From: an uncultured delta proteobacterium | Lineage (GTDB): Bacteria > Desulfobacterota > Binatia > Binatales > Binataceae | DNA: 64,000 bases | NCBI GenBank assembly: GCA_963783145.1 | Contig: CAWAMM010000001.1 | Location: forward strand, 547,347 to 611,346 | Reading direction: 5' to 3' | Shown: positions 1 through 64,000 of the stretch, one piece after another | Position numbering within the stretch: the stretch's first letter is position 1 | How the letters are laid out: each line of letters begins with the position of its first letter | Notes under the pieces: generated by a model | Databases searched by the model: none | What the model saw: only the letters and a program-made list of their open reading frames with translations | What the model was told of the DNA's origin: nothing | Made by a program: the position numbers and the translations under genes

Positions 1-380
1 CGGCGCCGCGCCGTGTGCGACGCACGCGCCGCTCGGTTCCAGAGGGTGTCGCGCACGTACATGCGACCTTCAACAACACCATTGTGACGATTACCGATCC
101 GCAGGGGTTGGTGGTCGCGTGGTCGAGCGCCGGGTCGGTCGGCTTCAAGGGATCGCGCAAAGGCACTCCATTCGCCGCGCAGATGGCCGCGGAGGCATGC
201 GCGCGCAAGGCCTCGGAAGTCGGGATGCGCAGCTGCATTGTGCATGTGAAGGGTCCGGGCGGCGGCCGCGAGTCAGCGGTGCGCGCGCTGCAGGCCGCGG
301 GACTCAACGTACTATCGATTAAAGACGTGACGCCGATTCCGCATAACGGATGCCGTCCGCCAAAACGGCGCCGCGTTTGA
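1..380 (+). CDS. rpsK: 30S ribosomal protein S11, probably 5'-truncated by the window edge
   Basis: ORF 15..380 translates to ...[16 protein letters not shown]...[14 protein letters not shown]...[11 protein letters not shown]...[15 protein letters not shown], the canonical S11 sequence. The frame stays open back to the window start, and the operon order S11-S4-RpoA-L17 fits. Confidence 0.9.
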
Positions 381-403
381 ACGGAGCAAAGGACTAAAGC
401 AAG

Positions 404-1030
404 GTGGCCAGAAACCTGGGTCCAGTATGCCGGCTATGCCGGCGCGAGGGGCTGAAGCTCTTCCTCAAGGGCGAGCGATGCTATTCGGACAAATGCGCGA
501 TCGAGCGCCGCAACTATCCGCCCGGGGCACACGGGCAGGCGCGCACGCGTTTTTCCGAGTTCGCGATACGGTTGCGCGAGAAGCAGAAGGTCAAGCGCAT
601 CTATCGACTGCTGGAAAAGCAATTCGCGCATTACTTCGAGGTCGCAGAGCGGATGCCCGGCATCACCGGTGAAAGTCTGCTGGTGCTGCTCGAGCGCCGG
701 CTCGATAACGTCATCTATCGGCTCGGATTTGCGAGCTCGTTGTCACAGGCACGCCAGTTGGTTCGTCATGGCCATTTCGAAGTCAATGGCAAGAAAGTCA
801 CGATTCCATCGTACCTGGTAGCGGTCGGTCAGGTGGTAAGTATCACCGAAAAGAGCCGCACCAAGAAGGTCATCGTGGAGGCGCTGGAGATGGCGCAGCG
901 GCGGGGCGTGCCTCCATGGATTGCATTGGAGCGCGATCAGTTTCGTGGCTCCCTGCGCTCCTATCCGGCACGTACGGACCTGACGATGCCGATCAGCGAG
1001 AAGCTGATAGTCGAGCATTATTCAAGATAA
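404..1030 (+). CDS. rpsD: 30S ribosomal protein S4
   Basis: The 208-aa product has an N-terminal zinc-ribbon-like [18 protein letters not shown] motif and an S4 domain. It follows rpsK. Confidence 0.95.
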
Positions 1031-1104
1031 TAGACGGCGACGGCGCGGCTCTCGGGAGGCCTCGATGAACCGCGAAAATCCATCCCGTCAAGAGACGACA
1101 AACT

Positions 1105-2139
1105 ATGCAGAATGATTGGCGTGATCTGATCAAACCGAAAGCAGTCGAGTTCGACGAGAAGGAATCCACTGCGACTTACGGGCGGTTCCTCGCGGAACCG
1201 CTGGAGCGCGGCTATGGGACCACGGTCGGCAACGCGCTGCGCCGCATCCTACTCTCCTCGTTGCCGGGCTTCGCGATCACAGCCGTAAGGATCAAGAGCG
1301 TACTGCACGAGTTCTCGACCATTCCGGGAGTTAAGGAAGACGTCACCGACATCGTGCTGAACCTCAAAGAGGTGCGGCTGCGCCTGCATGAGGGCGACCA
1401 GATCACCGCGACGCTCAAGTCCAAGGGCGAAGGCGTGGTGACTGCGGCGGATATCAATGCGGGGCCGAGCCTCGAGATTCTCACTCCCGGACAGCATATC
1501 GCGACGCTCGACAAGGGCGCCGACCTCGACATGGAAATCGTCATCAAGCGCGGCCGGGGTTATGTTACTGCGGAGCGCGGCGGCGAAGACGAGCCAATCG
1601 GCACTATCCGCCTCGATGCGGTGTTTTCACCGATTCGGAAAGTTAATTTCACGGTTACCAATGCCCGGGTCGGCAACCGCACCGACTACGACCGCCTGGC
1701 GCTGGAGATTTTCACCGACGGCTCCATCACCGCGCGCGACGCGCTCACCTACGCGGCGCGAGTGGCGCGCGACCAGATGTCGATTTTCGCGGGCGTTGAG
1801 GAAGAGGTCGAGGCTCCCGGCGGGCAGGTCGAGACCGGTGCGCAGGAAGCTCGCCCGACCATCAACGAGTTGCTCTATCGCCCGGTCGAAGGGCTGCCGA
1901 TCTCGGTGCGCGCCTTCAATGGGCTGCAGAATGCCGATATCAAGTACATCGGCGAGCTGGTTCAGCGCACCGAGCAGGACATGCTCAAGATCAAGAATTT
2001 CGGCCGCAAGTCGCTCAACGAAATCAAGGAAGTGCTGGCCGACATGGGGCTCTCGCTCGGGATGCGGCTGGAGAATCTGCCTGCGCGCAGCGAACTCGAC
2101 AAGATGTGGGAGGAGCAGGAGCGCCGCGAATCCACCTGA
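1105..2139 (+). CDS. rpoA: DNA-directed RNA polymerase subunit alpha
   Basis: The 344-aa product has an RpoA N-terminal dimerisation domain ([17 protein letters not shown]) and an alpha-CTD ([24 protein letters not shown]...[12 protein letters not shown]). Confidence 0.95.
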
Positions 2140-2187
2140 TCTCCTCTTCCGCGCCTGCCGCTCGCGGCGAGGCGCAAGCTGGGAGAG

Positions 2188-2224
2188 GTCGACGGGCGAC
2201 ATGCACCGCATGTTGCCCGTCGAG
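2188..2224 (+). promoter_or_regulatory. Long RNA hairpin in the rpoA-rplQ intergenic region
   Basis: GTCGACGGGCGACATGC-ACC-GCATGTTGCCCGTCGAG forms a 17-bp stem with one G-U wobble and a 3-nt loop. No U-tract follows, so it is a candidate processing or attenuation element rather than a terminator. Confidence 0.3.
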
Positions 2225-2279
2225 TGAGGGTGCAGGCGAGTGCCACGCCGCCTGAAGTTTCGGAGCTCGGAGATAGTCC

Positions 2280-2726
2280 ATGCGTCATCTTAATCTCGGA
2301 AGAAAGCTGAACCGGACCAAGGCTCATCGCCGGGCCCTGTTCAAGAACATGTTCCTCGCGCTGGTGAAAAGCAGCCGCATCACCACCACCGATCAGAAGG
2401 CCAAAGAGCTGCGCCGCTTTGCCGATCGGATGGTGACGCTGGGCAAGAAGGGCGACCTCGCGGCACGGCGCCGCGCGTTCTCGTACCTGCAGTCGCATCA
2501 GGCTGTCAAGAAGCTCTTCGATGAGATCGCGCCACGCTACAAAGATCGCGCGGGCGGATACACCCGGGTGGTGAAGTTCGGCTTCCGCCGTGGCGATGCG
2601 GCCCAGCTCTCGATCATCGAGTTCACCGGCCTCGAGGAGAAGGCGCCGACTCGCAAGCGACCTCGCCGCAAGAAGGAAGGCGCGGACGAGCATGCCGGCC
2701 ATCAGCACGCCGCCGCCAGCGCCTAG
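2280..2726 (+). CDS. rplQ: 50S ribosomal protein L17
   Basis: The 148-aa product begins [24 protein letters not shown]..., typical of L17. It is the last gene of the alpha operon. Confidence 0.95.
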
Positions 2727-2752
2727 CCCTCCATCATACTGTAAGGCACCAA

Positions 2753-2784
2753 GGCCCGCGCATCGCGCGGGCCTTTCTCTTTTC
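2753..2784 (+). terminator. Rho-independent terminator of the rpsK-rpsD-rpoA-rplQ operon
   Basis: GGCCCGCGC-atc-GCGCGGGCC is a perfect 9-bp GC stem followed by TTTCTCTTTTC. It lies 27 nt after the rplQ stop codon. Confidence 0.6.
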
Positions 2785-3367
2785 AGAATCCTTGGATAAC
2801 CAAATCCGCGTGGCGATGCGGCGCGATGTGTTCGAGGTACCAATTCTCCGCGGCAACCCATCGCGCCATCCATGAGGTGCTGGGCTGCGCCCGAGCCGAC
2901 ATCCGGCGCACCCGTTCATCACGCGGAGTTTCGATGAAAATCGTGACATCGATGAGCGGGCGCAACTCCGGGCGCATCGAGAATACGCCCTCGATGATCA
3001 CAATCTCGCGCGGGTGGATTTCGATCCATTCGGCGAGGCTATCGGCGGCCCAATCATAGCGCTGATAGCGGGCGGGCTTCCCGTCGCGCAGCGGCATCAG
3101 AGCTTCATCGCGAAGCCGCCGCCAATCGAAATAGTTTTCGTATGCTTGTCGGGGAGTGAGCTGCACATATTGCGCTCCTATCAGCGGGCGATAGAAGTCG
3201 TCGCACCTGACGATTGATACTCGGCCGGCGAATGCCTCGCTGACACCTTTCGCGAGGGTGGACTTTCCCGCGCCGCCACATCCATCGATGCCGACAACCA
3301 TCGGATCACTGCGACGGCGGTCATTCAATAGTGTGCATGCTGCGTGCACCGCGTCGGCAGGGGTCAT
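2783..3367 (-). CDS. P-loop nucleoside/nucleotide kinase, uridine kinase/phosphoribulokinase-like
   Basis: A Walker A motif [12 protein letters not shown] sits near the N-terminus. The overall length and pattern match the uridine-kinase family. Confidence 0.55.
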
Positions 3368-3376
3368 CGCGATGGG

Positions 3377-3655
3377 CTAGATCGATTCGGCGATCTTCGC
3401 GCGCAGGGCCATGTGCGCGCTTTTGAAGCCCGACAGGATGCCGTCCTCGAAGTTCCATCCCGAGTCGGCGATGAGGTCGGGGAAGTCATGCGGATTCCGT
3501 ATGTCTTCGGAACTGAGCCCGGGATGAATTTTGTTGGCCAATTCGAGGACCTTTTTCGCTTGAAGGTCAATTAGCTCGAGCATCAGCTGATCGACTGCTC
3601 CGAGCGTCTCGCGCGTGAATGCCGCCATTTGGGAAATCCTATTCCTAACCGCCAT
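3377..3655 (-). CDS. Hypothetical small protein (92 aa)
   Basis: Codon usage is GC3-rich and the ORF is tightly spaced from the downstream kinase gene. No family was recognised. Confidence 0.35.
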   Translation of the reverse strand: MAVRNRISQMAAFTRETLGAVDQLMLELIDLQAKKVLELANKIHPGLSSEDIRNPHDFPDLIADSGWNFEDGILSGFKSAHMALRAKIAESI

Positions 3656-3891
3656 CCGCGAAAATCTCCGGGCGTCCGGGTCCGGGGCGACTTATATTGA
3701 GGGATGAGGGCTTGCGCGCAGTCGCCGGATGCCTAATGCTTTGAGGTTCGGGCCGAACGGCGAATTCGACGAATCGAACCGCGAGCATATAGCTGGATTA
3801 CCAAACGAAGCCAAATAACCCTTGAAAATCAATCGTCTTCGATTTTATTTCGCCTGCGAAATACGCCAATCTGGGCGCTAAGGATAACCAT

Positions 3892-5343
3892 TTGATGGCA
3901 AACGAACTGACCAAGCCGGAAAAGTTCTTCCAAAAACGGTTCGGCATGAACGAACCCGCCTTCGAACAAATCCTTGGCACTGCGCTCGAACGCAAGGCCG
4001 ACTATGCCGACCTCTACTTCGAGTATCGCAATGCCGAGGCGCTCGCGCTCGAAGAATCGATGGTGAATCACACCAGCAAGAGCGTCAGCCAGGGCGTCGG
4101 TGTGCGCGTATGCGCCGAGGACCGCACCGGGTACGCCTATTCGGATGAGGTTACCGTCGATCGCATGAAGATCGCGGCCGAAGCGGCGCGCGCCATCGCC
4201 GATACTCGCACCCGCGAGGTCGCGCCGGTTCAGGTCGGCACCGCGGTCCGCCGTCATAACCTCTACGAGCTCGACAGCACTCCGCTGGAGATTCCGGTCG
4301 AGGAGCGCGCCAAGCTGCTGTACGAAATCGACAAGATCGCGCGCGAGTATGATCCCCGCATCAAGAACGTGATGGCCTCGTTCGTCGCCGAACAGAAGTT
4401 GGTGATGATAGTCACTAGCGAGGGGAAAATCGCCGCCGACACGCAGCCGCTCTGTCGCCTGAATGTGAGTGTGATCGCCGAAGAAGGCGGGCAGCGCCAG
4501 ATGGGCAGCTTCGGCGGCGGAGGCCGCGTCGAATGGCGCTATTTTCTCGAAGGCGAGAAGTGGCGCGACTATGCAAAGGAAGCGGCGCGCCAGGCAATCG
4601 TAAATCTCGGCGCTATCGATGCGCCTGCGGGCGAGACCATCGTCGTCCTCGCGCCAGGATGGCCCGGAATCCTGCTGCATGAAGCAATCGGCCATGGGCT
4701 CGAGGGCGATTTCAATCGCAAGGGTACTTCGGCATTCGCAGGGAAGATCGGGCAGCGCGTCGCGAGCGAGTTCTGCACTGTAGTTGATGATGGAACAATT
4801 GCAAGCCGCCGCGGCAGCCTCAACGTCGATGACGAAGGGACTCCGACTTCGCGCACGGTGCTCATCGAAAGGGGCATCTTGCGCGGCTACATGCAGGATC
4901 GGATGAACGCCAAGCTGATGAAGATGGAGGCGACCGGGAACGGCCGGCGCGAGAGCTTCGCGCATGCGCCGATGCCGCGCATGACTAATACTTTCATGCT
5001 CAATGGCGAGCACGACCCGAAGGACATCATTAAGTCGGTGCCGAAGGGACTCTATGCGGTCAGCTTCGGTGGCGGCCAGGTCGATATCACCAATGGCAAA
5101 TTCGTGTTTTCGGCAAGCGAGGCCTACCTCATCGAAAATGGCGAGGTGACCAAGCCGGTTAAAGGCGCGACGCTGATCGGCAACGGTCCCGACGTGCTCA
5201 CGCGCGTTACGATGGTCGGGAACGACCTCGAACTCGACTCGGGCATCGGCACCTGCGGCAAAGACGGGCAATCGGTGCCGGTCGGCGTCGGGATGCCAAC
5301 CATTCGCATCGACGGGATCACCGTCGGTGGAACCAGTAATTAA
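3892..5343 (+). CDS. tldD: Metalloprotease TldD
   Basis: The 483-aa product carries the HEAIGHGLEGD zinc-binding motif of the TldD/PmbA family. A paralogue follows directly downstream. Confidence 0.9.
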   Translation: MMANELTKPEKFFQKRFGMNEPAFEQILGTALERKADYADLYFEYRNAEALALEESMVNHTSKSVSQGVGVRVCAEDRTGYAYSDEVTVDRMKIAAEAARAIADTRTREVAPVQVGTAVRRHNLYELDSTPLEIPVEERAKLLYEIDKIAREYDPRIKNVMASFVAEQKLVMIVTSEGKIAADTQPLCRLNVSVIAEEGGQRQMGSFGGGGRVEWRYFLEGEKWRDYAKEAARQAIVNLGAIDAPAGETIVVLAPGWPGILLHEAIGHGLEGDFNRKGTSAFAGKIGQRVASEFCTVVDDGTIASRRGSLNVDDEGTPTSRTVLIERGILRGYMQDRMNAKLMKMEATGNGRRESFAHAPMPRMTNTFMLNGEHDPKDIIKSVPKGLYAVSFGGGQVDITNGKFVFSASEAYLIENGEVTKPVKGATLIGNGPDVLTRVTMVGNDLELDSGIGTCGKDGQSVPVGVGMPTIRIDGITVGGTSN

Positions 5344-5358
5344 GGTTCAGAGAAGTAG

Positions 5359-6708
5359 ATGGCGGAATTAGATCTGAAACTTGCCGAATGGGCTCTAGGC
5401 GTTGCAAAGAAAAATGGCGCGACCGCGGCCGAAGTGCTGCTCGTCAGCGGAGAGTCGCTGGCAGCTGGTGTGCGGCTCGGCGAGGTCGAGAAGCTCAAGA
5501 GCTCGCGCGAGCGGCGGCTAGGGCTGCGGGTGTTTACCGGACAATCGTCCGCGACGTCGTCGACCGCTGAGATCGAGGAAGACTCACTTAAGGAATTCAT
5601 CAAGAGTACGGTTGACCTCGCGAAGCTGACCGCGCCTGATCCATGGTCGGGGCTTCCCGACCCGTCGCTGCACCCCCAATCTTTTCCCGAGCTGGACCTC
5701 GAAGACAACCAGCATCGGATAATCGAGGCGCCGAAAGCGCTCGAGCTTGCACGCATCGCTGAAAAGGCGGCGCTCAACAGCGATCCGCGCATCAAAAATT
5801 CCGACGGCGCGGAATTCGATTCCGGCACCTATCGGGTGATTTTCGCCAACAGCCAGGGTTTTGCGGGTGAGTATTCGGGGACCAACTATCATCTCGGCGT
5901 TGCGCCGATCGCGCAGGACGACAGTGGGATGCAGACTGGCTACTGGTACACCTCGAACCGGATGTATCAGAAGCTCGATGATCCGGCGATGGTGGGAAAG
6001 AAATCGGCGGAGCGTGCGTTACGAAAACTCGGCGCCCGAAAAATCAAGACCACTCGGGTTCCGATCGTCTTCGATCCGCAGATGGCGGCGGGCCTGGTTC
6101 ATACCATGGCGAGTGCGGCGTCCGGACCGTCGCTCTACAAGGGCGCTTCCTTTCTTGTAGGGAAACTTAGCCAAAAAGTAGCATCAGCGAATGTTACTCT
6201 GGTCGATGACGCGCGGATGCTCGGCGGACCCGGCTCGAAGCCTTTCGACGGCGAAGGACTGGCGACCAATCGCAAGAATCTCGTCGAGAAGGGCGAGCTT
6301 AAAACCTACCTGCTGGACAGCTATTCGGCGCGTAAGCTGAACCTTGCGCCGACCGGCAATGCCTCGCGCTCGGTGGGTTCGCCACCGGGAGTTAGCACCA
6401 CAAACTTCTACCTGGTGCCGGGCAACTACACGCTCGAGGAGATCATCGGTTCAGTCAAACAAGGTTTGTACCTCACCGAGCAGATCGGCTTCGGAGTGAA
6501 CATGGTGACCGGCGACTACTCGCGCGGCGCAGGTGGGATCTGGATCGAAAATGGCGAACTGACCTATCCCGTGCAGGAGGTGACCATCGCGGGCAACCTC
6601 AAAGAGATGTTCAATTCGATCGAGATGATCGGGAGTGACCTGGTGTGGCGCTCCTCGACGGTATCGCCCACCATCAAGATCGCCGAGATGACCATCGCCG
6701 GAGCATAG
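5359..6708 (+). CDS. pmbA: Metalloprotease PmbA/TldE
   Basis: The 449-aa product belongs to the TldD/PmbA family but lacks the HExxH motif, as PmbA does. It is adjacent to tldD. Confidence 0.85.
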   Translation: MAELDLKLAEWALGVAKKNGATAAEVLLVSGESLAAGVRLGEVEKLKSSRERRLGLRVFTGQSSATSSTAEIEEDSLKEFIKSTVDLAKLTAPDPWSGLPDPSLHPQSFPELDLEDNQHRIIEAPKALELARIAEKAALNSDPRIKNSDGAEFDSGTYRVIFANSQGFAGEYSGTNYHLGVAPIAQDDSGMQTGYWYTSNRMYQKLDDPAMVGKKSAERALRKLGARKIKTTRVPIVFDPQMAAGLVHTMASAASGPSLYKGASFLVGKLSQKVASANVTLVDDARMLGGPGSKPFDGEGLATNRKNLVEKGELKTYLLDSYSARKLNLAPTGNASRSVGSPPGVSTTNFYLVPGNYTLEEIIGSVKQGLYLTEQIGFGVNMVTGDYSRGAGGIWIENGELTYPVQEVTIAGNLKEMFNSIEMIGSDLVWRSSTVSPTIKIAEMTIAGA

Positions 6709-6735
6709 CCGATGCACGTGCCACGCTGGACAACG

Positions 6736-7248
6736 ATGTTGTTGGCGATGGCACTTCTTCTTCCTGCCGAGGCGCTCGCGAATCCCGCCGCGCTAATGAG
6801 CGGCCCGATGCGATGCGGCATCAATGGCTATGGGTGGCCGCTCTCGGCCAACGACGCGCCCATCGCGGCCGACGCTGGTACCATGGAAATCGTTTCGGAT
6901 GGAAACGGCAAATTCACTTCAGGTCAAATGACCCGGCATATCGGTGATGACACACGGATGGCGGGTACCAACGTGTGCACCTTCGACCTCGAGAGCGGAA
7001 GTTACGTTCAGCGGCCCGACGGAACTACCACGAATATCCTTAGCTGGAAATTGCGTGCAGGAAGCGACCCTCATTGCGGCGCGATCGTCACCAATTCGAA
7101 GTACCTGGGTTACGTCGAAGGGGCACGCGACTTCCATTCCGTAACTTACACGTCCACTTCCTACACTTTGGAAAATGGTCGGATCGGCTATGTCGGATCA
7201 AGTCCGCAAGGAGTGGTGATTGGCGTGTGCGAACCGCTCGGGAAATGA
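6736..7248 (+). CDS. Secreted hypothetical protein with 4 Cys
   Basis: A signal peptide MLLAMALLLPAEALA is present. The ORF could extend to 6712. No family was recognised. Confidence 0.45.
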   Translation: MLLAMALLLPAEALANPAALMSGPMRCGINGYGWPLSANDAPIAADAGTMEIVSDGNGKFTSGQMTRHIGDDTRMAGTNVCTFDLESGSYVQRPDGTTTNILSWKLRAGSDPHCGAIVTNSKYLGYVEGARDFHSVTYTSTSYTLENGRIGYVGSSPQGVVIGVCEPLGK

Positions 7249-7260
7249 ACGCCGGTTACG

Positions 7261-8244
7261 ATGAGACCTCATCAAATTGCGATCGCGATTTTTTCATCAC
7301 TTCTGATTATGGGCGGATCGATAGTGTCGGTCCGTGGGGCAGCAGCGAAGAACACCATCGTTGGAGTAGCGCTATCGCCGGCCCATTTCCCTTATTTCTC
7401 GGACGCTGACTTCAACGCATTCTTCGACGAGGCTGCCCAGATTGGAAGTCATGTCACCTGGATCTTTCAATGGGGCTCGCCGCCACCCTCAGGATCATTT
7501 TCCGTGGTGCAGCGATGGGCGAAGCAGCGTGGACTCAAGTTCCAGCTATGGCTTAGTCCCACTACTTTGTCGAATGATCGTAAGGATCCGGACTTGCCAA
7601 AGTCGCTGGCGGGCAAGGGTTTTGCTGACTCGCAGGTGCGCCAGGCATATGTGAAGGAGGTGCTTGAGCTTGCCGCTCTGAAACCTGATGTGCTTGGCCT
7701 CGCGACCGAGATCAATTTCCTGGCGCAAAATCCACGCGAGTTAACGTCGTTTGTAAGTCTCGCGCACGAAGCTTATGCGGCGGTGAAAGCAAAGTATCCG
7801 GAGCAGACCGTCACCGTCAGTTTCCAGTGGGAAGTGATGCGTGCGCATCAGCAGTACGACATGCTCAGGCAATTTGCGGATAGCGTCGATGTCTATTCCT
7901 TCACCAGCTATCCCGATGCTTTTGGGGATCCGTCCAAAGCGCAAGTCCCCGATGACTATTACTCATCGGTGCGCGAATTTCTTCCGACCCAGCGCGTCGC
8001 AATTTCCGAGCTCGGATGGAGTTCTGCACCGCCTGCCGGCGAGGATGTTCAGGCGAATTTTCTCGGACGGCTTCCCGGCTTGACGCACGGCGCGAAATTC
8101 GAATTTGTGACACTTGCCCTCCTTCATGATGTCTCGCTATTTACCGGCGACCTCGAGCGGCTTAATCATGTAGGCATCCGCACGTTTGATGACGCGCCGA
8201 AAAAAAGTTGGTACGTGGTTCTGAAGCTTCCGGAGCTGCGATGA
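7261..8244 (+). CDS. Secreted TIM-barrel glycoside-hydrolase-like protein
   Basis: A signal peptide (IAIAIFSSLLIMGGSIVSVRGAAA) is followed by a pattern of conserved acidic and aromatic residues (ATEINF..., ISELGW) that resembles clan GH-A hydrolases. This is a tentative call. Confidence 0.45.
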   Translation: MRPHQIAIAIFSSLLIMGGSIVSVRGAAAKNTIVGVALSPAHFPYFSDADFNAFFDEAAQIGSHVTWIFQWGSPPPSGSFSVVQRWAKQRGLKFQLWLSPTTLSNDRKDPDLPKSLAGKGFADSQVRQAYVKEVLELAALKPDVLGLATEINFLAQNPRELTSFVSLAHEAYAAVKAKYPEQTVTVSFQWEVMRAHQQYDMLRQFADSVDVYSFTSYPDAFGDPSKAQVPDDYYSSVREFLPTQRVAISELGWSSAPPAGEDVQANFLGRLPGLTHGAKFEFVTLALLHDVSLFTGDLERLNHVGIRTFDDAPKKSWYVVLKLPELR

Positions 8245-8657
8245 GGAGAATCGACATGGATCGCGCCAGGCTGATCGATCTTACACGACGGTTCACCGAT
8301 GCGTTCAATCGCAACGATCTCGACGCAGTGATGGCGTTCTTTTCCGACGATGCCGTTTATGGCGAGTTCAACGGAAAGCACAATCTAGGCAGGGCTGCGA
8401 TACGTGCCGCCTTTGAGCCGCAGTTCAGCGGCGCCTTCGGCAACATGAAGTTCCTCGAAGACGACATCTTCGTCGATGCTGAAAGCGGTCAGGCGATGAT
8501 CAGCTGGCGATGCACGCTCTCCATCAATGGCAAGCCCACCTCATGGCGCGGATTAGATCTGCTTCTTTTTCTCGGCGAGTGTGTCATTTCGAAGCGTACC
8601 TACGCGAAAGCCCGGGCCCCACTCTTCGAAGATGGGTGGACGGATGCGCGCGAATAA
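8241..8657 (+). CDS. SnoaL-like / NTF2-fold protein
   Basis: MRRIDMDRARLIDLTRRFTDAFNRNDLDAVMAFFSDDAVY... is a typical SnoaL_2 N-terminus. An ATGA overlap links it to the upstream gene. Confidence 0.55.
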   Translation: MRRIDMDRARLIDLTRRFTDAFNRNDLDAVMAFFSDDAVYGEFNGKHNLGRAAIRAAFEPQFSGAFGNMKFLEDDIFVDAESGQAMISWRCTLSINGKPTSWRGLDLLLFLGECVISKRTYAKARAPLFEDGWTDARE

Positions 8658-8809
8658 GATCAGCCTGCTCACTTCCTGACCAGTAGCTCGCTGGGCCAGC
8701 ACATTAGGGCTGACCAATGACGCCGATCCGGTCGAAGCGGCTCGCGAAAACGCGAAATTCGTAGCAAAACGCGATTCCTTACGCGGTAGCCGCCCAAAAT
8801 TCCTCAGCC

Positions 8810-8825
8810 CATACCGATCGGTATG
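8810..8825. promoter_or_regulatory. Perfect 16-bp palindrome CATACCGATCGGTATG (candidate operator)
   Basis: It sits in the roughly 460-nt non-coding leader upstream of the repeat-protein gene. A second imperfect palindrome, GTGATGGCATCGCGATTGCTGATCAC, follows. Confidence 0.3.
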
Positions 8826-9117
8826 TGATGGCATCGCGATTGCTGATCACTGGGCGGTAAGTTTTTCCTGGCGAGGATGCATGGGTTCATCGTTTCGGGC
8901 AAAATTATTTCAGGTAGGTGGTTTGTCGCGAGAGTCCGGTCTCGGATTATCGCATCGAGTTGGCCCGCTGGAAGTTGTCGCAGACGATCGCGATCTCGAC
9001 GTCAATCGCCAAAGTTCTCAGTCAACCCAGTCTCACCGATCCCACATCTTTATCGAGCGAGGTCTCTCTCTTCCGCGGAATCACCCGGGTGGAACGCGAG
9101 TGGAGTCAGAAACAAAA

Positions 9118-10455
9118 TTGACAAAACACGAATCGATCCGAACCCGATTGGCTGCGTCAATCGGTCTCTCCAGCATAGTGGCGTTGACGCTGATCGTGCT
9201 GGCGACTCCTGCCGGCGCGGTGGTTTTCAACATGGGCGGTCCCGGTGGCGCCGCCGGCGTGGACATGAGTACCACGTCGGGCCTGTATGCGAGCGGGCGC
9301 GACGAGGTGCCGACTTTGATTGCGCAGCTGGGTGCGATTGCCCCGGGCGGCGACGTTTTCGAGGACCTCGGCGTACCGTCGATTTCTCCAGAAGGTGACG
9401 TCGTCTTCGGCGCCGAGACGGTCGGCCAGGACGATCGGCCGCGATGGGACGTCTATCGCGCCAACGTCGGAGCGCCGGGCAACCTGCGCATCGTGCGAGT
9501 CCTTGACGGCGCGTCCATGGACGATGGCTGTCGCCCTGCGTTCAAGGTCGATCCGTATCCAGTCGCGGGCGCCCATGGGCTGGTCGCTTTTCTGGCTCCC
9601 GAGGCTTCGGGGAAGGACGCAGTTTTCCGCTACGAGAATGGGCGCCTGAGTTGCGTAGCGCATCTCGGCGATCGCACCGCGCAGGGCCATTCGCTCAAGT
9701 TGCTGTACTTCGGCAGCGCGGATATCACCAGCAACGGTGAAATGGCGTTTCTCGGACGTGTTCAAGAGGCTGGGGTTGAGAAGGCTGTCGTCATCACCGT
9801 CGGCGCGAACTCCTCGATGCGTGAAGTAGCACGCGAAGGGGACCGTGCTCCCGGTGGTGGTAACTTCGGCGCGAGCTTCGGCAGGCCGGCGATCGTGCAT
9901 TCCGGCTTCGGAAACCTGATTGCCTTCACCAATCGAGATTCATCGACTGATTCCGCATACGTAGCCACTGCAGACGGCCTCTCGCGCTGCTTCCGTACCG
10001 GCGCGCACACCAAACTGGGAGTGTTGACCTACATCTCCGATGGACGCCCGGGTCTGCTTGCCGATGGAACTGTGATCATTAGTGGCGCGTCGAAGGATCG
10101 GTACGCGGTTTTTAAAGCGAAGGATGGGGAGCTGATCCCGATCAAGCGCGAGGGCGATATAACCCAGTTCGGCACTCGGCTGGCGGGTTTCGTCGATCCT
10201 TCGGTGACCTCAGCAGGTTTGGTGTATCTGGGAGGTCACGACGACACCGGTGAGGAACACTTGTTCGTATTTGAATCGGGCGACGACCTTCAGATCCCGA
10301 TCGAATCGAGCGCCGATGTGTCGGCGTCGGGGCGCTGGCTGCCGCCATTCTTCCCCGGCAGTCTCGCAGTGAATCAGCGAGGAGACCTTGCCGCGCTTGG
10401 CGCTGCGCCCAATTCCGACCCCGCTAGACTGCGCACGGTGATCTTCGACTGGTAG
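9118..10455 (+). CDS. Secreted repeat protein, predicted 7-bladed beta-propeller-like
   Basis: Seven repeats occur roughly every 45-50 aa with the core G-x-h-h-F-x-G/A (GDVVFGAE, HGLVAFLAP, GEMAFLGR, GNLIAFTN, DGTVIISG, AGLVYLGG, GDLAALGA). A TTG start at 9118 gives a signal peptide with an AGA-VV cleavage site. The ORF track's extension to 8881 has poor GC3. Confidence 0.55.
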   Translation: MTKHESIRTRLAASIGLSSIVALTLIVLATPAGAVVFNMGGPGGAAGVDMSTTSGLYASGRDEVPTLIAQLGAIAPGGDVFEDLGVPSISPEGDVVFGAETVGQDDRPRWDVYRANVGAPGNLRIVRVLDGASMDDGCRPAFKVDPYPVAGAHGLVAFLAPEASGKDAVFRYENGRLSCVAHLGDRTAQGHSLKLLYFGSADITSNGEMAFLGRVQEAGVEKAVVITVGANSSMREVAREGDRAPGGGNFGASFGRPAIVHSGFGNLIAFTNRDSSTDSAYVATADGLSRCFRTGAHTKLGVLTYISDGRPGLLADGTVIISGASKDRYAVFKAKDGELIPIKREGDITQFGTRLAGFVDPSVTSAGLVYLGGHDDTGEEHLFVFESGDDLQIPIESSADVSASGRWLPPFFPGSLAVNQRGDLAALGAAPNSDPARLRTVIFDW

Positions 10456-10458
10456 AGC

Positions 10459-11085
10459 TTACGGCCGTGCCGCATCAGCAGGGTCGGGATTTACCATGTC
10501 GGGAAGCTTGAAGCTTGGAGGCGGGGTAGCATCGACGAGCGCAAGCAAGCTGTCGCGACGGGTGGTCAAAAGATCCTTCAGCTGTTGTCGCTGCTTGTCG
10601 TCAAGCGTGAGATCCTCGCTGAGATGTTCGAGGGTAGGGCGATAGATAACCATCGAGACGAAAATCGGCCCCATGCCAGGCGCGCATCCGGGCAGCGGAT
10701 CTGGAAAGCTCGCCAGCCGTTTCGTAATCATGTCCAGTTTCTGTTTCTGATCGGGCGTTAGAATCGCGTTGAACGAGGTGCGAAAGCGCTGCTCGATGGC
10801 ATCGACCTTCTGCTGAAAATCCGCGATCTGCGGAATTATTCCTTCGATCTGCGTGCGTAGCTCCTGCGGGCTCACAGGTCGATGCCCATTCGTGCCGGTT
10901 CCGCCGATGAACCATGGTTGGCGGCGTGGCGCAGGTGCCGGAGCTGCGGTCGATTCGCGATGCTGAAATTCTTCCATCGGACGCGGCGGAGGAACCGGGC
11001 GCGATCTCTGAGTCCATACTCCTACGAAGAGTCCCGCTACGAAGAGCGCGACTGTAGCGAGTACGACGAGGACGTTTCCCCTCAT
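10459..11085 (-). CDS. Membrane-anchored periplasmic LTXXQ-motif protein (CpxP/Spy-like)
   Basis: An N-terminal TM or signal segment (VLVVLATVALFVAGLFVGVW) is followed by two LTxxQ motifs (ILTPDQKQKL, LTLDDKQRQQL). It is the last gene of the ECF sigma operon. Confidence 0.6.
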   Translation of the reverse strand: MRGNVLVVLATVALFVAGLFVGVWTQRSRPVPPPRPMEEFQHRESTAAPAPAPRRQPWFIGGTGTNGHRPVSPQELRTQIEGIIPQIADFQQKVDAIEQRFRTSFNAILTPDQKQKLDMITKRLASFPDPLPGCAPGMGPIFVSMVIYRPTLEHLSEDLTLDDKQRQQLKDLLTTRRDSLLALVDATPPPSFKLPDMVNPDPADAARP

Positions 11086-11357
11086 ATCGATTCCTCGAGC
11101 ACCCTTATTTGCTCGGCAGTGGTAGTCCAGTTCTGGAGATTTTGCTCCTGCGTGTACTGGGTCTGAATCCAGTGCATCGATACCGCGCCCATGACGCATA
11201 GCGCGCCTGTAATCGCGACCAGACGGAGCCTCACGGCCAGACCGGCGACGCCGGCATTGCGCCGGGCATCATCAATCACGCGCCGCGCAAAGTCGGGCGG
11301 CAAATGAGTTCGGGCGTAGCGGCGTTGCTGTTCTAAATAAAGCGATTCAATCTTCAT
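11082..11357 (-). CDS. Anti-sigma factor candidate with a single TM
   Basis: This small protein lies immediately downstream of the ECF sigma gene and overlaps it. One TM helix (LRLVAITGALCVMGAVSM) is predicted. Assignment rests on position. Confidence 0.5.
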   Translation of the reverse strand: MKIESLYLEQQRRYARTHLPPDFARRVIDDARRNAGVAGLAVRLRLVAITGALCVMGAVSMHWIQTQYTQEQNLQNWTTTAEQIRVLEESI

Positions 11358-11901
11358 CGGAAATCCTCTGTCGAAGATATTCACGCGCACGAAACAGGCG
11401 CGATTTCACCGCGCTTACACTGCTGTGAGTGATGTCGGCCAACTGCTCGTATGACCAGTCATTCTCCGCGAGCAGGAGAATAAGTTCCTTCTGATTGGGA
11501 GGCATGCCTTCGAGCGCGGCACGAAAAGATTCGAGCCGGCTGTCAGACCGGGGCGCCTCGGCGATTTGTTCATGTTTGGGCTCAAACGGCACGAACAAAC
11601 GCCATAGGCGCTTCCGGCGCAGCGAATCCATCGCGACATTGCGCGCGATGCGAAACAGCCACGCCTCGAAGCTATCGGGATTCTTGAGCCCTGATAAGCC
11701 GGAGATCATCTTGATGAAAATGTCGTGGCAGAGATCCTCGATGGCGTCGTCGCGGCCAATCAGGGAATACACAAAGCCCGCGATTCGGTCCTGAAACCGC
11801 GTGATCAGTATCTCCAATGCCGCGTCCGATCCGTCTTGAGCTCGCCGAATCAGTGCGGCTAGGTCTTCGGCTTCCGGACTGATCTCAGCCACCCTCGACA
11901 C
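11347..11901 (-). CDS. ECF (sigma-70 family) RNA polymerase sigma factor
   Basis: Sigma-70 regions 2 and 4 are recognisable (FVYSLIGRDDAIEDLCHDIFIKM...; ILLLAENDWSYEQLADITHSSVSAVKSRLFRAREYL). Confidence 0.85.
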   Translation of the reverse strand: MSRVAEISPEAEDLAALIRRAQDGSDAALEILITRFQDRIAGFVYSLIGRDDAIEDLCHDIFIKMISGLSGLKNPDSFEAWLFRIARNVAMDSLRRKRLWRLFVPFEPKHEQIAEAPRSDSRLESFRAALEGMPPNQKELILLLAENDWSYEQLADITHSSVSAVKSRLFRAREYLRQRISDED

Positions 11902-11910
11902 GTATCATGG

Positions 11911-11938
11911 GAAGACGAAGCAATTCGCGGAAAGTTGC
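11911..11938 (-). promoter_or_regulatory. Candidate autoregulated ECF-type promoter
   Basis: On the minus strand the sequence reads GCAACTT-N15-GTCTTC just upstream of the sigma start, matching the RpoE-type GGAACTT-N15/16-GTCTAA consensus with one mismatch in each box. Confidence 0.25.
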
Positions 11939-12059
11939 GCGGCAGACCGGGCAACATCTCGCGACCATAGTCCACAATAGCTGGGAAGCCCCGACCAATA
12001 GAACGACCAGGGAGCTAATTTCACCGAGGCCGTCCCGCCGCGCTCGAAAAAAGGGGAGG

Positions 12060-12138
12060 GGGAGGCCCTCGCCAATGTAACTCGCAGGCGAAACGGGGGG
12101 GAATTTCGCCAACGAGGGAGGAGGAACGAGGGCCTCCC
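12060..12138. other. Structured element: 12-bp perfect GC-rich stem enclosing an inner 7-bp hairpin
   Basis: GGGAGGCCCTCG (12060-12071) pairs with CGAGGGCCTCCC (12127-12138). Inside, GGCGAAA-cggggggaa-TTTCGCC forms a second hairpin. On the minus strand a U6 tract follows 8 nt after the outer stem. Confidence 0.3.
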
Positions 12139-12256
12139 AGCATTCATGTCTTTTCGTGCTCTCATACAGATAGACGACGCGCATGGCCAAAAGTTGCGCG
12201 ACCTGAATCGATAGGCGCCGACGCAAATCCGTAGCAAGCGATAGGTTGTAGGCGAT

Positions 12257-12547
12257 CTATCTCGTCAGCAAAAACTGCAATTTAGCCATAACGTCCGCAA
12301 ACGCTCGCGAGAACGAATCAGTCCCTCCGCTACAACCACTCTCAGCCTGGACGCGTGCTCTAAACTTCCTCCAGATTTCATGATTGATCTTCGCATACGC
12401 AGGGAACCCTACACTGAGCTGGTCGCGATAGTCATCTCGATCCTGTTGCCGCAACCTGACCGGTGGCGGAGATGATCTTGGGCAGCTATCGCTCAATGGC
12501 TGTATAGTCAGATCGCTGGTTGGATAACGTAACGCGCCATCTTTCAT
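12257..12547 (-). CDS. Hypothetical ORF in the low-GC islet (weak)
   Basis: The ORF-track entry has atypical low-GC3 codon usage and no recognisable family. It may be non-coding. Confidence 0.15.
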   Translation of the reverse strand: MKDGALRYPTSDLTIQPLSDSCPRSSPPPVRLRQQDRDDYRDQLSVGFPAYAKINHEIWRKFRARVQAESGCSGGTDSFSRAFADVMAKLQFLLTR

Positions 12548-12725
12548 ACTTTTCGACTATCGCCGACTATAAGATTGGCGGGTGTTCTTCTTCCTCACTC
12601 CGATCTCAAAGCGCAAGGCGATCTCCCGCTTGTAGGTCTTAGACTTAGAATCGCATGACGATCTATTGCTAATTCATTGCTGGTACTGTTTAGTCAACTA
12701 TCTGCAATTCTCAATTTGCTCGGAG

Positions 12726-12968
12726 GTGCCGACTTTGGATCTTGAAAAAATAGTCGCCGAATTGAGGCAAGAGATGGAGCGTATCGGGGAAGCTATTGGA
12801 CTGCTGGAGACTTCAGCGCCGCCCAAGCCGCGTAGAGGTCGACCACCGCGCGCAGCAACTGCCGTTAGCTCCAGCAAGCCGGGCCGGAAGGGGCTTACTC
12901 CGGCGGGCAGAAAGCGCTTATCGGAAATGATGAAGAAGCGCTGGGCCGAGCGCAGAAAGCGGGCCTAG
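12726..12968 (+). CDS. Small basic AT-hook protein, possibly nucleoid-associated or H-NS/Lsr2-like
   Basis: A GTG start at 12726 gives a predicted coiled-coil N-terminus (LDLEKIVAELRQEMERIGEAIGLLE), an AT-hook-like KPRRGRPPR core and a basic C-terminus. The gene sits in an AT-rich islet. Confidence 0.4.
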   Translation: MPTLDLEKIVAELRQEMERIGEAIGLLETSAPPKPRRGRPPRAATAVSSSKPGRKGLTPAGRKRLSEMMKKRWAERRKRA

Positions 12969-12989
12969 CAAGCCCGGGCGTTCTCGAAG

Positions 12990-13691
12990 CTAAGGTGTGA
13001 CCGCGGCCGGTTCGTTTGCGGCGATAAATCGCAGCATCAGGCTCTGAAGTTCGGTGGCGTGAGGACCAGAAAGGATGGCGGTGCCGTGCAAATCGCCGGG
13101 ATAAACCTCCAGTGACTTGGGCGCCGTCGCGAGCTTGTAGAGGATCTCGGGCTGACCCGCTACCAGCGGATCATCGACAGAGGTAACAAAGAGGATCGGC
13201 GCGCGAACCAGGTGAATCACCGGCTCGACATTGAGACCGCCGAAGCTGGTGGGGGTGGAAATGCAGATGATGCCAGCCACCTGTTCGCGCGCGGCAACCA
13301 TGATTGCCGCCTCGGAACCAAGGCTTGCGCCCGCGATGAAGATGCGCGAGACACGAGGCCTCAGGAATTGGTAAGCCGCCAACAAATCGCGGTCCGCGAA
13401 TTCAGTGCCTGACTGCCCTTCTGATTCGGTAAACCCACGAAAGTCGAAGGTCAAAGCCTGGTAACCGTGTGCCGCCAGTACCCGCGCGAAGTCGGTCCAG
13501 TCCGACTGATCCGCTGGATACATGTGCGCCAGTATCACTCCGGTGGAACCTCGTCCGTAGAGATGACCGCGCAGCAGCACCTTGTCGGAGGTCGTAAAGG
13601 ATACGTGCTCACCGCCCAGATCCTGAGGACTCCGCTGGGGATTGAACAAGCATCCAGCGACGACTGCTATCGTCAGGAGAATAAGCGTCAT
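12990..13691 (-). CDS. Alpha/beta hydrolase, probable lipoprotein
   Basis: A lipobox-like LTIAVVAGC precedes a GxSxG-type nucleophile elbow (IAGASLGS). The fold resembles dienelactone hydrolase. Confidence 0.7.
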   Translation of the reverse strand: MTLILLTIAVVAGCLFNPQRSPQDLGGEHVSFTTSDKVLLRGHLYGRGSTGVILAHMYPADQSDWTDFARVLAAHGYQALTFDFRGFTESEGQSGTEFADRDLLAAYQFLRPRVSRIFIAGASLGSEAAIMVAAREQVAGIICISTPTSFGGLNVEPVIHLVRAPILFVTSVDDPLVAGQPEILYKLATAPKSLEVYPGDLHGTAILSGPHATELQSLMLRFIAANEPAAVTP

Positions 13692-13761
13692 TTGAAACGC
13701 GCGGCGCCCGTCACTTCTCATTCCCATCGATCTATACAATTGAAATCAGGGGCTTTGCGGC

Positions 13762-14859
13762 TCATCGGCCGTACTTCTTCATGATTTCGCATACGCGAAC
13801 ATGCGGAAGCGCTTGAACAGAATGGCCATCGATGCCGGTCATCGTCTCGGCAGCTACTAGTGCATTGATAATTGCCTCCTCGGTCGCTTGAACCGCCGCG
13901 GTGAAGATTGGATCGAGTGCGGAATTGCGCAGCATTTTAACCGACTCGATCGATTTCTCACTTCGCACCTCGGCAGTCGAGAAGGCAAGAAAGATATCCC
14001 CCGAACCGTTTCCCGATACGCTACCGGTACGGGCGAGCCCCATCGTTAGGCGGCGTGCGACTCGCTTAAGCTGATGGGGCAGGAGCGGTGCGTCGGTCGC
14101 GGTAATTATGATGATAGAACCTGATTCTGGACAAGGCTTATAGCTAGCTGGTGTCAACTCTAGTCCAACCGGCACTCCCGCGATGGTCAGTTCGCGGGCT
14201 CTTCCGCAGTTGAGTTGCACGAGAACTCCGAGTGTGAAGCCACCTTCACCTTGCGCGAGCCTTCGTGAAGCGGTACCGATACCTCCCTTCCATCCGTAAC
14301 CGATCATTCCGGTGCCGCCGCCGACGTTACCCTCCACGACTGCACCCGATCGCGCCGCTTTAAGCGCAGCCCAAACATGATCCTTGCTGACGTGGAAACC
14401 GTTAATGTCGTTGAGAAATCCATCGAAGGTTTCCGCGACCACCGGCAGTGACCACGGCTGACCCATCATGCCGTTGCGAACTTGCCACTCGATTACAGCG
14501 TCGCGCACTACGCCGACGCTATGAGTGTTAGTAATCATCACTGGCGTCGATAGTTCGCCTGACTCCTCAATCCAGGTGGTCCCGGTCATTTCGCCATTGC
14601 CGTTTTGCGAATACCACGCGGCGAAAGCACCAGCACAATCCCGTCCGCGCGGCAGGATTGCGGTCACCCCGGTCCGCACCGGTCCGCGACCTACGACCAG
14701 CTTTCCTTCTCCACGAATGATCGTCGCGTGGCCGACTTCGACCCCGGCTACGTCGGTGATGGCATTGAAGCGGCTCGGCGTGCCAGCAAATGGTATCCCA
14801 AGGTCTCTCGCGCGAGGCTTTGGCCGGTTGCCAGGTTTTGTCTGCCCTGCTTTCCTCAT
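13762..14859 (-). CDS. P1/S58 family peptidase (DmpA-type L-aminopeptidase / D-esterase)
   Basis: Family-wide similarity includes the GVxVGHxT and GTGM-type segments of DmpA/OAT-fold peptidases. Confidence 0.75.
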   Translation of the reverse strand: MRKAGQTKPGNRPKPRARDLGIPFAGTPSRFNAITDVAGVEVGHATIIRGEGKLVVGRGPVRTGVTAILPRGRDCAGAFAAWYSQNGNGEMTGTTWIEESGELSTPVMITNTHSVGVVRDAVIEWQVRNGMMGQPWSLPVVAETFDGFLNDINGFHVSKDHVWAALKAARSGAVVEGNVGGGTGMIGYGWKGGIGTASRRLAQGEGGFTLGVLVQLNCGRARELTIAGVPVGLELTPASYKPCPESGSIIIITATDAPLLPHQLKRVARRLTMGLARTGSVSGNGSGDIFLAFSTAEVRSEKSIESVKMLRNSALDPIFTAAVQATEEAIINALVAAETMTGIDGHSVQALPHVRVCEIMKKYGR

Positions 14860-14981
14860 CGCGCACACAGATAGCCGACTCGATATTGAAGTGATAGAGG
14901 GAATCGTCGAGGCGAGGGAGAAAGCAGCATGGCTGAACTTCTTGGCGGCAAGAGCGCGATCAATACCGGGAGCGGCTAGCG

Positions 14982-16403
14982 ATGGCCTCGCTCATCGATC
15001 CGTTCATTGAAGCATGGGAGCTCCGCGAACTCGTTCGGAAGGGTGAACTGCGGCCCCGCGAGGTCGCGGAATTTTTTCTTGCGCGAATCGAGCGACACAA
15101 TCCGACCCTCGGCGCTTACATGACGGTGCTGGCGGATCGAGCATTAGCAGATGCGCGATCGATCGAAGCGTCGCGTGGGGAGTCGTCTTCGCTGCCACTG
15201 TTCGGAGTTCCCTACTCCTTGAAGGATTTGACGCCGACCAAAGGCATTCGCACCACTATCGGCTCGCACAACTATGCTACCTCGATCCCGCTCGAAGACG
15301 CGCAGATCGCGACTCGCTTGTTCCGCTCCGGCGGTATCTTCCTGGGCAAAACCAGCACGCCCGAATTGGGTGCGCGGCCTACGACTGAAGGCGGTTTGTG
15401 CCCGATCGCGCGCAATCCATGGAACCTCGAATACAACGCCGGCGGCTCCAGCGGCGGCGCGGCCGCGCAAGTTGCCGCGGGCCTCGGTCCGCTGGCCGAG
15501 GGCAGTGATGGCGGCGGATCGATTCGGGGGCCTTCCTCGAATTGTGGCGTCGTGGGACTCAAGCCGTCTCGCGGTAGACTGACCTACGCGCCCCATCGCG
15601 GCGAAGCATGGGGCGGTTTCGCAACCCGCGGCCCGATCGCGCGCTCCGTCCGCGATGCTGCCCTGATGCTCGACGTTTTGGCTGGTCCCGTAGTTGGCGA
15701 TCCTTACTGGGCTCCTCCTCCTGAGCATTCGTTTGTCGAGGCGGTTGGTAGTGTGCCTCGTAACCTGCGTCTCGCAGCCATCGGCGCGAGCGCGCTGGGC
15801 GCCAACGATGCGGATGTGACTGCCTCCTTCGAGTCCGCATGCATGACGATGACTGAGATGGGTCATCGCATCGAGCCAATCGATCTCGATCCGGGTGCGA
15901 TGCTGCTGGAATGCGCGCGCACGCTCATCTGCGTCGGGATCGCGGCGGTCCCGATCGAAAATATTGCGACGGTTGATCCGGTCGTACGCGAGATGCACGA
16001 GCACGGGCGGAAGGTCAGTGCAGCCGATTACATCAACCTCGTCACGGTGATGCACAACACCGCGCGCACCATCGTGCAGCGCCTCGATGCCTACGACGCA
16101 CTGGTCACGCCGACGATGACGAAGCCTGCGATGCGCAATGGCACCTTTCCATCGCGTCCGGAGCGCTATCTAGACGAGTTGTGGACATGGATCGCTTTTG
16201 AGTACCCGTTCAACGCGACCGGACAGCCGGCAATCACACTGCCCGCGGGATTCTCCAAGGATGGTCTTCCAATCGGATTACAAATTGTAGGTCGCCCAAA
16301 TGGCGAGTTGGATCTGCTGTCGCTGGCTGCATCCTATGAATCGGCGCGTCCCTGGAGGCATCTGCGTCCGCCTGCATTCGACGAGCCATCGGGGGCCAGG
16401 TAG
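14982..16403 (+). CDS. Amidase (amidase-signature family)
   Basis: The amidase signature GGSSGGAAAQVAAGLGPLAEGSDGGGSIRGPSSNCGVVGLKPSRGR and a Ser-cisSer-Lys context are present. Confidence 0.9.
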   Translation: MASLIDPFIEAWELRELVRKGELRPREVAEFFLARIERHNPTLGAYMTVLADRALADARSIEASRGESSSLPLFGVPYSLKDLTPTKGIRTTIGSHNYATSIPLEDAQIATRLFRSGGIFLGKTSTPELGARPTTEGGLCPIARNPWNLEYNAGGSSGGAAAQVAAGLGPLAEGSDGGGSIRGPSSNCGVVGLKPSRGRLTYAPHRGEAWGGFATRGPIARSVRDAALMLDVLAGPVVGDPYWAPPPEHSFVEAVGSVPRNLRLAAIGASALGANDADVTASFESACMTMTEMGHRIEPIDLDPGAMLLECARTLICVGIAAVPIENIATVDPVVREMHEHGRKVSAADYINLVTVMHNTARTIVQRLDAYDALVTPTMTKPAMRNGTFPSRPERYLDELWTWIAFEYPFNATGQPAITLPAGFSKDGLPIGLQIVGRPNGELDLLSLAASYESARPWRHLRPPAFDEPSGAR

Positions 16404-16412
16404 AGTTAGTCA

Positions 16413-16772
16413 ATGAAAGCTGTCGATCCCGTGAAGATCGAAGACTACCACGCGCATATTTATTACGGTCCTGATACGCGCAAGATCGCGGCGGGCCTAC
16501 GCGCCCTGATCGAGAAGACCTTCACCGTAGAAATGGGACGCTGGCGGGATGAGCCGGTCGGGCCGCATCCGCAATCCATGTACCAGGTCAAATTTGCCAA
16601 GAGCAAATTCAGCCGTATCGTGCCGTGGCTGATGCTGAACCGCCGCGGCCTCGACGTCCTGGTGCATCCTAACACCGGCGACGCATACGAGGATCACGCA
16701 ACGCACGCGCTCTGGTTCGGCAACAGGTTGAAGCTGCGCCTTAACGTCCTCCGCGATCTCCCAAAGCACTGA
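16413..16772 (+). CDS. DOPA 4,5-dioxygenase family protein (YgiD-like)
   Basis: The 119-aa product carries a YHAHIYY motif. Size and pattern fit the DOPA-dioxygenase family. Confidence 0.55.
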   Translation: MKAVDPVKIEDYHAHIYYGPDTRKIAAGLRALIEKTFTVEMGRWRDEPVGPHPQSMYQVKFAKSKFSRIVPWLMLNRRGLDVLVHPNTGDAYEDHATHALWFGNRLKLRLNVLRDLPKH

Positions 16773-16778
16773 CGCGCG

Positions 16779-17861
16779 TCAGCGATTGAGCTCGGGGATG
16801 ACGTGCTTCCCGATCAACTCCATGCTGCGCGTGATCTTGCCGTGTTCAAGTCCGCCGAACTGCACCCAGGTCAACATCTGATCGACGCCCATCTCGCGAT
16901 AGGTACGGAAGAGTTTCAGAATTTCCGCCGGCGTACCGACCGCGATGATACCGTCGCGAATGCGCTGCTCAACGTCACCTGCTACGGCGCCCGCGCGTTG
17001 CTGTTCGGTTAGATACTTGTACGACTCCGCCTTGCGCTCGCGTCCCTTCTCCGCCCACGGAAGAAACAGCTCGGCGGCGAGTTGCGCCACGATCTCCAAA
17101 GGCTTGGTGACATCGGCGACGGCCTGCTCATGGGTCTCGGCGCAGTAGGTCTGAATCAGCACTGCGGATTGATCATTGACGATGCCCGACACCGGTTCCG
17201 CATGCTTCACGGCTTCTTTGTACGCGGCGATGCGCGGCGCGACTTCTTCCGGCGTTCCGGTTACGAAACCTAACATCCCGAGACCTTTGCGCCCCGCGAG
17301 GTTGAACGTCTCGGGGTTGGTGCCGGCCAGCCACATCGGCGGATGCGGCTTCTGAATCGGTTTCGGAACCACATAGCTCTTGGGGATGTTATAGAAGCGA
17401 CCTTGGTATTCGATGGGCTCGTCTTTCCAGCTTCGCACAAGCACTTCGACCGCCTCGGCCCACATTGCCTGGGTGTCGTCTGGATTCACCTCGAAGCCAT
17501 CGAGCTCCTGAAGCGTCACGGCGCGACCGGTGCCGAGTTCGACGCGCCCGCCGCTGAGGATATCCAAGACCGCAGCGCGTTCCGCCACTCGCAGCGCATG
17601 GTTGAAGTTGCGCGGCAGAAGCGCGATGCCGTGTCCGATCCTTATGCGTTTGGTTATCTGGCTAAGCGCGCCGAACAAAACCTCCGGGGCGGGGCAGTGG
17701 GACCATTGTGGGAGTAAGTGATGTTCAACTGCCCACACATAACCCCAGCCCAGCTTATCCGCGAGGACGACCTGCTCGAGAACTTCGCCGTAGGTTCGCG
17801 CCTCGATGCCGGGCGTCCATGGCTTCGGAATCTGTACTTCGTACAACAAGCCAAGTTTCAT
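16779..17861 (-). CDS. LLM-class (luciferase-like) flavin/F420-dependent oxidoreductase
   Basis: A bacterial-luciferase TIM-barrel pattern is present (EHHLLPQ..., LDILSGGRVELGTGRA). Confidence 0.85.
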   Translation of the reverse strand: MKLGLLYEVQIPKPWTPGIEARTYGEVLEQVVLADKLGWGYVWAVEHHLLPQWSHCPAPEVLFGALSQITKRIRIGHGIALLPRNFNHALRVAERAAVLDILSGGRVELGTGRAVTLQELDGFEVNPDDTQAMWAEAVEVLVRSWKDEPIEYQGRFYNIPKSYVVPKPIQKPHPPMWLAGTNPETFNLAGRKGLGMLGFVTGTPEEVAPRIAAYKEAVKHAEPVSGIVNDQSAVLIQTYCAETHEQAVADVTKPLEIVAQLAAELFLPWAEKGRERKAESYKYLTEQQRAGAVAGDVEQRIRDGIIAVGTPAEILKLFRTYREMGVDQMLTWVQFGGLEHGKITRSMELIGKHVIPELNR

Positions 17862-17883
17862 TTCGTTTTCCTTTGCCGATGCC

Positions 17884-18744
17884 TTAGTTCCGGGGCCGAA
17901 GCTTCAGGAACTCCGGATGCCTGAATGGATCGCCCGGCTTCAGCGTCTCCGCAATTTTCGCCAAAGCTGACCGTGTGTCTTCTTGTCCCGGCTCGCGACG
18001 GAACGGCGGCGTGGTCGCCTCGACGTCGGTGGGGCGCAGCTTGTAGGTCGCATCGTCGCCGAAGAATCGCAGCGACAGCGTGCGACGCCGAATGCTTCCG
18101 TGCGTGGCCGCACCGCCATGCAGCATCGCCGGATGAAACACCACCACATCGCCGGGATTCACCGCCCACGACACGATGTCCCACTTCGCGCGCTCGGCCT
18201 CGATATTCGGCAGTCGCGGCAGTACGCCATTGCCGTAGACCGGCGCGGTATCATCATCGGGATCGAAGCTTGAGCCGTCGTAGAGCACTCCGCGATGCGA
18301 CCCGCGCACGAACTCCAGCGCGTTTTCCTTCGCCACCGGTTCGAAGCTAATCCACACCACCGCGATGTCATCGCCCTCGATCGGCAGGTACGACGAATCC
18401 TGATGCCACGGGGTGCGCCGGCTCTCGCCGCCTTGTTTCAGAAATACCTGCTCATACATGAACCACACCTCGGGCTTGCTCCACAGCGCCGCGGCGATGT
18501 CGGTCGCCGGCGACTTTTCGAGCATGGTTCGATAGGCCTCAACCGCTTTGGGATTCGCGAGATCCTGATAAAACGTCGCGGCCGAATTCTTAGTCACGAA
18601 ATTCGACGCGCCCGGGCTCGGATGTGCGAGGCTCCATTGGTAGGCCTCCTCCGCCGCTTTCAACGAGGCGGGATCCAGCGCGTGCTCGATGAACACCGCG
18701 CCGGTGTCGCGAAACTCCGATGCCTTGGATTCTTGCAATGTCAC
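17884..18744 (-). CDS. Phytanoyl-CoA dioxygenase (PhyH) family Fe(II)/2OG oxygenase
   Basis: An HQD facial-triad motif (TPWHQDSSY) and a distal His (HPAMLHGG) are present. Confidence 0.75.
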   Translation of the reverse strand: MTLQESKASEFRDTGAVFIEHALDPASLKAAEEAYQWSLAHPSPGASNFVTKNSAATFYQDLANPKAVEAYRTMLEKSPATDIAAALWSKPEVWFMYEQVFLKQGGESRRTPWHQDSSYLPIEGDDIAVVWISFEPVAKENALEFVRGSHRGVLYDGSSFDPDDDTAPVYGNGVLPRLPNIEAERAKWDIVSWAVNPGDVVVFHPAMLHGGAATHGSIRRRTLSLRFFGDDATYKLRPTDVEATTPPFRREPGQEDTRSALAKIAETLKPGDPFRHPEFLKLRPRN

Positions 18745-18861
18745 GTGAAGCGACCTCTCATTCAGTTCTATGAATCAGTTGCGCAAGATCGCGCGCTGAT
18801 GCCGTGATCAATCGCACATCTCGATGCGGCGCGCCATTTCGATCGCGCGATTTCTCAGAAC

Positions 18862-19914
18862 TCAGTCAAGCTTTCGAATTGCGGGAAGCACTTCGCGATT
18901 GAAGAGCTGATCGTGCAGGATGAGATGGAGGCAATCGACGCCGAGCGCATGAAACTCTCGCACCCGCTCGATGATGGTCTCGGGGCTTCCAATCAACCGG
19001 CTCGCGTAACCCTCGTTAGTATCGAGGAAGCTCAGCTTGTCATCCGAGGCCCACATTCCGCGCGCGCCCGAGGTCTTTTCGATCCGCCGCGCGACGATCG
19101 CGGGATCGATCGCGTCGACCATCCTGGCGATTTCCGCCTCCGCCTCAGCATCGGTGCTGCGGCACAGCGGGATCGCATACAAGGCAAAGCGGACGCGGCG
19201 TCCCAATGCGGTCGCGCGTGCGCGCACCTTCTCCATGATGCCGCCGATTTTCTCCGGCGGCCCGCCGTTGAGGAACATCCAATCCGAATGGCGCGCCGCC
19301 ATTTCGATCGCGGCAGGTGATTGGCCGCCCTGCCAGACTCGAAGGGGCGCACTCGGGCGCGGCTCCAGTCGCAGGCCGCGCGTCTGATAGAAGCGGCCCT
19401 CGAAATTAACTTCTTCACCACTCCACGCACGTCGTAACAGTTCAATGAATTCGGTCGACCGCGCATAGCGTTGATCATGTTCCAAGAGCTCGGCGCCGAA
19501 CATTCCGAACTCCGCCTCATGCCATCCCGAGGTGACATTGATGGACCATCGCCCACCGGTGAGGCGATCGATGGTCGCGCCCCATTTGGCGATGGTGGCG
19601 GGTAGAAAAAATCCTGGATGAATCGCGGTGATGAGGCCGATGCGGCTGGTCTGCGCGGCATAGAACGCGGTCATGGCGAGGCAATCGTAGGTGGAGCCTT
19701 CGATTTCGGCGCCGCTGCCCCACCATCGTTGGGCGACCAGCAGATAGTCGATGCCGAGTTCTTCGGCGTTACGAACTCCCTTCAGCAAACGTTCCTGCAG
19801 CGCGGCGCCGGAGATTTCGGAGGCCGGCGAAGGCGTCATCGACCGCGCTTTCTTGACGAGCTGGATGCCCGCCATCGCGGTCGGCGCAAACGTGCTGGTG
19901 AGGATTGCGCTCAT
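18862..19914 (-). CDS. LLM-class flavin/F420-dependent oxidoreductase (second copy)
   Basis: A luciferase-like fold is recognisable (IDRLTGGRWSINVTSGW...). Confidence 0.85.
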   Translation of the reverse strand: MSAILTSTFAPTAMAGIQLVKKARSMTPSPASEISGAALQERLLKGVRNAEELGIDYLLVAQRWWGSGAEIEGSTYDCLAMTAFYAAQTSRIGLITAIHPGFFLPATIAKWGATIDRLTGGRWSINVTSGWHEAEFGMFGAELLEHDQRYARSTEFIELLRRAWSGEEVNFEGRFYQTRGLRLEPRPSAPLRVWQGGQSPAAIEMAARHSDWMFLNGGPPEKIGGIMEKVRARATALGRRVRFALYAIPLCRSTDAEAEAEIARMVDAIDPAIVARRIEKTSGARGMWASDDKLSFLDTNEGYASRLIGSPETIIERVREFHALGVDCLHLILHDQLFNREVLPAIRKLD

Positions 19915-20032
19915 AGGCAGAAACTCTTCCCTATCATGACACTTCGCTGATAGCGACGGCGCTCATCTTCTGATTTGATTCCCAGTCGCCGCCTTACTGC
20001 GATTTCATTGGAGGCGCTCAGGGAGGGCATTT

Positions 20033-20347
20033 TTGATCTTCAAAATTCTCGCCATTTTGATTATGGCCGCGGCGCTCGAGGTTGGAGGCGACGCGCTGGT
20101 GCGGATCGGTCTGGGAGGCCGAAGCTACCTTATCGCCGCCGGAGGAATCACCCTTTTGGCCTATGGCATCCTGGTCAACAAGAGTGGGCTCGATTTCAAT
20201 CGGCTGATGGGGGTGTATATCGCAATTTTCTTTCTCGTCTCTCAGGCGATCTCATTTATCGTTTTCAGGCAGATACCCGATGACAGACTGCTCCTCGGTG
20301 GAGGATTCATTGTCACCGGTGGCTTGGTCATCTTGTTAATGACCTGA
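20033..20347 (+). CDS. Small 4-TM membrane protein (SMR/DMT-like or YnfA-like)
   Basis: The 104-aa product has four predicted hydrophobic helices. Family assignment is tentative. Confidence 0.5.
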   Translation: MIFKILAILIMAAALEVGGDALVRIGLGGRSYLIAAGGITLLAYGILVNKSGLDFNRLMGVYIAIFFLVSQAISFIVFRQIPDDRLLLGGGFIVTGGLVILLMT

Positions 20348-20355
20348 GCCGTCGG

Positions 20356-21540
20356 CTATTTCCCCGATGCCTTCAACTCGACCGGCTCGTAGTAGTACTT
20401 GTCGCCCAGCGCCATCACCTCGGCGAAGAATTCGGGGCCCGAGGCTTTTCCGACCTGTTCCAACTCCCAGGTCTGACGCTTGAAGCTCCAGCTCTCCGGT
20501 CGCAGGCGGCGCGCTTCAGCGAAATACTTCAACGCCTCGTCGCGATGACCTTTTTCGAAGAGATATTCGCCAAGCCGGAAATTTGCCGTCGCGAGCGCAT
20601 CGGTGTCGTCCGGTCCGGCCGCTCGGCGGCGCGCCTCATCGGGCGGAAGTACGAATTCGCTCCGATCTCCTTTGGCGACCCAGTCGCGGATCGCATCGTA
20701 GTATGCGCGCCGCATTCGCTTGCCCGCCTCGACCGCGTCCTTGGGAATTTGAAAGGTCGCGGGATCGATCGAGCGAACGATGTCGGCCACGCCCGAAGCC
20801 TCGGTGGGCCGCACGACGTGGCCCTTCTCGTCGATCCACACATTCATTGGCACGTTGATGAATTCATACAGCTCGCCGGTGAGGTGCTTCTGATCGATGA
20901 GACATGGATACTGCGGAACGCCGGCGCGGCGCAGGAATTCGTCGTCCCATCCCATGATGTCCTGCAGCAGCGGCGGAAGCTCGATCGATGCGGGCCGGAT
21001 GAAATCGCGCACCGCGGGCGCGCCCGCGCTATCGAGCGCGACCGCGATAATCGTAAAGCCCTTGTCCTTCAGCTCTTCGTAAAGGCCCTGCCAGACTGGC
21101 AGGTCATAGCGGCATCCTCACCAGGAGGCCCAGGCGGCGAGCAGCACTTTCCGGCCTCGATAGTCGGACAGCTTATGCATCTTGCCGTCGAGGTCCGGGA
21201 GTTCGAAATCGGGCGCTTCGAGCGAGGCGAGAGTGGCGCGGCGCGCCGCCGCAGCTTCGCCGAAATACCACACGCGGTTGATATCATCATGCACGACCGG
21301 CTCACCCAAATGACGCGCGAGGGCCGCGAGGTTGAAGGCGCCGCCGTTGTCGCGAACGAATTCAGTTGCGCGCGCCGGCGGAATTGGAACACATACGTCA
21401 CCGATGCAGGCGCCTTCGGGCTTGAGCTCCCATCCGCTCGCGCGGGTCAGGTCGGCCTTGCTGAGCCACAGGTTGTCACCGTCGGCCGTGACGCTCCCGA
21501 CTTCTGAAACCCGGCCCTTGTAGATGATATCCACCGCCAT
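20356..21540 (-). CDS. Predicted selenoprotein: TlpA/ResA-like thioredoxin-fold oxidoreductase with in-frame UGA (Sec) at the active site
   Basis: ORFs 21118..21603 and 20356..21012 share a frame and are separated only by TGA at 21118-21120, with no other stop. The read-through sequence is ...[62 protein letters not shown]..., which aligns to the TlpA signature WASWCGPCR(x)ELxxLYEKYKDKGF. An ATG at 21540 is the likely start. Confidence 0.6.
21087..21103 (-). promoter_or_regulatory. Candidate bacterial SECIS hairpin
   Basis: The mRNA reads UGA-N14-CCUGCCA-GUC-UGGCAGG, a 7-bp stem with a GUC apical loop. G25/U26 counted from the UGA compare with G23/U24 in E. coli fdhF. Confidence 0.45.
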
Positions 21541-21708
21541 GTCGCGATCCTCCGGCGTCTCGTGCGCATCGCACACTATTACCAAAAGTCGCGCGAAGCC
21601 CAAGAGCGAAAATTTCGCGCGTTGCGGTCGAGCGCCGTCCTTTCGCGATGCCCCTCAGCCGCGCTATCAGTATCAAATTGCAACCGAAACCCTTAGCTGA
21701 GGAGTCGC

Positions 21709-22428
21709 ATGAAAACCGAAACCATCGAATATAAGGATGGCGATGTAACCCTTCGTGGGTACCTCGCCTACGATGAAACCAAAACCGGTAAGCGCCCGGG
21801 AATTCTCGTCATGCCCGAAGCGTTGGGGCTGGGCAAGCATGCCAAGGAACGCGCCGAGCGCCTCGCGCAGCTCGGGTATGTCGCCCTCGCTGGCGATCCC
21901 TACGGCAACGGGCTCGAGCTAGCCACCGTTCAGGAGGCAATCAAGCTTGCGACGGACTTGTTCGCCGATACCGCCAAGGCGCGCATGCGAGTGCGCGTGG
22001 CGCTCGACAAACTTGCGTCGTTACCGCAGGTCGACCCGGCGCGGTTGGCGGAAATTGGTTTTTGCATGGGCGGCACCTTCGGCCTCGAGCTCGCACGCGA
22101 TGGTGCGCCGCTCAAAGGTGTGGTCACCTTCCATTCGGGATTGCAGACCCAGCGTCCGGCGGAGCAGGGGAAGGTAAAGGCGAAGATCCTCGTCAACACC
22201 GGCGCCGACGATCCAATGGTCCCGATCGAGGCGGTCAAGGCCTTCGAGGAAGAGATGACCAAGGCGGGCGCGGACTGGGAAGTCATCAGCTACAGCAGGA
22301 CCAAACACAGCTTCACCAATGTCGATGCGGCCAGCGCCGGGATGCCGGCCGCGCTCGAATATAACCGGCAGACCGACCAGCGCTCGTGGAAAGCGATGGT
22401 CAATTTCTTCGAGGAAATTTTCGCGTAG
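21709..22428 (+). CDS. Dienelactone hydrolase family protein
   Basis: The 239-aa product carries the DLH nucleophile motif GFCMGG. Confidence 0.8.
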   Translation: MKTETIEYKDGDVTLRGYLAYDETKTGKRPGILVMPEALGLGKHAKERAERLAQLGYVALAGDPYGNGLELATVQEAIKLATDLFADTAKARMRVRVALDKLASLPQVDPARLAEIGFCMGGTFGLELARDGAPLKGVVTFHSGLQTQRPAEQGKVKAKILVNTGADDPMVPIEAVKAFEEEMTKAGADWEVISYSRTKHSFTNVDAASAGMPAALEYNRQTDQRSWKAMVNFFEEIFA

Positions 22429-22484
22429 ACCTAACCCCTAACCCCTTCCCGTATGGGAAGCGGGACAGAAAGACGGAGAAAAAC

Positions 22485-22904
22485 ATGGCAGATCCGATGG
22501 CCGAGTTTAACAAGAAGGTGATCGACGAATTTCGCAGCAGCGGCGGCAAGGTCGCCGGTCAGTTCGCCGGCGCGCCGATGATCATCATCACCCACACCGG
22601 CGCTAAGAGCGGTAAGACCTACACCTCGCCGCTGGTCTATAGCAAAGACGGCGACCGCTGCGTCATCATCGCGTCGAAGGCGGGCGCGCCGAAGAATCCG
22701 AGCTGGTACCACAACCTCGTCGCGCACCCCGAGGTGACCGTCGAAATCGGCACCGAGAAGTTCAAGGCCAAGGCCACCGAAGTCAAAGGCGCCGAACGCG
22801 ATCGTCTGTTCGAGGCGCAGGCGAAGATGATGCCGCAATTCAACGAGTACGCGAAGAAGACCGCGCGTAAGATTCCGGTCCTCGTGCTGGAGCGCGTGAA
22901 GTAG
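22485..22904 (+). CDS. Deazaflavin (F420)-dependent nitroreductase-family oxidoreductase (DUF385)
   Basis: MADPMAEFNKKVIDEFRSSGGKV...PMIIITHTGAKSGKTYTSPL...NPSWYHNL matches the DUF385/Ddn-like pattern. Confidence 0.7.
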   Translation: MADPMAEFNKKVIDEFRSSGGKVAGQFAGAPMIIITHTGAKSGKTYTSPLVYSKDGDRCVIIASKAGAPKNPSWYHNLVAHPEVTVEIGTEKFKAKATEVKGAERDRLFEAQAKMMPQFNEYAKKTARKIPVLVLERVK

Positions 22905-22917
22905 ACTTTCGATTCGA

Positions 22918-22949
22918 GTGCCGCGCTTCTTCGATATCGAGGAGCGCGG
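22918..22949 (+). terminator. Long hairpin after the nitroreductase gene (no U-tract)
   Basis: GCCGCGCTTCTTCGATATCGAGGAGCGCGGC forms a near-perfect stem of about 14 bp. A second hairpin, CCTCGCCCgatGGGCGAGG, lies at 22969-22987. Confidence 0.3.
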
Positions 22950-23018
22950 CAATCCTTAGTAATGCTAACCCTCGCCCGATGGGCGAGGTCGGTCCCGAGT
23001 CCGCGAGGGACCTGGAGT

Positions 23019-23522
23019 GGGACCTTATTCAGCGCGTCCTCGCGCGACTATGGAATTCTGGTTCCGTGTCTAACTCACTTTCGTTCCCAGGAACTCAAAC
23101 ACTCTCGTTGGGAGCATGAACGACGAAGCCATTACGCGGATCCCTGGCAGCCAAGGCCCGTATCGCTTTTTTTAGTTTCACCTTTTCTGGATAGATCGCA
23201 CGTCTACTCAAGATGCGTCTTCCGGGATAGCGGTTGTGCGGAATAATCACATAGCGATGCGAGCTACGATGCCGAAGTATGTAGGCCGTGTCTTTTTCGG
23301 AGAACTCGCTCGAGCGGCATCGCCATTTCGTTCACCTTTCAACGCGCCGAGGAACGAATCTGTGTCGTTGTCCGCCCAAGCAGTAATTGCTTCCCTTCGA
23401 CGCTCGATCCCGGTCAATATTGAGGCTAACTGAGCGTTGATTGAGTGTAAAGAAAATGCTCGCACGTCTAAGAGTAGAAACAGAATTCCCGAATCGCGCG
23501 AGGACGCGCTGAAAAAGGTCCC
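23019..23522. mobile_element. MITE-like non-autonomous element bounded by ~44-nt imperfect terminal inverted repeats
   Basis: The left end is GGGACCTTATTCAGCGCGTCCTCGCGCGACTATGGAATTCTGGTT (23019-23063). The right end is AACAGAATTCCCGAATCGCGCGAGGACGCGCTGAAAAAGGTCCC (23479-23522), its reverse complement with a few mismatches. The interior of about 415 bp has no credible ORF. Confidence 0.4.
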
Positions 23523-23590
23523 TCTCCGGATTGCTCGCTTCGCTCGCAACCGTCCTCCCCCATCGGGGGAGTGAAAATCGCTCGCTGCCT

Positions 23591-24835
23591 CTACGCGATT
23601 TGTTCGGTACGACGCCGCAGCAACAAATCGACGTCGAACTTGAACATCCTCGCGGCGTTGCGGCCGAGGATTTTCGCGCGCGACTCTTCCTTCAACGCGC
23701 CCATCTCGCGCTCGATCGCTTCCGCCGAGTGTGGCCACGTTCCCTCGGCATGCGGGTAGTCGTTAGCCCACATGAAATTGTCGACCAGGTTATAAGCCTC
23801 CGCGAGCATCAGGCCCGGGCGGTCTTCCTGGAAAGTCGCGGCGCCATTGCCGCGGAAATATTCGCTGGGCAGCTTCTTGAGCCTGGGATACGCCCATAGA
23901 TGATGCTTGCGGGCGGCCTCATCCATCGCATCGAGCGCCCATGGCACCCATCCGATTCCGCTTTCGACCGCGGCGAATTTGACATTCGGAAATCGCTCGA
24001 GCACGCCCGATCCGCATAGGCTCGCAACCGGCTCGATAGTCGGCGAAAGCGAATGCGCGACATAGTTGATGATCGCGCCGCCTTCCTTGCGCGCCGCGCG
24101 TGGATCGCGTCCGGTCGAGACGTGGAAAGTAACTGGCAAATCGACCTCCTCGATAACAGCCCACATCGGATCGTAATCCGCCAAATTGTAGTTGGTGTCG
24201 CGCGAGTCATGACCGCCAAACACCGGCTTGCACGGCAGGGTGAGGAATCGAAAGCCGATTTTCGCGACCCGCCTAATCTCTTCAATCGCGGACGCTACGT
24301 CCGACGTCATGATGGCCGCCGCCGGTGACATGAAGTCGTTGTACTTGCCGTACATCTCCCACGCGAAGTCGTTCCACACCTTGCACTGCGCCATCCCGAA
24401 TCCAGGATCGCGGGTAGCAAACATCATGAGGCCCTTGTTGGGGAAGATGATTTCCGCATCGATGCCGTCGCGAATATGGTCCTTGATGCGTTCGACGGGA
24501 TCCGCGCCGGCGTTCCCACGCAAACGATCCTCGCTGTTCTCGCGCGGCACGTCGGCGATCATTCGCGCGCGCACGCGCGATCTGCCGAGGCCCTCGGCGA
24601 CGAACCATTTCTCGCCCTTCTCATCGCGCTCGACGTGGGGCAGGCGGTCGCGATATTTCGCGTCGAGGCGATCGCGCCAGAGATTGCCGGGCTCGTTGGC
24701 ATGGCAATCGGCGGAGATCATCAGGTACCGGTTGGGATCGTCGGGCCGCGCGGTGCGTTGCCATCCGTGGTGGCCGGGGGTTTCCAGCCGGTAACGATTT
24801 TTCTCATCTACCTGGACGATGTTTTCCTGACTCAT
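23591..24835 (-). CDS. Amidohydrolase-2 family metal-dependent hydrolase (ACMSD-like)
   Basis: A metal-binding HxH-type N-terminus (ISADCHANEPG) and a TIM-barrel pattern (HVSTGRD..., FMWANDYPH) are present. Confidence 0.8.
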   Translation of the reverse strand: MSQENIVQVDEKNRYRLETPGHHGWQRTARPDDPNRYLMISADCHANEPGNLWRDRLDAKYRDRLPHVERDEKGEKWFVAEGLGRSRVRARMIADVPRENSEDRLRGNAGADPVERIKDHIRDGIDAEIIFPNKGLMMFATRDPGFGMAQCKVWNDFAWEMYGKYNDFMSPAAAIMTSDVASAIEEIRRVAKIGFRFLTLPCKPVFGGHDSRDTNYNLADYDPMWAVIEEVDLPVTFHVSTGRDPRAARKEGGAIINYVAHSLSPTIEPVASLCGSGVLERFPNVKFAAVESGIGWVPWALDAMDEAARKHHLWAYPRLKKLPSEYFRGNGAATFQEDRPGLMLAEAYNLVDNFMWANDYPHAEGTWPHSAEAIEREMGALKEESRAKILGRNAARMFKFDVDLLLRRRTEQIA

Positions 24836-24991
24836 CTCATCGATTCCTCGCCACATCTGTACTGCGCGTTGAAAAAATCGTCAATTGACGGTTTGGTAGG
24901 TAAACGGCGCGTTCGACTTTTTGCTCGCAGATGTGCCACATCAATTGCATGACCCGGCCGCGAAAAGCGCGGCCAAAATCCGAGGTGCGAG

Positions 24992-25768
24992 ATGGCTGAT
25001 TCCAAAGCTCGACGAATGTGGGCGCTTCCCGGGGCGCAACTGTCCGCGCCGATGTCGCTCCTGGTGCAGGGTGGTGAAAATACCATGGTGGACTTGCCGT
25101 GCCCATCGTTTCTAATCGAGCATCCCAAGGGGCTGGTGCTGTTCGACACCGGATGCAATCCGAAGATCATCGACGATCCGATTGGCTACTGGGGCCCGAT
25201 CGCCGAGCATCTTAACATCAGATGGAAGAAGTCCGACACGCTCGATCAGCAAATCAAGAATATCGGCTATAAACCCGAGGATGTGAAATACGTCATCTTA
25301 TCGCATGCGCACCTGGACCACGCCGGTGGCATGAGTCATTTCCCCAAGGCGAAGTTTATCGCGGGAAGAAATGAACTGCGTTACGCGTACTGGCCGGAGC
25401 CGGACAGGCGTCAGTACTTCATCCTGAACGACTATATTCCGACTCGCGAGTACGACTGGCTTGAGCTCGATCAGGATTTCGATCTTTTCGGCGATGGCGC
25501 GCTGAAGTTCCTCCTCACGCCCGGGCATACGCCCGGCGAATGTTCGCTGCTGGTGAATTTACCCAGTCGCAAATTCTTACTTACGGGCGATACGGTTCAT
25601 GTTCGCCAGGCGGTGGGACCCGAAGCGACCATGCCGATCGATACTGACCCGATTCAGTCAGTGATTTCGATCAAGCGCATCAAGGCGATTCGCGACATGC
25701 ATGACGCGACGATGTGGATCACCCACGATCCGCTGGATTGGAAGGAACATCCCCACAAGGTCGAGTAG
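24992..25768 (+). CDS. MBL-fold metallo-hydrolase, N-acyl-homoserine-lactonase-like
   Basis: The HAHLDHAGG (HxHxDH) motif and a second His/Asp cluster are present. Confidence 0.8.
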   Translation: MADSKARRMWALPGAQLSAPMSLLVQGGENTMVDLPCPSFLIEHPKGLVLFDTGCNPKIIDDPIGYWGPIAEHLNIRWKKSDTLDQQIKNIGYKPEDVKYVILSHAHLDHAGGMSHFPKAKFIAGRNELRYAYWPEPDRRQYFILNDYIPTREYDWLELDQDFDLFGDGALKFLLTPGHTPGECSLLVNLPSRKFLLTGDTVHVRQAVGPEATMPIDTDPIQSVISIKRIKAIRDMHDATMWITHDPLDWKEHPHKVE

Positions 25769-25772
25769 AGCG

Positions 25773-26162
25773 ATGCCGATTTACGAATGGCAATGCACCG
25801 ACGGGCACGGTTTCGAAGTCCTCGCGTCAGCGAATATCGCTAGCCGGCGGCAACGGTGTCCGAGCTGCGGCAAAAAATCGGAGCGCGTGATTTCCACCTT
25901 CGCGATTCATGGCGGCGCGCCGATCCAAACCGCCTCGGAGCGCGCGGCCGCCCGCGACCTCGATGTCACGGGCGTGAAGCTGCCGAATGTCGCGCGGCTG
26001 TGCGGGATGGATGATTACTCGGCGACGCGGCTCGCCGCTCATAAACTCGGGCGCGGCAATGAATTCGACGACAAGATGGCGGCGCGCAATCAGCGGCAGG
26101 CCGCGCGCGGCGAGCCCGCGAAAAAGAAACCCGCGCCTCACAAACACAAACATTCTCATTAG
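25773..26162 (+). CDS. FmdB-family zinc-ribbon protein (variant)
   Basis: MPIYEWQCTDGHGFEV...CPSCG is FmdB-like, but the first CxxC is replaced by C-x3-H. A basic C-terminal tail follows. Confidence 0.45.
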   Translation: MPIYEWQCTDGHGFEVLASANIASRRQRCPSCGKKSERVISTFAIHGGAPIQTASERAAARDLDVTGVKLPNVARLCGMDDYSATRLAAHKLGRGNEFDDKMAARNQRQAARGEPAKKKPAPHKHKHSH

Positions 26163-26177
26163 CGCAGAGATTCGAAG

Positions 26178-27836
26178 ATGATTGGACTCAAGGAACAAAC
26201 CGTACGCGGCGCGAAATCGATCGCGGAACTGCGCGCGAAGCATAAGTGGAATGTGCCGGCCGACTACAACGTCGTGCTCGACTGCCTCGATCGGCACACC
26301 GAGCTGCGCGACAAGGTGGCGCTGATCTATGAGGACGACGAAGGCCACAGCGCGCGTTACACCTTCCGCCAGATGATCGAGGCCTCGAACCGTTTTGCCA
26401 ATGCGCTGCGAGGAATCGGCATCAACCGCGGCGACGTGGTCGCGATTCATACCCCGCAGCGTCCCGAAACCGCGATCGCGCATATGGCGCTCTATCGGCT
26501 GGGCGCGATCGCGCTCCCGATCTCGAAACTTTTCGGCCCCGACGCGCTTCAATACCGCCTCGATAACAGTTCGGCGAAAGCGATCCTGATGGAGCCCGAG
26601 ACGGTCGGTAAAATGGATGCCGTCGATCGCAAGACGCTGCCCAACTTCAAACACGTCATCGTGACCGACGGCGCTAAGGGCGGACTCGGCTTCGATGATC
26701 TGATGAGCAAGGGCGCGGCGTCCTTTACCATGGAAAAATCGAGCGCCGAGGATCCTGTGCTCCTGATGTACACCTCGGGCACCACCGGCAATCCCAAGGG
26801 CGTGTTGCACGTCGCGCGCTACGTGCTCGGTCACAACGGCATCGACTACTCATACAATTATCTGCGCCAGGGCGACCTTTACTACAGCCCCGCGGATTGG
26901 GCTTGGGCGGGAGGCCTGCTCGACGGTCTGCTCGCGATTTGGCCCTATGGGATCCCGGTCCTCGCGTATCGGAGCAAGGCGCGCTTCGATCCCGACATCG
27001 CGTTCCGGCTATTGGAGAAACATGGCGCCACCGTGGGCCTGTATCCGCCGACCGCGCTCAAGGTCCTGCGCGAGGTCAAGTTGCCGCGAGAAAAATACAA
27101 GCAGCTCAAGTTGCGCTGCATTGTCAGCGGAGCGGAGCCCGTTAGTCCGCAACTGGCGAAATGGGTCGATGAGGAGTTGCAGGTCGAGTTCAACCAGGCG
27201 TTTGGCCAGACCGAGGCGAACTACTTCATCGGCACTATCAGCGCGATTGAGAAAGCGCATCTCGAGCCGCTGGGCAAGGCATATCCGGGGCACGACGTAA
27301 CGATCGTTTCGCCTGAAGGCGTTCCAGTAAAAACCGGCGAGAGTGGTGAGATCGCCATTCGGCGCGACTCTCCAGTCGTGATGCGCGAGTACTGGAAGAA
27401 TCCCGCCGCGATGAACGACAAGTTCAAGGGCGAATGGTGCATGACCGGCGACCTCGGGCACATGGACGACGAAGGTTACGTCTATTTCGCCGGCCGCAAC
27501 GACGACGTTATCAAGAGCTCCGGCTATCGCATCGGTCCTTCGGAAATCGAAGCGAAAATCATGGAGCATAAATCGGTCGCGTCGTGCGCCGTGATCGGCG
27601 TGCCGGATCCTCAGCGGGGACAGTCGATTAAAGCATTCGTGAAATTGCTGCCAGGGTTCACACCATCGGACGAGATGATCAAGGAAATCCAGCTGCATGT
27701 GAAGACGCGGCTCGCCGCGCATGAGGCGCCGCGCGAATTCGAATTCATGGATGAGTTCCCCTCGACGGTGACCGGCAAGATCATGCGGCGCGAACTGCGC
27801 GCGCGTGAGCAAGCGAAGCATCGCGAGAAGCAATAG
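26178..27836 (+). CDS. AMP-dependent synthetase/ligase (acyl-CoA synthetase family)
   Basis: The AMP-binding motif LLMYTSGTTGNPKGV and C-terminal A10 Lys context are present. Confidence 0.9.
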   Translation: MIGLKEQTVRGAKSIAELRAKHKWNVPADYNVVLDCLDRHTELRDKVALIYEDDEGHSARYTFRQMIEASNRFANALRGIGINRGDVVAIHTPQRPETAIAHMALYRLGAIALPISKLFGPDALQYRLDNSSAKAILMEPETVGKMDAVDRKTLPNFKHVIVTDGAKGGLGFDDLMSKGAASFTMEKSSAEDPVLLMYTSGTTGNPKGVLHVARYVLGHNGIDYSYNYLRQGDLYYSPADWAWAGGLLDGLLAIWPYGIPVLAYRSKARFDPDIAFRLLEKHGATVGLYPPTALKVLREVKLPREKYKQLKLRCIVSGAEPVSPQLAKWVDEELQVEFNQAFGQTEANYFIGTISAIEKAHLEPLGKAYPGHDVTIVSPEGVPVKTGESGEIAIRRDSPVVMREYWKNPAAMNDKFKGEWCMTGDLGHMDDEGYVYFAGRNDDVIKSSGYRIGPSEIEAKIMEHKSVASCAVIGVPDPQRGQSIKAFVKLLPGFTPSDEMIKEIQLHVKTRLAAHEAPREFEFMDEFPSTVTGKIMRRELRAREQAKHREKQ

Positions 27837-27887
27837 GGCAAACTCGGCAGGCTAAGCCGGGCGCCACGAATCGCAACGGAGGCAGTC

Positions 27888-29255
27888 ATGATCGAAATCG
27901 GAGTATTCCATAACGGCGCGAGCGATCTTCCGGTCGTACGGACTCCCAGCGGCGTATGCATCAACGACGGCAACCTCGCCGAGGTCCACGAATCGAACCA
28001 GCGCACGCTGGTCAGCCAGATTCGCCAGGGAATCCTCGCCGACAAACTTGGCTTCAACTATTTCTTCATGACCGAGCATCACTTCCAGCCCGAGGGCGCG
28101 GAGTTCAGCCCCAATCCGCTGCTGGCGGAAACCGCGATCGCCGCGCGCACCAAACAGATCCGTCTCGGACAGGCCGCCAATATCGTGACGTGGTGGCATC
28201 CGGTGCGAATCGCGGAGCAGGCCGCGATGCTCGATGTGCTTAGCGGTGGGCGCCTCGAATTCGGAATCGGTCGTGGCTACCAGCCTCGCGAGGCCGAGGT
28301 CTTCGGGTGGCCGTTCGCGACGATTCAGGATCAGGAACGCAATCGCGCGTACTACCAGGAGGCGTACGACATTATTCTCAAATGCTGGACGCAGCCGTCG
28401 TTCTCGCATCACGGGCAGTTCTTCACGATTCCGCCGGTGTTCACGCGCTGGAACCATCAGCAAACCATCGCGTATTTCTCGACCGGCACGGCGGGCCGCA
28501 AGCTCGAGGACGTGCTCCAAATGGGCAGCCCGGATCCTTACGGCGGCGCCAATCCCGTGATGCAATCGTCGACCGTGCTCAAGGAGCTGCAGGTTTTTCC
28601 GCAGCCGCTGCAGCGGCCGTATCCGCAAATGTGGGAACCGCTGACGACCGAGCGCTCGATAAAATGGGCGGCCGAGCGCGGCCTCAACGGATATTTCATC
28701 GTCGAGCCGAACTCGCGCCTAAAAAAGAATCTCGACTTCTACTATGAGACCTCCGAGAAAGCCGGATGGCCGGATCGTCTCAATCGCGGACGGCTCAAGT
28801 ATGGATGGGATTCCGAGAAGCGTCGCGGTGTGCTCACTGGCCGCTACATCCACTTGCTGCTCCCGGGGATGGATCGCGAGCGCGAGTTGAAACGCTTCCA
28901 CGCGGGCCTCGAGCTGCAGTGGGATTACTATGGACCGTTCGGCTTTGCAGCCGTGCTCGCGGACGCCAACGAGGAAAAGTTGGCGCTCGACAAGAAAGTC
29001 GATGCGAACACGCTGCTCAAAAAGGAGATCGCCATCTTCGGCACCGCGTCCGAGGTGACCGCGGCGATCATGCGCATCAAGGAGCAATGCGGCTACGAGG
29101 ACTTCGCCTTCAACACCTGGTTCGAGACCGGAGGCTTCAGCGGCTCCGAGGTCGAGGATCAGATGCAGTACTTCGCCGAGGAAGTGAAGCCTCAACTCGC
29201 ACGCGCATGCGGCGGTCAGGTGCAGAATCCTCAGCTGGGGCTCAACTTCGAATAG
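27888..29255 (+). CDS. LLM-class flavin/F420-dependent oxidoreductase (third copy)
   Basis: A luciferase-like TIM-barrel is recognisable (FNYFFMTEHHFQP..., LDVLSGGRLEFGIGRGY). Confidence 0.8.
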   Translation: MIEIGVFHNGASDLPVVRTPSGVCINDGNLAEVHESNQRTLVSQIRQGILADKLGFNYFFMTEHHFQPEGAEFSPNPLLAETAIAARTKQIRLGQAANIVTWWHPVRIAEQAAMLDVLSGGRLEFGIGRGYQPREAEVFGWPFATIQDQERNRAYYQEAYDIILKCWTQPSFSHHGQFFTIPPVFTRWNHQQTIAYFSTGTAGRKLEDVLQMGSPDPYGGANPVMQSSTVLKELQVFPQPLQRPYPQMWEPLTTERSIKWAAERGLNGYFIVEPNSRLKKNLDFYYETSEKAGWPDRLNRGRLKYGWDSEKRRGVLTGRYIHLLLPGMDRERELKRFHAGLELQWDYYGPFGFAAVLADANEEKLALDKKVDANTLLKKEIAIFGTASEVTAAIMRIKEQCGYEDFAFNTWFETGGFSGSEVEDQMQYFAEEVKPQLARACGGQVQNPQLGLNFE

Positions 29256-29264
29256 CGAAGCGGA

Positions 29265-30092
29265 TCATTTCGATCGCTGTTCGTCAAAGGTTCGATCGAT
29301 GCGGTCGAAGCGGCGGCGCAGGAATTCGCGGCTTTCGTCATGCGGCAGAATGTAGAGCCGGTTGGCGAGGATTGCGTCGACGACTTTCGCCGCGACCTCG
29401 TCGACCTGGAGCACGCGCCCCGCGAGATTGAGGTTGCCGGCATCCTGCGCCTGCACGCGCGGCGAAGCCTCGGCGCCGCCGAAGTCAGCCGCCCGATTGC
29501 GCTCCGAGCTGCCGATGTTGGTTTCCACCCGCATCGGGCATAGCACCGATACTCCTATATCGTGCTGGCGGATTTCGCGCCGCAGCACTTCCGCGAGGGC
29601 GACGACTCCATACTTCGCGACGCAATAGGGTCCGAGGCCTTCGTTAGGAACCAGGCCCGCGAATGACGCGGTGAACAGAATGTGGCCGCCCTGGCGCTGC
29701 TCGATCATGCGCGGCAGAAAAACCTCGACGCCGTGAATGGGGCCCCACAAATCAACCTTGATGATCCACTCCCAGTCGGAATGCTTCATCGAGGCGATCG
29801 GGCCGCCGACCGCGACGCCGGCGTTGTTGAACACGATATGCACGGCGCCCATCCGAGAGAATGCCGTATCCGCCAGATGATTCACCGACGCGAGATTCGC
29901 TACGTCGCAAACGACGCCTTCGACCTTCACGCCGGATGACGAAAGCGTCGCGACCGCCTTATCAAGCGCGGTGGCTTCGATGTCAGCGATTACGATCCCC
30001 GCGCCCTTATCTGCCAGTGCCTTCGCGGTTGCGAATCCGATGCCGCTTGCGCCGCCGGTGATGACTGCGACTTTTCCGGTTAGGTTTTCCAT
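29265..30092 (-). CDS. SDR-family oxidoreductase
   Basis: The TGGASGIG Rossmann motif and a YxxxK motif (YCVAK) are present. Confidence 0.9.
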   Translation of the reverse strand: MENLTGKVAVITGGASGIGFATAKALADKGAGIVIADIEATALDKAVATLSSSGVKVEGVVCDVANLASVNHLADTAFSRMGAVHIVFNNAGVAVGGPIASMKHSDWEWIIKVDLWGPIHGVEVFLPRMIEQRQGGHILFTASFAGLVPNEGLGPYCVAKYGVVALAEVLRREIRQHDIGVSVLCPMRVETNIGSSERNRAADFGGAEASPRVQAQDAGNLNLAGRVLQVDEVAAKVVDAILANRLYILPHDESREFLRRRFDRIDRTFDEQRSK

Positions 30093-30118
30093 CGTTCACC
30101 CTATACCTCGTTGCGCGA

Positions 30119-30754
30119 CTAATGCGCGAGTCCGGGAAGCAGTTGCACCAATCCGCCTGCGATAAACTCTACCGCAACCGCGGTGAGGATCAGGCCGAGT
30201 AGCCGGGTGATGATGTTGATGCCGGTCCTTCCGAGCAGTTTGCTGATCGGGTCAGCCATCCGCAGCGAGAGCCAGGTCGCCGCGGCCACGAGCAGACCAG
30301 CGAAGACCAGAAACCCGGTGTCGTACCAATCCTTCGCCTCATGCGCATAGATGACGATGGTGCTGATCGCGCCGGGCCCCGCCACCAGCGGTATACCCAA
30401 CGGGACCACCGCGGGCTCATCTTTCTCGGTGCCCTCTTGGACCTCCTCCGGCGTGCTGGAAGTTCTGCTCAGCCGCGCATTGAGCATCGAGATCGCCATC
30501 AGCAGGATTAGAATTCCTCCGCCGACCCGAAACGAGGCGATGCTGATGCCGAACACGCGCAGCAATGGTTCTCCGACGAATATCGAAAGCACCAGGACGA
30601 TCGCTACGGTCAAGCCTGCGAGACTTGCGGTATGTTTGCGTGCGCGATCGGTCTGACCCGAGGTCAGAGTGATGAAAATCGGGATCGTCGCGATCGGATC
30701 AGCGATGACGAAAAGAGCGGTTGCGATCTCGGCGTAGGTTCTCCAGTCTTGCAT
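30119..30754 (-). CDS. MarC-family (UPF0056) integral membrane protein
   Basis: The 211-aa product has about 6 TM segments and a MarC-like pattern (IADPIATIPIF..., GGGILILLM). Confidence 0.75.
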   Translation of the reverse strand: MQDWRTYAEIATALFVIADPIATIPIFITLTSGQTDRARKHTASLAGLTVAIVLVLSIFVGEPLLRVFGISIASFRVGGGILILLMAISMLNARLSRTSSTPEEVQEGTEKDEPAVVPLGIPLVAGPGAISTIVIYAHEAKDWYDTGFLVFAGLLVAAATWLSLRMADPISKLLGRTGINIITRLLGLILTAVAVEFIAGGLVQLLPGLAH

Positions 30755-30833
30755 CGCGGGCGCTAGATCTCAGGTTCCATTATTGCCAAATGAGTCCAGA
30801 GCTAGGATAACAGCATCGGTTCGGAGGAGAATC

Positions 30834-31676
30834 ATGCGCGTACAAGTAGGCGATGGACGGCTGTTTTTCGATGTCGAAGGCGCGAAGCTGGTGCCCGACG
30901 GCCCGAAGATGCGGGAGCGACCCACGCTGTTGCTGCTGCACGGCGGGCCGGGCTTCGATCATTCGAACTTCAAACCCGACCTCAGCCCGCTCGCCGAGGT
31001 CGCGCAGGTCATCTACCTCGACCATCGCAGTAACGGGCGCAGCGATCGCACCGCGCCCGATCGATGGACGCTGGCGAACTGGGCGGACGACGTTCGCGCT
31101 TTCTGCGAGGCGGTCGAAATCGAAAAGCCGGTTGTGATGGGCACTTCATTCGGCGGCTTTGTCGCGCAGGCCTATGGCACGCGGCATCCCGAGCATCCGG
31201 GCAAGCTGGTTTTCTGCACCACCTCGGCGAAATGGCGCCTTTCGCGAGTGCTCGACGTATTCGAGCGACTCGGAGGTAAGGAAGCACGCGAGGCGGCGAA
31301 AAACTATTGGGAAAATCCCAGCACTGAAACTGTCGCCGACTACATCCGCGTATGCATCCCGCTTTACAATCACAATCGTCGCGGCAACGAGATGTTCACG
31401 CGCAGCGTCATGAATATGGAAGTGGTGCTCGATTTTCCGCGTCGCGAACAGAACACCTTCGATTTTCTTCCCGAACTTAAGCGCATCAAGTGTCCGACGC
31501 TGGTGATGGGTGGCGAAGATGATCCGATTACGCCGGTGGAGGACTCCGCGGACATCGCCGCGGCGCTTCCGAAGGAGTTGGTGCGCTTCGAGCGGTTTCC
31601 GGCGACCGGCCATGGCATCGTGAATGACGCACCCGAACGCTTCATCCAGGTCCTGAAGGAGTTCGTCACCAGCTGA
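30834..31676 (+). CDS. Alpha/beta hydrolase (proline iminopeptidase-like)
   Basis: HGGPG is followed by the nucleophile elbow GTSFGG. Confidence 0.75.
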   Translation: MRVQVGDGRLFFDVEGAKLVPDGPKMRERPTLLLLHGGPGFDHSNFKPDLSPLAEVAQVIYLDHRSNGRSDRTAPDRWTLANWADDVRAFCEAVEIEKPVVMGTSFGGFVAQAYGTRHPEHPGKLVFCTTSAKWRLSRVLDVFERLGGKEAREAAKNYWENPSTETVADYIRVCIPLYNHNRRGNEMFTRSVMNMEVVLDFPRREQNTFDFLPELKRIKCPTLVMGGEDDPITPVEDSADIAAALPKELVRFERFPATGHGIVNDAPERFIQVLKEFVTS

Positions 31677-31777
31677 AATTGTCCTCTGGCGACGGGGTTT
31701 TATAGGGGCTCCGGCACAGTTATCATCGTGACTCGGGCGCGCGCCTAACGGGGCTGTGTCGGCACGCGCCCGTCTCG

Positions 31778-32896
31778 ATGGACAATTTGCCCAATAGTAC
31801 AGAGGCTCTGCCGCCGACCAATCCGAGGCGCATCCTTATTATCCTCAACGGCGCGATTGGCGATGTAGTTCGAGCGTTGCCGCTGCTCGGCAGAATTCGC
31901 CGCGGCTTTCCGGATGCGCATATCGCGTGGGCGATCGAACCGAAGTCGGCGCCGATCCTCGAGAGGCACCCGTGGCTGGATCAGACGATCCTCTACGATC
32001 GTCGTCACGCGCCGTGGACATTTGCGCCGTTTCTCAGGCGCGTGCGCGAAGGGCGCTTCGATCTGGCGATCGACCTGCAGCGGCACCTTAAGAGTGGAAT
32101 CATCTCGATTGTATCGGGCGCGAAAGATCGCCTCGGATTCAGCGCCGCGAACACCAAGGAACTGAATCATTTATTCTCGACGCGCCGCATCGAGCCGCAG
32201 CCGGAGATGCGGTTAAAGCTGCTTCAGTATCAGACCTTCGGTGATGCGCTCGGCCTCCCGTCCGCTCCTATCGAGTTCGGGCTTGCAGCTTCGGCGGACG
32301 AGCACGAGCGCGCGGCGAATCTTCTCCGCGAGGCTCCTTGGCCGCGCCTCGGCGTGATTCTCGGTTCGTCGTGGCCGAGCCGGATCTATTTTCCGAAGTC
32401 CATCGCCGCGGTGATTCGGGGCGTGTGCGATCGAAACCACGTTAACGGGGAGGGGCCAGCATTCTTTCCGCTGCTCCTCGGGGGGCCTGACGAGACGGGA
32501 TTGGCCGATGAGGTGATGCGCGAACTCGGTGGCATCAACGCATTGAACTTCGCTGGCAAGACCTCGCTGCGCGATCTGATTGCGATTTTTCCGGAATGCG
32601 ACGCGGCGTTCGGACCCGACTCGGGGCCGATGCATATCGCGGCGGCGGTCGGATGCCCAATCGTATCGCTGTGGGGTGCGACCTCGCCGAAGCGCTCCGC
32701 CCCCTGGGGCTTCGACGATTTGGCGATCACGGGCGACATCCCTTGCCATCCCTGCTATCTGCGTGAATGTCCGGTCGGTCGCGAGTGTATGCATCGGATC
32801 ACGCCGGCGACAGTTATCGACGCATTGCATCGGGCGCGGCATCGGCGCGAGGGCGAAGGCGCGGGAACTGTGTCCGTCGTCGGAGCTTCAACATGA
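31778..32896 (+). CDS. Glycosyltransferase family 9 (ADP-heptose:LPS heptosyltransferase-like)
   Basis: The N-terminus has the GT9 pattern ILIILNGAIGDVVRALPLL. The gene lies in an LPS-core context. Confidence 0.8.
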   Translation: MDNLPNSTEALPPTNPRRILIILNGAIGDVVRALPLLGRIRRGFPDAHIAWAIEPKSAPILERHPWLDQTILYDRRHAPWTFAPFLRRVREGRFDLAIDLQRHLKSGIISIVSGAKDRLGFSAANTKELNHLFSTRRIEPQPEMRLKLLQYQTFGDALGLPSAPIEFGLAASADEHERAANLLREAPWPRLGVILGSSWPSRIYFPKSIAAVIRGVCDRNHVNGEGPAFFPLLLGGPDETGLADEVMRELGGINALNFAGKTSLRDLIAIFPECDAAFGPDSGPMHIAAAVGCPIVSLWGATSPKRSAPWGFDDLAITGDIPCHPCYLRECPVGRECMHRITPATVIDALHRARHRREGEGAGTVSVVGAST

Positions 32897-33777
32897 GGCG
32901 CGCGCTGGGCGAGCGTTTTGATCTGGCCGGATGGCGCTTCGTCATTCCAGCGAGCGCGCGGCGATGCGCGTCCTTCGTGCGAAATGAGGTCGTCGAAAAC
33001 GTGGTTGCCGCTCTGGTCGGTAAACGTGGTGTGCCGTTTCATCACTCCCGTCATGCGACAACCTGGAAAGTGCCGCTGATCGGGCCGACTGGCGAATCGA
33101 CCAACATTTTCATCAAGCAACTCGATCCGGCGCGAGGCCTCGTGGCCCGCGTAAAAGCGAAATCCCGCGCCAAGCGCTCCGAGCATGTGCTGCGAATCTC
33201 CGAAGATCTGCGCCGGGACAAATTTGGCGTGCCTAAAGTTTTCCTGATCGGTGAGAACCGCGAGAGCGGGCGGGAAGTGATCGTTATGAGCCCGGCCCCG
33301 GGGTTCATGTTGACCAGATGGATGAACCCGTCGCATCGGACCGGGTTGGCGCTGCGCCGAAGCATCCTCCGAAAGCTTGGCGCGGAAATCGCCCGACTGC
33401 ATCTCGCGGGCTATATCCACGGCGATCTGACTCCCTACAATATTTTCGCGGCGACGAATTCCGAGATTGCATTTACCTTCATCGATCATGAAGGCACCGA
33501 AAAAACCTCGCGGGTGAGCATCAACCTCGCGCGCAATCAAATGCGCAATCTGGTCCAGCTGGGGCATTTCGACCTTCCAGGAGTATCGCGAACCGACAAG
33601 TTGCGCGTTTTCGATAGTTATGGGGTGACTACCGGTCTCTCCCGATCAGCCCGTCGGCAGTCCCTTCTGAGGCTGACCAAAATGATCGCACGGCGCCGGG
33701 CTCGCGATGGTGGTATCAAGCGCGGTGCGGCGCAAACTGCGATAATGGCGAGAGAAGGCACCGCGGCTGATGGCTGA
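32893..33777 (+). CDS. Lipopolysaccharide kinase family protein (Kdo/WaaP-type)
   Basis: A protein-kinase-like catalytic loop GYIHGDLTPYNIF is present. An ATGA overlap couples it to the GT9 gene. Confidence 0.65.
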   Translation: MRRALGERFDLAGWRFVIPASARRCASFVRNEVVENVVAALVGKRGVPFHHSRHATTWKVPLIGPTGESTNIFIKQLDPARGLVARVKAKSRAKRSEHVLRISEDLRRDKFGVPKVFLIGENRESGREVIVMSPAPGFMLTRWMNPSHRTGLALRRSILRKLGAEIARLHLAGYIHGDLTPYNIFAATNSEIAFTFIDHEGTEKTSRVSINLARNQMRNLVQLGHFDLPGVSRTDKLRVFDSYGVTTGLSRSARRQSLLRLTKMIARRRARDGGIKRGAAQTAIMAREGTAADG

Positions 33778-34462
33778 TCCGGTCAAAATATCGGTGGTGA
33801 TCCCGGTCTTTAACGAGGTCAAAACCATTGGCGAGGTTATCAACCGGGTACTCAACTGCGGCTTCGAGACCGAAGTGATCGTGGTCGACGACGCTTCCAC
33901 TGACGGCACTCGGGAGTTTCTGCAGAACTTTCACCATCACAGCGTCAAGGTTTTTTATCATTCCAAGAATCGCGGTAAGGGCGCCGCGCTGCGAATGGGA
34001 TTTGCGGCGGCCTCGAATCCTTATGTTTTCGTTCAAGACGCTGACCTCGAATACGATCCGAACGACTATCACACGATGATCAAACCGCTCGTCGACGGCC
34101 GGGCCGACATGGTATACGGCTCGCGCTTTCTGGGCGGTCCTCATCGCGTGTTGTTGTATTGGCATTACCTTGGCAACCGGCTGATCACCATGGTCTCGAA
34201 CGTCATGAGCGACATGAACCTGAGTGATATGGAAACCGGGATGAAAGCCTTCGCGCGCGACAAGCTGTTGCAACTTCGGCTCCGCGCGAATCGCTTTACC
34301 TTCGAGCCCGAGATCACGATCAAAGCCTCGCGCGCGCGCTGGCGGATTTACGAAGTGCCGGTCTCGTACTCGGGGCGCACTTATGCGGAAGGGAAGAAGA
34401 TCGGCTGGCGGGACGCGATTACCGCAATTTGTGCAATTTTGTACTACAGGTTTATCGATTGA
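33770..34462 (+). CDS. Glycosyltransferase family 2 (polyprenyl-phosphate sugar synthase-like)
   Basis: The sequence has VVIPVFNE, a DDAS/DGT motif and a DAD motif, resembling DPM1/ArnC. Confidence 0.85.
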   Translation: MADPVKISVVIPVFNEVKTIGEVINRVLNCGFETEVIVVDDASTDGTREFLQNFHHHSVKVFYHSKNRGKGAALRMGFAAASNPYVFVQDADLEYDPNDYHTMIKPLVDGRADMVYGSRFLGGPHRVLLYWHYLGNRLITMVSNVMSDMNLSDMETGMKAFARDKLLQLRLRANRFTFEPEITIKASRARWRIYEVPVSYSGRTYAEGKKIGWRDAITAICAILYYRFID

Positions 34463-34557
34463 TTGCGGAGCGCGATCGCGACTTGGAACCATCTGTCAAA
34501 GCGAATGAAACGATTTCGTCGCCGGATGCTAGCGCTGCGAATTTCGGCGACCCGCCA

Positions 34558-35685
34558 TTGCGCGTGCTCGGCGTCGATCCGGAGCTCGGATTCGCGGGTG
34601 GCGAGACTCAGGTGCTCGGCCTGACACTTGGATTGTTGCGCAAAGGACATCATGCGGAGCTCGCCTGCGATCCACGAGGACCGCTCTTCGACCGCGCCCG
34701 CCGCGAGGGCATCACGTGTCATCCGCTCGCGATTCGCAATGCGCTCGATTTCGCCGCGGGAATGCGCCTGCGTGGTCTGCTTTCGATCGAGCACTACGAT
34801 GTGGTGCACTTCCATACCTCGCGCGCGCATTCGATGGCGCCGTTTGCACGAGGACACGCGCGCGCACTGATCGTGACGCGGCGGATGGATTATCGGCCCA
34901 ATCGGCTATTTGCTCCGTTTCTTTACAACCGCGCGGTGGATGCGGTTGCAGCGATTTCGAGCAGAGTTGCGGATGCGCTCGGCGAGGCAGGGGTCGCGAG
35001 CGATCGTCTCCGGATCATCGCTTCAGGAGTGGACTGCGATCATTTTCGGCCCGCGGATCCCTCCCAGCGCGAAGCAGCCCGCGGCCGGCTCGGAATCGCG
35101 AATGACGATTTTCTCGTTGGCACGGTGGGGATGCTCGAGGAGCGCAAGGGCCATCGTTATCTCCTCGAAGCGGTAGCGAATCTAAATCACGCGCGGGGGG
35201 AGGCGGGGAGGATCAAATGCGCGATCGCCGGTGATGGTGAAATGCGGGTTGAACTTTTCAATCTCGCAAAAGAGTTGGGCATTGCCGGTGACATGCTTTT
35301 CTTAGGTATGGTTGGCGATTCGCGCCAACTACTTGATGCGCTTGACGTTTTCGTGTTTCCCTCGCTCAAGGAAGGTCTCGGAGTGGCTCTGCTCGAAGCG
35401 ATGGCGTGCGGGTTGCCGGTGGTCGCCACGCGCGCCGGTGGAGTAGTCGACATCGTTGAAGACCAGCGCAATGGGCTCCTGGTGTCGCCTCGCGAACCGG
35501 CGGCGCTCGCCGACGCAATCGCTTCGCTCGCGCATGACGTCACGCGTCGGGCGATTTTGGGCAGCGCGGCGAGGCTCCGGGTCAGTGAGAATTTTTCGAT
35601 GAATGCGATGACCGCAAAGACTATCGATCTATACCGGGCCTGCCTGATCAGGCGGGGCGCCAATCCGGAAAGGGCCAATTACTAG
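34558..35685 (+). CDS. Glycosyltransferase family 4
   Basis: A GT4 EX7E-type C-terminal domain (FPSLKEGLGVALLEAMACGLPVVAT) is present. A TTG start at 34558 is inferred. Confidence 0.8.
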   Translation: MRVLGVDPELGFAGGETQVLGLTLGLLRKGHHAELACDPRGPLFDRARREGITCHPLAIRNALDFAAGMRLRGLLSIEHYDVVHFHTSRAHSMAPFARGHARALIVTRRMDYRPNRLFAPFLYNRAVDAVAAISSRVADALGEAGVASDRLRIIASGVDCDHFRPADPSQREAARGRLGIANDDFLVGTVGMLEERKGHRYLLEAVANLNHARGEAGRIKCAIAGDGEMRVELFNLAKELGIAGDMLFLGMVGDSRQLLDALDVFVFPSLKEGLGVALLEAMACGLPVVATRAGGVVDIVEDQRNGLLVSPREPAALADAIASLAHDVTRRAILGSAARLRVSENFSMNAMTAKTIDLYRACLIRRGANPERANY

Positions 35686-36564
35686 ATGCGCAGTATGACA
35701 GGGTTCGGGCGCGCTCATATCGAGCGTGACGGAGTGCGGGTGGTGGCGGAGATCCGCGCGCTCAATCAGCGGTTCTTCGAGTTGAAGTTGAGCCTGCCGC
35801 GGGGATGGGGCGAGCATGAGGCGCAAGTGCGCAAAATGGTGCAGGGCATGGTTTCGCGCGGGCGCGTCGAGGTGTTCATGCGCTATACCGCGACCAAGGC
35901 CCCACCGGTCAAACTGCAAGTCAACGAGAAGCTCGCGAAACTATACATCGCAGAGCTGCGCAAGCTCGGCAAGCAGTTGAACCTCAATGGCCGGCTGGGC
36001 ATGGAAACCATCATGCAGCGCCCGGAAATCTTCCACGTTATCGAGGACGAGGACGATCAGATCCATCATGGCGTCAAGCTGGGCTTCGAGGCGCTCGAAC
36101 AGGCGCTGAAAAGACTCGAGGCCGAACGCATCCGCGAGGGCAACAGCCTCAAGCGCGATTTCGCGCGGCGCATCAAGAAGATCCACGCGGCGATGCCGAA
36201 GATCGAAAAGCTTTCGGGTGAAACCCGGGCCGAGGTCCTCGCAGGATTTCAGGCGCGTGTGAAGGAACTGCTCGCCGAAATTCCGGTCAACGAAAAGCGG
36301 CTTTACGAAGAGGCGGCCGGCGTCGCGCAACGAGGCGACATTACCGAGGAGCTGACGCGGCTGCGGATCCACCTAGAGGCCCTCAAGGAGTTGCTCGACC
36401 GCAGTGAGCCGGTTGGAAAATCGATCGAGTTCCTGCTCCAGGAGATCAACCGCGAGGTGAACACGATGGGCTCGAAATCGCAAAACGCGGGGCTCTCGCA
36501 GCTCACCGTCGCGGTCAAAGGCGAGGCCGAGAAGATGCGCGAGCAGGTGCAGAACGTCGAGTGA
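35686..36564 (+). CDS. yicC: YicC/YloC-family stress-induced protein
   Basis: MRSMTGFGRA... is the YicC N-terminus, and a C-terminal DUF1732-like region is present. The gene precedes gmk as in many bacteria. Confidence 0.85.
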   Translation: MRSMTGFGRAHIERDGVRVVAEIRALNQRFFELKLSLPRGWGEHEAQVRKMVQGMVSRGRVEVFMRYTATKAPPVKLQVNEKLAKLYIAELRKLGKQLNLNGRLGMETIMQRPEIFHVIEDEDDQIHHGVKLGFEALEQALKRLEAERIREGNSLKRDFARRIKKIHAAMPKIEKLSGETRAEVLAGFQARVKELLAEIPVNEKRLYEEAAGVAQRGDITEELTRLRIHLEALKELLDRSEPVGKSIEFLLQEINREVNTMGSKSQNAGLSQLTVAVKGEAEKMREQVQNVE

Positions 36565-36621
36565 AAGTCGCGGAACGTCGCCGATAGAAGCACGACTCCA
36601 AATGATGGTAACGTCGTATTA

Positions 36622-37251
36622 GTGTCTTTAATGACGGATTTACCTCCACGACGCGGTATTATTTTTATACTTTCCGCTCCTTCCGGGGCGGGTAAGACTA
36701 CCATCTGGCGCGCGGCGCTCGAGCGTATCCCCGAGATTGAGTTCTCGGTTTCCCTGACCACCCGACTGCCGCGCGGCAACGAGATCGACGGTACCGATTA
36801 TCATTTCGTGAGCGAGCATGAATTCATACGCAGGCGCGACGGCGGTGATCTCGCCGAATGGGCGCAGGTTTTCGATGCCAGCTACGGTACCCTCCGCGGC
36901 CCGCTCGACGACGCCATCCAGTCCGGCCGCGACATCCTGCTCGATATCGACATTCAGGGCGCGCGCCAGATTCGCGCAAAATATCTGCATGATTCGGTCG
37001 CGGTCTTCGTCCTGCCGCCCACCTTCGACGAGCTCGCGCAGCGCCTGCGCAAACGCGGCACCGAAACCGAAGCGGCCATCGCGCGCAGGCTCCATCGTTC
37101 GCGCGAGGAGGCGCGTGCCTACTCCGAGTATGATTACCTAATCATCAACGACGACGTTGATGCCTCGGTCGCGCGCTTCAGTTCGGTCGTCAACGCTGAG
37201 CGCGCGCGGGTCTTAAGGCTGCGGGAAGGTTTCGCGCCGTGGAAGAGCTAG
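36622..37251 (+). CDS. gmk: Guanylate kinase
   Basis: A P-loop SAPSGAGKTT and the GMP-binding pattern are present. Confidence 0.9.
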   Translation: MSLMTDLPPRRGIIFILSAPSGAGKTTIWRAALERIPEIEFSVSLTTRLPRGNEIDGTDYHFVSEHEFIRRRDGGDLAEWAQVFDASYGTLRGPLDDAIQSGRDILLDIDIQGARQIRAKYLHDSVAVFVLPPTFDELAQRLRKRGTETEAAIARRLHRSREEARAYSEYDYLIINDDVDASVARFSSVVNAERARVLRLREGFAPWKS

Positions 37252-39455
37252 TCCAAACCACCGAGCCGCAAGGGCTGGACGAGCTCCTCCGGCGCATCGT
37301 CGCGTACAACCCCGATGCCGACCTCGCGCTGATTCGTCGCGCCTATGATTATTCCGCGCGGATGCATGGGGAGCAGAAGCGCGAGTCGGGCGAGCCCTAC
37401 GTGACTCATCCGCTGAACGTCGCGTTGATCGCCACCCAGCTCAAGCTGGATGTCCCCTCGATCGTTACCGCCCTGCTGCATGACGTGGTCGAGGACACCG
37501 CGACCTCGCTTAGCGAGGTGGAAGCGCTGTTCGGCGCCGAAGTCGCGCGCCTGGTTGATGGGGTAACCAAGGTTTCCAAGATCACCTTCTCCAGCCGCGC
37601 GGAAAAGCAGGCGGAGAATTTCCGCAAGATGATCATCGCGATGGCGCAGGACATCCGGGTCGTCATGATCAAGCTGGCGGACCGCCTCCACAACATGCGC
37701 ACCCTGGGTCCGCTCGCGCCCGAACGGCAGATGGAGATTTCGCGCGAGACGCTGGAAATTTACGCGCCCATCGCGCATCGCCTTGGCATCTATTGGATGA
37801 AGTCGGAGCTCGAGGACAACGCGTTCCGTTACGTCAACCATAGTGCGTATTCGACGCTCAAAACTTTTGTCGCGAGCAAGCGCGTGGAGCGCGAAGACTA
37901 CATCCGCGCGGTGATTCAGATCCTTACCAAGCGGCTGGAAGATTCCGGCGTTATCGCCGAGGTCACCGGACGTCCGAAGCACTTCTATTCGATTCACTCC
38001 AAGATGCAGGAAGAGGCGCTGACCTTCGACGAAATCTACGACCTGGTCGCGTTTCGCATCATCGTCGGCTCGGTGCGCGAATGTTACGAGGCGCTCGGCG
38101 TGGTGCACGCGAACTGGAAGCCGGTGCCGGGCCGCTTCAAGGATTACATCGCGCTGCCCAAGCCGAACATGTACCAGTCGTTGCATACCACCGTGATCGG
38201 TCCTCGCGCGCAGCGCATGGAAGTGCAGATTCGCACCCGCGACATGCATCGGGTGGCCGAGGAAGGGATCGCGGCGCATTGGACCTACAAGCAGGGGGTG
38301 TCGCCCGAACAACGCGACACCGAGCGCTTCGCGTGGCTGCGGCGGCTGGTCGAATGGCAGCAGAATCTGAAGGACCCACAGGAATTCCTCTCCACCGTCC
38401 GTGACGACCTTTTTCCCGAGGAAGTTTTCGTCTTCACGCCCAAGGGCGACGTGCTCGATTTTCCTAAGGGCGCGAGCGTGATCGATTTCGCCTACCGGAT
38501 TCACTCCGGAGTCGGAAATCATCTGGCGGGCGCGCGCATCAACGGACGGATGGTGCCGCTGCGCTACCGCCTGAATTCCGGCGACACGGTCGAGGTCCTC
38601 ACCAACGAGAAGCAGACCCCGGGTAAGGACTGGGCGAATTTCGTCACCACCGCGCGCGCTAAAAGCCGCATTCGGCAGTGGTTCCGCCAGCAGCAATCGG
38701 AGCGTTCGCGCGAGTTGGGCGTGTCCTTGCTGGATCGCGAGCTCGAAGTGGTTAAACTCTCAGTCAATCAGTTGCGTAATGACAAGCGCCTCGACGGCGC
38801 GCTCAAAGAATTTTCTCAGCGCGACGTCGACAGCCTGCTGGCCGCGGTCGGCTACGGCATCATCACTCCCGGTCAGTTGCTGGGAAAAGTGCTGACCCCC
38901 GACGAGCTGAAAATCTATCGCGGCGAGAAATCGCCGGCATCGCCCGGACCGGTAGCCGCCGAGCGCGCGGCCAAGGAAGCACGCCGCGCCGCCAGCGGAG
39001 CGGTGGTGGTGTCGGGAATCGGCGACATGATGGTGCGCTTCGCGCTATGTTGTAATCCGTTGCCGGGCGAAGCAATCACCGGCTTCATCACACGCGGCCG
39101 GGGTGTCACCGTGCACCTCGCAGGATGCCCCCATGCGCTGCTCTCCGATCCGCAACGGCGCGTCCCGGTAGTATGGAAGGACGATGAGGCGACTCCGCGC
39201 CCCATCCGCCTTGAAGTGCTCTGCGCTGATCAGCCGGGCCTGCTGGCCGCGATGTCGAAGGCGATTGCGACCGTGGGCGTGAACATCACCACTGCGGAAG
39301 TGAAGACCAACGGCAACGATGGGCGCGCGCTATCGATTTTCGAGCTGCTCGTCACCAGTGCGCGGCAGTTGAACACGCTGATGAGCTCGATTGCGGCGAT
39401 CGACGGGGTGATGCGGGTCTCGCGCCTGGGCCAGCAAAACGGCGCCCGCGACTAA
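37239..39455 (+). CDS. rel: Bifunctional (p)ppGpp synthetase/hydrolase Rel/SpoT
   Basis: An HD domain (HPLNVALI..LHDVVEDT), a synthetase domain and TGS/ACT C-terminal regions are present. No rpoZ lies between gmk and rel. Confidence 0.9.
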   Translation: MEELVQTTEPQGLDELLRRIVAYNPDADLALIRRAYDYSARMHGEQKRESGEPYVTHPLNVALIATQLKLDVPSIVTALLHDVVEDTATSLSEVEALFGAEVARLVDGVTKVSKITFSSRAEKQAENFRKMIIAMAQDIRVVMIKLADRLHNMRTLGPLAPERQMEISRETLEIYAPIAHRLGIYWMKSELEDNAFRYVNHSAYSTLKTFVASKRVEREDYIRAVIQILTKRLEDSGVIAEVTGRPKHFYSIHSKMQEEALTFDEIYDLVAFRIIVGSVRECYEALGVVHANWKPVPGRFKDYIALPKPNMYQSLHTTVIGPRAQRMEVQIRTRDMHRVAEEGIAAHWTYKQGVSPEQRDTERFAWLRRLVEWQQNLKDPQEFLSTVRDDLFPEEVFVFTPKGDVLDFPKGASVIDFAYRIHSGVGNHLAGARINGRMVPLRYRLNSGDTVEVLTNEKQTPGKDWANFVTTARAKSRIRQWFRQQQSERSRELGVSLLDRELEVVKLSVNQLRNDKRLDGALKEFSQRDVDSLLAAVGYGIITPGQLLGKVLTPDELKIYRGEKSPASPGPVAAERAAKEARRAASGAVVVSGIGDMMVRFALCCNPLPGEAITGFITRGRGVTVHLAGCPHALLSDPQRRVPVVWKDDEATPRPIRLEVLCADQPGLLAAMSKAIATVGVNITTAEVKTNGNDGRALSIFELLVTSARQLNTLMSSIAAIDGVMRVSRLGQQNGARD

Positions 39456-39491
39456 ACTACGATCCAAGATTGCATCAGCAAATATGTCCGC

Positions 39492-39869
39492 ATGAAAAAA
39501 GTTATCGAGACCAGAGGTGCGCCGGCTGCGATCGGTCCCTATTCGCAGGCGATTGATACCGGCGACACGGTTTTTCTGTCGGGCCAGATTGGCCTCGACC
39601 CGGCCAAAGGAGCGTTGGTCCACGGCGGCATCGAGCACGAGACCCGCCAGGTGATGGATAACATTCGTGAGGTGCTGCACGCGGCCGGTCTTGGCTTTGG
39701 CGATATCGTGAAGACCACGATTTTTCTGATCAGCCTCGCCGATTTCGAAATCGTCAACGGAATTTACGGCGAACATTTCGCCGAAGGATTTCCCGCCCGA
39801 TCGACGGTCCAGGTTGCGGCGCTGCCGCGTGGCGCGAGGGTCGAGATCGAGGTCATCGCGAAGCGTTAA
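39492..39869 (+). CDS. ridA: RidA-family reactive-intermediate deaminase
   Basis: The 125-aa product shows the YjgF/chorismate-mutase-like pattern (APAAIGPYSQA...). Confidence 0.85.
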   Translation: MKKVIETRGAPAAIGPYSQAIDTGDTVFLSGQIGLDPAKGALVHGGIEHETRQVMDNIREVLHAAGLGFGDIVKTTIFLISLADFEIVNGIYGEHFAEGFPARSTVQVAALPRGARVEIEVIAKR

Positions 39870-39933
39870 GAAGGCTCCCGTTCCTTGTTCCCTCTCCTGG
39901 AGGGAGAGGGTGGCGCTACTGCGCCGGGTGAGG

Positions 39934-40662
39934 TCAGATCGCGGTCATGATTTTGAGCGCGGCGTCATCGAGATAGCGCTTCTTTGGATCGAGCTTGCGA
40001 ATCGAATTCGCCAGGCGCTTGAGATTGCGCTTGCGTTGGAACCGCGAGACCTCGCGCGAGGAAATTTTCGCCTTGTCAAAGTCGAGAATCACCACCGTGA
40101 ATCCGTCACCCGCCATCGAAACATACAAATTGTTCAGGTTGAGATCGTCGTGAAACACCCCTTGCTGGTGCATCGTGTCGATTGAATAGCGCGCCATTCT
40201 GACTACGTGGCTGAAGCTGCGCGGATCGGTCTCGACCTTGACGAATTCCCACATCGTCATCCCCGGAATCGCCTTGGTGATGACGGCGCCCTTGTAAACC
40301 GCGGGACCGACTTTCTCGACGATCGCTCCCATCGGCTCGGGAACCGAGACGCCCCGTTTGCGCGCCTCGGAAATGATGTTGAGTTCGTAAACCATCCGCG
40401 GCACGAACCCGACATAGCGGTCGCCGAGGAAGCGCATCATGCCGCCGCGCATCGAACGCCGCACGAACAACCGCGGCGCGCCATCGATGTTGATGGGGTA
40501 GCCGCTTTCGCGGTTGCCCGCGCCCCGGTGGCCGGAACGCAACGTGCGATCGATTTCCAGCAGCACTTGAGGCGCGAAGGGAGCGATTTCGCGATGCAGA
40601 TAAGCGACCTTGCGACCGACCTGGCTCTTGATGAAATCCGGTCCGGGAGCGTGCTTAAGCAT
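39934..40662 (-). CDS. kdkA: 3-deoxy-D-manno-octulosonic acid (Kdo) kinase
   Basis: The catalytic-loop HDDLNLNNLYV and ILDFDKA motifs are present. The start is set at the ATG at 40662, because the longer ORF would overlap the upstream gene by about 280 nt. Confidence 0.65.
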   Translation of the reverse strand: MLKHAPGPDFIKSQVGRKVAYLHREIAPFAPQVLLEIDRTLRSGHRGAGNRESGYPINIDGAPRLFVRRSMRGGMMRFLGDRYVGFVPRMVYELNIISEARKRGVSVPEPMGAIVEKVGPAVYKGAVITKAIPGMTMWEFVKVETDPRSFSHVVRMARYSIDTMHQQGVFHDDLNLNNLYVSMAGDGFTVVILDFDKAKISSREVSRFQRKRNLKRLANSIRKLDPKKRYLDDAALKIMTAI

Positions 40663-40673
40663 CACGCTAATGT

Positions 40674-41909
40674 TTACCGTACACGATGATCTAAGTCTGC
40701 ATTCGATGAGCCTTGCCACCATAGCGCTGCCGTCGCGATCGCCGCCAGCAATAGTATCGAGGACAGGAAATGCGCCGAAAAGAACAGTGCGTAGTGATTC
40801 GGCCGCGTCCCCGGAATCCAATTCAAAATCACCGAGACTGCCACCAGGGCCAACGCTAGCGTCGGTGTGGGCGAGCCGGGCGGCCTCTTTACCCACAGCA
40901 CGAAGATCAGCAGGAAGTACGGGACGAGCAGCGCCACGTAGTAGCTTTTCCATGAGATCGGAACCAGCGACGGCATGATGCAGAACAACCCCGCGAGTGG
41001 AAATCGATGTGCGAGCAAACCGCCTTGCGGCTGCGGATCGGAGGCGCGAAAGAACCAGATCACAACCGCGGCGACCAGCGCCAGCTCAATCGCGGTACCG
41101 ATGTAGAGCGCCGCATGCGACGCGGGAGCCCCGGCGCTCGCACCGATGCTCATCAGGCGCGCCACCGCGGAGGTCGCGGACTGGTTGGTGAGCATCGTGG
41201 TATAGCGATCGGTCATCGAGCCGACGACCTGCAAATACGCGAGCGTTTGCGCGAGCGCGCCGCGCGGACCGAATACCAAGATCGGCGCCAGCATCAGCAG
41301 CAATCCGAATCCGATCGAAAAAACCATCGGACGCCATTTTCCTTCCAGCAGGAGAAACAGGGCGGCGAGGCCGGCGAACGGCTTGATCAGAATCGCGAGC
41401 GCGAGCATCGCGCCCGCGGCGATGGCGCGGTCCTCTTCGGCGAGCACGATGGCCCATATTGTCAGCGCGACGGTCGGCAGATTTATCTGGCCATGTTCGA
41501 TGTTGTTATCGATGAAGCGCGCGCAGACGATAACCGGGAGCACTATCAGTAACGGGGTCAAACGATGCGCGCGGCCAAACAGCATTCGCGCCGCGCCGGG
41601 GATCAACGCAATTAGCGAAATTCCACTGATCAAAAAAAATGCGAATTGCGCGGCTTGCAGCGGAAGCGCCGCGAAGGGTGCGAACGCGATCGCGATGATT
41701 GGTGCATAGAGGAAGTGGCTCGATTCATCGAGGCGGTAAATCGCCTCGCCACTCAGAACGCGCGCACCTGCGCGATAGTAGACGTTGAAGTCACCCTGCG
41801 CGCGAAGCACCGCCGCGATGCCGAGGGCGACCGCATACACACCGATCGCGATCCAGGCGAGCTGGACGAGGCGATCCGCCCGCCGCGCGTCGGCGCGCGC
41901 ACGGCTCAC
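40674..41909 (-). CDS. DUF2029 / GT87-like polytopic membrane glycosyltransferase
   Basis: The protein has about 10 TM segments and the architecture of polyprenol-phosphate-sugar-dependent (GT-C) transferases. Its GTG start overlaps the upstream stop as GTGA. Confidence 0.55.
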   Translation of the reverse strand: MSRARADARRADRLVQLAWIAIGVYAVALGIAAVLRAQGDFNVYYRAGARVLSGEAIYRLDESSHFLYAPIIAIAFAPFAALPLQAAQFAFFLISGISLIALIPGAARMLFGRAHRLTPLLIVLPVIVCARFIDNNIEHGQINLPTVALTIWAIVLAEEDRAIAAGAMLALAILIKPFAGLAALFLLLEGKWRPMVFSIGFGLLLMLAPILVFGPRGALAQTLAYLQVVGSMTDRYTTMLTNQSATSAVARLMSIGASAGAPASHAALYIGTAIELALVAAVVIWFFRASDPQPQGGLLAHRFPLAGLFCIMPSLVPISWKSYYVALLVPYFLLIFVLWVKRPPGSPTPTLALALVAVSVILNWIPGTRPNHYALFFSAHFLSSILLLAAIATAALWWQGSSNADLDHRVR

Positions 41910-42076
41910 GTAAGCGGCTTGGCTTCGTCGATCAGCATCACCGGAATATCCTCGCGGATCGGATAAACCAGTTTGCATGCCTGGCATACGAGGCCGTCCT
42001 GCTTCTCGGTGATTTGCAGTTCGCCCTTGCACTTCGGGCAGGCAAGAATATCGAGCAACTCCTGGCTGATGGCCAT
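41906..42076 (-). CDS. Trm112-family (YcaR-like) small zinc-ribbon protein
   Basis: Hand-translated 56 aa: MAISQELLDILACPKCKGELQITEKQDGLVCQACKLVYPIREDIPVMLIDEAKPLT. At under 60 aa it is below the ORF-track cut-off. It sits downstream of lpxK, as ycaR does in E. coli. Confidence 0.7.
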   Translation of the reverse strand: MAISQELLDILACPKCKGELQITEKQDGLVCQACKLVYPIREDIPVMLIDEAKPLT

Positions 42077-42094
42077 CGAAAAACCTCCTGAGAT

Positions 42095-43225
42095 TTAGCG
42101 CGCGGCGGCGACGCTGGATGGGGTCGCGCCGCCAATCACGATTTCATCGAGCCGCGCCGCGTCCTCGGCGCTCATCACAACTTCCAGTCGCAGAGCGTAT
42201 AGAGAATCCCGCGCGAACGGAAATCTTTCCAGTTTTACCAGGTCCTTCTCGGTCGTGATCACGATGTCCGAGTTGGTCGCGGCTTTGACGATCGTCTGCC
42301 AGTCCGACGAATTGTAGGCGTGATGGTCCGGATATTCGAGCACGCCGACCAGATCGGTATCGATTTCACGGAGCATCGCGTAGAAGCCGCTCGGATCGGC
42401 CAGACCGCTCACCGCGAGCGCGCGCCGCCCGGCCATCGCGATCGGCACCTCGCGCCGGTTGCCCTGCTCATTGTGCACCAAGGCCTTGGGGCGCAAGGTC
42501 GCATGCAGCGTGGTGATCTGCGCGATGGTGTCCATCTGGCGCGCGGTGATCGCGCTGGCCCGGTCGGGAATTCCACTCGACATGATGATGGCGGCGTGCG
42601 CACGGCGAATCGCGCGCAGCGGCTCGCGCATCGGTCCGGCGGGAAGCTGATGGCCATTGCCGAAGCCGCGCTCGCGGCTGATCAGCACCAGGTCGACGTC
42701 GCGCACCAACGCGCGATGTTGAAAGGCGTCGTCGAGAATGATCACGTCGGGATGCGCGATTTCGCTGACGAGGCGAATTCCATCGATGCGGCGGCGCGCG
42801 ACGGCGATGGGTCCTCGAAACGACTTCGCCATCATCATCGGTTCGTCGCCGGCCGCTTCGGCTGAAAGTTTGATGGCGGCGCCGTCGGAAACCAGCGCGG
42901 CGGGCGCTCCATCCTCGCCGCTGCGGCCAAAGCCGCGGCTCACAATCGCGACCGACATTCCTCGCGTCTGGAGCCGCGTCGCGAGAAACAAGGTGAACGG
43001 AGTTTTCCCGTTACCGCCGACGGTCAGGTTGCCGATGCTCACTGTTCTGATCGGTACGCGTTGTTTGGCGAAGTGCCAGAAGGCGTTGCGCAGGTTTCGA
43101 CCGGCGCGATAAAGCAGTGAAGCGGGCAGCAGCGCCGCCACCATCGCGCGTTGCCGCCCGCCCAACTTGCCGAACCAGAGTTCTTCGATGCGCGGCCGGC
43201 GATAGATGGTGTTGCGACCCGCCAT
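42095..43225 (-). CDS. lpxK: Tetraacyldisaccharide 4'-kinase
   Basis: A Walker A-like motif GNLTVGGNGKTP is present. TAATG links its start to the waaA stop codon. Confidence 0.85.
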   Translation of the reverse strand: MAGRNTIYRRPRIEELWFGKLGGRQRAMVAALLPASLLYRAGRNLRNAFWHFAKQRVPIRTVSIGNLTVGGNGKTPFTLFLATRLQTRGMSVAIVSRGFGRSGEDGAPAALVSDGAAIKLSAEAAGDEPMMMAKSFRGPIAVARRRIDGIRLVSEIAHPDVIILDDAFQHRALVRDVDLVLISRERGFGNGHQLPAGPMREPLRAIRRAHAAIIMSSGIPDRASAITARQMDTIAQITTLHATLRPKALVHNEQGNRREVPIAMAGRRALAVSGLADPSGFYAMLREIDTDLVGVLEYPDHHAYNSSDWQTIVKAATNSDIVITTEKDLVKLERFPFARDSLYALRLEVVMSAEDAARLDEIVIGGATPSSVAAAR

Positions 43226-44484
43226 TATCTCGCGAGCGTAATCAGGGTGCGCAGGTGCATCAACGAGGTGCTCACTCCGCCGCTTAGTTGCAGGATGCAT
43301 TCGCGGGCGGCGCGGCCTGCCGCGCGGCGCGCCGCGTCATTGGCGAGCCATTTCGCGGCGCCGCGAACGATCTCCTCGGCATTGTTGACCACCCGCGCGC
43401 CCCCTGCCGCGATCAACGCGGACGCGGTTTCCTGTTGATTCTCGTAATAGGGGCCGAACATCACCGGCACGCTGACGGATGCGGGTTCGGCGGGATTTTG
43501 TCCGCCCCGAACTTCGTTGAGGGTGCCGCCGACGAATGCGACGGTGGCGCGGCGATAGAGCGGGCGCAGCTCGCCCATCGTGTCGAGGATCATCACCTCC
43601 GCGTCGGCGTCGAGGCGCGCGGCGCTCGCGCGCACATACTTGAGCGCGCGCTCGCTCACGAGCTTTTCCACTTCGGGCACGCGCACCAGATGGCGCGGCG
43701 CGATAGTCAGCGCGAGCGCGGGAAATTCCTTGCGCAACTCCAGATAGGCGTTGAGTATGATTTCCTCCTCGCCCGCAGAGGTCGAGCCTGCGATGAAGAT
43801 AGGGCGCTCGCCGGCGAATTCCTGCAGCTCGCGGCGCAGCGGCATCTCCGCCGCCGCATCGGGATCGAACTTGGTGTTGCCGGTGACGACGATACGGCTT
43901 CGATCGACACCCATCGCGGCGAAGCGATCCACGTCGTGCGCGGTCTGCGCCATGATGAGGTCGGCGCATTGGATCGCGCGCCTGAACAGTTTTCCGAGGC
44001 GCTGGTAGCGCGCCAGGGAGCGCTCGGAAATTCTTCCATTGATGATCGCGACCTTGGCGCCGAACTTTTTCGCTTCCCAAAAATAGTTCGGCCACAATTC
44101 GGTCTCGGCAATCAGCACCAGCTCCGGGCGCACCCGGCGCAGAAACGCGCGCACCGCCGAAGGATTGTCGAGCGGCGCGAGCAGATGCGCGGCGGCTTTC
44201 GGAATGCGCCGGCGAGCGACGTCGCGCCCCGCGGTGGTCATTGCGGTGATGACGGCGGTCGCGGCCGGAGCATCGTGCATCAGGCGCATCATCACGCTGT
44301 GGATGGCTTCGATCTCGCCGACCGAGGAGGCATGCGCCCAGATTCGCAGCCCGCTCGATTCGGATCGGGGCGCGGCGATCCCCAGGCGCTCGCGCGCGCC
44401 TTGCGCGTCGGCGCCGTTGGAGGCGAGCAGCGCGAACGGCAGCGCCGGATACCAGAGCAAATTGTAAAGCGCGTGAAGCATCAC
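43225..44484 (-). CDS. waaA: 3-deoxy-D-manno-octulosonic acid transferase
   Basis: The 419-aa product has the KdtA GT30 pattern (RIWAHASSVGE...). Confidence 0.85.
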   Translation of the reverse strand: MMLHALYNLLWYPALPFALLASNGADAQGARERLGIAAPRSESSGLRIWAHASSVGEIEAIHSVMMRLMHDAPAATAVITAMTTAGRDVARRRIPKAAAHLLAPLDNPSAVRAFLRRVRPELVLIAETELWPNYFWEAKKFGAKVAIINGRISERSLARYQRLGKLFRRAIQCADLIMAQTAHDVDRFAAMGVDRSRIVVTGNTKFDPDAAAEMPLRRELQEFAGERPIFIAGSTSAGEEEIILNAYLELRKEFPALALTIAPRHLVRVPEVEKLVSERALKYVRASAARLDADAEVMILDTMGELRPLYRRATVAFVGGTLNEVRGGQNPAEPASVSVPVMFGPYYENQQETASALIAAGGARVVNNAEEIVRGAAKWLANDAARRAAGRAARECILQLSGGVSTSLMHLRTLITLAR

Positions 44485-44530
44485 CTGAGGACCAATCTAT
44501 GTGCGCGCCGGCGCGGCCGCCAATAGTCAG

Positions 44531-46305
<1,775 letters not shown>

Positions 46306-46309
<4 letters not shown>

Positions 46310-47478
46310 GACATCATCGACAGCGCGAGGGCGGCGACCCGCGCGGCCGCTCCCGGAGCGCCCAGGCGGCCCCGCAGCGAGTTGAGCTTCGCGATGGTCT
46401 GGTTGCGAATCGAGTGGTGGAGCATCGGTTCGGCGGCGCGCACCAGGTTGCGCGCGGTCAGCTCACCCTGGATAAGCTCGGGGACGATTTTCTCTCCAGC
46501 CAGTATGTTCGGCATGCCGATGAAGTTGACCCCGGTAATGAGCATCCGTCCCAGTATGTAGGTCAGAGGCGACACTTTGTAGGCAATCACCATCGGGCAA
46601 CCGAGCAGGGCGGTCTCCAGCGTCGCGGTGCCCGAGGCCACCAGCGCGACCTCGCTGGCGGCAATGATACTATACGTATCGCCCTGGATAATACGTATCC
46701 CCGCGAGGTCGATTTTCGACTGCTCGGCGAGCTGCTCGGGGGTCAGCGTCGGCGCCAGCGCGATTACCGGAATGAGACCATGGTCGTGGGCGATGATGCG
46801 CGCGGCCTCCACCATCGGGGGCAGGATGTAGCGCACCTCGGCACGCCGGCTGCCCGGGAGCAGCGCCAGCAGCCTGGAATATTTGGGCAGGCCGTGACGC
46901 GCTAGGGTTTCGTCACGGCCTTGCGCGGGCACGACCCGATCGAGCAGGGGATGGCCGACGAAGCTCACGCGATCACCCGCCAATCCGTAGAGTTCCTTTT
47001 CAAATGGTAGTACGACCGCCAGACGGCTCGAGCGCTCGACGATTTTCCTGATACGGCCGCGCCGCCACGCCCACACCTGCGGCGTGATGTAGTAGAGCAC
47101 CGGCACCCCGGCGCGTTTGGCGATACCGGCCAGCACCAGGTTGAACTCGGCATAGTCAATCAGGATCAGCAGATCGGGTTTGTCGGTGCGCAGGACGCGG
47201 CGCAGATCGCGCATCGTCGCGAGCGACAGCCCGATGGTCGAGATCAACTCGGTCAGTCCCAGACCGTGGATGTCCTCGATACGGACGTTGGCGTGGACGC
47301 CCGCCGCGCGCATCTGCGCGCCCGCGATTCCAAAGAGCTCGCAGCTCGGATCGAGCGCGAGGATCTGCCGTGCAAGGTCGCCGCCATGCAGATCGCCCGA
47401 GGCCTCGCCCGCGACGATCATGATGCGTCGCGGGCGTCGCGGCTGCTCGCTTACGATGGCGCTGGAGTTCGCCGACAT
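46306..47478 (-). CDS. lpxB: Lipid-A-disaccharide synthase
   Basis: IMIVAGEASGDLHG is the LpxB N-terminus, and the GT19 fold pattern follows. Confidence 0.9.
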
Positions 47479-47482
47479 GGTT

Positions 47483-47866
47483 CTAGCGCGCGCCTTTTAC
47501 CGTAAAGCTGTACGCGCCCAGGGTGTGGTCGCCATCTTTCGACAGCGCGCGCCATTTCACAAAATATTGGCCGGGCCCAAGCAGCTTGAGCGGCACCGTG
47601 ATGGTGCGGTCATCCGGACTCGCGGCGCCTTCTCCAGATACGATCGCGCCGCTTGTACTCAACACGTGAATGGCGGTGCCTGCCGGATTGAATGGATTAT
47701 CGAAGTGCACGATGACTTGCGGTGGCGAGGAGAGCAACGCGCTGCCCGCCGACGGCGTGGTTTGATCGGGAAAGCAATGCGCGAGCGCGGCCGCCGGGTA
47801 CATCATCAAACCCGAAAGAGTGAGCGCGACGCTCAACGCGAGTTGGGTCCATCGAGCCATTTTCAA
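47483..47866 (-). CDS. copC: CopC-domain periplasmic copper-binding protein
   Basis: After the signal peptide, the mature N-terminus is His-led (ALA-HCFPD) and a beta-sandwich pattern follows. Confidence 0.7.
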   Translation of the reverse strand: MKMARWTQLALSVALTLSGLMMYPAAALAHCFPDQTTPSAGSALLSSPPQVIVHFDNPFNPAGTAIHVLSTSGAIVSGEGAASPDDRTITVPLKLLGPGQYFVKWRALSKDGDHTLGAYSFTVKGAR

Positions 47867-48465
47867 CCATTGGCGAGCGCGCGATTGATGTCGTCGGCCA
47901 ATGTTGATGGCGTCACGCTGATGCCATCGTATTGGCGAATTTGGCGGCCATCGGGGCCGAGCAGGAAACTCGTAGTGACGTGATCGATGGAGCCGTCGGG
48001 CTCGCGCGTGCGCTTGATCAAAAAAACCGCCAGGTAAGCGTCGACCTGCGCCGGCGTGCCGGTCAGAAAAATCCAGTCCGCGCCGTTGGCGCCATGTTCA
48101 TTCGCATACTTGAGGAGCTGCGCGGGATTGTCGTGCTCGGGATCGAGCGTGACCGTTACCAGGCGCACTTTCTTCGCGAGCTCGGGCGTGAGCTTTTTCT
48201 CGACCATCGACATCTTCGAGGTCAGCATCGGACAAGTCCCCGAGCATCCGGTGTAGATGAAGTTGATGAGCACGTACTGGCCCTTGAGCGAACTCAGATT
48301 GATGCTTTGCCCGTTTTGATCGATCAGCGCCAGGTTCGGCAGGCAATCGCTCTTGTTGGCGGCCGGAAACGAACCGGTCTCGTCGTCGCTATGACATCCA
48401 GTGAGCGCCATGATGAACATCAGCGACGCGACGAGCACGAGATTGCGCGCGAGGCGGGCCATCAC
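47863..48465 (-). CDS. SCO1/SenC-family copper chaperone (thioredoxin fold)
   Basis: A lipoprotein-like signal (LTGC) and the CSGTC(x3)...H motif are present. Confidence 0.8.
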   Translation of the reverse strand: MMARLARNLVLVASLMFIMALTGCHSDDETGSFPAANKSDCLPNLALIDQNGQSINLSSLKGQYVLINFIYTGCSGTCPMLTSKMSMVEKKLTPELAKKVRLVTVTLDPEHDNPAQLLKYANEHGANGADWIFLTGTPAQVDAYLAVFLIKRTREPDGSIDHVTTSFLLGPDGRQIRQYDGISVTPSTLADDINRALANG

Positions 48466-49400
48466 GGCTGCTCCATGGAAATGCGGATGCGTTCGATCAG
48501 TTCGATCGCTTTCAGCCCGTCGCGCGCGGTCACTGCCGGCGTGCTGCGCCCCCGCACCGAGGCGATGAACGACGCGACCTCATCGGCGAGCGGGTCAGCC
48601 TCGCCGAGATCGATCTGCTCCGCCGAAATAACCGGGAACGTCGTCCCGGCGGGCGGCGGATTTTTGCGATAAACCTGGATCCGGCGCGCCTCGTAGTCGA
48701 CCGAGATATACGCATCGTGCTGGAAAAAGCGGATCTTGCGCTCGCGGCGCGGCGCCACGCGGCTGGTATTCATATTAGCGATCATACCGTTGCTGAAGCG
48801 GATGCGCGCGTTGGCGACATCGATTTGATCGGTTAGCACGGCGACCCCGAGCGCCTCGACCGAGGTCGCTTCGGCGCCGGTCAGCGACATCAGCACGTCA
48901 AGGTCGTGCACCATTAGATCGAGTACCACGTCAACGTCCGTGCCCCGCTCCGTGAATGGCGCGAGGCGATGGCACTCCACGAAGCGGGGCCGAGTGAGAA
49001 TCGAGCGCAGATGATTGACCACCGGATTGAAGCGCTCGAGATGGCCGATCTGCAAAATGCGATCGGTACTCTCGGCGAGCGCGGTCAGCGCGCGCGCATC
49101 CTCGACGGTCGCTGCCATCGGTTTCTCGAGCAGCACGTCGCATCCGGCGCCCAGCAAATGGGAGGCGATTTCGAAATGCGTGACTCCCGGTGAGGCGATC
49201 GTTACGACATCAACCTGCTTATCGAGGTCGCGATAGTGGGTCGCCGAAGCCGCGCCATATAGCGAGGCGAGCTGCGCCGCGCGCGACGCATCGATGTCGA
49301 CGATGTGCGTGAGCCTGACGCCGGGAAGAGCGGCATACTTCGATGCGTGCAGACTTCCCAGGCGGCCGGCGCCGACTACGGCGGCGCGAATTTCAGGCAT
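48462..49400 (-). CDS. Gfo/Idh/MocA-family NAD(P)-dependent oxidoreductase (GnnA-like candidate)
   Basis: A Rossmann motif AVVGAGRLGS and an EKP motif (LLEKPMA) are present. The gene is embedded between lpxI and sco in the lipid A operon. Confidence 0.75.
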   Translation of the reverse strand: MPEIRAAVVGAGRLGSLHASKYAALPGVRLTHIVDIDASRAAQLASLYGAASATHYRDLDKQVDVVTIASPGVTHFEIASHLLGAGCDVLLEKPMAATVEDARALTALAESTDRILQIGHLERFNPVVNHLRSILTRPRFVECHRLAPFTERGTDVDVVLDLMVHDLDVLMSLTGAEATSVEALGVAVLTDQIDVANARIRFSNGMIANMNTSRVAPRRERKIRFFQHDAYISVDYEARRIQVYRKNPPPAGTTFPVISAEQIDLGEADPLADEVASFIASVRGRSTPAVTARDGLKAIELIERIRISMEQP

Positions 49401-50196
49401 GGCCGTACACCGTGAGGCTTGATGCCTGCGCCATCGCGAGAGTGCGCTCGCGCTCGAGGATGAGGCATTTGCCGGCCTCGATGCCGAGCATTGCCGCGCC
49501 GATTTCATTCAGCAACTCGATCGTCGCAGGACCGATCGCGGGCCGGTCGAAGCGCAAATCCTGTCCCGGTTTGGAGACCTTTCCGATAATGAGTCCTTTG
49601 CCCGCGATGGACGCGGCACGACGCAGGGCCGCATCGGTTCCCTCGGCCGCCTCGACCGAGTACACGACGCCGCCGCGCACCGCGACGCTCTGTCCGATGT
49701 CGAAGCCGCCGAGGTTGCGCGCGATGGTGAACGCGAGGGCGAGGTCGCGGAGTTTTTTCTCGTCCGGTTCGGGGCCGGTCATCACGCCCGGCGTTGCGAT
49801 CGCATGGTCCATCAGCGGCACCGGATCGATTACCGGAATTCCTTCGGATTCGATTTCGCGCGCGATCGCGCGCAGCACCGCATCGTCGCTCCAGCGCGTG
49901 ATTGAGGAGAGCATCTTAAGCGCGCGCGCATCGGGCGCGAAGGTTTCGGCAAGATGGGCGCGGGAGATTCCGCCCGCCATTGCAGCTTGCTCGACGCCGG
50001 CGGCCTTCAACACGTCGATGATCGTTTGCAGCTCGCCGACCTTGATCCAGGTAAGTTCATCGACCTGCGCCTCGAGCTCGGGTTTGGTCTCACCTCGATG
50101 CGCGAGCGCGATGACGCTGATTCCGCGCTGACGCGCGGCGGTGGCAACTTCGAGGGGGAAGACTCCGTTGCCCGCGATGAGGCCGAGGCTACTCAC
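49393..50196 (-). CDS. lpxI: UDP-2,3-diacylglucosamine hydrolase LpxI (DUF1009)
   Basis: The GTG start gives VSSLGLIAGNGVFP..., typical of LpxI. It sits between lpxA and lpxB. Confidence 0.75.
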   Translation of the reverse strand: MSSLGLIAGNGVFPLEVATAARQRGISVIALAHRGETKPELEAQVDELTWIKVGELQTIIDVLKAAGVEQAAMAGGISRAHLAETFAPDARALKMLSSITRWSDDAVLRAIAREIESEGIPVIDPVPLMDHAIATPGVMTGPEPDEKKLRDLALAFTIARNLGGFDIGQSVAVRGGVVYSVEAAEGTDAALRRAASIAGKGLIIGKVSKPGQDLRFDRPAIGPATIELLNEIGAAMLGIEAGKCLILERERTLAMAQASSLTVYGHA

Positions 50197-50953
50197 GCTC
50201 GCGCCCGACGACGCCGCGCTGGGAGTTCTGGATGAAGCTGAGCAAACGCTCGACCTCGGGAACACCGCAGTACTCGGCGGCGACTTCCTTGATCGCTTCT
50301 TCGCGGGTCAGCTTGGAAAAGAACAGCTTGCGCATCGCATTCTTAATGAGCGCAATTTTTTCCGCGCCGAAACCAGCGCGCTGAAGGCCGATTTCATGAA
50401 CCCCGACCAGACGCGCACGGTCTCCCGACGCGATCGCAAAAGGCGGAACGTCCAGCTCGATGCGCGCGCCCGCGGCCAGCATCGAATATCCGCCCATCCG
50501 GGTGAATTGCTGAATGAGTACGCCGCCCATCGCGCGAACATGATCTTCGAACACGATATGGCCTGCGAGCTCGGTGGAATTGGCGAGGATACAGTGGTCG
50601 CCGATAATGCAGTCGTGGGCGATGTGAACATAGTTCATCGCAAGAACATGATTGCCGATGCGTGTTACCATTCCGCCGCCTTCAGTACCGCGATGAACGG
50701 TGGTGAACTCGCGAATCAAATTATCGTCGCCAATCTCGACGACGGACGGTTCGCCCTTGAACTTCAGATCCTGCGGTTGCGCTCCAATCGACGCGAACTG
50801 GAAGATGTGGTTGCGCGCGCCAATCGTGGTGTTGCTTTCGATGACCGCATACGGGCCGACCACCGTGTTCGCGCCGATGCGCACCTTCGGCCCGATTACC
50901 GCTCCAGGTCCAATCTCGACCGAGGAATCGAGTTCGGCGCGGCTATCGATCAC
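50189..50953 (-). CDS. lpxA: UDP-N-acetylglucosamine O-acyltransferase
   Basis: The GTG start at 50953 gives MIDSRAELDSSVEIGPGAVIGP..., aligning with E. coli [22 protein letters not shown]. Hexapeptide repeats follow. Confidence 0.85.
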   Translation of the reverse strand: MIDSRAELDSSVEIGPGAVIGPKVRIGANTVVGPYAVIESNTTIGARNHIFQFASIGAQPQDLKFKGEPSVVEIGDDNLIREFTTVHRGTEGGGMVTRIGNHVLAMNYVHIAHDCIIGDHCILANSTELAGHIVFEDHVRAMGGVLIQQFTRMGGYSMLAAGARIELDVPPFAIASGDRARLVGVHEIGLQRAGFGAEKIALIKNAMRKLFFSKLTREEAIKEVAAEYCGVPEVERLLSFIQNSQRGVVGRERE

Positions 50954-50976
50954 CGCGGAAGAATGAATCTTGCCTG

Positions 50977-51432
50977 CTATGACAATTTCTCCTCGGGCAC
51001 TTCCATCGCGGAGATTTCGGCCTCGGCCGCGATCTCTCCGCCGACGCGCGCTTCGGCGTGCATCTTCCATAACGGCCCGCGGCTGCGAATCACGGTTACT
51101 TCCATGTCGAGCTGATCGCCGGGGATCACCGGTCGGCGAAACCGTGCCTTCTCGACCCCGGTGAGCATGAACAGGCGCTGGCTTTCGGATTTCATCTCCG
51201 CCAGCGCCAGGATGGCCGCCGACTGCGCGAGCGCCTCTATTATCAGCACCCCCGGCATGACAGGATTGCCGGGAAAATGGCCCGCGAAGAACGGCTCGTT
51301 GTTGCTGACGTTCTTGAGGGTGCGAGCCTTGCCATTGCCGACTTCAACGACGCGATCCACCATCAGGAACGGATAGCGATGCGGCAGCATCCGCAGAAAT
51401 CGATCGAGCTGAGGATTTTTCTCGCCTGCCAA
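50977..51432 (-). CDS. fabZ: 3-hydroxyacyl-ACP dehydratase
   Basis: The TTG start gives (M)AGEKNPQLDRFLRMLPHRYPFLMVDRV... followed by a hot-dog fold. Confidence 0.85.
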   Translation of the reverse strand: MAGEKNPQLDRFLRMLPHRYPFLMVDRVVEVGNGKARTLKNVSNNEPFFAGHFPGNPVMPGVLIIEALAQSAAILALAEMKSESQRLFMLTGVEKARFRRPVIPGDQLDMEVTVIRSRGPLWKMHAEARVGGEIAAEAEISAMEVPEEKLS

Positions 51433-51446
51433 AATGTCCCGAAGCC

Positions 51447-52091
51447 TTACTTGGAGATCGAGGAATGCTTGGCGGCGCCCGAACCGAAGTCGCTGGGCGA
51501 GGATGCACCCGCTTGCTCCTCGTCGCCGGCCTCGCCGCCCCCCATCGGCGGCGCGGTCATACCGCCGCCGAGGCTGCCGATCTTGACGTGCATACCATTG
51601 TAGGTGCGGATGATCTGGTCGGTGATGTCGATTCCCGGGGTGCCCCATAGAATCGAGCCTTTCTCAAAGACCATGGTGTAGCCGTTCTTCTCGCCGACGT
51701 CGCGGATCACTTGCGCGAGGTCATGGATGATCATGCTGGTAATCTCTTGATCTTTGTGCTCGAGGTCGTCCTTGGAATCTTTGTAGTTGCGCTCGAAGTT
51801 CTTGGCCTTGTTGACATACTCGTCCTGAAGACTCTGGCGCTGCTCGGGCTTCATGAGCATGCCTTTCTTCTCGAGTTCATCCTTGAGCCGGGCGACCTCA
51901 TTCTCCTCACTCTGCAGGTTCTGTTCGACTTTTTGTACTTTGACGCGGAAGTCGCCCTTGGCCGCTTTCCCGGCTTCGCATTCGTTGAGCGCGCGCTGGA
52001 CATCGACATAGGCCAGCTTCACTTCCGCCGATGCGGGAATCGCGGCGAGAAGCGCCAACAGGGTGACCGCGGCCATCAACCGATTTCTCAT
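51447..52091 (-). CDS. skp: OmpH/Skp-family periplasmic chaperone
   Basis: A signal peptide (MRNRLMAAVTLLALLAAIPASA) precedes a coiled-coil-rich body. The gene lies between bamA and fabZ. Confidence 0.75.
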   Translation of the reverse strand: MRNRLMAAVTLLALLAAIPASAEVKLAYVDVQRALNECEAGKAAKGDFRVKVQKVEQNLQSEENEVARLKDELEKKGMLMKPEQRQSLQDEYVNKAKNFERNYKDSKDDLEHKDQEITSMIIHDLAQVIRDVGEKNGYTMVFEKGSILWGTPGIDITDQIIRTYNGMHVKIGSLGGGMTAPPMGGGEAGDEEQAGASSPSDFGSGAAKHSSISK

Positions 52092-52246
52092 CTGAATTGG
52101 AATCCTCCGTGAAAGCGAATCATAGCAACGCGGGCCTTGGCTGGGCGTCCGAGGCGGGGTTGGACCGGCGCTGTCTGAGTTGCAACTATCGAGGCAGTAT
52201 TTAAGCCAATTTTGTGGCCCGCGCGCTATAGGGGCGACCGCAATCT

Positions 52247-54703
52247 CTAAAGCGGCGCGCCGCCACCGATCTCGAAAACGTTGCTCTGATCCTGCGGACG
52301 CGGGTTGACGGGGCGCGCCACGTCGACCGCGAGCGGACCGAACGGCGAACGCCATCGGATGCCGATTCCATACGCCGCCTGCAGCGAGCTGGGCGTGATG
52401 CTCTGAGAGAGATTATAGGCCTGACCCGCATCGGCAAACACGACGCCACGAATTCCCAAGCCGGAGAGAATCGGGAAACTGATCTCGCCATCCAGGAGCA
52501 GCTCCTTGCTGCCTCCGGTGTTTTCGATTTGGAGTGGAGTGCCGTCCTGATTCAGTAACAATACCTCGGGGCCCAAAGAATAAAGCTGATAGCCGCGAAC
52601 GTCGCCTTGACCACCGACACCGCCGGGGAAAAATCGCTCGTAGAGCGGAAGCTCGTTGCCCTGCCCGGGTGAAAGCGTAGTCCCGATCCCGTACGTGACC
52701 CCTGGAGAGAACACCCACTGACCGAAGGTCGCGCTCTTGAGGAAGGTGTAGTAAAGGCGCGCGTGCACCAGCGCCTTAATGAAGGCGACGCCCGGGCCGA
52801 TGCCCGCCAGCTCCACGTTCAGGCTTTCAATCGAACCGCTGCGCGGATCGATGGGGTTGTCTACCGTGGCGCGCCGAATACTCGGGATCAGCTCAGAAAC
52901 TTGCGTATATCCCTTGTACTTGGCGATCTGGTAGGTGGTGAACGGCGACAAACCGCCGATGCCGACGCTCTCGAACTGGTAGCCCAATCCGGCCCGCACA
53001 TCCTTCAGCGAGAAGGGCCCCAGGTTCTTAAACCCCAGCTCGGCGAGTGGGTAGCTGGAATTGACCGCGCCCCCGGCCGCATTTTGATGGAAGGTGAAGA
53101 GGTCGGTTTTGCTGTCGAAGATCGACAGCGACACCGCCAGCGGGATATCGAGGAACCAGGGCTCGGTATAACTCGCAGTATAGTTTTGAAACAGGAAGCC
53201 GATTTGTGCGCTAAGTAGCACCGCCTCGCCGCCGCCGAACAAATTGGTATTGCCAAGCTGGAAATGCCCGAACACCGACTGGTAGCTGTCGAAACCGCCG
53301 GCCACCTGAAATGAGGCGGTGTTCTGCTCGGCTACGTCAACATTGAGATCCACCTTGTCCGGCTGCGCGGAGGGTGCGGTGGTGATGCGAGTGGTGCTGA
53401 AAAAGCCCAGCTGGTCGAGGCGGCGCTTGGAATCGCGAATCGCGGAAGCGGAGTAGGGCTCCTGTTCCTGCACCTGCATCTCGCGGCGGATGACCTTGTC
53501 CGAGGTCCGGGTGTTGCCGCTGATGTTGATGCGGTTGACCAGCACCTCGCGGCCGGGGTTGACGCTGAAGGTGATATTGACTTTGCGCGCGGCCGGCTCT
53601 AGCGCAGTCTTGGGTTCCACGTCGACGAAGGCATAGCCGCGATCAGAATAAAAGTCCGACAAGGTCAGCACGTCATGTTGCAGCGTCGATCCGCGGAAGT
53701 CCGCGCCAGGTTTGGTGGTTATCAAGGGGACCAATTCGCTGCGCGGATACTTCAGGTCGCCGGCGACATCGACGCTCCCGACTTTGTAGATTGGCCCCTC
53801 ATCGATGGGGATCGTCACCTTGAGTCCCTTGGGTATGCGGCTGATAACGGGCTCGCCGACGTGGACGTTCAAGTAGCCGTGATCGTAGTAAAAAGCCGCG
53901 ATCCGATCGGTGTCCTCACGCAGTTTCTTTTGATCGAGCACGCCCGCGGTGGTGACCAGACTAAGCAGCGGGATGTATTTGGTGGTATCCATCTGGCCGC
54001 GCAATTCGCGGGCGCTGAAAGCGTGATTGCCGGTGAAATCGACCTCGCGGATGTAGACCTTCGGCCCTTCGGTGACGACGAAGGTTCCGACCTCGGTGTT
54101 GTTGGCCCCGAATTGTTCCTGATAGTCCACCTTGGTGTCGGAAAAGCCCTTACCCTCGTATACTTCCTTGATCTCTTTTTCGGTTTCCTTGACCCGGGTC
54201 GGATCCAGAATCGAGCCGGGATGGATCTTCATCGCCGCGACGATCTTATCGTCGGTGGTGCGGACCTCCTTCATCCCGGTGATCTTCACATCGGTAACTT
54301 GCGGCCGTTCGGTGACCTTGTAAACCAGGACTTCCTTGCCCTTCTCGTTGCGAGTATCGGCGGTGACGTTTTGAAAAAAGCCCATCTTGTAAATGGACTT
54401 GATGTCCTCGCTGACCGCGGCGTTGTTGAGTGGTTCGCCGGTCCGTTGCGAGATATGGAGGCGGATGGCGTCGCTTTCGACGCGCTGATTACCTTCGATC
54501 TGGATGTCGGAAATGATCGGATTTTGGGCGCGCGCGATGTTGCCGCTCAGCAGCAGCGTCAATGATAACAGTACCCCGAGCGCGCCAGGCCACCGCGCGT
54601 TGCATCTTCCGATTGCCACCAATGTCCACCCAAACGCTCGCCAAGCTAACCAATCATGGTTGCTATGTAAACCTGAGATGCCGCGCGCGCGATTCATAGC
54701 CAT
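52247..54703 (-). CDS. bamA: Outer membrane protein assembly factor BamA (Omp85)
   Basis: The 818-aa product has five POTRA-like repeats and a C-terminal 16-strand barrel ending ...FEIGGGAPL. Confidence 0.9.
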   Translation of the reverse strand: MAMNRARGISGLHSNHDWLAWRAFGWTLVAIGRCNARWPGALGVLLSLTLLLSGNIARAQNPIISDIQIEGNQRVESDAIRLHISQRTGEPLNNAAVSEDIKSIYKMGFFQNVTADTRNEKGKEVLVYKVTERPQVTDVKITGMKEVRTTDDKIVAAMKIHPGSILDPTRVKETEKEIKEVYEGKGFSDTKVDYQEQFGANNTEVGTFVVTEGPKVYIREVDFTGNHAFSARELRGQMDTTKYIPLLSLVTTAGVLDQKKLREDTDRIAAFYYDHGYLNVHVGEPVISRIPKGLKVTIPIDEGPIYKVGSVDVAGDLKYPRSELVPLITTKPGADFRGSTLQHDVLTLSDFYSDRGYAFVDVEPKTALEPAARKVNITFSVNPGREVLVNRINISGNTRTSDKVIRREMQVQEQEPYSASAIRDSKRRLDQLGFFSTTRITTAPSAQPDKVDLNVDVAEQNTASFQVAGGFDSYQSVFGHFQLGNTNLFGGGEAVLLSAQIGFLFQNYTASYTEPWFLDIPLAVSLSIFDSKTDLFTFHQNAAGGAVNSSYPLAELGFKNLGPFSLKDVRAGLGYQFESVGIGGLSPFTTYQIAKYKGYTQVSELIPSIRRATVDNPIDPRSGSIESLNVELAGIGPGVAFIKALVHARLYYTFLKSATFGQWVFSPGVTYGIGTTLSPGQGNELPLYERFFPGGVGGQGDVRGYQLYSLGPEVLLLNQDGTPLQIENTGGSKELLLDGEISFPILSGLGIRGVVFADAGQAYNLSQSITPSSLQAAYGIGIRWRSPFGPLAVDVARPVNPRPQDQSNVFEIGGGAPL

Positions 54704-54713
54704 GCGGGACGCA

Positions 54714-55445
54714 CTAAACGCGCGGCTCGTCGTAGAGCTTGCCGTCCTTCAGTCGCAACGCGCGCCCCATGCTCCGCGTCAGCCGTTCATTATGCGTCGC
54801 GACGATCAGGGTCACGTCGAGCTCGCGATTAAGTTTATGAAACAGCTCATGGACCTCATCCGCGGTATGGGGGTCGAGATTGCCGGTCGGCTCGTCCGCC
54901 AGCACCAGGCGCGGGCTCTGCACCACCGCCCGCGCGACCGCGACGCGCTGTTGCTCGCCGCCGGATAATTCGGCGGGCCGTCGATGCAGTTTGTCCCCGA
55001 GCCCAACCATCGCGAGCATCCGCTCGGCGCGCTCGCGCGCTTCGCGCTCAGGCACGCGCCCGATCAGCGCCGGCATCATCACGTTTTCCAACGCGTTGAA
55101 ATCGGCGAGCAGGTAATGAAACTGGAACACGAAGCCGAGTTTGCGATTGCGGAAATCCGCCAGCGCGCGCTCGTCGAGGGCGAACAGATCCAGTCCCTCG
55201 AAGAGCACTTTGCCGCTGCTCGGCCGCTCCAGGCTGCCGAGGATGTTCAGCAGCGTCGATTTGCCGGTGCCCGATTGCCCCACCACTGCGATCAGCTCGC
55301 CGGCCGCGACGGTCAGCGAGAGATCCTGCAGCACCCGGATTTCGCGATCGACATCGTGGAAATTCTTCGAGATTCCCGTCGCGATAATCAGCGGATTGAT
55401 GGCCGCGGTCAGAGCGGCGGCCGCGCCCACCGCGGCGTCACTCAT
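54714..55445 (-). CDS. lolD: Lipoprotein-releasing ABC transporter ATP-binding protein
   Basis: Walker A (GQSGTGKST), signature (LSGGEQQR) and Walker B motifs are present. Confidence 0.8.
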
Positions 55446-56721
55446 AACGAATCACCTCGACCGGCGAGAGCGAGCGCGCCTTGAGCGCCGGATACAGCGC
55501 CGCCACCAGGCAGAGCAGCATCGACGCGAGGCCCACCAAAACGAAGTTCAGTGGATAAATGCGCACCGGCACGTAGCTGATCATGAACATATCGGCGGGC
55601 AACTTTATCAGATGATACTTGCCGATCGCCCATGAGGTGAGGAAGCCGGTGCCGGTGCCGAGCACCGTGCCGACCACCCCGAGCACCGCGCCTTCGGTCA
55701 GGAAGATCGCCGCGACCGAACCGGCCCGCGCGCCCATCGCGCGCAGGATCGCGATTTCCTTGCGCCGCTCCATCACCACCATCACCAGTGTCGCGATGAT
55801 GTTGAATGCCGCCACCAGCACGATCAGCATCAGCACCAGAAAGTAGGTGAACTTCTCCAGTTGCAGAGCCGAGAACAGCGGCGCGTTCTCGGTGGTCCAG
55901 TCCTTCACTGAAAAGCCCGGTCCGGCGAGGGCCGCGATCTTCTCCGCGATCGCGGGGGCGTCAAACATATCCTTGAGGCGCGCCTCGAGGCCGGATTCGA
56001 GTTGCGGATCATCCGCCAATAGCGCGCGGCCGGCTTTGAGATCGACGAAGATGAGCGTGGAGTCGAAATCATACATGCCGGAATAGAAAAATCCGGTTAC
56101 CACGAATCGTTTGAGGCGCGGACTGCCTGCCGCACCGGCCAGGCTCGCGGGCGATATCAAGGTGATAGTGTCGCCGACCCGCAGCGCGCCAAGGTCCAGT
56201 GAAAGAGTGCGGCCCAAAATCGCGCCGGGTAGGTCGACCTGCCGTTTGACGCCATTGTCGACGACTTCCACCGGATGCATCTCAGAGAGCGACGCGAGAC
56301 TTCCCGAATCCAGCGTGCTTTTCAGTTCGGTCAGGACCGGATTGTCGGTAGCGATCACGCCGCGCAACATTCCGCCCGCCATGTATGACGGCGCGCCGGT
56401 GGGCGTCGTTCCCACTGCCATCACCTGCGAGGTGACGAACGGTGCCACCGCGAGAACCCCCGGCATCGAGGCGATCTGCTTGCGCAGCGCATCGGGATTC
56501 CAGACCTGCCCATCGGAGCGCTCGACCACGATTTGCGGGGTGAAGGCGAGCAGGCGCGCGCGCAAATCGACCTGGAATCCGCTCATCACCGAGAGCGCCA
56601 CCGTCAATGCGAATGTCCCCAGGGTCACACCCGCCAGCGAGATAATCGCGATGAGCGAGACGAAGCGTTCGCGCCGTCGCGCGCGGAGGTAACGCATTCC
56701 TATAAGGTATTCAAAACGCAT
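55438..56721 (-). CDS. lolC: Lipoprotein-releasing system permease (LolC/E, FtsX-like)
   Basis: The 427-aa product has an N-terminal TM, a large periplasmic loop and a C-terminal FtsX domain. It overlaps lolD by 8 nt. Confidence 0.8.
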   Translation of the reverse strand: MRFEYLIGMRYLRARRRERFVSLIAIISLAGVTLGTFALTVALSVMSGFQVDLRARLLAFTPQIVVERSDGQVWNPDALRKQIASMPGVLAVAPFVTSQVMAVGTTPTGAPSYMAGGMLRGVIATDNPVLTELKSTLDSGSLASLSEMHPVEVVDNGVKRQVDLPGAILGRTLSLDLGALRVGDTITLISPASLAGAAGSPRLKRFVVTGFFYSGMYDFDSTLIFVDLKAGRALLADDPQLESGLEARLKDMFDAPAIAEKIAALAGPGFSVKDWTTENAPLFSALQLEKFTYFLVLMLIVLVAAFNIIATLVMVVMERRKEIAILRAMGARAGSVAAIFLTEGAVLGVVGTVLGTGTGFLTSWAIGKYHLIKLPADMFMISYVPVRIYPLNFVLVGLASMLLCLVAALYPALKARSLSPVEVIRYE

Positions 56722-56868
56722 GGGGGATGGCCGCGACTATGCTTTCTGAGCGATGGGGCATTTGCAACGCCACGCGAATTTGCACGAAGCAGTCCGTGGC
56801 GCCTTCTCGGCTCCGGCGGCGGCATCCCGTGGCGTCCGAAGGTTTGGAAGCCTCCCACGCGCGGAGGT

Positions 56869-57945
56869 TCAATCGCTGTCTTGGTCAAAGCCGGGTGGCA
56901 ATTGCGCCTCCCTGGCGTTCGGTTTCCGGCTCTTAAGCCTCGCCAATAGAGACGGAACGCTGGCGGTCAAGTCGTTCGGCAGGGTGCGCAAGGCGGAGTC
57001 GTCGAACGAAAGATTCAGGTACTCGATTGCCAACTGCGCGACCGCCTCGCCCTGACGAAAGTCTCGCTTGCGTTTCATCGGGTTGCGGGTGGGTTGCAGC
57101 GACAACCAAATTTTGTGCAGTGCGAAGACTCGCGGATCAGGAACCACGAAGCGGGTCGGGAATCCATTCTCGGCGATCACGATCTGGGAAAATTTCGGAC
57201 CCGCAATAAGCCAGTCGAGGCCGGTTATTTGTTCAGCGATAAGGTCTTTGCCCATTCCGATGCTTGGGAGAGCGCTTTTGCCCGGTTGTATCGAGATGGG
57301 CCGCAACAATTCGACCATGAAACCCTTTGCGTTGACCGCTCGGAAACTGCGTTCACGCGCCGGCGCGAAGCTCTTGTCGACAGTCTTTAAGAGACCGAGA
57401 AGGCCGAGTTTTCTGGTTCGAACCGCGATCTCCAGCGGTGAATTTGGATCGATCAGTGTATCGAGGTCATCGGTCTGAAGCAGTCCGGCTTTGAACTGCA
57501 CACCCGCCGCCGCTTCGTACGCATACAGCGAGTGGCTTCCCAGTAGTATCAGATGGGTTCCGAGCAGACCGGCGCTGTCGAGGACTCTGGCGATATCCAC
57601 TGAAATCCTTGGTACTCGATTGACCTCGGCGGCGACGCAGAATTTTGCTCTTCGCTGGAGCTCCGATCGAACCGAGGCAGAGCGGGCGCGAAGGGCTTTT
57701 TTTCGGGCGGTAAATTCGCGAAAGAGAACTTCGGTTTGTGGCGAGCGCGGACCGAGCGACCGGATGTGTCCTTCCCGATCCAGACTGCGCACCAGGTAGT
57801 CGCGGCCTTTTACGGTTTTCCAGAACATGCCGCCGGCGATCTCGCGGGTTTCCTTGGCGAATTCGAGGAAATGGTCATAGAGCTGAATCGCGTCTGCGGC
57901 GAGCCGTCGTTGCTCGGCGGTTAGTTCTCGCCATTGCGAAGCCAT
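56869..57945 (-). CDS. Nucleotidyltransferase-fold protein (Pol-beta superfamily GS...DxD), function unknown
   Basis: LILLGSHSLYAYEAAAGVQFKAGLLQTDDLDTLID carries the hG[GS]...DhD signature. An ATG at 57945 is preceded by an AGGAAA Shine-Dalgarno sequence. From memory it may resemble the GSU2403-type NTase family; this needs an HMM search. Confidence 0.5.
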   Translation of the reverse strand: MASQWRELTAEQRRLAADAIQLYDHFLEFAKETREIAGGMFWKTVKGRDYLVRSLDREGHIRSLGPRSPQTEVLFREFTARKKALRARSASVRSELQRRAKFCVAAEVNRVPRISVDIARVLDSAGLLGTHLILLGSHSLYAYEAAAGVQFKAGLLQTDDLDTLIDPNSPLEIAVRTRKLGLLGLLKTVDKSFAPARERSFRAVNAKGFMVELLRPISIQPGKSALPSIGMGKDLIAEQITGLDWLIAGPKFSQIVIAENGFPTRFVVPDPRVFALHKIWLSLQPTRNPMKRKRDFRQGEAVAQLAIEYLNLSFDDSALRTLPNDLTASVPSLLARLKSRKPNAREAQLPPGFDQDSD

Positions 57946-57950
57946 GGTTA

Positions 57951-58170
57951 GTTTCCTATCAGATGACTTACAATGAGACAATGATAGGAAACCTAGGAGG
58001 AAATTACTTATCGCGCGAATTATTCGCGTGATTATCCTTGATTTACACCATTTCCGATAAGCGCGGTCGGTTTCCTATCAAGCAATTGATCCGAAGAAAT
58101 GATAGGAAACAAGACCCATTACGAATTTTTTTCCTATATTTTTGCGCAATTAGAGTCTTTTATAGGAAAA
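57951..58170. repeat. Array of three inverted-repeat units (GTTTCCTATCA - ~20 nt - TGATAGGAAAC) in an AT-rich divergent promoter region
   Basis: Unit 1 is 57951-57961 with 57982-57992. Unit 2 is 58070-58080 with 58100-58110, both half-sites perfect. Unit 3 is the degenerate TTTCCTATA 58130-58138 with TATAGGAAAA 58161-58170. Local GC is about 38% against about 64% overall. Confidence 0.5.
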
Positions 58171-58492
58171 TCGGTTAGTTCGTGGTTCGACGTCACCCTC
58201 AATCGCTCCGCTCCCAAACCGATTCCGGCTATCGCGCGACTTTTCCGAGGGGTGGCCGTCCTTCATGCAAAGTCTCTCTCCTTGCTGCGGCGATGCGCAT
58301 TGAGCGGAGACCTGGGAAGAGCAAACGGGGCGATTTATGGGGCGGCCGATCATCGTGACCTGCCAGCCAATGCAGGGCGACCTGTAACGAGGCTCAATTT
58401 CCTTCGTAACGAGTGCGGATGGAATTCAGTTGTTCCAAGGGACGCCTCTTTATAAACTTCGCGGCAACCTCTATTTTTTTCGGGGGTCTTGA

Positions 58493-61111
58493 ATGATGCG
58501 GCGTCGTAGTGGGGCTTGGATCAGCGCCCTCCTGTTTACGGTTTGCACCGCGAGTTTAATTTCCCTTGCGCTCGCATTCCCGGTGCGGGCGGCCAATCGT
58601 CCGCCGGATAGCGAAATTACGATGAACTTCCAGAACGTCGACCTCCCGGCGCTGGCCAAGTTCATCAGCGAAATTACCGGCAAAAATTTCCTGGTCGACG
58701 AGAGCGTGCGGGGCAAGATCACGATCATTTCGCCGTCCAAGGTTACCCCCGATCAGGCCTACCAGATTTTCCAATCGGTCTTGCAGCTTAAGGGATTTAC
58801 CACCGAAACCGCCGGCCAGGTGATCAAGATTATTCCCTCGCGCGATGTCCGCCAGTCCGCGCCGGTTACCGAATCACAGCAGCCGTTTGAACAACATGGC
58901 GATGAGTACGTCACGCGGCTGGTGAAGCTGCGCAATGCCGACGTCAGTTCGATGCTCAGCGTCATCCAGCCGATGATCTCGCATGATGGACTGGTTGCCG
59001 CATTTCCCGACGACAATACCCTCATCATCACCGACGATGCCTACAACGTGCAGCGACTGCTGAGAATCGTGGGCAGCCTGGATGTCGTGGGTCAGCACAA
59101 GGCCATCGAGGTCATACCGCTGCAATACGCGTTCGCCGATGAAGTCGCTCCCGAAATCGAACAATTGCTCGGCGGCAGCTCGGGAGCCGGCCGTCCGGGG
59201 CAGCCGCAGCCGGGAGTAGTTGCGCCGTCGGCCCAGGCACCGACCGGACAATTCAAGGTGCTGGCCGACCAGCGCACCAATTCCATCATCGCGGCGGGCG
59301 GGCCACTGCAGATGCAGGCGATTCACGATGTGATTGCGAAGCTCGACATCCGCTCGCCCGACGCAATGCATCGGATCCATGTCTACCGGCTTAAAAATGC
59401 GGCCGTCTCGGACATGATCGAGGTCTTGGGCGGGCTCATCGGTGGAGGAGGCGGGGTCGGCAGCCTGTCGCCTACTACCGGCAAGGGCTCGCTCGGGCGC
59501 GGCAGTGGCGCGGGTGGCGCGATGAATTCCGGTTTCGGCGGCGGCTACGGAGGTGGCGGCTATGGCGGGGGCGGCTTCGGCGGGAGCGGCTATGGAGGAA
59601 GCTCGATCGGCGGAGGTTCGTTCAGTGGAGGGATCACCGGCGGTGGAATGATGGGCGGGAGTAGCTTTGGAAGCTCCTTTGGGAGCTCCGGCACGAGCGG
59701 GCTTGGAGGCCGCGGGGCGGGTGGTATGAGCGGCGGAGCGGGCGGACCCGGTGGCGGAGGAGTGCGCACCTCGGACTTTACCAGCCGGGTTACCATGACA
59801 GCCGATCCTGCCACCAATGCTCTCGTGATCAGCGCGGCTCCGCAGGACTGGGAAGTCTTGCGCAACATTATCGCGGAGCTCGATGTGCCGCGGATCCAGG
59901 TATTCGTCCAGGCCATCATTGTCGAGGTGAGCTCGGAGCGGCAGCGCCAGATGGGCGTGGACTTTCAGGCCGCGACGTCGATATCGCATAGCGTTCTGGG
60001 ACTGGGGAACGTCAACTTCGGAAACATTCAGACGGCGCTGGGAAATCCGCTCGGATTGACCGGACTCGGGCTGGGCCTGGCGTCGGGCAGCTCATGTGTC
60101 ATTCCCGCGGCGGCCGCGGCGGTCGCAGGTACGACCACTGGTACCACGACCACGATGACGGTGCCATGCGATGTGGCCTTGGTGACGGCGTTGCAGGCGG
60201 ATACGCATTCCAACGTGCTGTCGGCGCCGACGCTGCTGACCGCGGATAACGAGGAAGCGACCATCGTGGTCGGGGAAAACCTGCCGTTCGTGGGGTCGTC
60301 GGCGGCGAATGCAGGCCTGCCGGGGCAAATCTTCAACAGCGTTAACCGGCAGAATGTCGGAATCACCCTCGATATCGTGCCGCAGGTGGCGGATGGTGAC
60401 TATGTGCGGCTGGACCTGTATGAGGAAGTATCCAACGTGCTTGGGAGCACGGCCAACAATCCCTTGGGTCCGACCACGACAATTCGGTCTGCATCAACTA
60501 CGGTCCTAATACAAAATCATCGCACCGCAGTCATCGGCGGATTGATGTCCAATAACGAAAATCTCTCACGTCAGGGAATACCGTGGATTTCGGATATCCC
60601 CGTACTCGGAAATATCTTTTCCGATACCTCGACCGATAAGCAGAAGGACAATCTCCTGGTGTTCCTGACCCCGCACGTGGTGCGCAACAAGACCGATCTG
60701 CGCTCGCTCGCACTGGATCAGCGTGCCCGATTCACCAATACGCTGGGACCTCATGAGATGCATGATATGCCGGAGAGCTCGATACGTTCCCTGTACGATC
60801 CGACTTTCTCGGTCTCGGTGCCGCCGGCGGCCGACCTGAACATGCAAAATAACACCCCTGCGAGGGCGCCCGCTTCTGGCGCGGTGCCCGAGGGAGACAA
60901 GCCTACCCCGTTCAATACCGAGGAGATTCCCGCGCCGACGTCGTCATCGGGAGCGCCCGGCGCGGCGCTGAAAGCCCCGGTCGCGGCAGGGAGCACGGTC
61001 GCGCCGCCGGTTGCAACCTCGACCAGCGCGACTCCTCCCGCGATGGCATCCGCTGATCCAGCGGTGGCCCCTGCGAGCGCAGTTTCTTCGGCGCCTGCCG
61101 GGTCCCCGTAA
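58493..61111 (+). CDS. Secretin (GspD/PilQ superfamily) with a Gly/Tyr/Ser-rich low-complexity insert and an Ala/Pro-rich C-terminal tail
   Basis: A signal peptide, N0-like domain (ITMNFQNVDLPALAKFISEITGKNFLVDESV) and N1-N3-like domains are present. The secretin core is LSAPTLLTADNEEATIVVGENLPF...AVIGGLM...IPWISDIPVLGNIFS...LLVFLTPHVV. Confidence 0.85.
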   Translation: MMRRRSGAWISALLFTVCTASLISLALAFPVRAANRPPDSEITMNFQNVDLPALAKFISEITGKNFLVDESVRGKITIISPSKVTPDQAYQIFQSVLQLKGFTTETAGQVIKIIPSRDVRQSAPVTESQQPFEQHGDEYVTRLVKLRNADVSSMLSVIQPMISHDGLVAAFPDDNTLIITDDAYNVQRLLRIVGSLDVVGQHKAIEVIPLQYAFADEVAPEIEQLLGGSSGAGRPGQPQPGVVAPSAQAPTGQFKVLADQRTNSIIAAGGPLQMQAIHDVIAKLDIRSPDAMHRIHVYRLKNAAVSDMIEVLGGLIGGGGGVGSLSPTTGKGSLGRGSGAGGAMNSGFGGGYGGGGYGGGGFGGSGYGGSSIGGGSFSGGITGGGMMGGSSFGSSFGSSGTSGLGGRGAGGMSGGAGGPGGGGVRTSDFTSRVTMTADPATNALVISAAPQDWEVLRNIIAELDVPRIQVFVQAIIVEVSSERQRQMGVDFQAATSISHSVLGLGNVNFGNIQTALGNPLGLTGLGLGLASGSSCVIPAAAAAVAGTTTGTTTTMTVPCDVALVTALQADTHSNVLSAPTLLTADNEEATIVVGENLPFVGSSAANAGLPGQIFNSVNRQNVGITLDIVPQVADGDYVRLDLYEEVSNVLGSTANNPLGPTTTIRSASTTVLIQNHRTAVIGGLMSNNENLSRQGIPWISDIPVLGNIFSDTSTDKQKDNLLVFLTPHVVRNKTDLRSLALDQRARFTNTLGPHEMHDMPESSIRSLYDPTFSVSVPPAADLNMQNNTPARAPASGAVPEGDKPTPFNTEEIPAPTSSSGAPGAALKAPVAAGSTVAPPVATSTSATPPAMASADPAVAPASAVSSAPAGSP

Positions 61112-61178
61112 CGATGCCCTCGCTCGCGCGCTCGCGCGGTGTACGACGGAAACAGTCGGTTGCGTCAGCGGCGGTACG

Positions 61179-62099
61179 ATGCCCCGTCAGATAGGCGGAT
61201 TTCGCGCCGGCCTCGAATATCTTCCGGTCGCCGCACTGATGCGGATGTTCGCCGCGATGCCGCGGGAGCGCGCGGTCAAGGCGGGCGCCTCGCTCGGCTC
61301 CATGATCATGCGGCTGGATCTCGGCAATCGTCCCATCGCGATCAAGAATCTCGAGATTGCCTTTCCCGAACTTGCTCGCGATGCGCGCCTGAAGATTCTC
61401 CTCGCGATGTATCGCAACTGGGGCCGCGTGATCGCCGAATGGCCGCACTTGGGCGCCCTGAATCGGTCCAATATCGAAAGCACCGTCACCTACGACGGAA
61501 TTGAAAACCTCAACCATGCGCTGGCGCTGGCTGAGAAACGCGGTGCGATCATCCTGACCGCGCATTATGGGAATTTCGAGTTGCTGCCGCTCGCGCACTC
61601 GATGTATGGGCATCAGCTCGCAATGGTCCATCGCCCACTGCGTAATCCTCTTATCGACGAACAGATCCGAAGCCTACGGACCAGCTTCGGCGCGGAGATC
61701 GTCGAGCGCAAACAGGCCGGCCTCGCGATAGTGAAATACCTGCGCCGGAGATGGCAGGTCGCGGTGGCGCTCGACCTCGATGTGCGCGACGGCGTATTCG
61801 TGGATTTTTTCGGGATGAAAGCATGCACCAGCGACGGAGTCGCGCGCATCGCGATGGCGACCCGTGCGCCGGTGGTGCCGGCCTTCATGGTGCGCGATGG
61901 CGTCAGCCCGCGCCATCGCATTACCGTGCTGCCGGTGATGGAGATGGTGGTGACTCGCGATCGCGAGGAGTGTGTGCGCGAAAATACCCAGCGCATGACC
62001 GCCGCCATCGAAATGATGATTCGGCGTCACCCTGATCATTGGAACTGGATCCATCGGCGCTGGAAGACGCGCCCCGAAGGCGAGCAGCGTTTTTACTGA
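61179..62099 (+). CDS. LpxL/HtrB-family lipid A biosynthesis acyltransferase
   Basis: An HX4D-like catalytic motif (AHYGNFELLP) and the family length are present. Confidence 0.75.
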   Translation: MPRQIGGFRAGLEYLPVAALMRMFAAMPRERAVKAGASLGSMIMRLDLGNRPIAIKNLEIAFPELARDARLKILLAMYRNWGRVIAEWPHLGALNRSNIESTVTYDGIENLNHALALAEKRGAIILTAHYGNFELLPLAHSMYGHQLAMVHRPLRNPLIDEQIRSLRTSFGAEIVERKQAGLAIVKYLRRRWQVAVALDLDVRDGVFVDFFGMKACTSDGVARIAMATRAPVVPAFMVRDGVSPRHRITVLPVMEMVVTRDREECVRENTQRMTAAIEMMIRRHPDHWNWIHRRWKTRPEGEQRFY

Positions 62100-62129
62100 T
62101 TCGATTGGTGAGGCTGCCGCAGTTCATCT

Positions 62130-62306
62130 ATGATCGAGATCATGAACGGGCGCGAAGATAAATCGACGGCGGGTATCGTCGAGCCGACGAATCCGGACCC
62201 CGGTCCTGCGCCCAATCCCCCGACGGCCTACATCCCCGCATGTGGTACGCTATGCGACGCGTTCTGGTGGGCGCGCCGCAGCAATCCGGTAAAATCCGCG
62301 GACTGA
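62130..62306 (+). CDS. Small unannotated ORF (58 aa), hypothetical
   Basis: Hand-translated: MIEIMNGREDKSTAGIVEPTNPDPGPAPNPPTAYIPACGTLCDAFWWARRSNPVKSAD. GC3 is about 75%, consistent with coding, but no good Shine-Dalgarno sequence is present. Confidence 0.2.
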   Translation: MIEIMNGREDKSTAGIVEPTNPDPGPAPNPPTAYIPACGTLCDAFWWARRSNPVKSAD

Positions 62307-62312
62307 CCTGGC

Positions 62313-63368
62313 CTACAGGTTGGCGATAACGGCGCGCGCGAACTCCTCGGTCTTTGCGCTGCCGCCCTGATCCGGGGTCAGCACGCGACCTTCCGCATAA
62401 ACCTTGCGCACCGCATTGTCGAAGCGCTTCGAGGCATCACCGAATCCGAGATACTCCAGCATCAGCACGGCCGACAGCATGGTCGCGGTCGGATTGATGA
62501 TGTGCTGCCCCATGATGTCGGGCGCGGTGCCATGCACCGATTCGAAGTAGGCGTAATCATCGCCGTAGCATCCGCTGGGTGCGACCCCGAGTCCGCCGAT
62601 AGTGCCGGCGGCCGCATCGGAGAGAATGTCGCCATAGAGATTCGGCATTACCACGACGTCGAGCTCATGCGGCGACTGCACGATGCGACGCGCGAAATCA
62701 TCGACGATGAAATTTTCGTACTTGAGCTCCGGATATGACTTCGCGGTTTCCTCGCAGATACTGCGAAAGAACTCGTCGGCCTCGCGCAGCATGTTGTACT
62801 TCGAGGTGCAGGTGACTTTGCCTTTGCCGCCCGCGCGTTTGCGCTTCATCGCCAGCTCGCATGCGAAGCGCGCCACCTGGCGCGTGTTCTTTTCGGTGAT
62901 CACCTTGATGGAGTAGCGGCCGTTCACCGTCGTATCGAGCGGCGCGCGCAGGATTCTGCTGTAGGGCTTCGCCGGCGCCAACTGCTCCAGCGGGCCTTCC
63001 AACCCCAGGTAGGCATCTTCGAGATTCTCGCGCACGATAACGTAATCGATTTGGTCGGGATTCTTCAGCGGACTGCGAAAGCCCTTGAGGTAGCGGCACG
63101 GGCGCACGTTCGCGTAGGTCTGCTTGCCCCAGCGTAGATACATGATCGAGGTGGTCTTGCCCGAGGTCGAGCCGAACAGCGTCGAATCCGAATGATCGAT
63201 GGCCTCGCGCGCCTTGGCCTCGGTCTCCTTACGCACCCAATGCTCGCCGGTGGGAAACTCGATGTACTCGATGTCGAGCTTCATCGCGCGCAGGACGTCC
63301 ATCGTCGCGCCGACCGCTTCCGGCGCCGCATCATCACCCGGGAGAACAACAACTTTTTTGGTAGCCAC
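62313..63368 (-). CDS. Isocitrate/isopropylmalate dehydrogenase-family oxidative decarboxylase
   Basis: [27 protein letters not shown] is the family signature. Confidence 0.8.
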
Positions 63369-63478
63369 TTGGGCCTCCGCGTATGCCTGTCTTGTGAGGT
63401 CGGCGCAAAGTCTATCGCGCTCGCTGCGAGTTCGTAAAACGTTTGTGCGAGTCTGACGCGGGGGCTAGGCTGACCTAA

Positions 63479-63775
63479 ATGGCGCGGGCTCCGGCAAAAT
63501 CTGTAAAGCGGCGAACCAGAGCGAAGACCTCCACGCGTAAGCTTCGTGCGCGGGTGCGCGGGTCGACATTGGAGCTGCTCGATCCGCTGCCCATGATATT
63601 TCGGGATGGGGAAGAAGTGACCATCACCGTTTCCGAGAATAAGCCGAAGCCCGACTGGGAGGCGTTTAGACGCGCAGCCGGGAGCTGGAAGGGAAACGTC
63701 GATGCAGACGCGCTTATCAAAATGCTCTACGCCTCTCGCCTGGTTAAGAGTAAGCGCCCGATTCCGCGTTTTTGA
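63479..63775 (+). CDS. Putative type II antitoxin (VapB-like)
   Basis: This small ORF ends 3 nt before the PIN-domain toxin gene. Assignment is by position and size. Confidence 0.45.
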   Translation: MARAPAKSVKRRTRAKTSTRKLRARVRGSTLELLDPLPMIFRDGEEVTITVSENKPKPDWEAFRRAAGSWKGNVDADALIKMLYASRLVKSKRPIPRF

Positions 63776-63778
63776 TCG

Positions 63779-64000
63779 ATGCCCTTTCTCGTTGATACGG
63801 ATTGGATCATCCATCTTCTCAACGGCAGATCCGATATCATCGCGAAACTCCAAGAACTATCGGTTGAAGGTGTCGCAATGTCCATGGTTTCGCTCGCGGA
63901 ACTCTACGACGGCGTCTACTACTCGCGAAATCCAGCAAATGATGAGGTTGCTCTGAGAGACTTCGTGCGTACGGTCAGCGTGTTGGGAATCGATGAGGAG
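63779..64000 (+). CDS. vapC: PIN-domain toxin VapC (3'-truncated by the window end)
   Basis: Hand-translated frame: MPFLVDTDWIIHLLNGRSDIIAKLQELSVEGVAMSMVSLAELYDGVYYSRNPANDEVALRDFV... This is the canonical VapC N-terminus (D of LVDTD plus SxxSLxEL). It is absent from the ORF track because no stop falls inside the window. Confidence 0.7.
   Translation, partial: MPFLVDTDWIIHLLNGRSDIIAKLQELSVEGVAMSMVSLAELYDGVYYSRNPANDEVALRDFVRTVSVLGIDEE

What the first reader, a model, noticed from the sequence alone, without database searches (positions are those of the whole stretch)
22905..23590. ~500-bp non-coding MITE-like element with 44-nt imperfect terminal inverted repeats between convergent genes
**Seen in sequence**
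- The left TIR is GGGACCTTATTCAGCGCGTCCTCGCGCGACTATGGAATTCTGGTT (23019-23063).
- The right TIR is AACAGAATTCCCGAATCGCGCGAGGACGCGCTGAAAAAGGTCCC (23479-23522), its reverse complement with about 5 mismatches or indels.
- The interior of about 415 bp has lower GC and only short ORFs in all frames. The 'proteins' reported at 22962..23246, 23236..23433 and 23247..23738 merely echo each other across the TIRs (SASSRD-Y/S-GIL).
- Two strong GC hairpins sit just outside each end (22969-22987 and about 23549-23567).
- No transposase is present.

**Inference**
- This is a miniature inverted-repeat transposable element, or a long structured ncRNA, inserted in the 3' intergenic space between the DUF385 nitroreductase and amidohydrolase genes.
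Basis: seen in the sequence. Interest (0 to 1): 0.5.

Follow-up and report, generated by a model that had tools for sequence, protein, structure and literature searches.

The report
Repeat doublet enclosing a dead gene
The "inverted repeats" are two copies of a ~100-base, three-hairpin repeat that is scattered through Candidatus Binataceae genomes. Here they bracket the decayed remains of a small gene otherwise found on mobile elements, so this copy is a fossil, but the repeat family and its link to DUF559 endonuclease genes appear undescribed.

Summary
The inverted repeat is real but under-called. The arms are about 100-115 nt (22963-23066 on +, 23475-23579 on -), not 44 nt, and the "outside" GC hairpins are part of the arms.

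Each arm is a copy of a structured repeat unit with three hairpins supported by compensatory changes. I found the unit only in Candidatus Binataceae genomes and related metagenome contigs. There it normally forms compact convergent doublets of two subtypes (A+B, spacer 11-91 nt), sits at unrelated intergenic sites, forms arrays, and surrounds DUF559 (Vsr-like) endonuclease genes in 7 of 7 loci examined.

In the window the two units are 409 nt apart. That interior is not a structured RNA (fold z about 0). It is a pseudogene on the minus strand (23070-23326) of a ~112-aa protein of unknown function whose intact relatives sit next to relaxase, integrase and toxin-antitoxin genes. It carries an N-terminal frameshift, a ~24-codon deletion and a +1 frameshift.

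An intact copy lies next to a type-A unit in the same orientation on metagenome contig L085. I found no target-site duplication, no transposase and no Rfam match. A syntenic relative (L074) lacks the element.

Verdict: a decayed, cargo-carrying copy of a REPIN/BIME-like repeat, not a classical MITE and not a long ncRNA.

The parts
22485..22904 (+).
   Evidence: Pfam PF04075, E=5e-40. The identical protein occurs on 18 contigs of the same population.
22916..22954 (+). Hairpin just downstream of the left gene (TGCCGCGCT...AGCGCGGCA). It is not part of the repeat and is probably the gene's own terminator-like stem.
   Evidence: Inverted repeat I6, 15-nt arms, 87% complementary. It is conserved at the syntenic site of L074, which lacks the element.
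22963..23066 (+). Left repeat unit, subtype A. H1 pairs 22970-22977 with 22981-22988. H2 pairs 22991-22996 with 23007-23012. H4 pairs 23032-23036 with 23041-23045. The tail is GACTATGGAATTCTGG.
   Evidence: cmsearch 121 bits and nhmmer E=5e-29. It is 97.8% identical to a copy in L004 and 92-94.5% identical to copies in three other genomes. Subtype call.
23067..23474 (.). Interior between the inner (tail) ends of the two units. GC is 50.9%, there is no codon-position GC signal, and it folds no better than shuffled sequence.
   Evidence: No blastn or tblastn match in the 13 family loci or elsewhere in the window.
23070..23326 (-). Pseudogene of a ~112-aa protein family with no annotation. The ATG is at 23326-23324, preceded by AAAGGTGA. 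There is a frameshift or short deletion at about 23309-23313, a ~24-codon internal deletion at about 23197-23212, a +1 insertion at about 23103-23104, and the original TAG stop is at 23072-23070, four bases from the left unit.
   Evidence: phmmer against 1.84 billion proteins: P0241 E=2e-14, 59% identity; 9 hits. Protein alignment A3. Six-frame translation and nucleotide alignment to the intact copy in L085. DNA matches to L083 (74%), L085 (81%) and L084 (71%).
23327..23474 (-). Former upstream region of the pseudogene, including the ribosome-binding site. No homologue was found.
   Evidence: No sigma-70-like promoter by consensus scan.
23475..23579 (-). Right repeat unit, an A/B hybrid with an A-type H4 (GCGCG-TCCT-CGCGC) and a near-B tail (GATTCGGGAATTC). 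H1 pairs 23555-23561 with 23565-23571. It is the more diverged arm, at most 84% identical to any other copy.
   Evidence: cmsearch 102 bits and nhmmer E=4e-26.. A similar hybrid occurs at L075 3004-3100.
23591..24856 (-). Right flanking gene, amidohydrolase (Amidohydro_2). Its stop codon lies about 12 nt from the outer end of the right unit.
   Evidence: Pfam PF04909, E=1.3e-27. The closest named homologues are from Candidatus Binataceae.

Best explanation
**Shown**
- The intergenic region holds two inverted copies of a ~100-115-nt repeat unit with three hairpins kept by compensatory substitutions. I found this unit only in Candidatus Binataceae genomes and related metagenome contigs.
- Elsewhere the unit forms compact convergent doublets, always one subtype-A plus one subtype-B unit, inner tails facing, spacer 11-91 nt. 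These sit at unrelated intergenic sites, in arrays, and around DUF559 endonuclease genes.
- In the window the two units are separated by a 409-nt low-GC segment. That segment is a decayed gene, plus its upstream region, for a ~112-aa protein of unknown function.
- Intact relatives of that gene lie beside relaxase/coupling-protein genes, integrases and toxin-antitoxin pairs.
- An intact close relative lies next to a type-A unit in the same relative orientation, but in a different neighbourhood, on contig L085.

**Inferred**
- The window carries a fossil of a doublet with cargo, that is unit - small gene - unit. Either a doublet acquired the gene in its variable centre, or the composite moved as a block.
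- The copy is now inert. The gene is broken in three places and the same lesions are fixed in the whole sampled population.
- The units are non-autonomous and are copied in trans. The best candidate is the DUF559 (Vsr-like PD-(D/E)xK) endonuclease that they consistently surround, acting through break-and-repair copying in the manner of a homing endonuclease. I hold this last step at about 0.3.
- The hairpins may incidentally act as transcript 3' end structures for the two convergent genes.
For: **Extent of the arms**
-.

**The unit is a repeat family**
- The 20-mer scan of species-representative genomes gave 13 loci in 5 Binataceae-type MAGs with full-length units.
- Further units turned up with no 20-mer ascertainment, through DUF559 homologues and through the small gene.

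**Structure of the unit**
- 35 units: 98.4% of cells paired against 88.6% in shuffles and 26-60% when partners are slid.
- 74 compensatory cells against 22.5 in shuffles.
- All four Watson-Crick pair types occur at one H1 position.

**A+B doublets**
- 11 of 11 compact doublets from the 20-mer scan are A+B. Most doublets in the DUF559-ascertained loci are too; exceptions are the A/B hybrid at L075 and partial units in L077 and L078.
- Whole doublets align end to end between loci, better in one orientation: 81.7% against 71.3%.

**The interior is a pseudogene**
-, with DNA-level matches.
- It has flat GC across codon positions and a GC content at the 1st percentile.

**Context of intact homologues**
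- TrwC/TrwB and DUF433-PIN genes (L083), integrases (L082), PIN/antitoxin pairs (L106-108).

**Second instance of gene plus A unit**
- L085 is collinear with window 23310-22969 but is followed by DUF559 instead of the F420H2-family gene.

**DUF559 association**
- L045 and L036.
- Four of four homologues chosen only by homology and contig length have doublets within about 75 nt.
- L085 adds another.
- Background density is about one doublet per 50 kb in unascertained sequence.

**Fixed in the population**
- Eight contigs that span the whole intergenic region carry the element, with at most 2 differences from the window across it.
Against: - No target-site duplication or sharp termini were found, and no clean presence/absence pair. 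Mobility is therefore inferred from distribution, not demonstrated.
- Only one other gene-plus-unit instance exists (L085). Its contig starts inside the gene, so it is unknown whether a second unit lies upstream.
- The other 26 metagenome loci of the small gene have no units.
- The DUF559 link is correlative and rests on 7 loci. Causality could run the other way, with the endonuclease gene homing into the repeat.
- I could not scan any whole genome for a RAYT or other transposase.
- Copy numbers per genome are unknown.
- The 13 family loci were ascertained through a type-A-specific 20-mer, which inflates the apparent conservation of type A. Unbiased A units are 82-92.5% identical to the window's left arm.
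Confidence: 0.68

Rival explanations
1. Classical MITE. The whole ~615-bp unit is a deletion derivative of an insertion sequence, and a DDE-type transposase encoded elsewhere recognises its terminal inverted repeats and moves it as one piece.
For: - Inverted arms with no transposase inside.
- The arm family is multi-copy.
- A related gene-plus-arm block sits in a different neighbourhood on L085.
- Metagenome assemblies break at the arms (L060, L069, L070), as they do at repeats.
Against: - No target-site duplication at this copy or at 15 other doublets.
- The interior is unique apart from L085.
- The usual form of the family has almost no interior, and its spacers vary in sequence.
- The two arms of a doublet keep their own hairpins by covariation but are not complementary to each other in H2. 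This points to unit-level structure rather than arm-to-arm symmetry.
- No transposase gene bounded by these arms appeared in about 40 family-containing loci. The gene that is bounded by them is DUF559.
Confidence: 0.12
2. The units are functional RNA elements, or host-maintained cis elements, rather than selfish DNA. Each ~100-nt unit would fold in transcripts that read into it from the neighbouring gene and act as a 3' end stabiliser, terminator or protein-binding site. Copies would be kept because they are useful.
For: - Strong compensatory covariation in three helices.
- G-U pairs outnumber A-C mismatches 14 to 3 on the aligned strand, which suggests one strand matters.
- H2 carries a conserved CGAG...CGAG motif able to form tandem G-A pairs, closed by a four-base loop.
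- Doublets are always convergent, so a transcript entering from either side reads a unit in sense.
- In the window each unit follows the 3' end of a gene.
- The left unit folds better than shuffles in sense (z = -2.7).
Against: - Hairpin covariation is equally expected for DNA hairpins recognised as single strands or cruciforms.
- The antisense of the left unit also folds well (z = -2.3), and the right unit does not stand out (z = -1.0).
- There is no T-run after the stems, and no terminator-like or promoter-like consensus at the units.
- Flanking gene orientations at other doublets are mixed.
- Arrays of 12-20 units (L026, L036) and the clustering around DUF559 genes look like selfish amplification.
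- No Rfam family matches.
- This reading does not exclude mobility.
Confidence: 0.2
3. The repeat is the target, not the passenger. Doublets would be long-lived landmarks, and small selfish genes (the DUF559 endonuclease gene and the ~112-aa gene) insert into or beside them. The window would then show one such insertion into a doublet centre, since decayed.
For: - Doublet centres vary in length and content: 11-91 nt, and one holds another small palindromic repeat (L037).
- The small gene lies on the inner (tail) side of a type-A unit in both the window and L085.
- A short direct repeat GTCTAA borders the interior at 23068-23073 and 23464-23469.
- The Vsr/DUF559 clade includes a homing endonuclease (PMC3424549, Table 1).
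Against: - A six-base direct repeat could easily arise by chance once positional freedom is allowed.
- 26 of 27 other loci of the small gene are not near any such repeat.
- This reading does not explain how the doublets themselves reached many unrelated sites.
Confidence: 0.18
4. Chance similarity or a purely local duplication-inversion, with no wider significance.
For: Only two units occur in the 64-kb window.
Against: - Arms of about 100 nt at about 80% identity, with compensatory changes between them.
- The same unit occurs at 92-98% identity in other genomes.
- Expected chance occurrence of the shared 20-mer is 0.06.
Confidence: 0.01

Closest known systems
REPINs (REP doublets forming hairpins) and their RAYT transposases (Bertels & Rainey 2011, PMC3116915; PMC3337134)
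   Same: - Intergenic, non-autonomous repeats whose functional form is two palindrome-bearing units in inverted orientation, separated by a short spacer.
- Singlets, doublets and arrays all occur.
- A small single gene is itself flanked by the repeats.
- Copies are similar between related species.
   Different: - The unit is about 100-115 nt with three covarying hairpins and conserved single-stranded stretches, not a 20-40-nt single palindrome with a conserved 5' tetranucleotide.
- The two halves are distinct subtypes (A and B).
- The gene surrounded by the repeats is DUF559 (a PD-(D/E)xK, Vsr-like nuclease), not a Y1/HUH RAYT.
- No RAYT was seen, though no whole genome could be searched.
- This copy carries a pseudogene in its centre.
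BIMEs of Escherichia coli (mosaics of Y- and Z-type REP units in alternating orientation; own knowledge, Gilson/Bachellier work)
   Same: - Two unit subtypes that pair in inverted orientation with variable linker motifs.
- Tandem amplification into arrays, as in L026 and L036 (period 362 nt).
   Different: - The sequences are unrelated.
- The unit is three times longer.
- It is a different phylum.
- No evidence here for IHF or gyrase binding.
Bacterial MITEs with long imperfect palindromic bodies (Correia/NEMIS, ERIC/IRU, RUP; own knowledge)
   Same: - A 100-250-bp intergenic element that is largely one long imperfect palindrome.
- No coding capacity in the compact form, and multiple copies.
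- Possible effects on transcript ends.
   Different: - Those elements have defined termini and target-site duplications (for example TA) and are linked to DDE transposases.
- Here no duplication or transposase was found.
- Here each half keeps its own internal hairpins rather than arm-to-arm complementarity.
Gene-capturing non-autonomous elements (Pack-MITE-like, or MITE pairs that flank and mobilise a DNA segment; own knowledge)
   Same: A foreign gene sits between two inverted copies of a non-autonomous repeat, and the same gene-plus-repeat block appears in two genomic neighbourhoods (the window and L085).
   Different: - Only two instances are known, and one is truncated by a contig end.
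- Movement as a block is not shown.
- The cargo here is dead.

Membership tests
MITE | Short (under ~600-800 bp), no transposase of its own | tested here: met
   The element spans about 615 bp. Its only coding remnant is a ~112-aa-family pseudogene with no transposase signature.
MITE | Terminal inverted repeats | tested here: met
   The arms are about 100 nt at about 80% identity. Each arm is a self-folding unit, and the arms are not complementary to each other in helix H2.
MITE | Target-site duplication flanking the element | tested here: not met
   No consistent direct repeat at the outer ends of the window copy or of 15 other doublets.
MITE | Many copies of the whole element in the genome | tested here: not met
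   The interior has no other copy in the window, the 13 family loci or the syntenic loci. Only L085 shares gene plus unit. Whole genomes could not be searched.
MITE | A parent insertion sequence with the same ends and a transposase | not testable with these tools
   None was seen in the fetched loci. A genome-wide search was not possible.
REPIN / REP-RAYT system | Two REP units in inverted orientation with a short spacer | tested here: met
   Eleven compact convergent doublets with spacers of 11-91 nt. The window copy has a 409-nt spacer.
REPIN / REP-RAYT system | REP unit is a single 20-40-nt imperfect palindrome with a conserved 5' tetranucleotide (GTAG-like) | tested here: not met
   The unit is about 100-115 nt with three helices (H1, H2, H4) and no GTAG-like head.
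REPIN / REP-RAYT system | An associated RAYT (Y1 transposase, PF01797) gene flanked by the repeats | tested here: not met
   The genes flanked by the repeats are DUF559, PF04480. ORFs next to the arrays in L026 and L036 have no Y1_Tnp domain. Absence across whole genomes was not testable.
Rfam RNA families (riboswitch or sRNA) | Covariance-model score at or above the family's gathering threshold | tested here: not met
   The best match is RAGATH-31 at 20.2 bits against a threshold of 71.8, E=1.1.
Integron gene cassette / attC | Single imperfect palindrome with R''/R' core sites (RYYYAAC / GTTRRRY) next to a cassette ORF, with an integron integrase nearby | tested here: not met
   The inner ends read GGAATTCTGGTTCC and GGAATTCTGTTTCT, with no GTTRRRY core. 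No integrase was seen in the ORFs within ~2 kb of the element.
DUF559 / Vsr-like endonuclease (the gene associated with the repeat family; not present in the window) | Match to PF04480 above threshold | tested here: met
   L045 6942-7301: E=3e-44, 149.7 bits against a cut-off of 20.6. The closest solved structure is 3HRL, E=3e-29. There is no DUF559 gene in the 64-kb window.

The most novel reading that the evidence does not exclude
The structured A/B doublets form a second, RAYT-independent REPIN-like system. A DUF559 (Vsr-like PD-(D/E)xK) endonuclease would recognise the hairpin-bearing units, as cruciform or single-stranded DNA or through a transcript, and drive their copying by break repair. 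The doublet centre could take up and carry small cargo genes, and the window would hold a decayed example. This would give the widespread domain DUF559, whose function is unknown, its first concrete biological role.
Probability: 0.25. Interest if true: 0.75.

Novelty: new variant of a known kind. Interest (0 to 1): 0.5.

Why it matters
The element in the window is a fossil and has little consequence on its own. It may only supply hairpins at the 3' ends of two convergent genes.

The family it belongs to deserves attention for four reasons:
- It is a long, three-helix, strongly covarying intergenic repeat in Binataceae, an uncultured soil lineage.
- It is organised as obligate two-subtype inverted doublets.
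- It repeatedly surrounds DUF559 endonuclease genes. If that link is causal, REPIN-like replicators are not tied to RAYT transposases, and DUF559 acquires a testable function.
- The doublet centre can hold a gene, which suggests a route for moving small accessory genes.

Practically, these repeats break short-read assemblies: several contigs end inside the arms.

Tried and rejected
- **Rfam scan** of 22300-24200 at E up to 10: nothing meaningful.
- **Long structured RNA in the interior:** both strands fold no better than shuffles.
- **Promoter and terminator consensus scan:** no promoter, and one weak terminator-like site, fewer than in the shuffles.
- **A ParE/RelE-like toxin remnant:** my first guess from reading the translation. 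It had no Pfam support, and the real homologues later superseded it.
- **Strain-level empty site:** the eight same-species contigs that span the whole intergenic region carry the full element, and three shorter contigs end inside it. More distant relatives L071-L073 have a different neighbour or a short gap. L074 is syntenic but has an unrelated ~240-nt spacer with only an H1-like hairpin.
- **Orthologous pairs among the 13 family loci:** none found.
- **Target-site duplications:** none.
- **Transposase or RAYT next to the arrays:** none.
- **Units on viral contigs:** none.
- **Literature** on Binatia repeats, or on DUF559 with repeats or REP elements: nothing relevant.
- **Integron attC reading:** rejected for lack of core sites and integrase.
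- **My regex census of H1-like hairpins** was mis-specified and is not used.
Full report
**1. The observation**

The region lies between two convergent genes. On the left is an F420H2-dependent quinone-reductase-family gene (22485-22904, +; PF04075, E=5e-40). On the right is an amidohydrolase (23591-24856, -; PF04909, E=1.3e-27).

The 20-mer TTCAGCGCGTCCTCGCGCGA occurs exactly twice in the window, once on each strand, against 0.06 expected by chance.

The complementarity is much longer than 44 nt. The repeat finder gives 62 nt at 84% plus 29 nt at 83%. A pairwise alignment gives about 95-100 nt per arm at about 80%. They differ between the arms by a compensatory swap: CTCGCCCGATGGGCGAG against CTCCCCCGATGGGGGAG.

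The interior has 50.9% GC, near the 1st percentile for this 60.3% GC window. The ORFs that echo each other are spurious readings through the arms.

**2. What the arms are**

A scan of one genome per species for the 20-mer returned 59 loci. In 13 of them the whole ~100-nt arm is present. These come from five MAGs labelled Candidatus Binataceae or "uncultured delta proteobacterium". The remaining loci are chance matches, mostly in coding sequence. The window's amidohydrolase also has its closest named relatives in Candidatus Binataceae.

An iterated nhmmer profile defines the unit at window 22966-23065 (+) and 23475-23576 (-). A covariance model places it at 22963-23066 (121 bits) and 23475-23579 (102 bits), and finds no other convincing copy in the 64 kb.

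In 11 independent places the units form convergent pairs, + then -, with their tails facing. Spacers are 11, 18, 25, 28, 28, 31, 31, 34, 36, 44 and 91 nt. Two loci hold arrays of 12 and 20 units, one with a 362-nt period. The window's 409-nt spacing is the outlier.

**3. Structure of the unit**

An alignment of 35 non-identical units (A2) gives a consensus with three helices:
- H1: 8 bp.
- H2: 6 bp, extended by a conserved CGAG...CGAG motif that could form tandem G-A pairs and is closed by a four-base loop.
- H4: 5-8 bp.

Between the helices lie invariant single-stranded stretches (GGGACCT and a GGAAWTCTG tail).

Pair counting shows 98.4% of cells paired, against 88.6% in column shuffles and 26-60% when partners are slid. 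There are 74 doubly changed cells against 22.5 in shuffles. One H1 pair shows all four Watson-Crick types, and four of six H2 pairs covary. G-U pairs outnumber A-C mismatches 14 to 3 on the aligned strand.

The two arms of a doublet usually carry different H2 sequences, each self-complementary. What is conserved is the fold of each unit, not pairing between arms. This weakens a simple TIR view.

**4. Two subtypes**

- Type A has a 5-bp H4 with a TCCT loop and the tail GAYTATGGA.
- Type B has a 7-8-bp H4 and the tail GATTCAGGA.

All 11 compact doublets are A+B. Most doublets found later without any 20-mer bias are also A+B; the exceptions are an A/B hybrid in L075 and partial units in L077 and L078. 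Whole doublets align end to end between loci, and better in one orientation than the other (81.7% against 71.3%). The doublet is therefore the repeated entity.

The window's left arm is a typical type A. It is 97.8% identical to a copy in a fragmentary Binataceae MAG (L004) and 92-94.5% identical to copies in three other genomes. It is 82-92.5% identical to A units found without ascertainment bias.

The right arm is an A/B hybrid and is at most 84% identical to any other copy. A similar hybrid exists in L075.

**5. The interior**

It has no match in the family loci or elsewhere in the window by blastn or tblastn. No reading frame shows a codon-position GC signal. It folds no better than shuffled sequence on either strand (z = +0.32 and +0.67).

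However, an exhaustive phmmer search with the longest stop-free minus-strand translation (78 aa, 23098-23331) found nine proteins of 66-140 aa. The best is P0241 at E=2e-14 and 59% identity.

The alignment (A3), the six-frame translation and a nucleotide alignment to an intact copy show a pseudogene with these features:
- ATG at 23326, preceded by AAAGGTGA.
- The conserved N-terminus MAMPL..., then a frameshifting deletion at about 23309-23313.
- The conserved ...SEFSEKDTAY.LR...YV.IPH.RYPGR block.
- An in-frame loss of about 24 codons at about 23197-23212.
- The conserved IYP.KVKLK...R.LA..DP.NGFVVH.PNE block.
- A one-base insertion at about 23103-23104.
- The original stop at 23072-23070, four bases from the tail of the left unit.

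DNA-level similarity to intact genes confirms this: L083 74%, L085 81%, L084 71%.

**6. A second copy of gene plus unit**

A metagenome scan with the protein alignment returned 27 loci. Only one, L085, also contains the repeat.

L085 carries, in order:
- an intact copy of the gene, cut by the contig start;
- 89 nt of spacer;
- a type-A unit with its tail towards the gene, 90% identical to the window's left arm;
- a DUF559 gene;
- another doublet.

The block gene - A unit is collinear with window 23310-22969. Its outer neighbour is DUF559, not the F420H2-family gene. The same association therefore exists in two neighbourhoods. This supports either movement of a unit-gene-unit composite or repeated insertion of the gene into doublet centres.

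**7. Population and relatives**

Eight contigs of the same population span the whole intergenic region (94-99.9% identical over the aligned region) and carry the full element with the same lesions. Three shorter ones (L060, L069, L070) end inside it. Each of the eight has at most 2 differences from the window across the 686-nt intergenic region.

In the syntenic relative L074 (about 82% nucleotide identity in both flanks), the left gene's hairpin is conserved. But only about 240 nt separate the genes. The covariance model finds no unit there, and only an H1-like hairpin remains. This is absence of the element, not a clean empty site. No target-site duplication is detectable at 16 doublets.

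**8. The DUF559 link**

In L045 a 119-aa DUF559 gene (PF04480, E=3e-44; closest solved structure 3HRL) lies between two mirrored doublets (A B - gene - B A). L036 has a homologue among its array.

I then chose four homologues solely by sequence similarity and contig length. All four have doublets within about 25-75 nt of the gene, and L085 adds another.

Unascertained sequence has about one doublet per 50 kb: one in the 64-kb window, none in 31 kb of syntenic relatives, and one extra in the flanks of the DUF559 loci. Four of four by chance would be of order 1e-6 or less. This is my estimate from those counts.

Many close DUF559 homologues sit on contigs under 3 kb, as expected if repeats break the assemblies. 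Three of the samples that contain the window's population also contain the DUF559 locus L078-L080.

The arrangement parallels RAYT genes flanked by REPINs (PMC3116915, PMC3337134) but with a different enzyme class. The Vsr/DUF559 clade is known to include a homing endonuclease (PMC3424549). I found no paper linking DUF559 to repeats.

**9. Interpretation**

Shown:
- The arms are members of a structured, two-subtype, doublet-forming repeat family.
- The interior is a pseudogene of a gene associated with mobile elements.
- The family clusters around DUF559 genes.

Inferred:
- The window holds a decayed doublet with cargo.
- The units are copied in trans.
- DUF559 is the agent, which I hold at about 0.3.

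The direction of causality is open: the endonuclease may move the repeat, or the endonuclease gene may home into it. Whether the hairpins act as RNA or as DNA is also open. It fails on target-site duplication, on what the repeated entity is, and on the parent element. The long-ncRNA alternative is not supported for the interior.

**10. Verdict**

This particular copy is a fossil of modest interest. The family it reveals is, as far as Rfam and the searchable literature go, undescribed. It is best called a new variant of the REPIN/BIME kind. The DUF559 association is the lead worth following.

Noticed in passing
L045 6942-7301 (-); L036 ~3321-3647 (-); L075 2501-2857; L077 2501-2860; L078-L080 2501-2908; L081 2501-2953; L085 ~520-890 (-): DUF559 (Vsr-like endonuclease) genes are embedded among the repeat doublets in every locus examined, usually with the outer (H1) ends of the doublets facing the gene. 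There is no DUF559 gene in the 64-kb window.
   Followed up: partly
L014, L016, L019, L021, L033, L046, L050, L054 (Balneolales MAG SLDG01): A different short REP-like repeat, GCACG-TTCAGCGCGTCCTCGCGCGA-ACGGGATTCAGAGCAGCGTCCCCGCTGCCGTG, shares the exact 20-mer of the Binataceae type-A unit. It is otherwise not recognised by the unit model. Whether this is common origin or convergence is unknown.
   Followed up: no
window 23591-24856, compared with L064 and L067: Two population contigs are essentially identical to the window across the left gene and the whole element. They become 7-10% diverged starting at 23607-23654, just past the right unit. This is either a recombination breakpoint or an assembly chimera at the repeat boundary.
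   Followed up: partly
window 39889-39910: A solo H1-like hairpin, CCCTCTCC-TGGA-GGGAGAGGG, lies between two convergent ORFs (weak covariance-model hit, 19.8 bits). A similar hairpin sits at the syntenic site of L074 (about 5465-5487). Short H1-like stems may exist as singlets.
   Followed up: partly
outer flank of most units, e.g. L005 ~6188-6203, L036 ~2590-2620, L037 ~2684-2700: One to three tandem copies of the 5' half of H1 (...CTCGCCCGATCT...) precede the complete hairpin on the outer side of most units. This allows alternative pairings, or may record how copies are made. In the window's arms the motif is only weakly recognisable.
   Followed up: no
L037 2490-2580: The 91-nt centre of this doublet contains two copies of another small palindrome (GAAGCACAGACT...AGTCTGTGCTTC). 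Doublet centres can therefore take up other short elements.
   Followed up: no
L104 373-698: Another frameshifted (pseudogene) copy of the ~112-aa gene family, in a different context with no repeat units nearby.
   Followed up: no
window 57923-58045: A 40% GC stretch was picked up as a marginal covariance-model hit (15.3 bits). It is probably chance, but the composition is unusual for this 60% GC window.
   Followed up: no
L060, L069, L070 contig ends (window 23056, 23528, 23039): Three short-read metagenome contigs of this population end inside one or other arm. These repeats fragment assemblies.
   Followed up: yes

What the first reader, a model, noticed from the sequence alone, without database searches (positions are those of the whole stretch)
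57946..58492. AT-rich (~38% GC) divergent intergenic region with three tandem inverted-repeat units between an NTase-like gene and an orphan secretin
**Seen in sequence**
- Unit 1: GTTTCCTATCA (57951-61), a 20-nt spacer, then TGATAGGAAAC (57982-92).
- Unit 2: an identical pair of perfect half-sites with a 19-nt spacer (58070-80 and 58100-10).
- Unit 3: a degenerate pair, TTTCCTATA with TATAGGAAAA.
- An extra CGCGAAT-T-ATTCGCG palindrome lies at 58012-58026.
- The region is a 547-bp AT-rich island in a 64%-GC genome.
- The first half-site ends 5 nt before the NTase-like gene's ATG and supplies its Shine-Dalgarno sequence (AGGAAA).
- The secretin gene starts about 320 nt beyond unit 3.

**Inference**
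- Eleven-bp half-sites separated by about two helical turns, iterated three times, suggest cooperative binding of a dimeric or tetrameric regulator.
- Alternatively the region is a xenogeneic-silencer (H-NS-like) target.
- Alternatively the repeats are iteron-like.
- On RNA each unit could also fold as an 11-bp stem with a 20-nt loop.

I do not recognise the half-site as any textbook operator: it is not a LexA, Fur, CRP, PhoB or sigma-54 site.
Basis: seen in the sequence. Interest (0 to 1): 0.65.

Follow-up and report, generated by a model that had tools for sequence, protein, structure and literature searches.

The report
Conserved operator of an uncharacterised nucleotidyltransferase gene
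The three inverted repeats are real and form a control element that accompanies one family of poorly understood nucleotidyltransferase genes across many bacterial phyla, most likely a DNA site through which the gene's own product shuts off its promoter; they have nothing to do with the neighbouring secretin.

Summary
There are two perfect 11-bp inverted-repeat units (57951-57992, 58070-58110) and a degenerate third (58129-58170). This is the only such motif in the 64-kb window.

The AT-rich tract is 235 bp at 37% GC, not 547 bp. The window is 60% GC, not 64%.

The repeats belong to the leftward gene, a PF12281 / "GSU2403-family" nucleotidyltransferase-fold protein, not to the secretin.
- In 67 of 71 distinct metagenomic homologue loci and 9 of 10 proteobacterial plasmid homologues, the same architecture sits at the same place: 11-bp arms, a 19-20-nt non-conserved spacer, and a proximal unit ending at the start codon. 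A second unit usually lies 65-95 bp upstream.
- Genomic neighbourhoods are unrelated, and the element survives next to pseudogenes.
- Arm sequences are lineage-specific. The geometry is universal.
- In about half of the loci a TTGACA box lies exactly 8 nt before the most upstream arm. That puts this arm inside a sigma-70 promoter, with the transcription start in the spacer.

Best reading: promoter-embedded operators for autorepression by the gene's own product, which is the only gene conserved in the module. The binder is inferred, not shown.

Main rival: an RNA hairpin that sequesters the ribosome-binding site.

REP element, iteron and generic H-NS target are rejected.

The parts
57951..57992 (-). 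Unit 1, the proximal operator. On the gene's sense (- strand) it reads GTTTCCTATCA-N20-TGATAGGAAAC. The 3' arm on the sense strand (57951-57961) carries the Shine-Dalgarno-like AGGAAA (57952-57957), and the arm ends 5 nt before the ATG.
   Evidence: A unit at the same position (5' arm about -41 from the start codon) is present in 65 of 71 distinct homologue loci.
58070..58110 (-). Unit 2, the distal operator: identical perfect arms with a 19-nt spacer, 118 bp upstream of unit 1 on the sense strand.
   Evidence: 51 of 71 homologue loci have a second unit.
58129..58170 (-). Unit 3, a degenerate third operator. On the sense strand it reads TTTTCCTATAA-N20-ATATAGGAAAA. The TATAA-type arm matches the variant used by homologues L070 and L071.
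   Evidence: The closest relative, L045 (82% protein identity), also has three units.
56869..57945 (-). Gene for a 358-aa PF12281 (NTP_transf_8) protein, named by NCBI a 'GSU2403 family nucleotidyltransferase fold protein'. It has an unannotated, conserved N-terminal domain (residues 1-112). It is the proposed autoregulator.
   Evidence: Pfam E=1.2e-49. Homologue names. N-terminal domain conservation. The AF2 model shows helix, three strands, helix.
58014..58028 (.). CGCGAAT-T-ATTCGCG palindrome between units 1 and 2. It is not conserved outside this species, its role is unknown, and it is probably not part of the conserved element.
   Evidence: I14. Absent from the aligned relatives.

Best explanation
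**Proposed mechanism**
- The three units are DNA operators of the PF12281 nucleotidyltransferase gene.
- Each unit is a pair of about 11-bp half-sites in head-to-head orientation. Their centres are 31 bp apart, about three helical turns, so both lie on one face of the DNA.
- A dimer, or two subunits of a larger oligomer, of a sequence-specific protein binds each unit.
- The most upstream unit overlaps the core promoter, and the proximal unit covers the ribosome-binding site and start codon. Occupancy therefore blocks RNA polymerase. Several units probably act cooperatively, by looping or oligomerisation.
- The binder is most likely the gene's own product, through its uncharacterised N-terminal domain. 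This would make a self-contained, negatively autoregulated single-gene module that moves between genomes and plasmids.

**Shown**
- The element, its conservation, its geometry and its position relative to the promoter and start codon.
- Lineage-specific arm sequences.
- The absence of any conserved partner gene.

**Inferred**
- That the element acts as DNA rather than RNA.
- That it represses.
- That the binder is the PF12281 protein.
- That binding is cooperative.
For: 1. **The element follows the gene, not the neighbourhood.** Exact-motif hits in two other Binatia genomes sit directly upstream of PF12281 pseudogenes, next to SPFH and SecA genes. Other contexts include PHP/PtsP, DUF2844 and plasmid genes.
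2. **It is nearly universal in the family.** 67 of 71 distinct metagenomic loci have at least one unit and 51 have two. The proximal 5' arm lies at about -38 to -42.
3. **The geometry is rigid.** The spacer is 19 or 20 nt in 121 of 124 units, and its sequence is not conserved.
4. **The most upstream unit sits inside a promoter.** TTGA lies exactly 14-11 nt before the arm of the most upstream unit in 34 of 65 loci, and TTGACA matches at 5 of 6 or better in 30 of 65. For downstream units the figure is 1 of 57. This gives TTGACA, a 17-bp spacer containing arm positions 1-9, and a CAAAAT -10 box. Transcription would then start inside the spacer, so that unit's 5' arm is not transcribed. Single-unit loci follow the same rule (L082, L119, L131, L133, L127).
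5. **Arms differ between lineages while geometry holds.** Examples are GTTTTCCTTCA, GTTTCAACAGT, TTTGCCAACT, AATTGTCCCGT, TTTTACCTGTA, GTTTCAGTATA and TTTGTTGTCGC. Two Cereibacter paralogue lineages (37% identical) have different arms. This fits a binder that co-evolves with the site.
6. **No neighbouring gene is conserved.** This held for ORFs of 35 aa or more.
7. **Mismatches are not RNA-like.** Arm mismatches are mainly T.T, A.A and A.G at arm position 8, not G.U. In some loci the ATG lies inside the 3' arm.
8. **Only the arms are conserved** among the window's closest relatives.
Against: - In the window's own sub-lineage no sigma-70-like -35/-10 is detectable at any unit. Here all three units could be transcribed.
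- Symmetric changes in the arms are also what an RNA stem would show.
- The hairpins would be stable as RNA: -17.3, -13.5 and -7.5 kcal/mol.
- No binding, transcription-start or expression data exist for any member.
Confidence: 0.55

Rival explanations
1. RNA-level control. Each unit folds in the 5' UTR as an 11-bp stem with a 20-nt loop. The proximal hairpin sequesters the Shine-Dalgarno sequence or start codon. The 3' arm of the distal unit can instead pair with the 5' arm of the proximal unit, giving a switch between 1:2 + 3:4 and 2:3 pairings that frees the ribosome-binding site. A protein, perhaps the nucleotidyltransferase itself, may bind the hairpins.
For: - Predicted hairpins are stable, with z-scores of -3.2 to -3.6.
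- The 3' arm of unit 1 contains the Shine-Dalgarno sequence.
- Pairing is kept through changes on both sides across lineages: 3-4 Watson-Crick pair types at arm positions 5, 6, 7, 9 and 10.
- Within one locus the two units can differ at arm position 8 while each stays complementary (L048, L060).
- Segments 2 and 3 are perfectly complementary in the window (I5).
- No promoter is recognisable inside the window's own units.
Against: - In about half of all loci the 5' arm of the most upstream or only unit lies between the -35 and -10 boxes, so it would not be transcribed.
- Loop length is fixed at 19-20 nt across phyla with no loop sequence conservation. This is unusual for an RNA.
- The distal unit has no adjacent start codon.
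- Mismatches are mostly not wobble pairs: 90 'other' against 35 sense G.U and 21 A.C.
- Arm sequence is invariant across loci whose proteins are only about 40% identical to the window's protein. That is more than pairing alone requires.
- There is no Rfam match.
Confidence: 0.2
2. The units are operators for a host-encoded transcription factor, or for a factor encoded elsewhere on a mobile element, rather than for the PF12281 protein itself. The nucleotidyltransferase gene would then belong to a wider regulon.
For: - The PF12281 protein shows no recognisable DNA-binding domain.
- HTH/XRE genes lie next to the gene on 2 of 10 plasmids.
- GSU2403 is up-regulated in Geobacter ihf mutants (PMC7962754), so host factors can influence expression.
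Against: - The motif occurs nowhere else in the 64-kb window.
- In one genome per species across 185,579 species, the only high-GC Binatia-type exact hits are at PF12281 loci.
- Arm sequences change with the protein lineage, even within one genus.
- No neighbouring gene is conserved.
- The module keeps its operators after transfer between phyla and onto plasmids.
Confidence: 0.13
3. The region is a generic AT-rich horizontally acquired tract silenced by nucleoid-associated proteins, or a repeated extragenic palindrome, MITE or iteron, with no gene-specific function.
For: - A 235-bp tract has 37% GC in a 60% GC window.
- The nucleotidyltransferase gene has slightly lower GC than its neighbours and sits in variable contexts, so it is probably mobile.
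Against: - The motif is single-locus.
- The repeats are inverted, not direct, and there is no replication or transposase gene.
- Position relative to the start codon is precisely conserved in nearly all homologues.
- Only the arms are conserved, not AT-richness as such.
Confidence: 0.04

Closest known systems
AbiEi/AbiEii type IV toxin-antitoxin autoregulation (from memory: AbiEi binds inverted repeats in the abiE promoter; AbiEii is a DUF1814 nucleotidyltransferase-fold toxin)
   Same: Both are mobile modules centred on a nucleotidyltransferase-fold protein. Both have paired inverted repeats in their own promoter, more than one repeat unit, and presumed cooperative negative autoregulation.
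   Different: - Here there is one gene, not two.
- The nucleotidyltransferase domain is PF12281, not DUF1814/PF08843.
- There is no winged-helix antitoxin and no PADLOC hit.
- Half-sites are separated by 20 bp.
Multi-operator repression by looping (lac O1/O2/O3, gal OE/OI; textbook knowledge)
   Same: There are two or three copies of one palindromic operator. One overlaps the promoter and one lies downstream near the start of the gene. Spacing is 60-120 bp, as is typical of looping. Inter-unit distances cluster at about 69, 80 and 92 bp.
   Different: - The binder is unknown.
- Each operator spans 42 bp with a long non-specific centre.
- No effector or ligand is known.
Shine-Dalgarno-sequestering RNA hairpins (RNA thermometers, translational attenuators)
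   Same: The 3' arm of the proximal unit contains the Shine-Dalgarno sequence or start codon, and the 5' arm is a pyrimidine-rich complement. A four-segment alternative pairing is possible.
   Different: - The 5' arm of the most upstream unit lies inside the promoter in many loci.
- Loop length is fixed at 19-20 nt.
- Arms are conserved in sequence.
- There is no Rfam family.
Bipartite recognition with a fixed non-specific spacer, such as tandem NrdR boxes about three helical turns apart or Type I restriction HsdS subunits whose coiled coil sets the spacer (from memory)
   Same: There are two specific elements at a rigid distance equal to a whole number of helical turns. The predicted N-terminal domain has two long helices that could act as a spacer ruler.
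   Different: - The function here is gene regulation, not restriction.

Membership tests
REP/BIME-type repeated extragenic palindrome or MITE | Many copies dispersed in intergenic regions of one genome | tested here: not met
   Zero-mismatch half-sites occur only at 57951-58110 in the 64 kb. In the scan of one genome per species, exact units in Binatia-type genomes occur only at PF12281 loci.
Iterons of a replication origin | Tandem direct repeats of about 17-22 bp next to a rep gene or origin | tested here: not met
   The units are inverted repeats. The neighbours are the nucleotidyltransferase, LolE and secretin genes.
Promoter-embedded repressor operator (sigma-70 promoter) | Operator half-site overlaps the -35/-10 region or transcription start at a fixed register | tested here: inconclusive
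   Met at family level: TTGA lies 14-11 nt before the most upstream arm in 34 of 65 loci, against 10 of 57 downstream units, and TTGACA at 5 of 6 or better in 30 of 65 against 1 of 57. Not met in this window: no sigma-70-like site was found in 57850-58600, and no -35 is conserved in the closest relatives.
Promoter-embedded repressor operator (sigma-70 promoter) | Sequence-specific protein binding and repression | not testable with these tools
   This needs EMSA, footprinting, ChIP and reporter assays.
Autoregulated module (binder encoded in cis) | The site co-occurs and co-varies with the gene, and no other conserved gene is present | tested here: met
   67 of 71 metagenomic loci and 9 of 10 plasmid loci carry the element. 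Arms are lineage-specific. There is no conserved neighbour.
Cis-regulatory RNA (Shine-Dalgarno-sequestering hairpin, Rfam family) | Match to a curated RNA family | tested here: not met
   Rfam cmscan of 57000-59500 at E<=1 gave only a chance snoRNA hit outside the region.
Cis-regulatory RNA (Shine-Dalgarno-sequestering hairpin, Rfam family) | Both arms transcribed, and pairing kept with tolerance for G.U | tested here: inconclusive
   Pairing is kept and the hairpins would be stable. However, the 5' arm lies in the promoter spacer in about half of the loci, and mismatches are mostly not wobble pairs.
AbiE type IV toxin-antitoxin system | Two-gene operon abiEi (winged-helix antitoxin) plus abiEii (DUF1814) | tested here: not met
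   There is a single gene, the Pfam hit is PF12281 only, there is no PADLOC hit, and there is no conserved partner.
H-NS-like xenogeneic silencing target | AT-rich curved DNA bound by a nucleoid-associated protein without a specific conserved motif | tested here: inconclusive
   AT-richness is present (37% over 235 bp). Conservation, however, is confined to a precise motif. Binding cannot be tested here.

The most novel reading that the evidence does not exclude
PF12281/GSU2403-family proteins are single-polypeptide, self-repressing nucleotidyltransferases. A previously unrecognised N-terminal domain (helix, three-stranded sheet, long helix) would be a new sequence-specific DNA-reading module. 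It would recognise 11-bp half-sites held three helical turns apart, and its specificity would diversify lineage by lineage together with the operator. The arrangement would resemble a fused regulator-toxin or defence gene that carries its own switch wherever it is transferred.
Probability: 0.4. Interest if true: 0.6.

Novelty: new variant of a known kind. Interest (0 to 1): 0.5.

Why it matters
**An entry point into an uncharacterised family.** PF12281 / "GSU2403 family" proteins are widespread.
- Hundreds of homologues were found here, in Binatia and in unidentified AT-rich metagenomic lineages, and on alpha-, beta- and gammaproteobacterial plasmids.
- I found no functional study of the family.

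**What the element offers**
- A family-wide, precisely positioned operator with lineage-specific half-sites gives the first concrete handle.
- It predicts tight negative autoregulation, as is typical of toxic or defence-type mobile genes.
- It predicts a DNA-binding activity for an unannotated domain.
- It supplies dozens of natural operator-protein pairs for decoding specificity.

**Annotation.** The AT-rich tract should be assigned to the nucleotidyltransferase gene, not to secretin regulation.

Tried and rejected
- **Rfam scan of the region.** Nothing relevant.
- **Simple sigma-70 and terminator scan of the window region.** No promoter-like site.
- **Looking for a DNA-binding fold in the protein.**
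  - PADLOC and NCBIfam gave nothing.
  - Pfam on the N-terminal domain and PDB sequence searches gave nothing.
- **Conserved partner gene or small ORF beside the gene.** None was found. One apparent cluster was an antisense artefact of the conserved 3' end of the gene. The upstream ORFs in the Bradyrhizobium and Cereibacter plasmids are unrelated to each other.
- **My guess that a Binatia subclade places the gene between lolD and bamA.** This was wrong. The neighbours are a PHP-domain protein and PtsP.
- **ORFs inside the intergenic region** (58099-58455 + and 58150-58353 -). They have no family hits, implausible sequences and no conservation in relatives.
- **Literature.**
  - There were no hits for PF12281 or NTP_transf_8.
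  - The only paper naming GSU2403 lists it in an RNA-seq table.
  - Hits for the motif strings were unrelated primers.
- **Published transcription-start map for the Xanthomonas 85-10 plasmid homologue (PMC3300014).** The supplementary table is not held.
- **Homologues in phage genomes.** None.

Full report
**1. The observation**

The sequence shows the following.
- GTTTCCTATCA at 57951-57961 pairs with TGATAGGAAAC at 57982-57992, spacer 20.
- The same perfect pair lies at 58070-58080 and 58100-58110, spacer 19.
- A degenerate third unit has perfect 10-bp arms at 58129-58138 and 58161-58170.

Read in the register of the family, the third unit is TTTTCCTATAA-N20-ATATAGGAAAA on the gene's sense strand.

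The four perfect 11-mers are the only zero-mismatch copies in 64 kb. Perfect 11-bp inverted repeats with a 15-25-nt spacer are expected about 0.001 times in shuffles of the AT-rich tract, and two are seen.

- The window is 60.3% GC, not 64%.
- The intergenic region as a whole is 48.1% GC. Only 57946-58180 (235 bp) is AT-rich, at 37.0%.
- The extra palindrome lies at 58014-58028.

**2. The flanking genes**

- *Leftward gene.* 56869-57945 on the - strand encodes 358 aa and is PF12281 NTP_transf_8 (E=1.2e-49). NCBI names its homologues 'GSU2403 family nucleotidyltransferase fold protein'.
- *Rightward gene.* 58493-61111 is a GspD-type secretin.
- *Further left.* lolE, lolD and bamA follow.
- *Source organism.* A Candidatus Binataceae metagenome-assembled genome.

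**3. The element belongs to the nucleotidyltransferase gene**

I scanned one genome per species (185,579 species) for TTTCCTATCA-N15-25-TGATAGGAAA. It returned 38 loci.
- Most were ordinary hairpins in low-GC genomes.
- The two hits in relatives of the source organism both lie directly upstream of decayed PF12281 genes: L007, a Binataceae genome, and L034, a 58%-GC MAG labelled Deltaproteobacteria that I take to be a relative. Each has a second, degenerate unit about 100 bp further up.
- Their neighbourhoods are unrelated: SPFH/proC in L007 and secA in L034.

A metagenome scan with a protein alignment gave 80 loci, 71 with distinct upstream regions.
- 67 have at least one unit, 51 have two and 3 have three.
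- The proximal 5' arm lies at about -38 to -42 from the start codon.
- The spacer is 19 or 20 nt in 121 of 124 units, with no spacer sequence conservation.

Arm sequences differ by lineage.
- Close relatives (52-94% identity) use TTTCCT[A/T/C]TCA.
- Homologues at 40-45% identity from AT-rich organisms use GTTTTCCTTCA...TGAAGGAAAAC almost invariantly.

Ten proteobacterial plasmid homologues (33-40% identity) were inspected.
- Nine have an inverted repeat at -41 to -45. The spacer is 20 nt in six of them and ranges from 18 to 24.
- Their arms are entirely different: GTTTCAACAGT, TTTGCCAACT, AATTGTCCCGT, TTTTACCTGTA, TTATCCCT, TTTATCCTTC, GTTTCAGTATA, TTTGTTGTCGC and TTTTGGTACC.
- Two paralogue lineages in Cereibacter (37% identical) have different arms.

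No neighbouring gene or small ORF is conserved. Among the window's closest relatives only the arms are conserved.

**4. DNA or RNA?**

Symmetric changes in the arms fit both a palindromic operator that co-evolves with its binder and an RNA stem. The discriminating evidence is as follows.

- *Promoter register.*
  - In 34 of 65 loci the most upstream unit is preceded by TTGA exactly 14-11 nt before the arm. TTGACA matches at 5 of 6 or better in 30 of 65.
  - For downstream units the figure is 1 of 57.
  - The register is TTGACA, then 8 nt, then arm positions 1-9 (a 17-bp spacer in total), then CA+AAAT as the -10 box.
  - Transcription would therefore start inside the 20-nt spacer, and the 5' arm of that unit is not in the RNA.
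  - Single-unit loci obey the same rule.
- *Spacer length.* It is fixed at 19-20 nt across phyla. That gives 31 bp centre-to-centre, about three helical turns, which is natural for a protein ruler and not for a loop.
- *Mismatch types.* Non-Watson-Crick cells are mostly T.T, A.A or A.G at arm position 8, not G.U. The totals are 90 'other', 35 sense G.U and 21 A.C.
- *The distal unit.* It has the same arms but no adjacent start codon. In some loci the ATG lies inside the proximal 3' arm.

Evidence on the other side:
- The hairpins would be stable if transcribed: -17.3, -13.5 and -7.5 kcal/mol.
- In the window's own sub-lineage I could find no promoter inside the units.
- A translational contribution of the proximal hairpin therefore cannot be excluded here.
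- Any transcript that starts in the distal unit necessarily carries segments 2, 3 and 4, which can pair as 2:3 or 3:4.

**5. Who binds?**

This step is inference. The module has one conserved gene. It keeps its operators in unrelated genomes, on plasmids and beside pseudogenes. The arm sequence changes with the protein lineage. The simplest reading is autoregulation by the PF12281 protein.

- Its N-terminal 112 residues are conserved, with the motif GGMxWKxxxGxxYL...SLGPRS.
- AF2 models them with pLDDT 76-92 as a short strand, a long helix, a three-stranded sheet and a long helix.
- They match no Pfam or PDB family and no informative fold.
- A DNA-binding role is therefore plausible but not shown.

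**6. Comparison with known systems**

- *What it works like.* It resembles classical multi-operator autorepression of the lac/gal looping type, and the self-repressed promoters of toxin-antitoxin modules. AbiE is the closest case, and its toxin also has a nucleotidyltransferase fold.
- *AbiE membership.* It is not an AbiE member. There is one gene, the domain is PF12281 rather than DUF1814, and there is no PADLOC hit.
- *Other families.* It is not a REP element, an iteron or an Rfam RNA.
- *Literature.* I found no description of the family's function or of this motif.

**7. Verdict**

This is a real, strongly conserved cis-element. It belongs to a known general kind, the autoregulatory operator. 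What is new is an unusual 11-20-11 geometry attached to an uncharacterised, widely transferred nucleotidyltransferase family. It is unrelated to the secretin.

- Confidence is about 0.75 that the element acts as a DNA operator.
- Confidence is about 0.55 for the full statement that includes self-binding.
- Interest is moderate, at 0.5.

Noticed in passing
window 58014-58028: A perfect CGCGAAT-T-ATTCGCG palindrome lies between units 1 and 2. It extends to 11-nt arms at 91% complementarity (58010-58032). It is present in the same-species contigs but not conserved in the closest relatives, and its role is unknown.
   Followed up: partly
L007 3589-4642 (- strand) and L034 3990-4180: The PF12281 genes are decayed: L007 carries a frameshifted copy split into two ORFs, and L034 keeps only an N-terminal remnant. 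Both still keep two operator units. The cis-element has so far persisted alongside decayed coding sequence.
   Followed up: partly
L045-L124 (all two-unit loci): Centre-to-centre distances between successive units cluster at about 69, 80 and 92 bp, steps of roughly one helical turn. Rayleigh R is 0.40-0.48 for periods of 10.5-12.5 bp with n=52. This suggests face-of-helix phasing for looping. The loci are not phylogenetically independent, however, and the window's own spacings (118 and 60) do not fit neatly.
   Followed up: partly
L077, L102, L106 and others, proximal unit: In several AT-rich homologues the start codon lies inside the proximal 3' arm (TGATGGAAAAC, encoding M-E-N). The 3' arm therefore does not always serve as the Shine-Dalgarno sequence.
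   Followed up: partly
window 58076-58088 (+ strand, unit 2): TATCAAGCAATTG matches the IHF consensus WATCAANNNNTTR as I recall it from memory. Separately, GSU2403 is listed as up-regulated in both ihf mutants of Geobacter sulfurreducens (PMC7962754). The match is present in only one unit and is not general in the family.
   Followed up: no
window 52247-61111 and L001 context: The nucleotidyltransferase module sits between a lone GspD-type secretin and the lolE-lolD-bamA-ompH-lpx outer-membrane biogenesis cluster. No other type II secretion or pilus genes are adjacent; the next gene is a lipid A acyltransferase. In other Binatia the same module lies between a PHP-domain gene and ptsP, or next to DUF2844/DUF3443 genes. 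It therefore looks like a small mobile insertion.
   Followed up: partly
window 59300-59900: The secretin contains a long Gly/Ser-rich low-complexity insert (about residues 320-440). It shows locally high GC (up to 71%) and strong positive GC skew.
   Followed up: no
L008, L022, L023, L036 (Nostoc): Four Nostoc genomes share a conserved hairpin, TTTCCTATCAATAAA...TTTATTGATAGGAAA, with near-identical flanks. It is probably a Nostoc-specific repeat or terminator and is unrelated to the PF12281 element.
   Followed up: no
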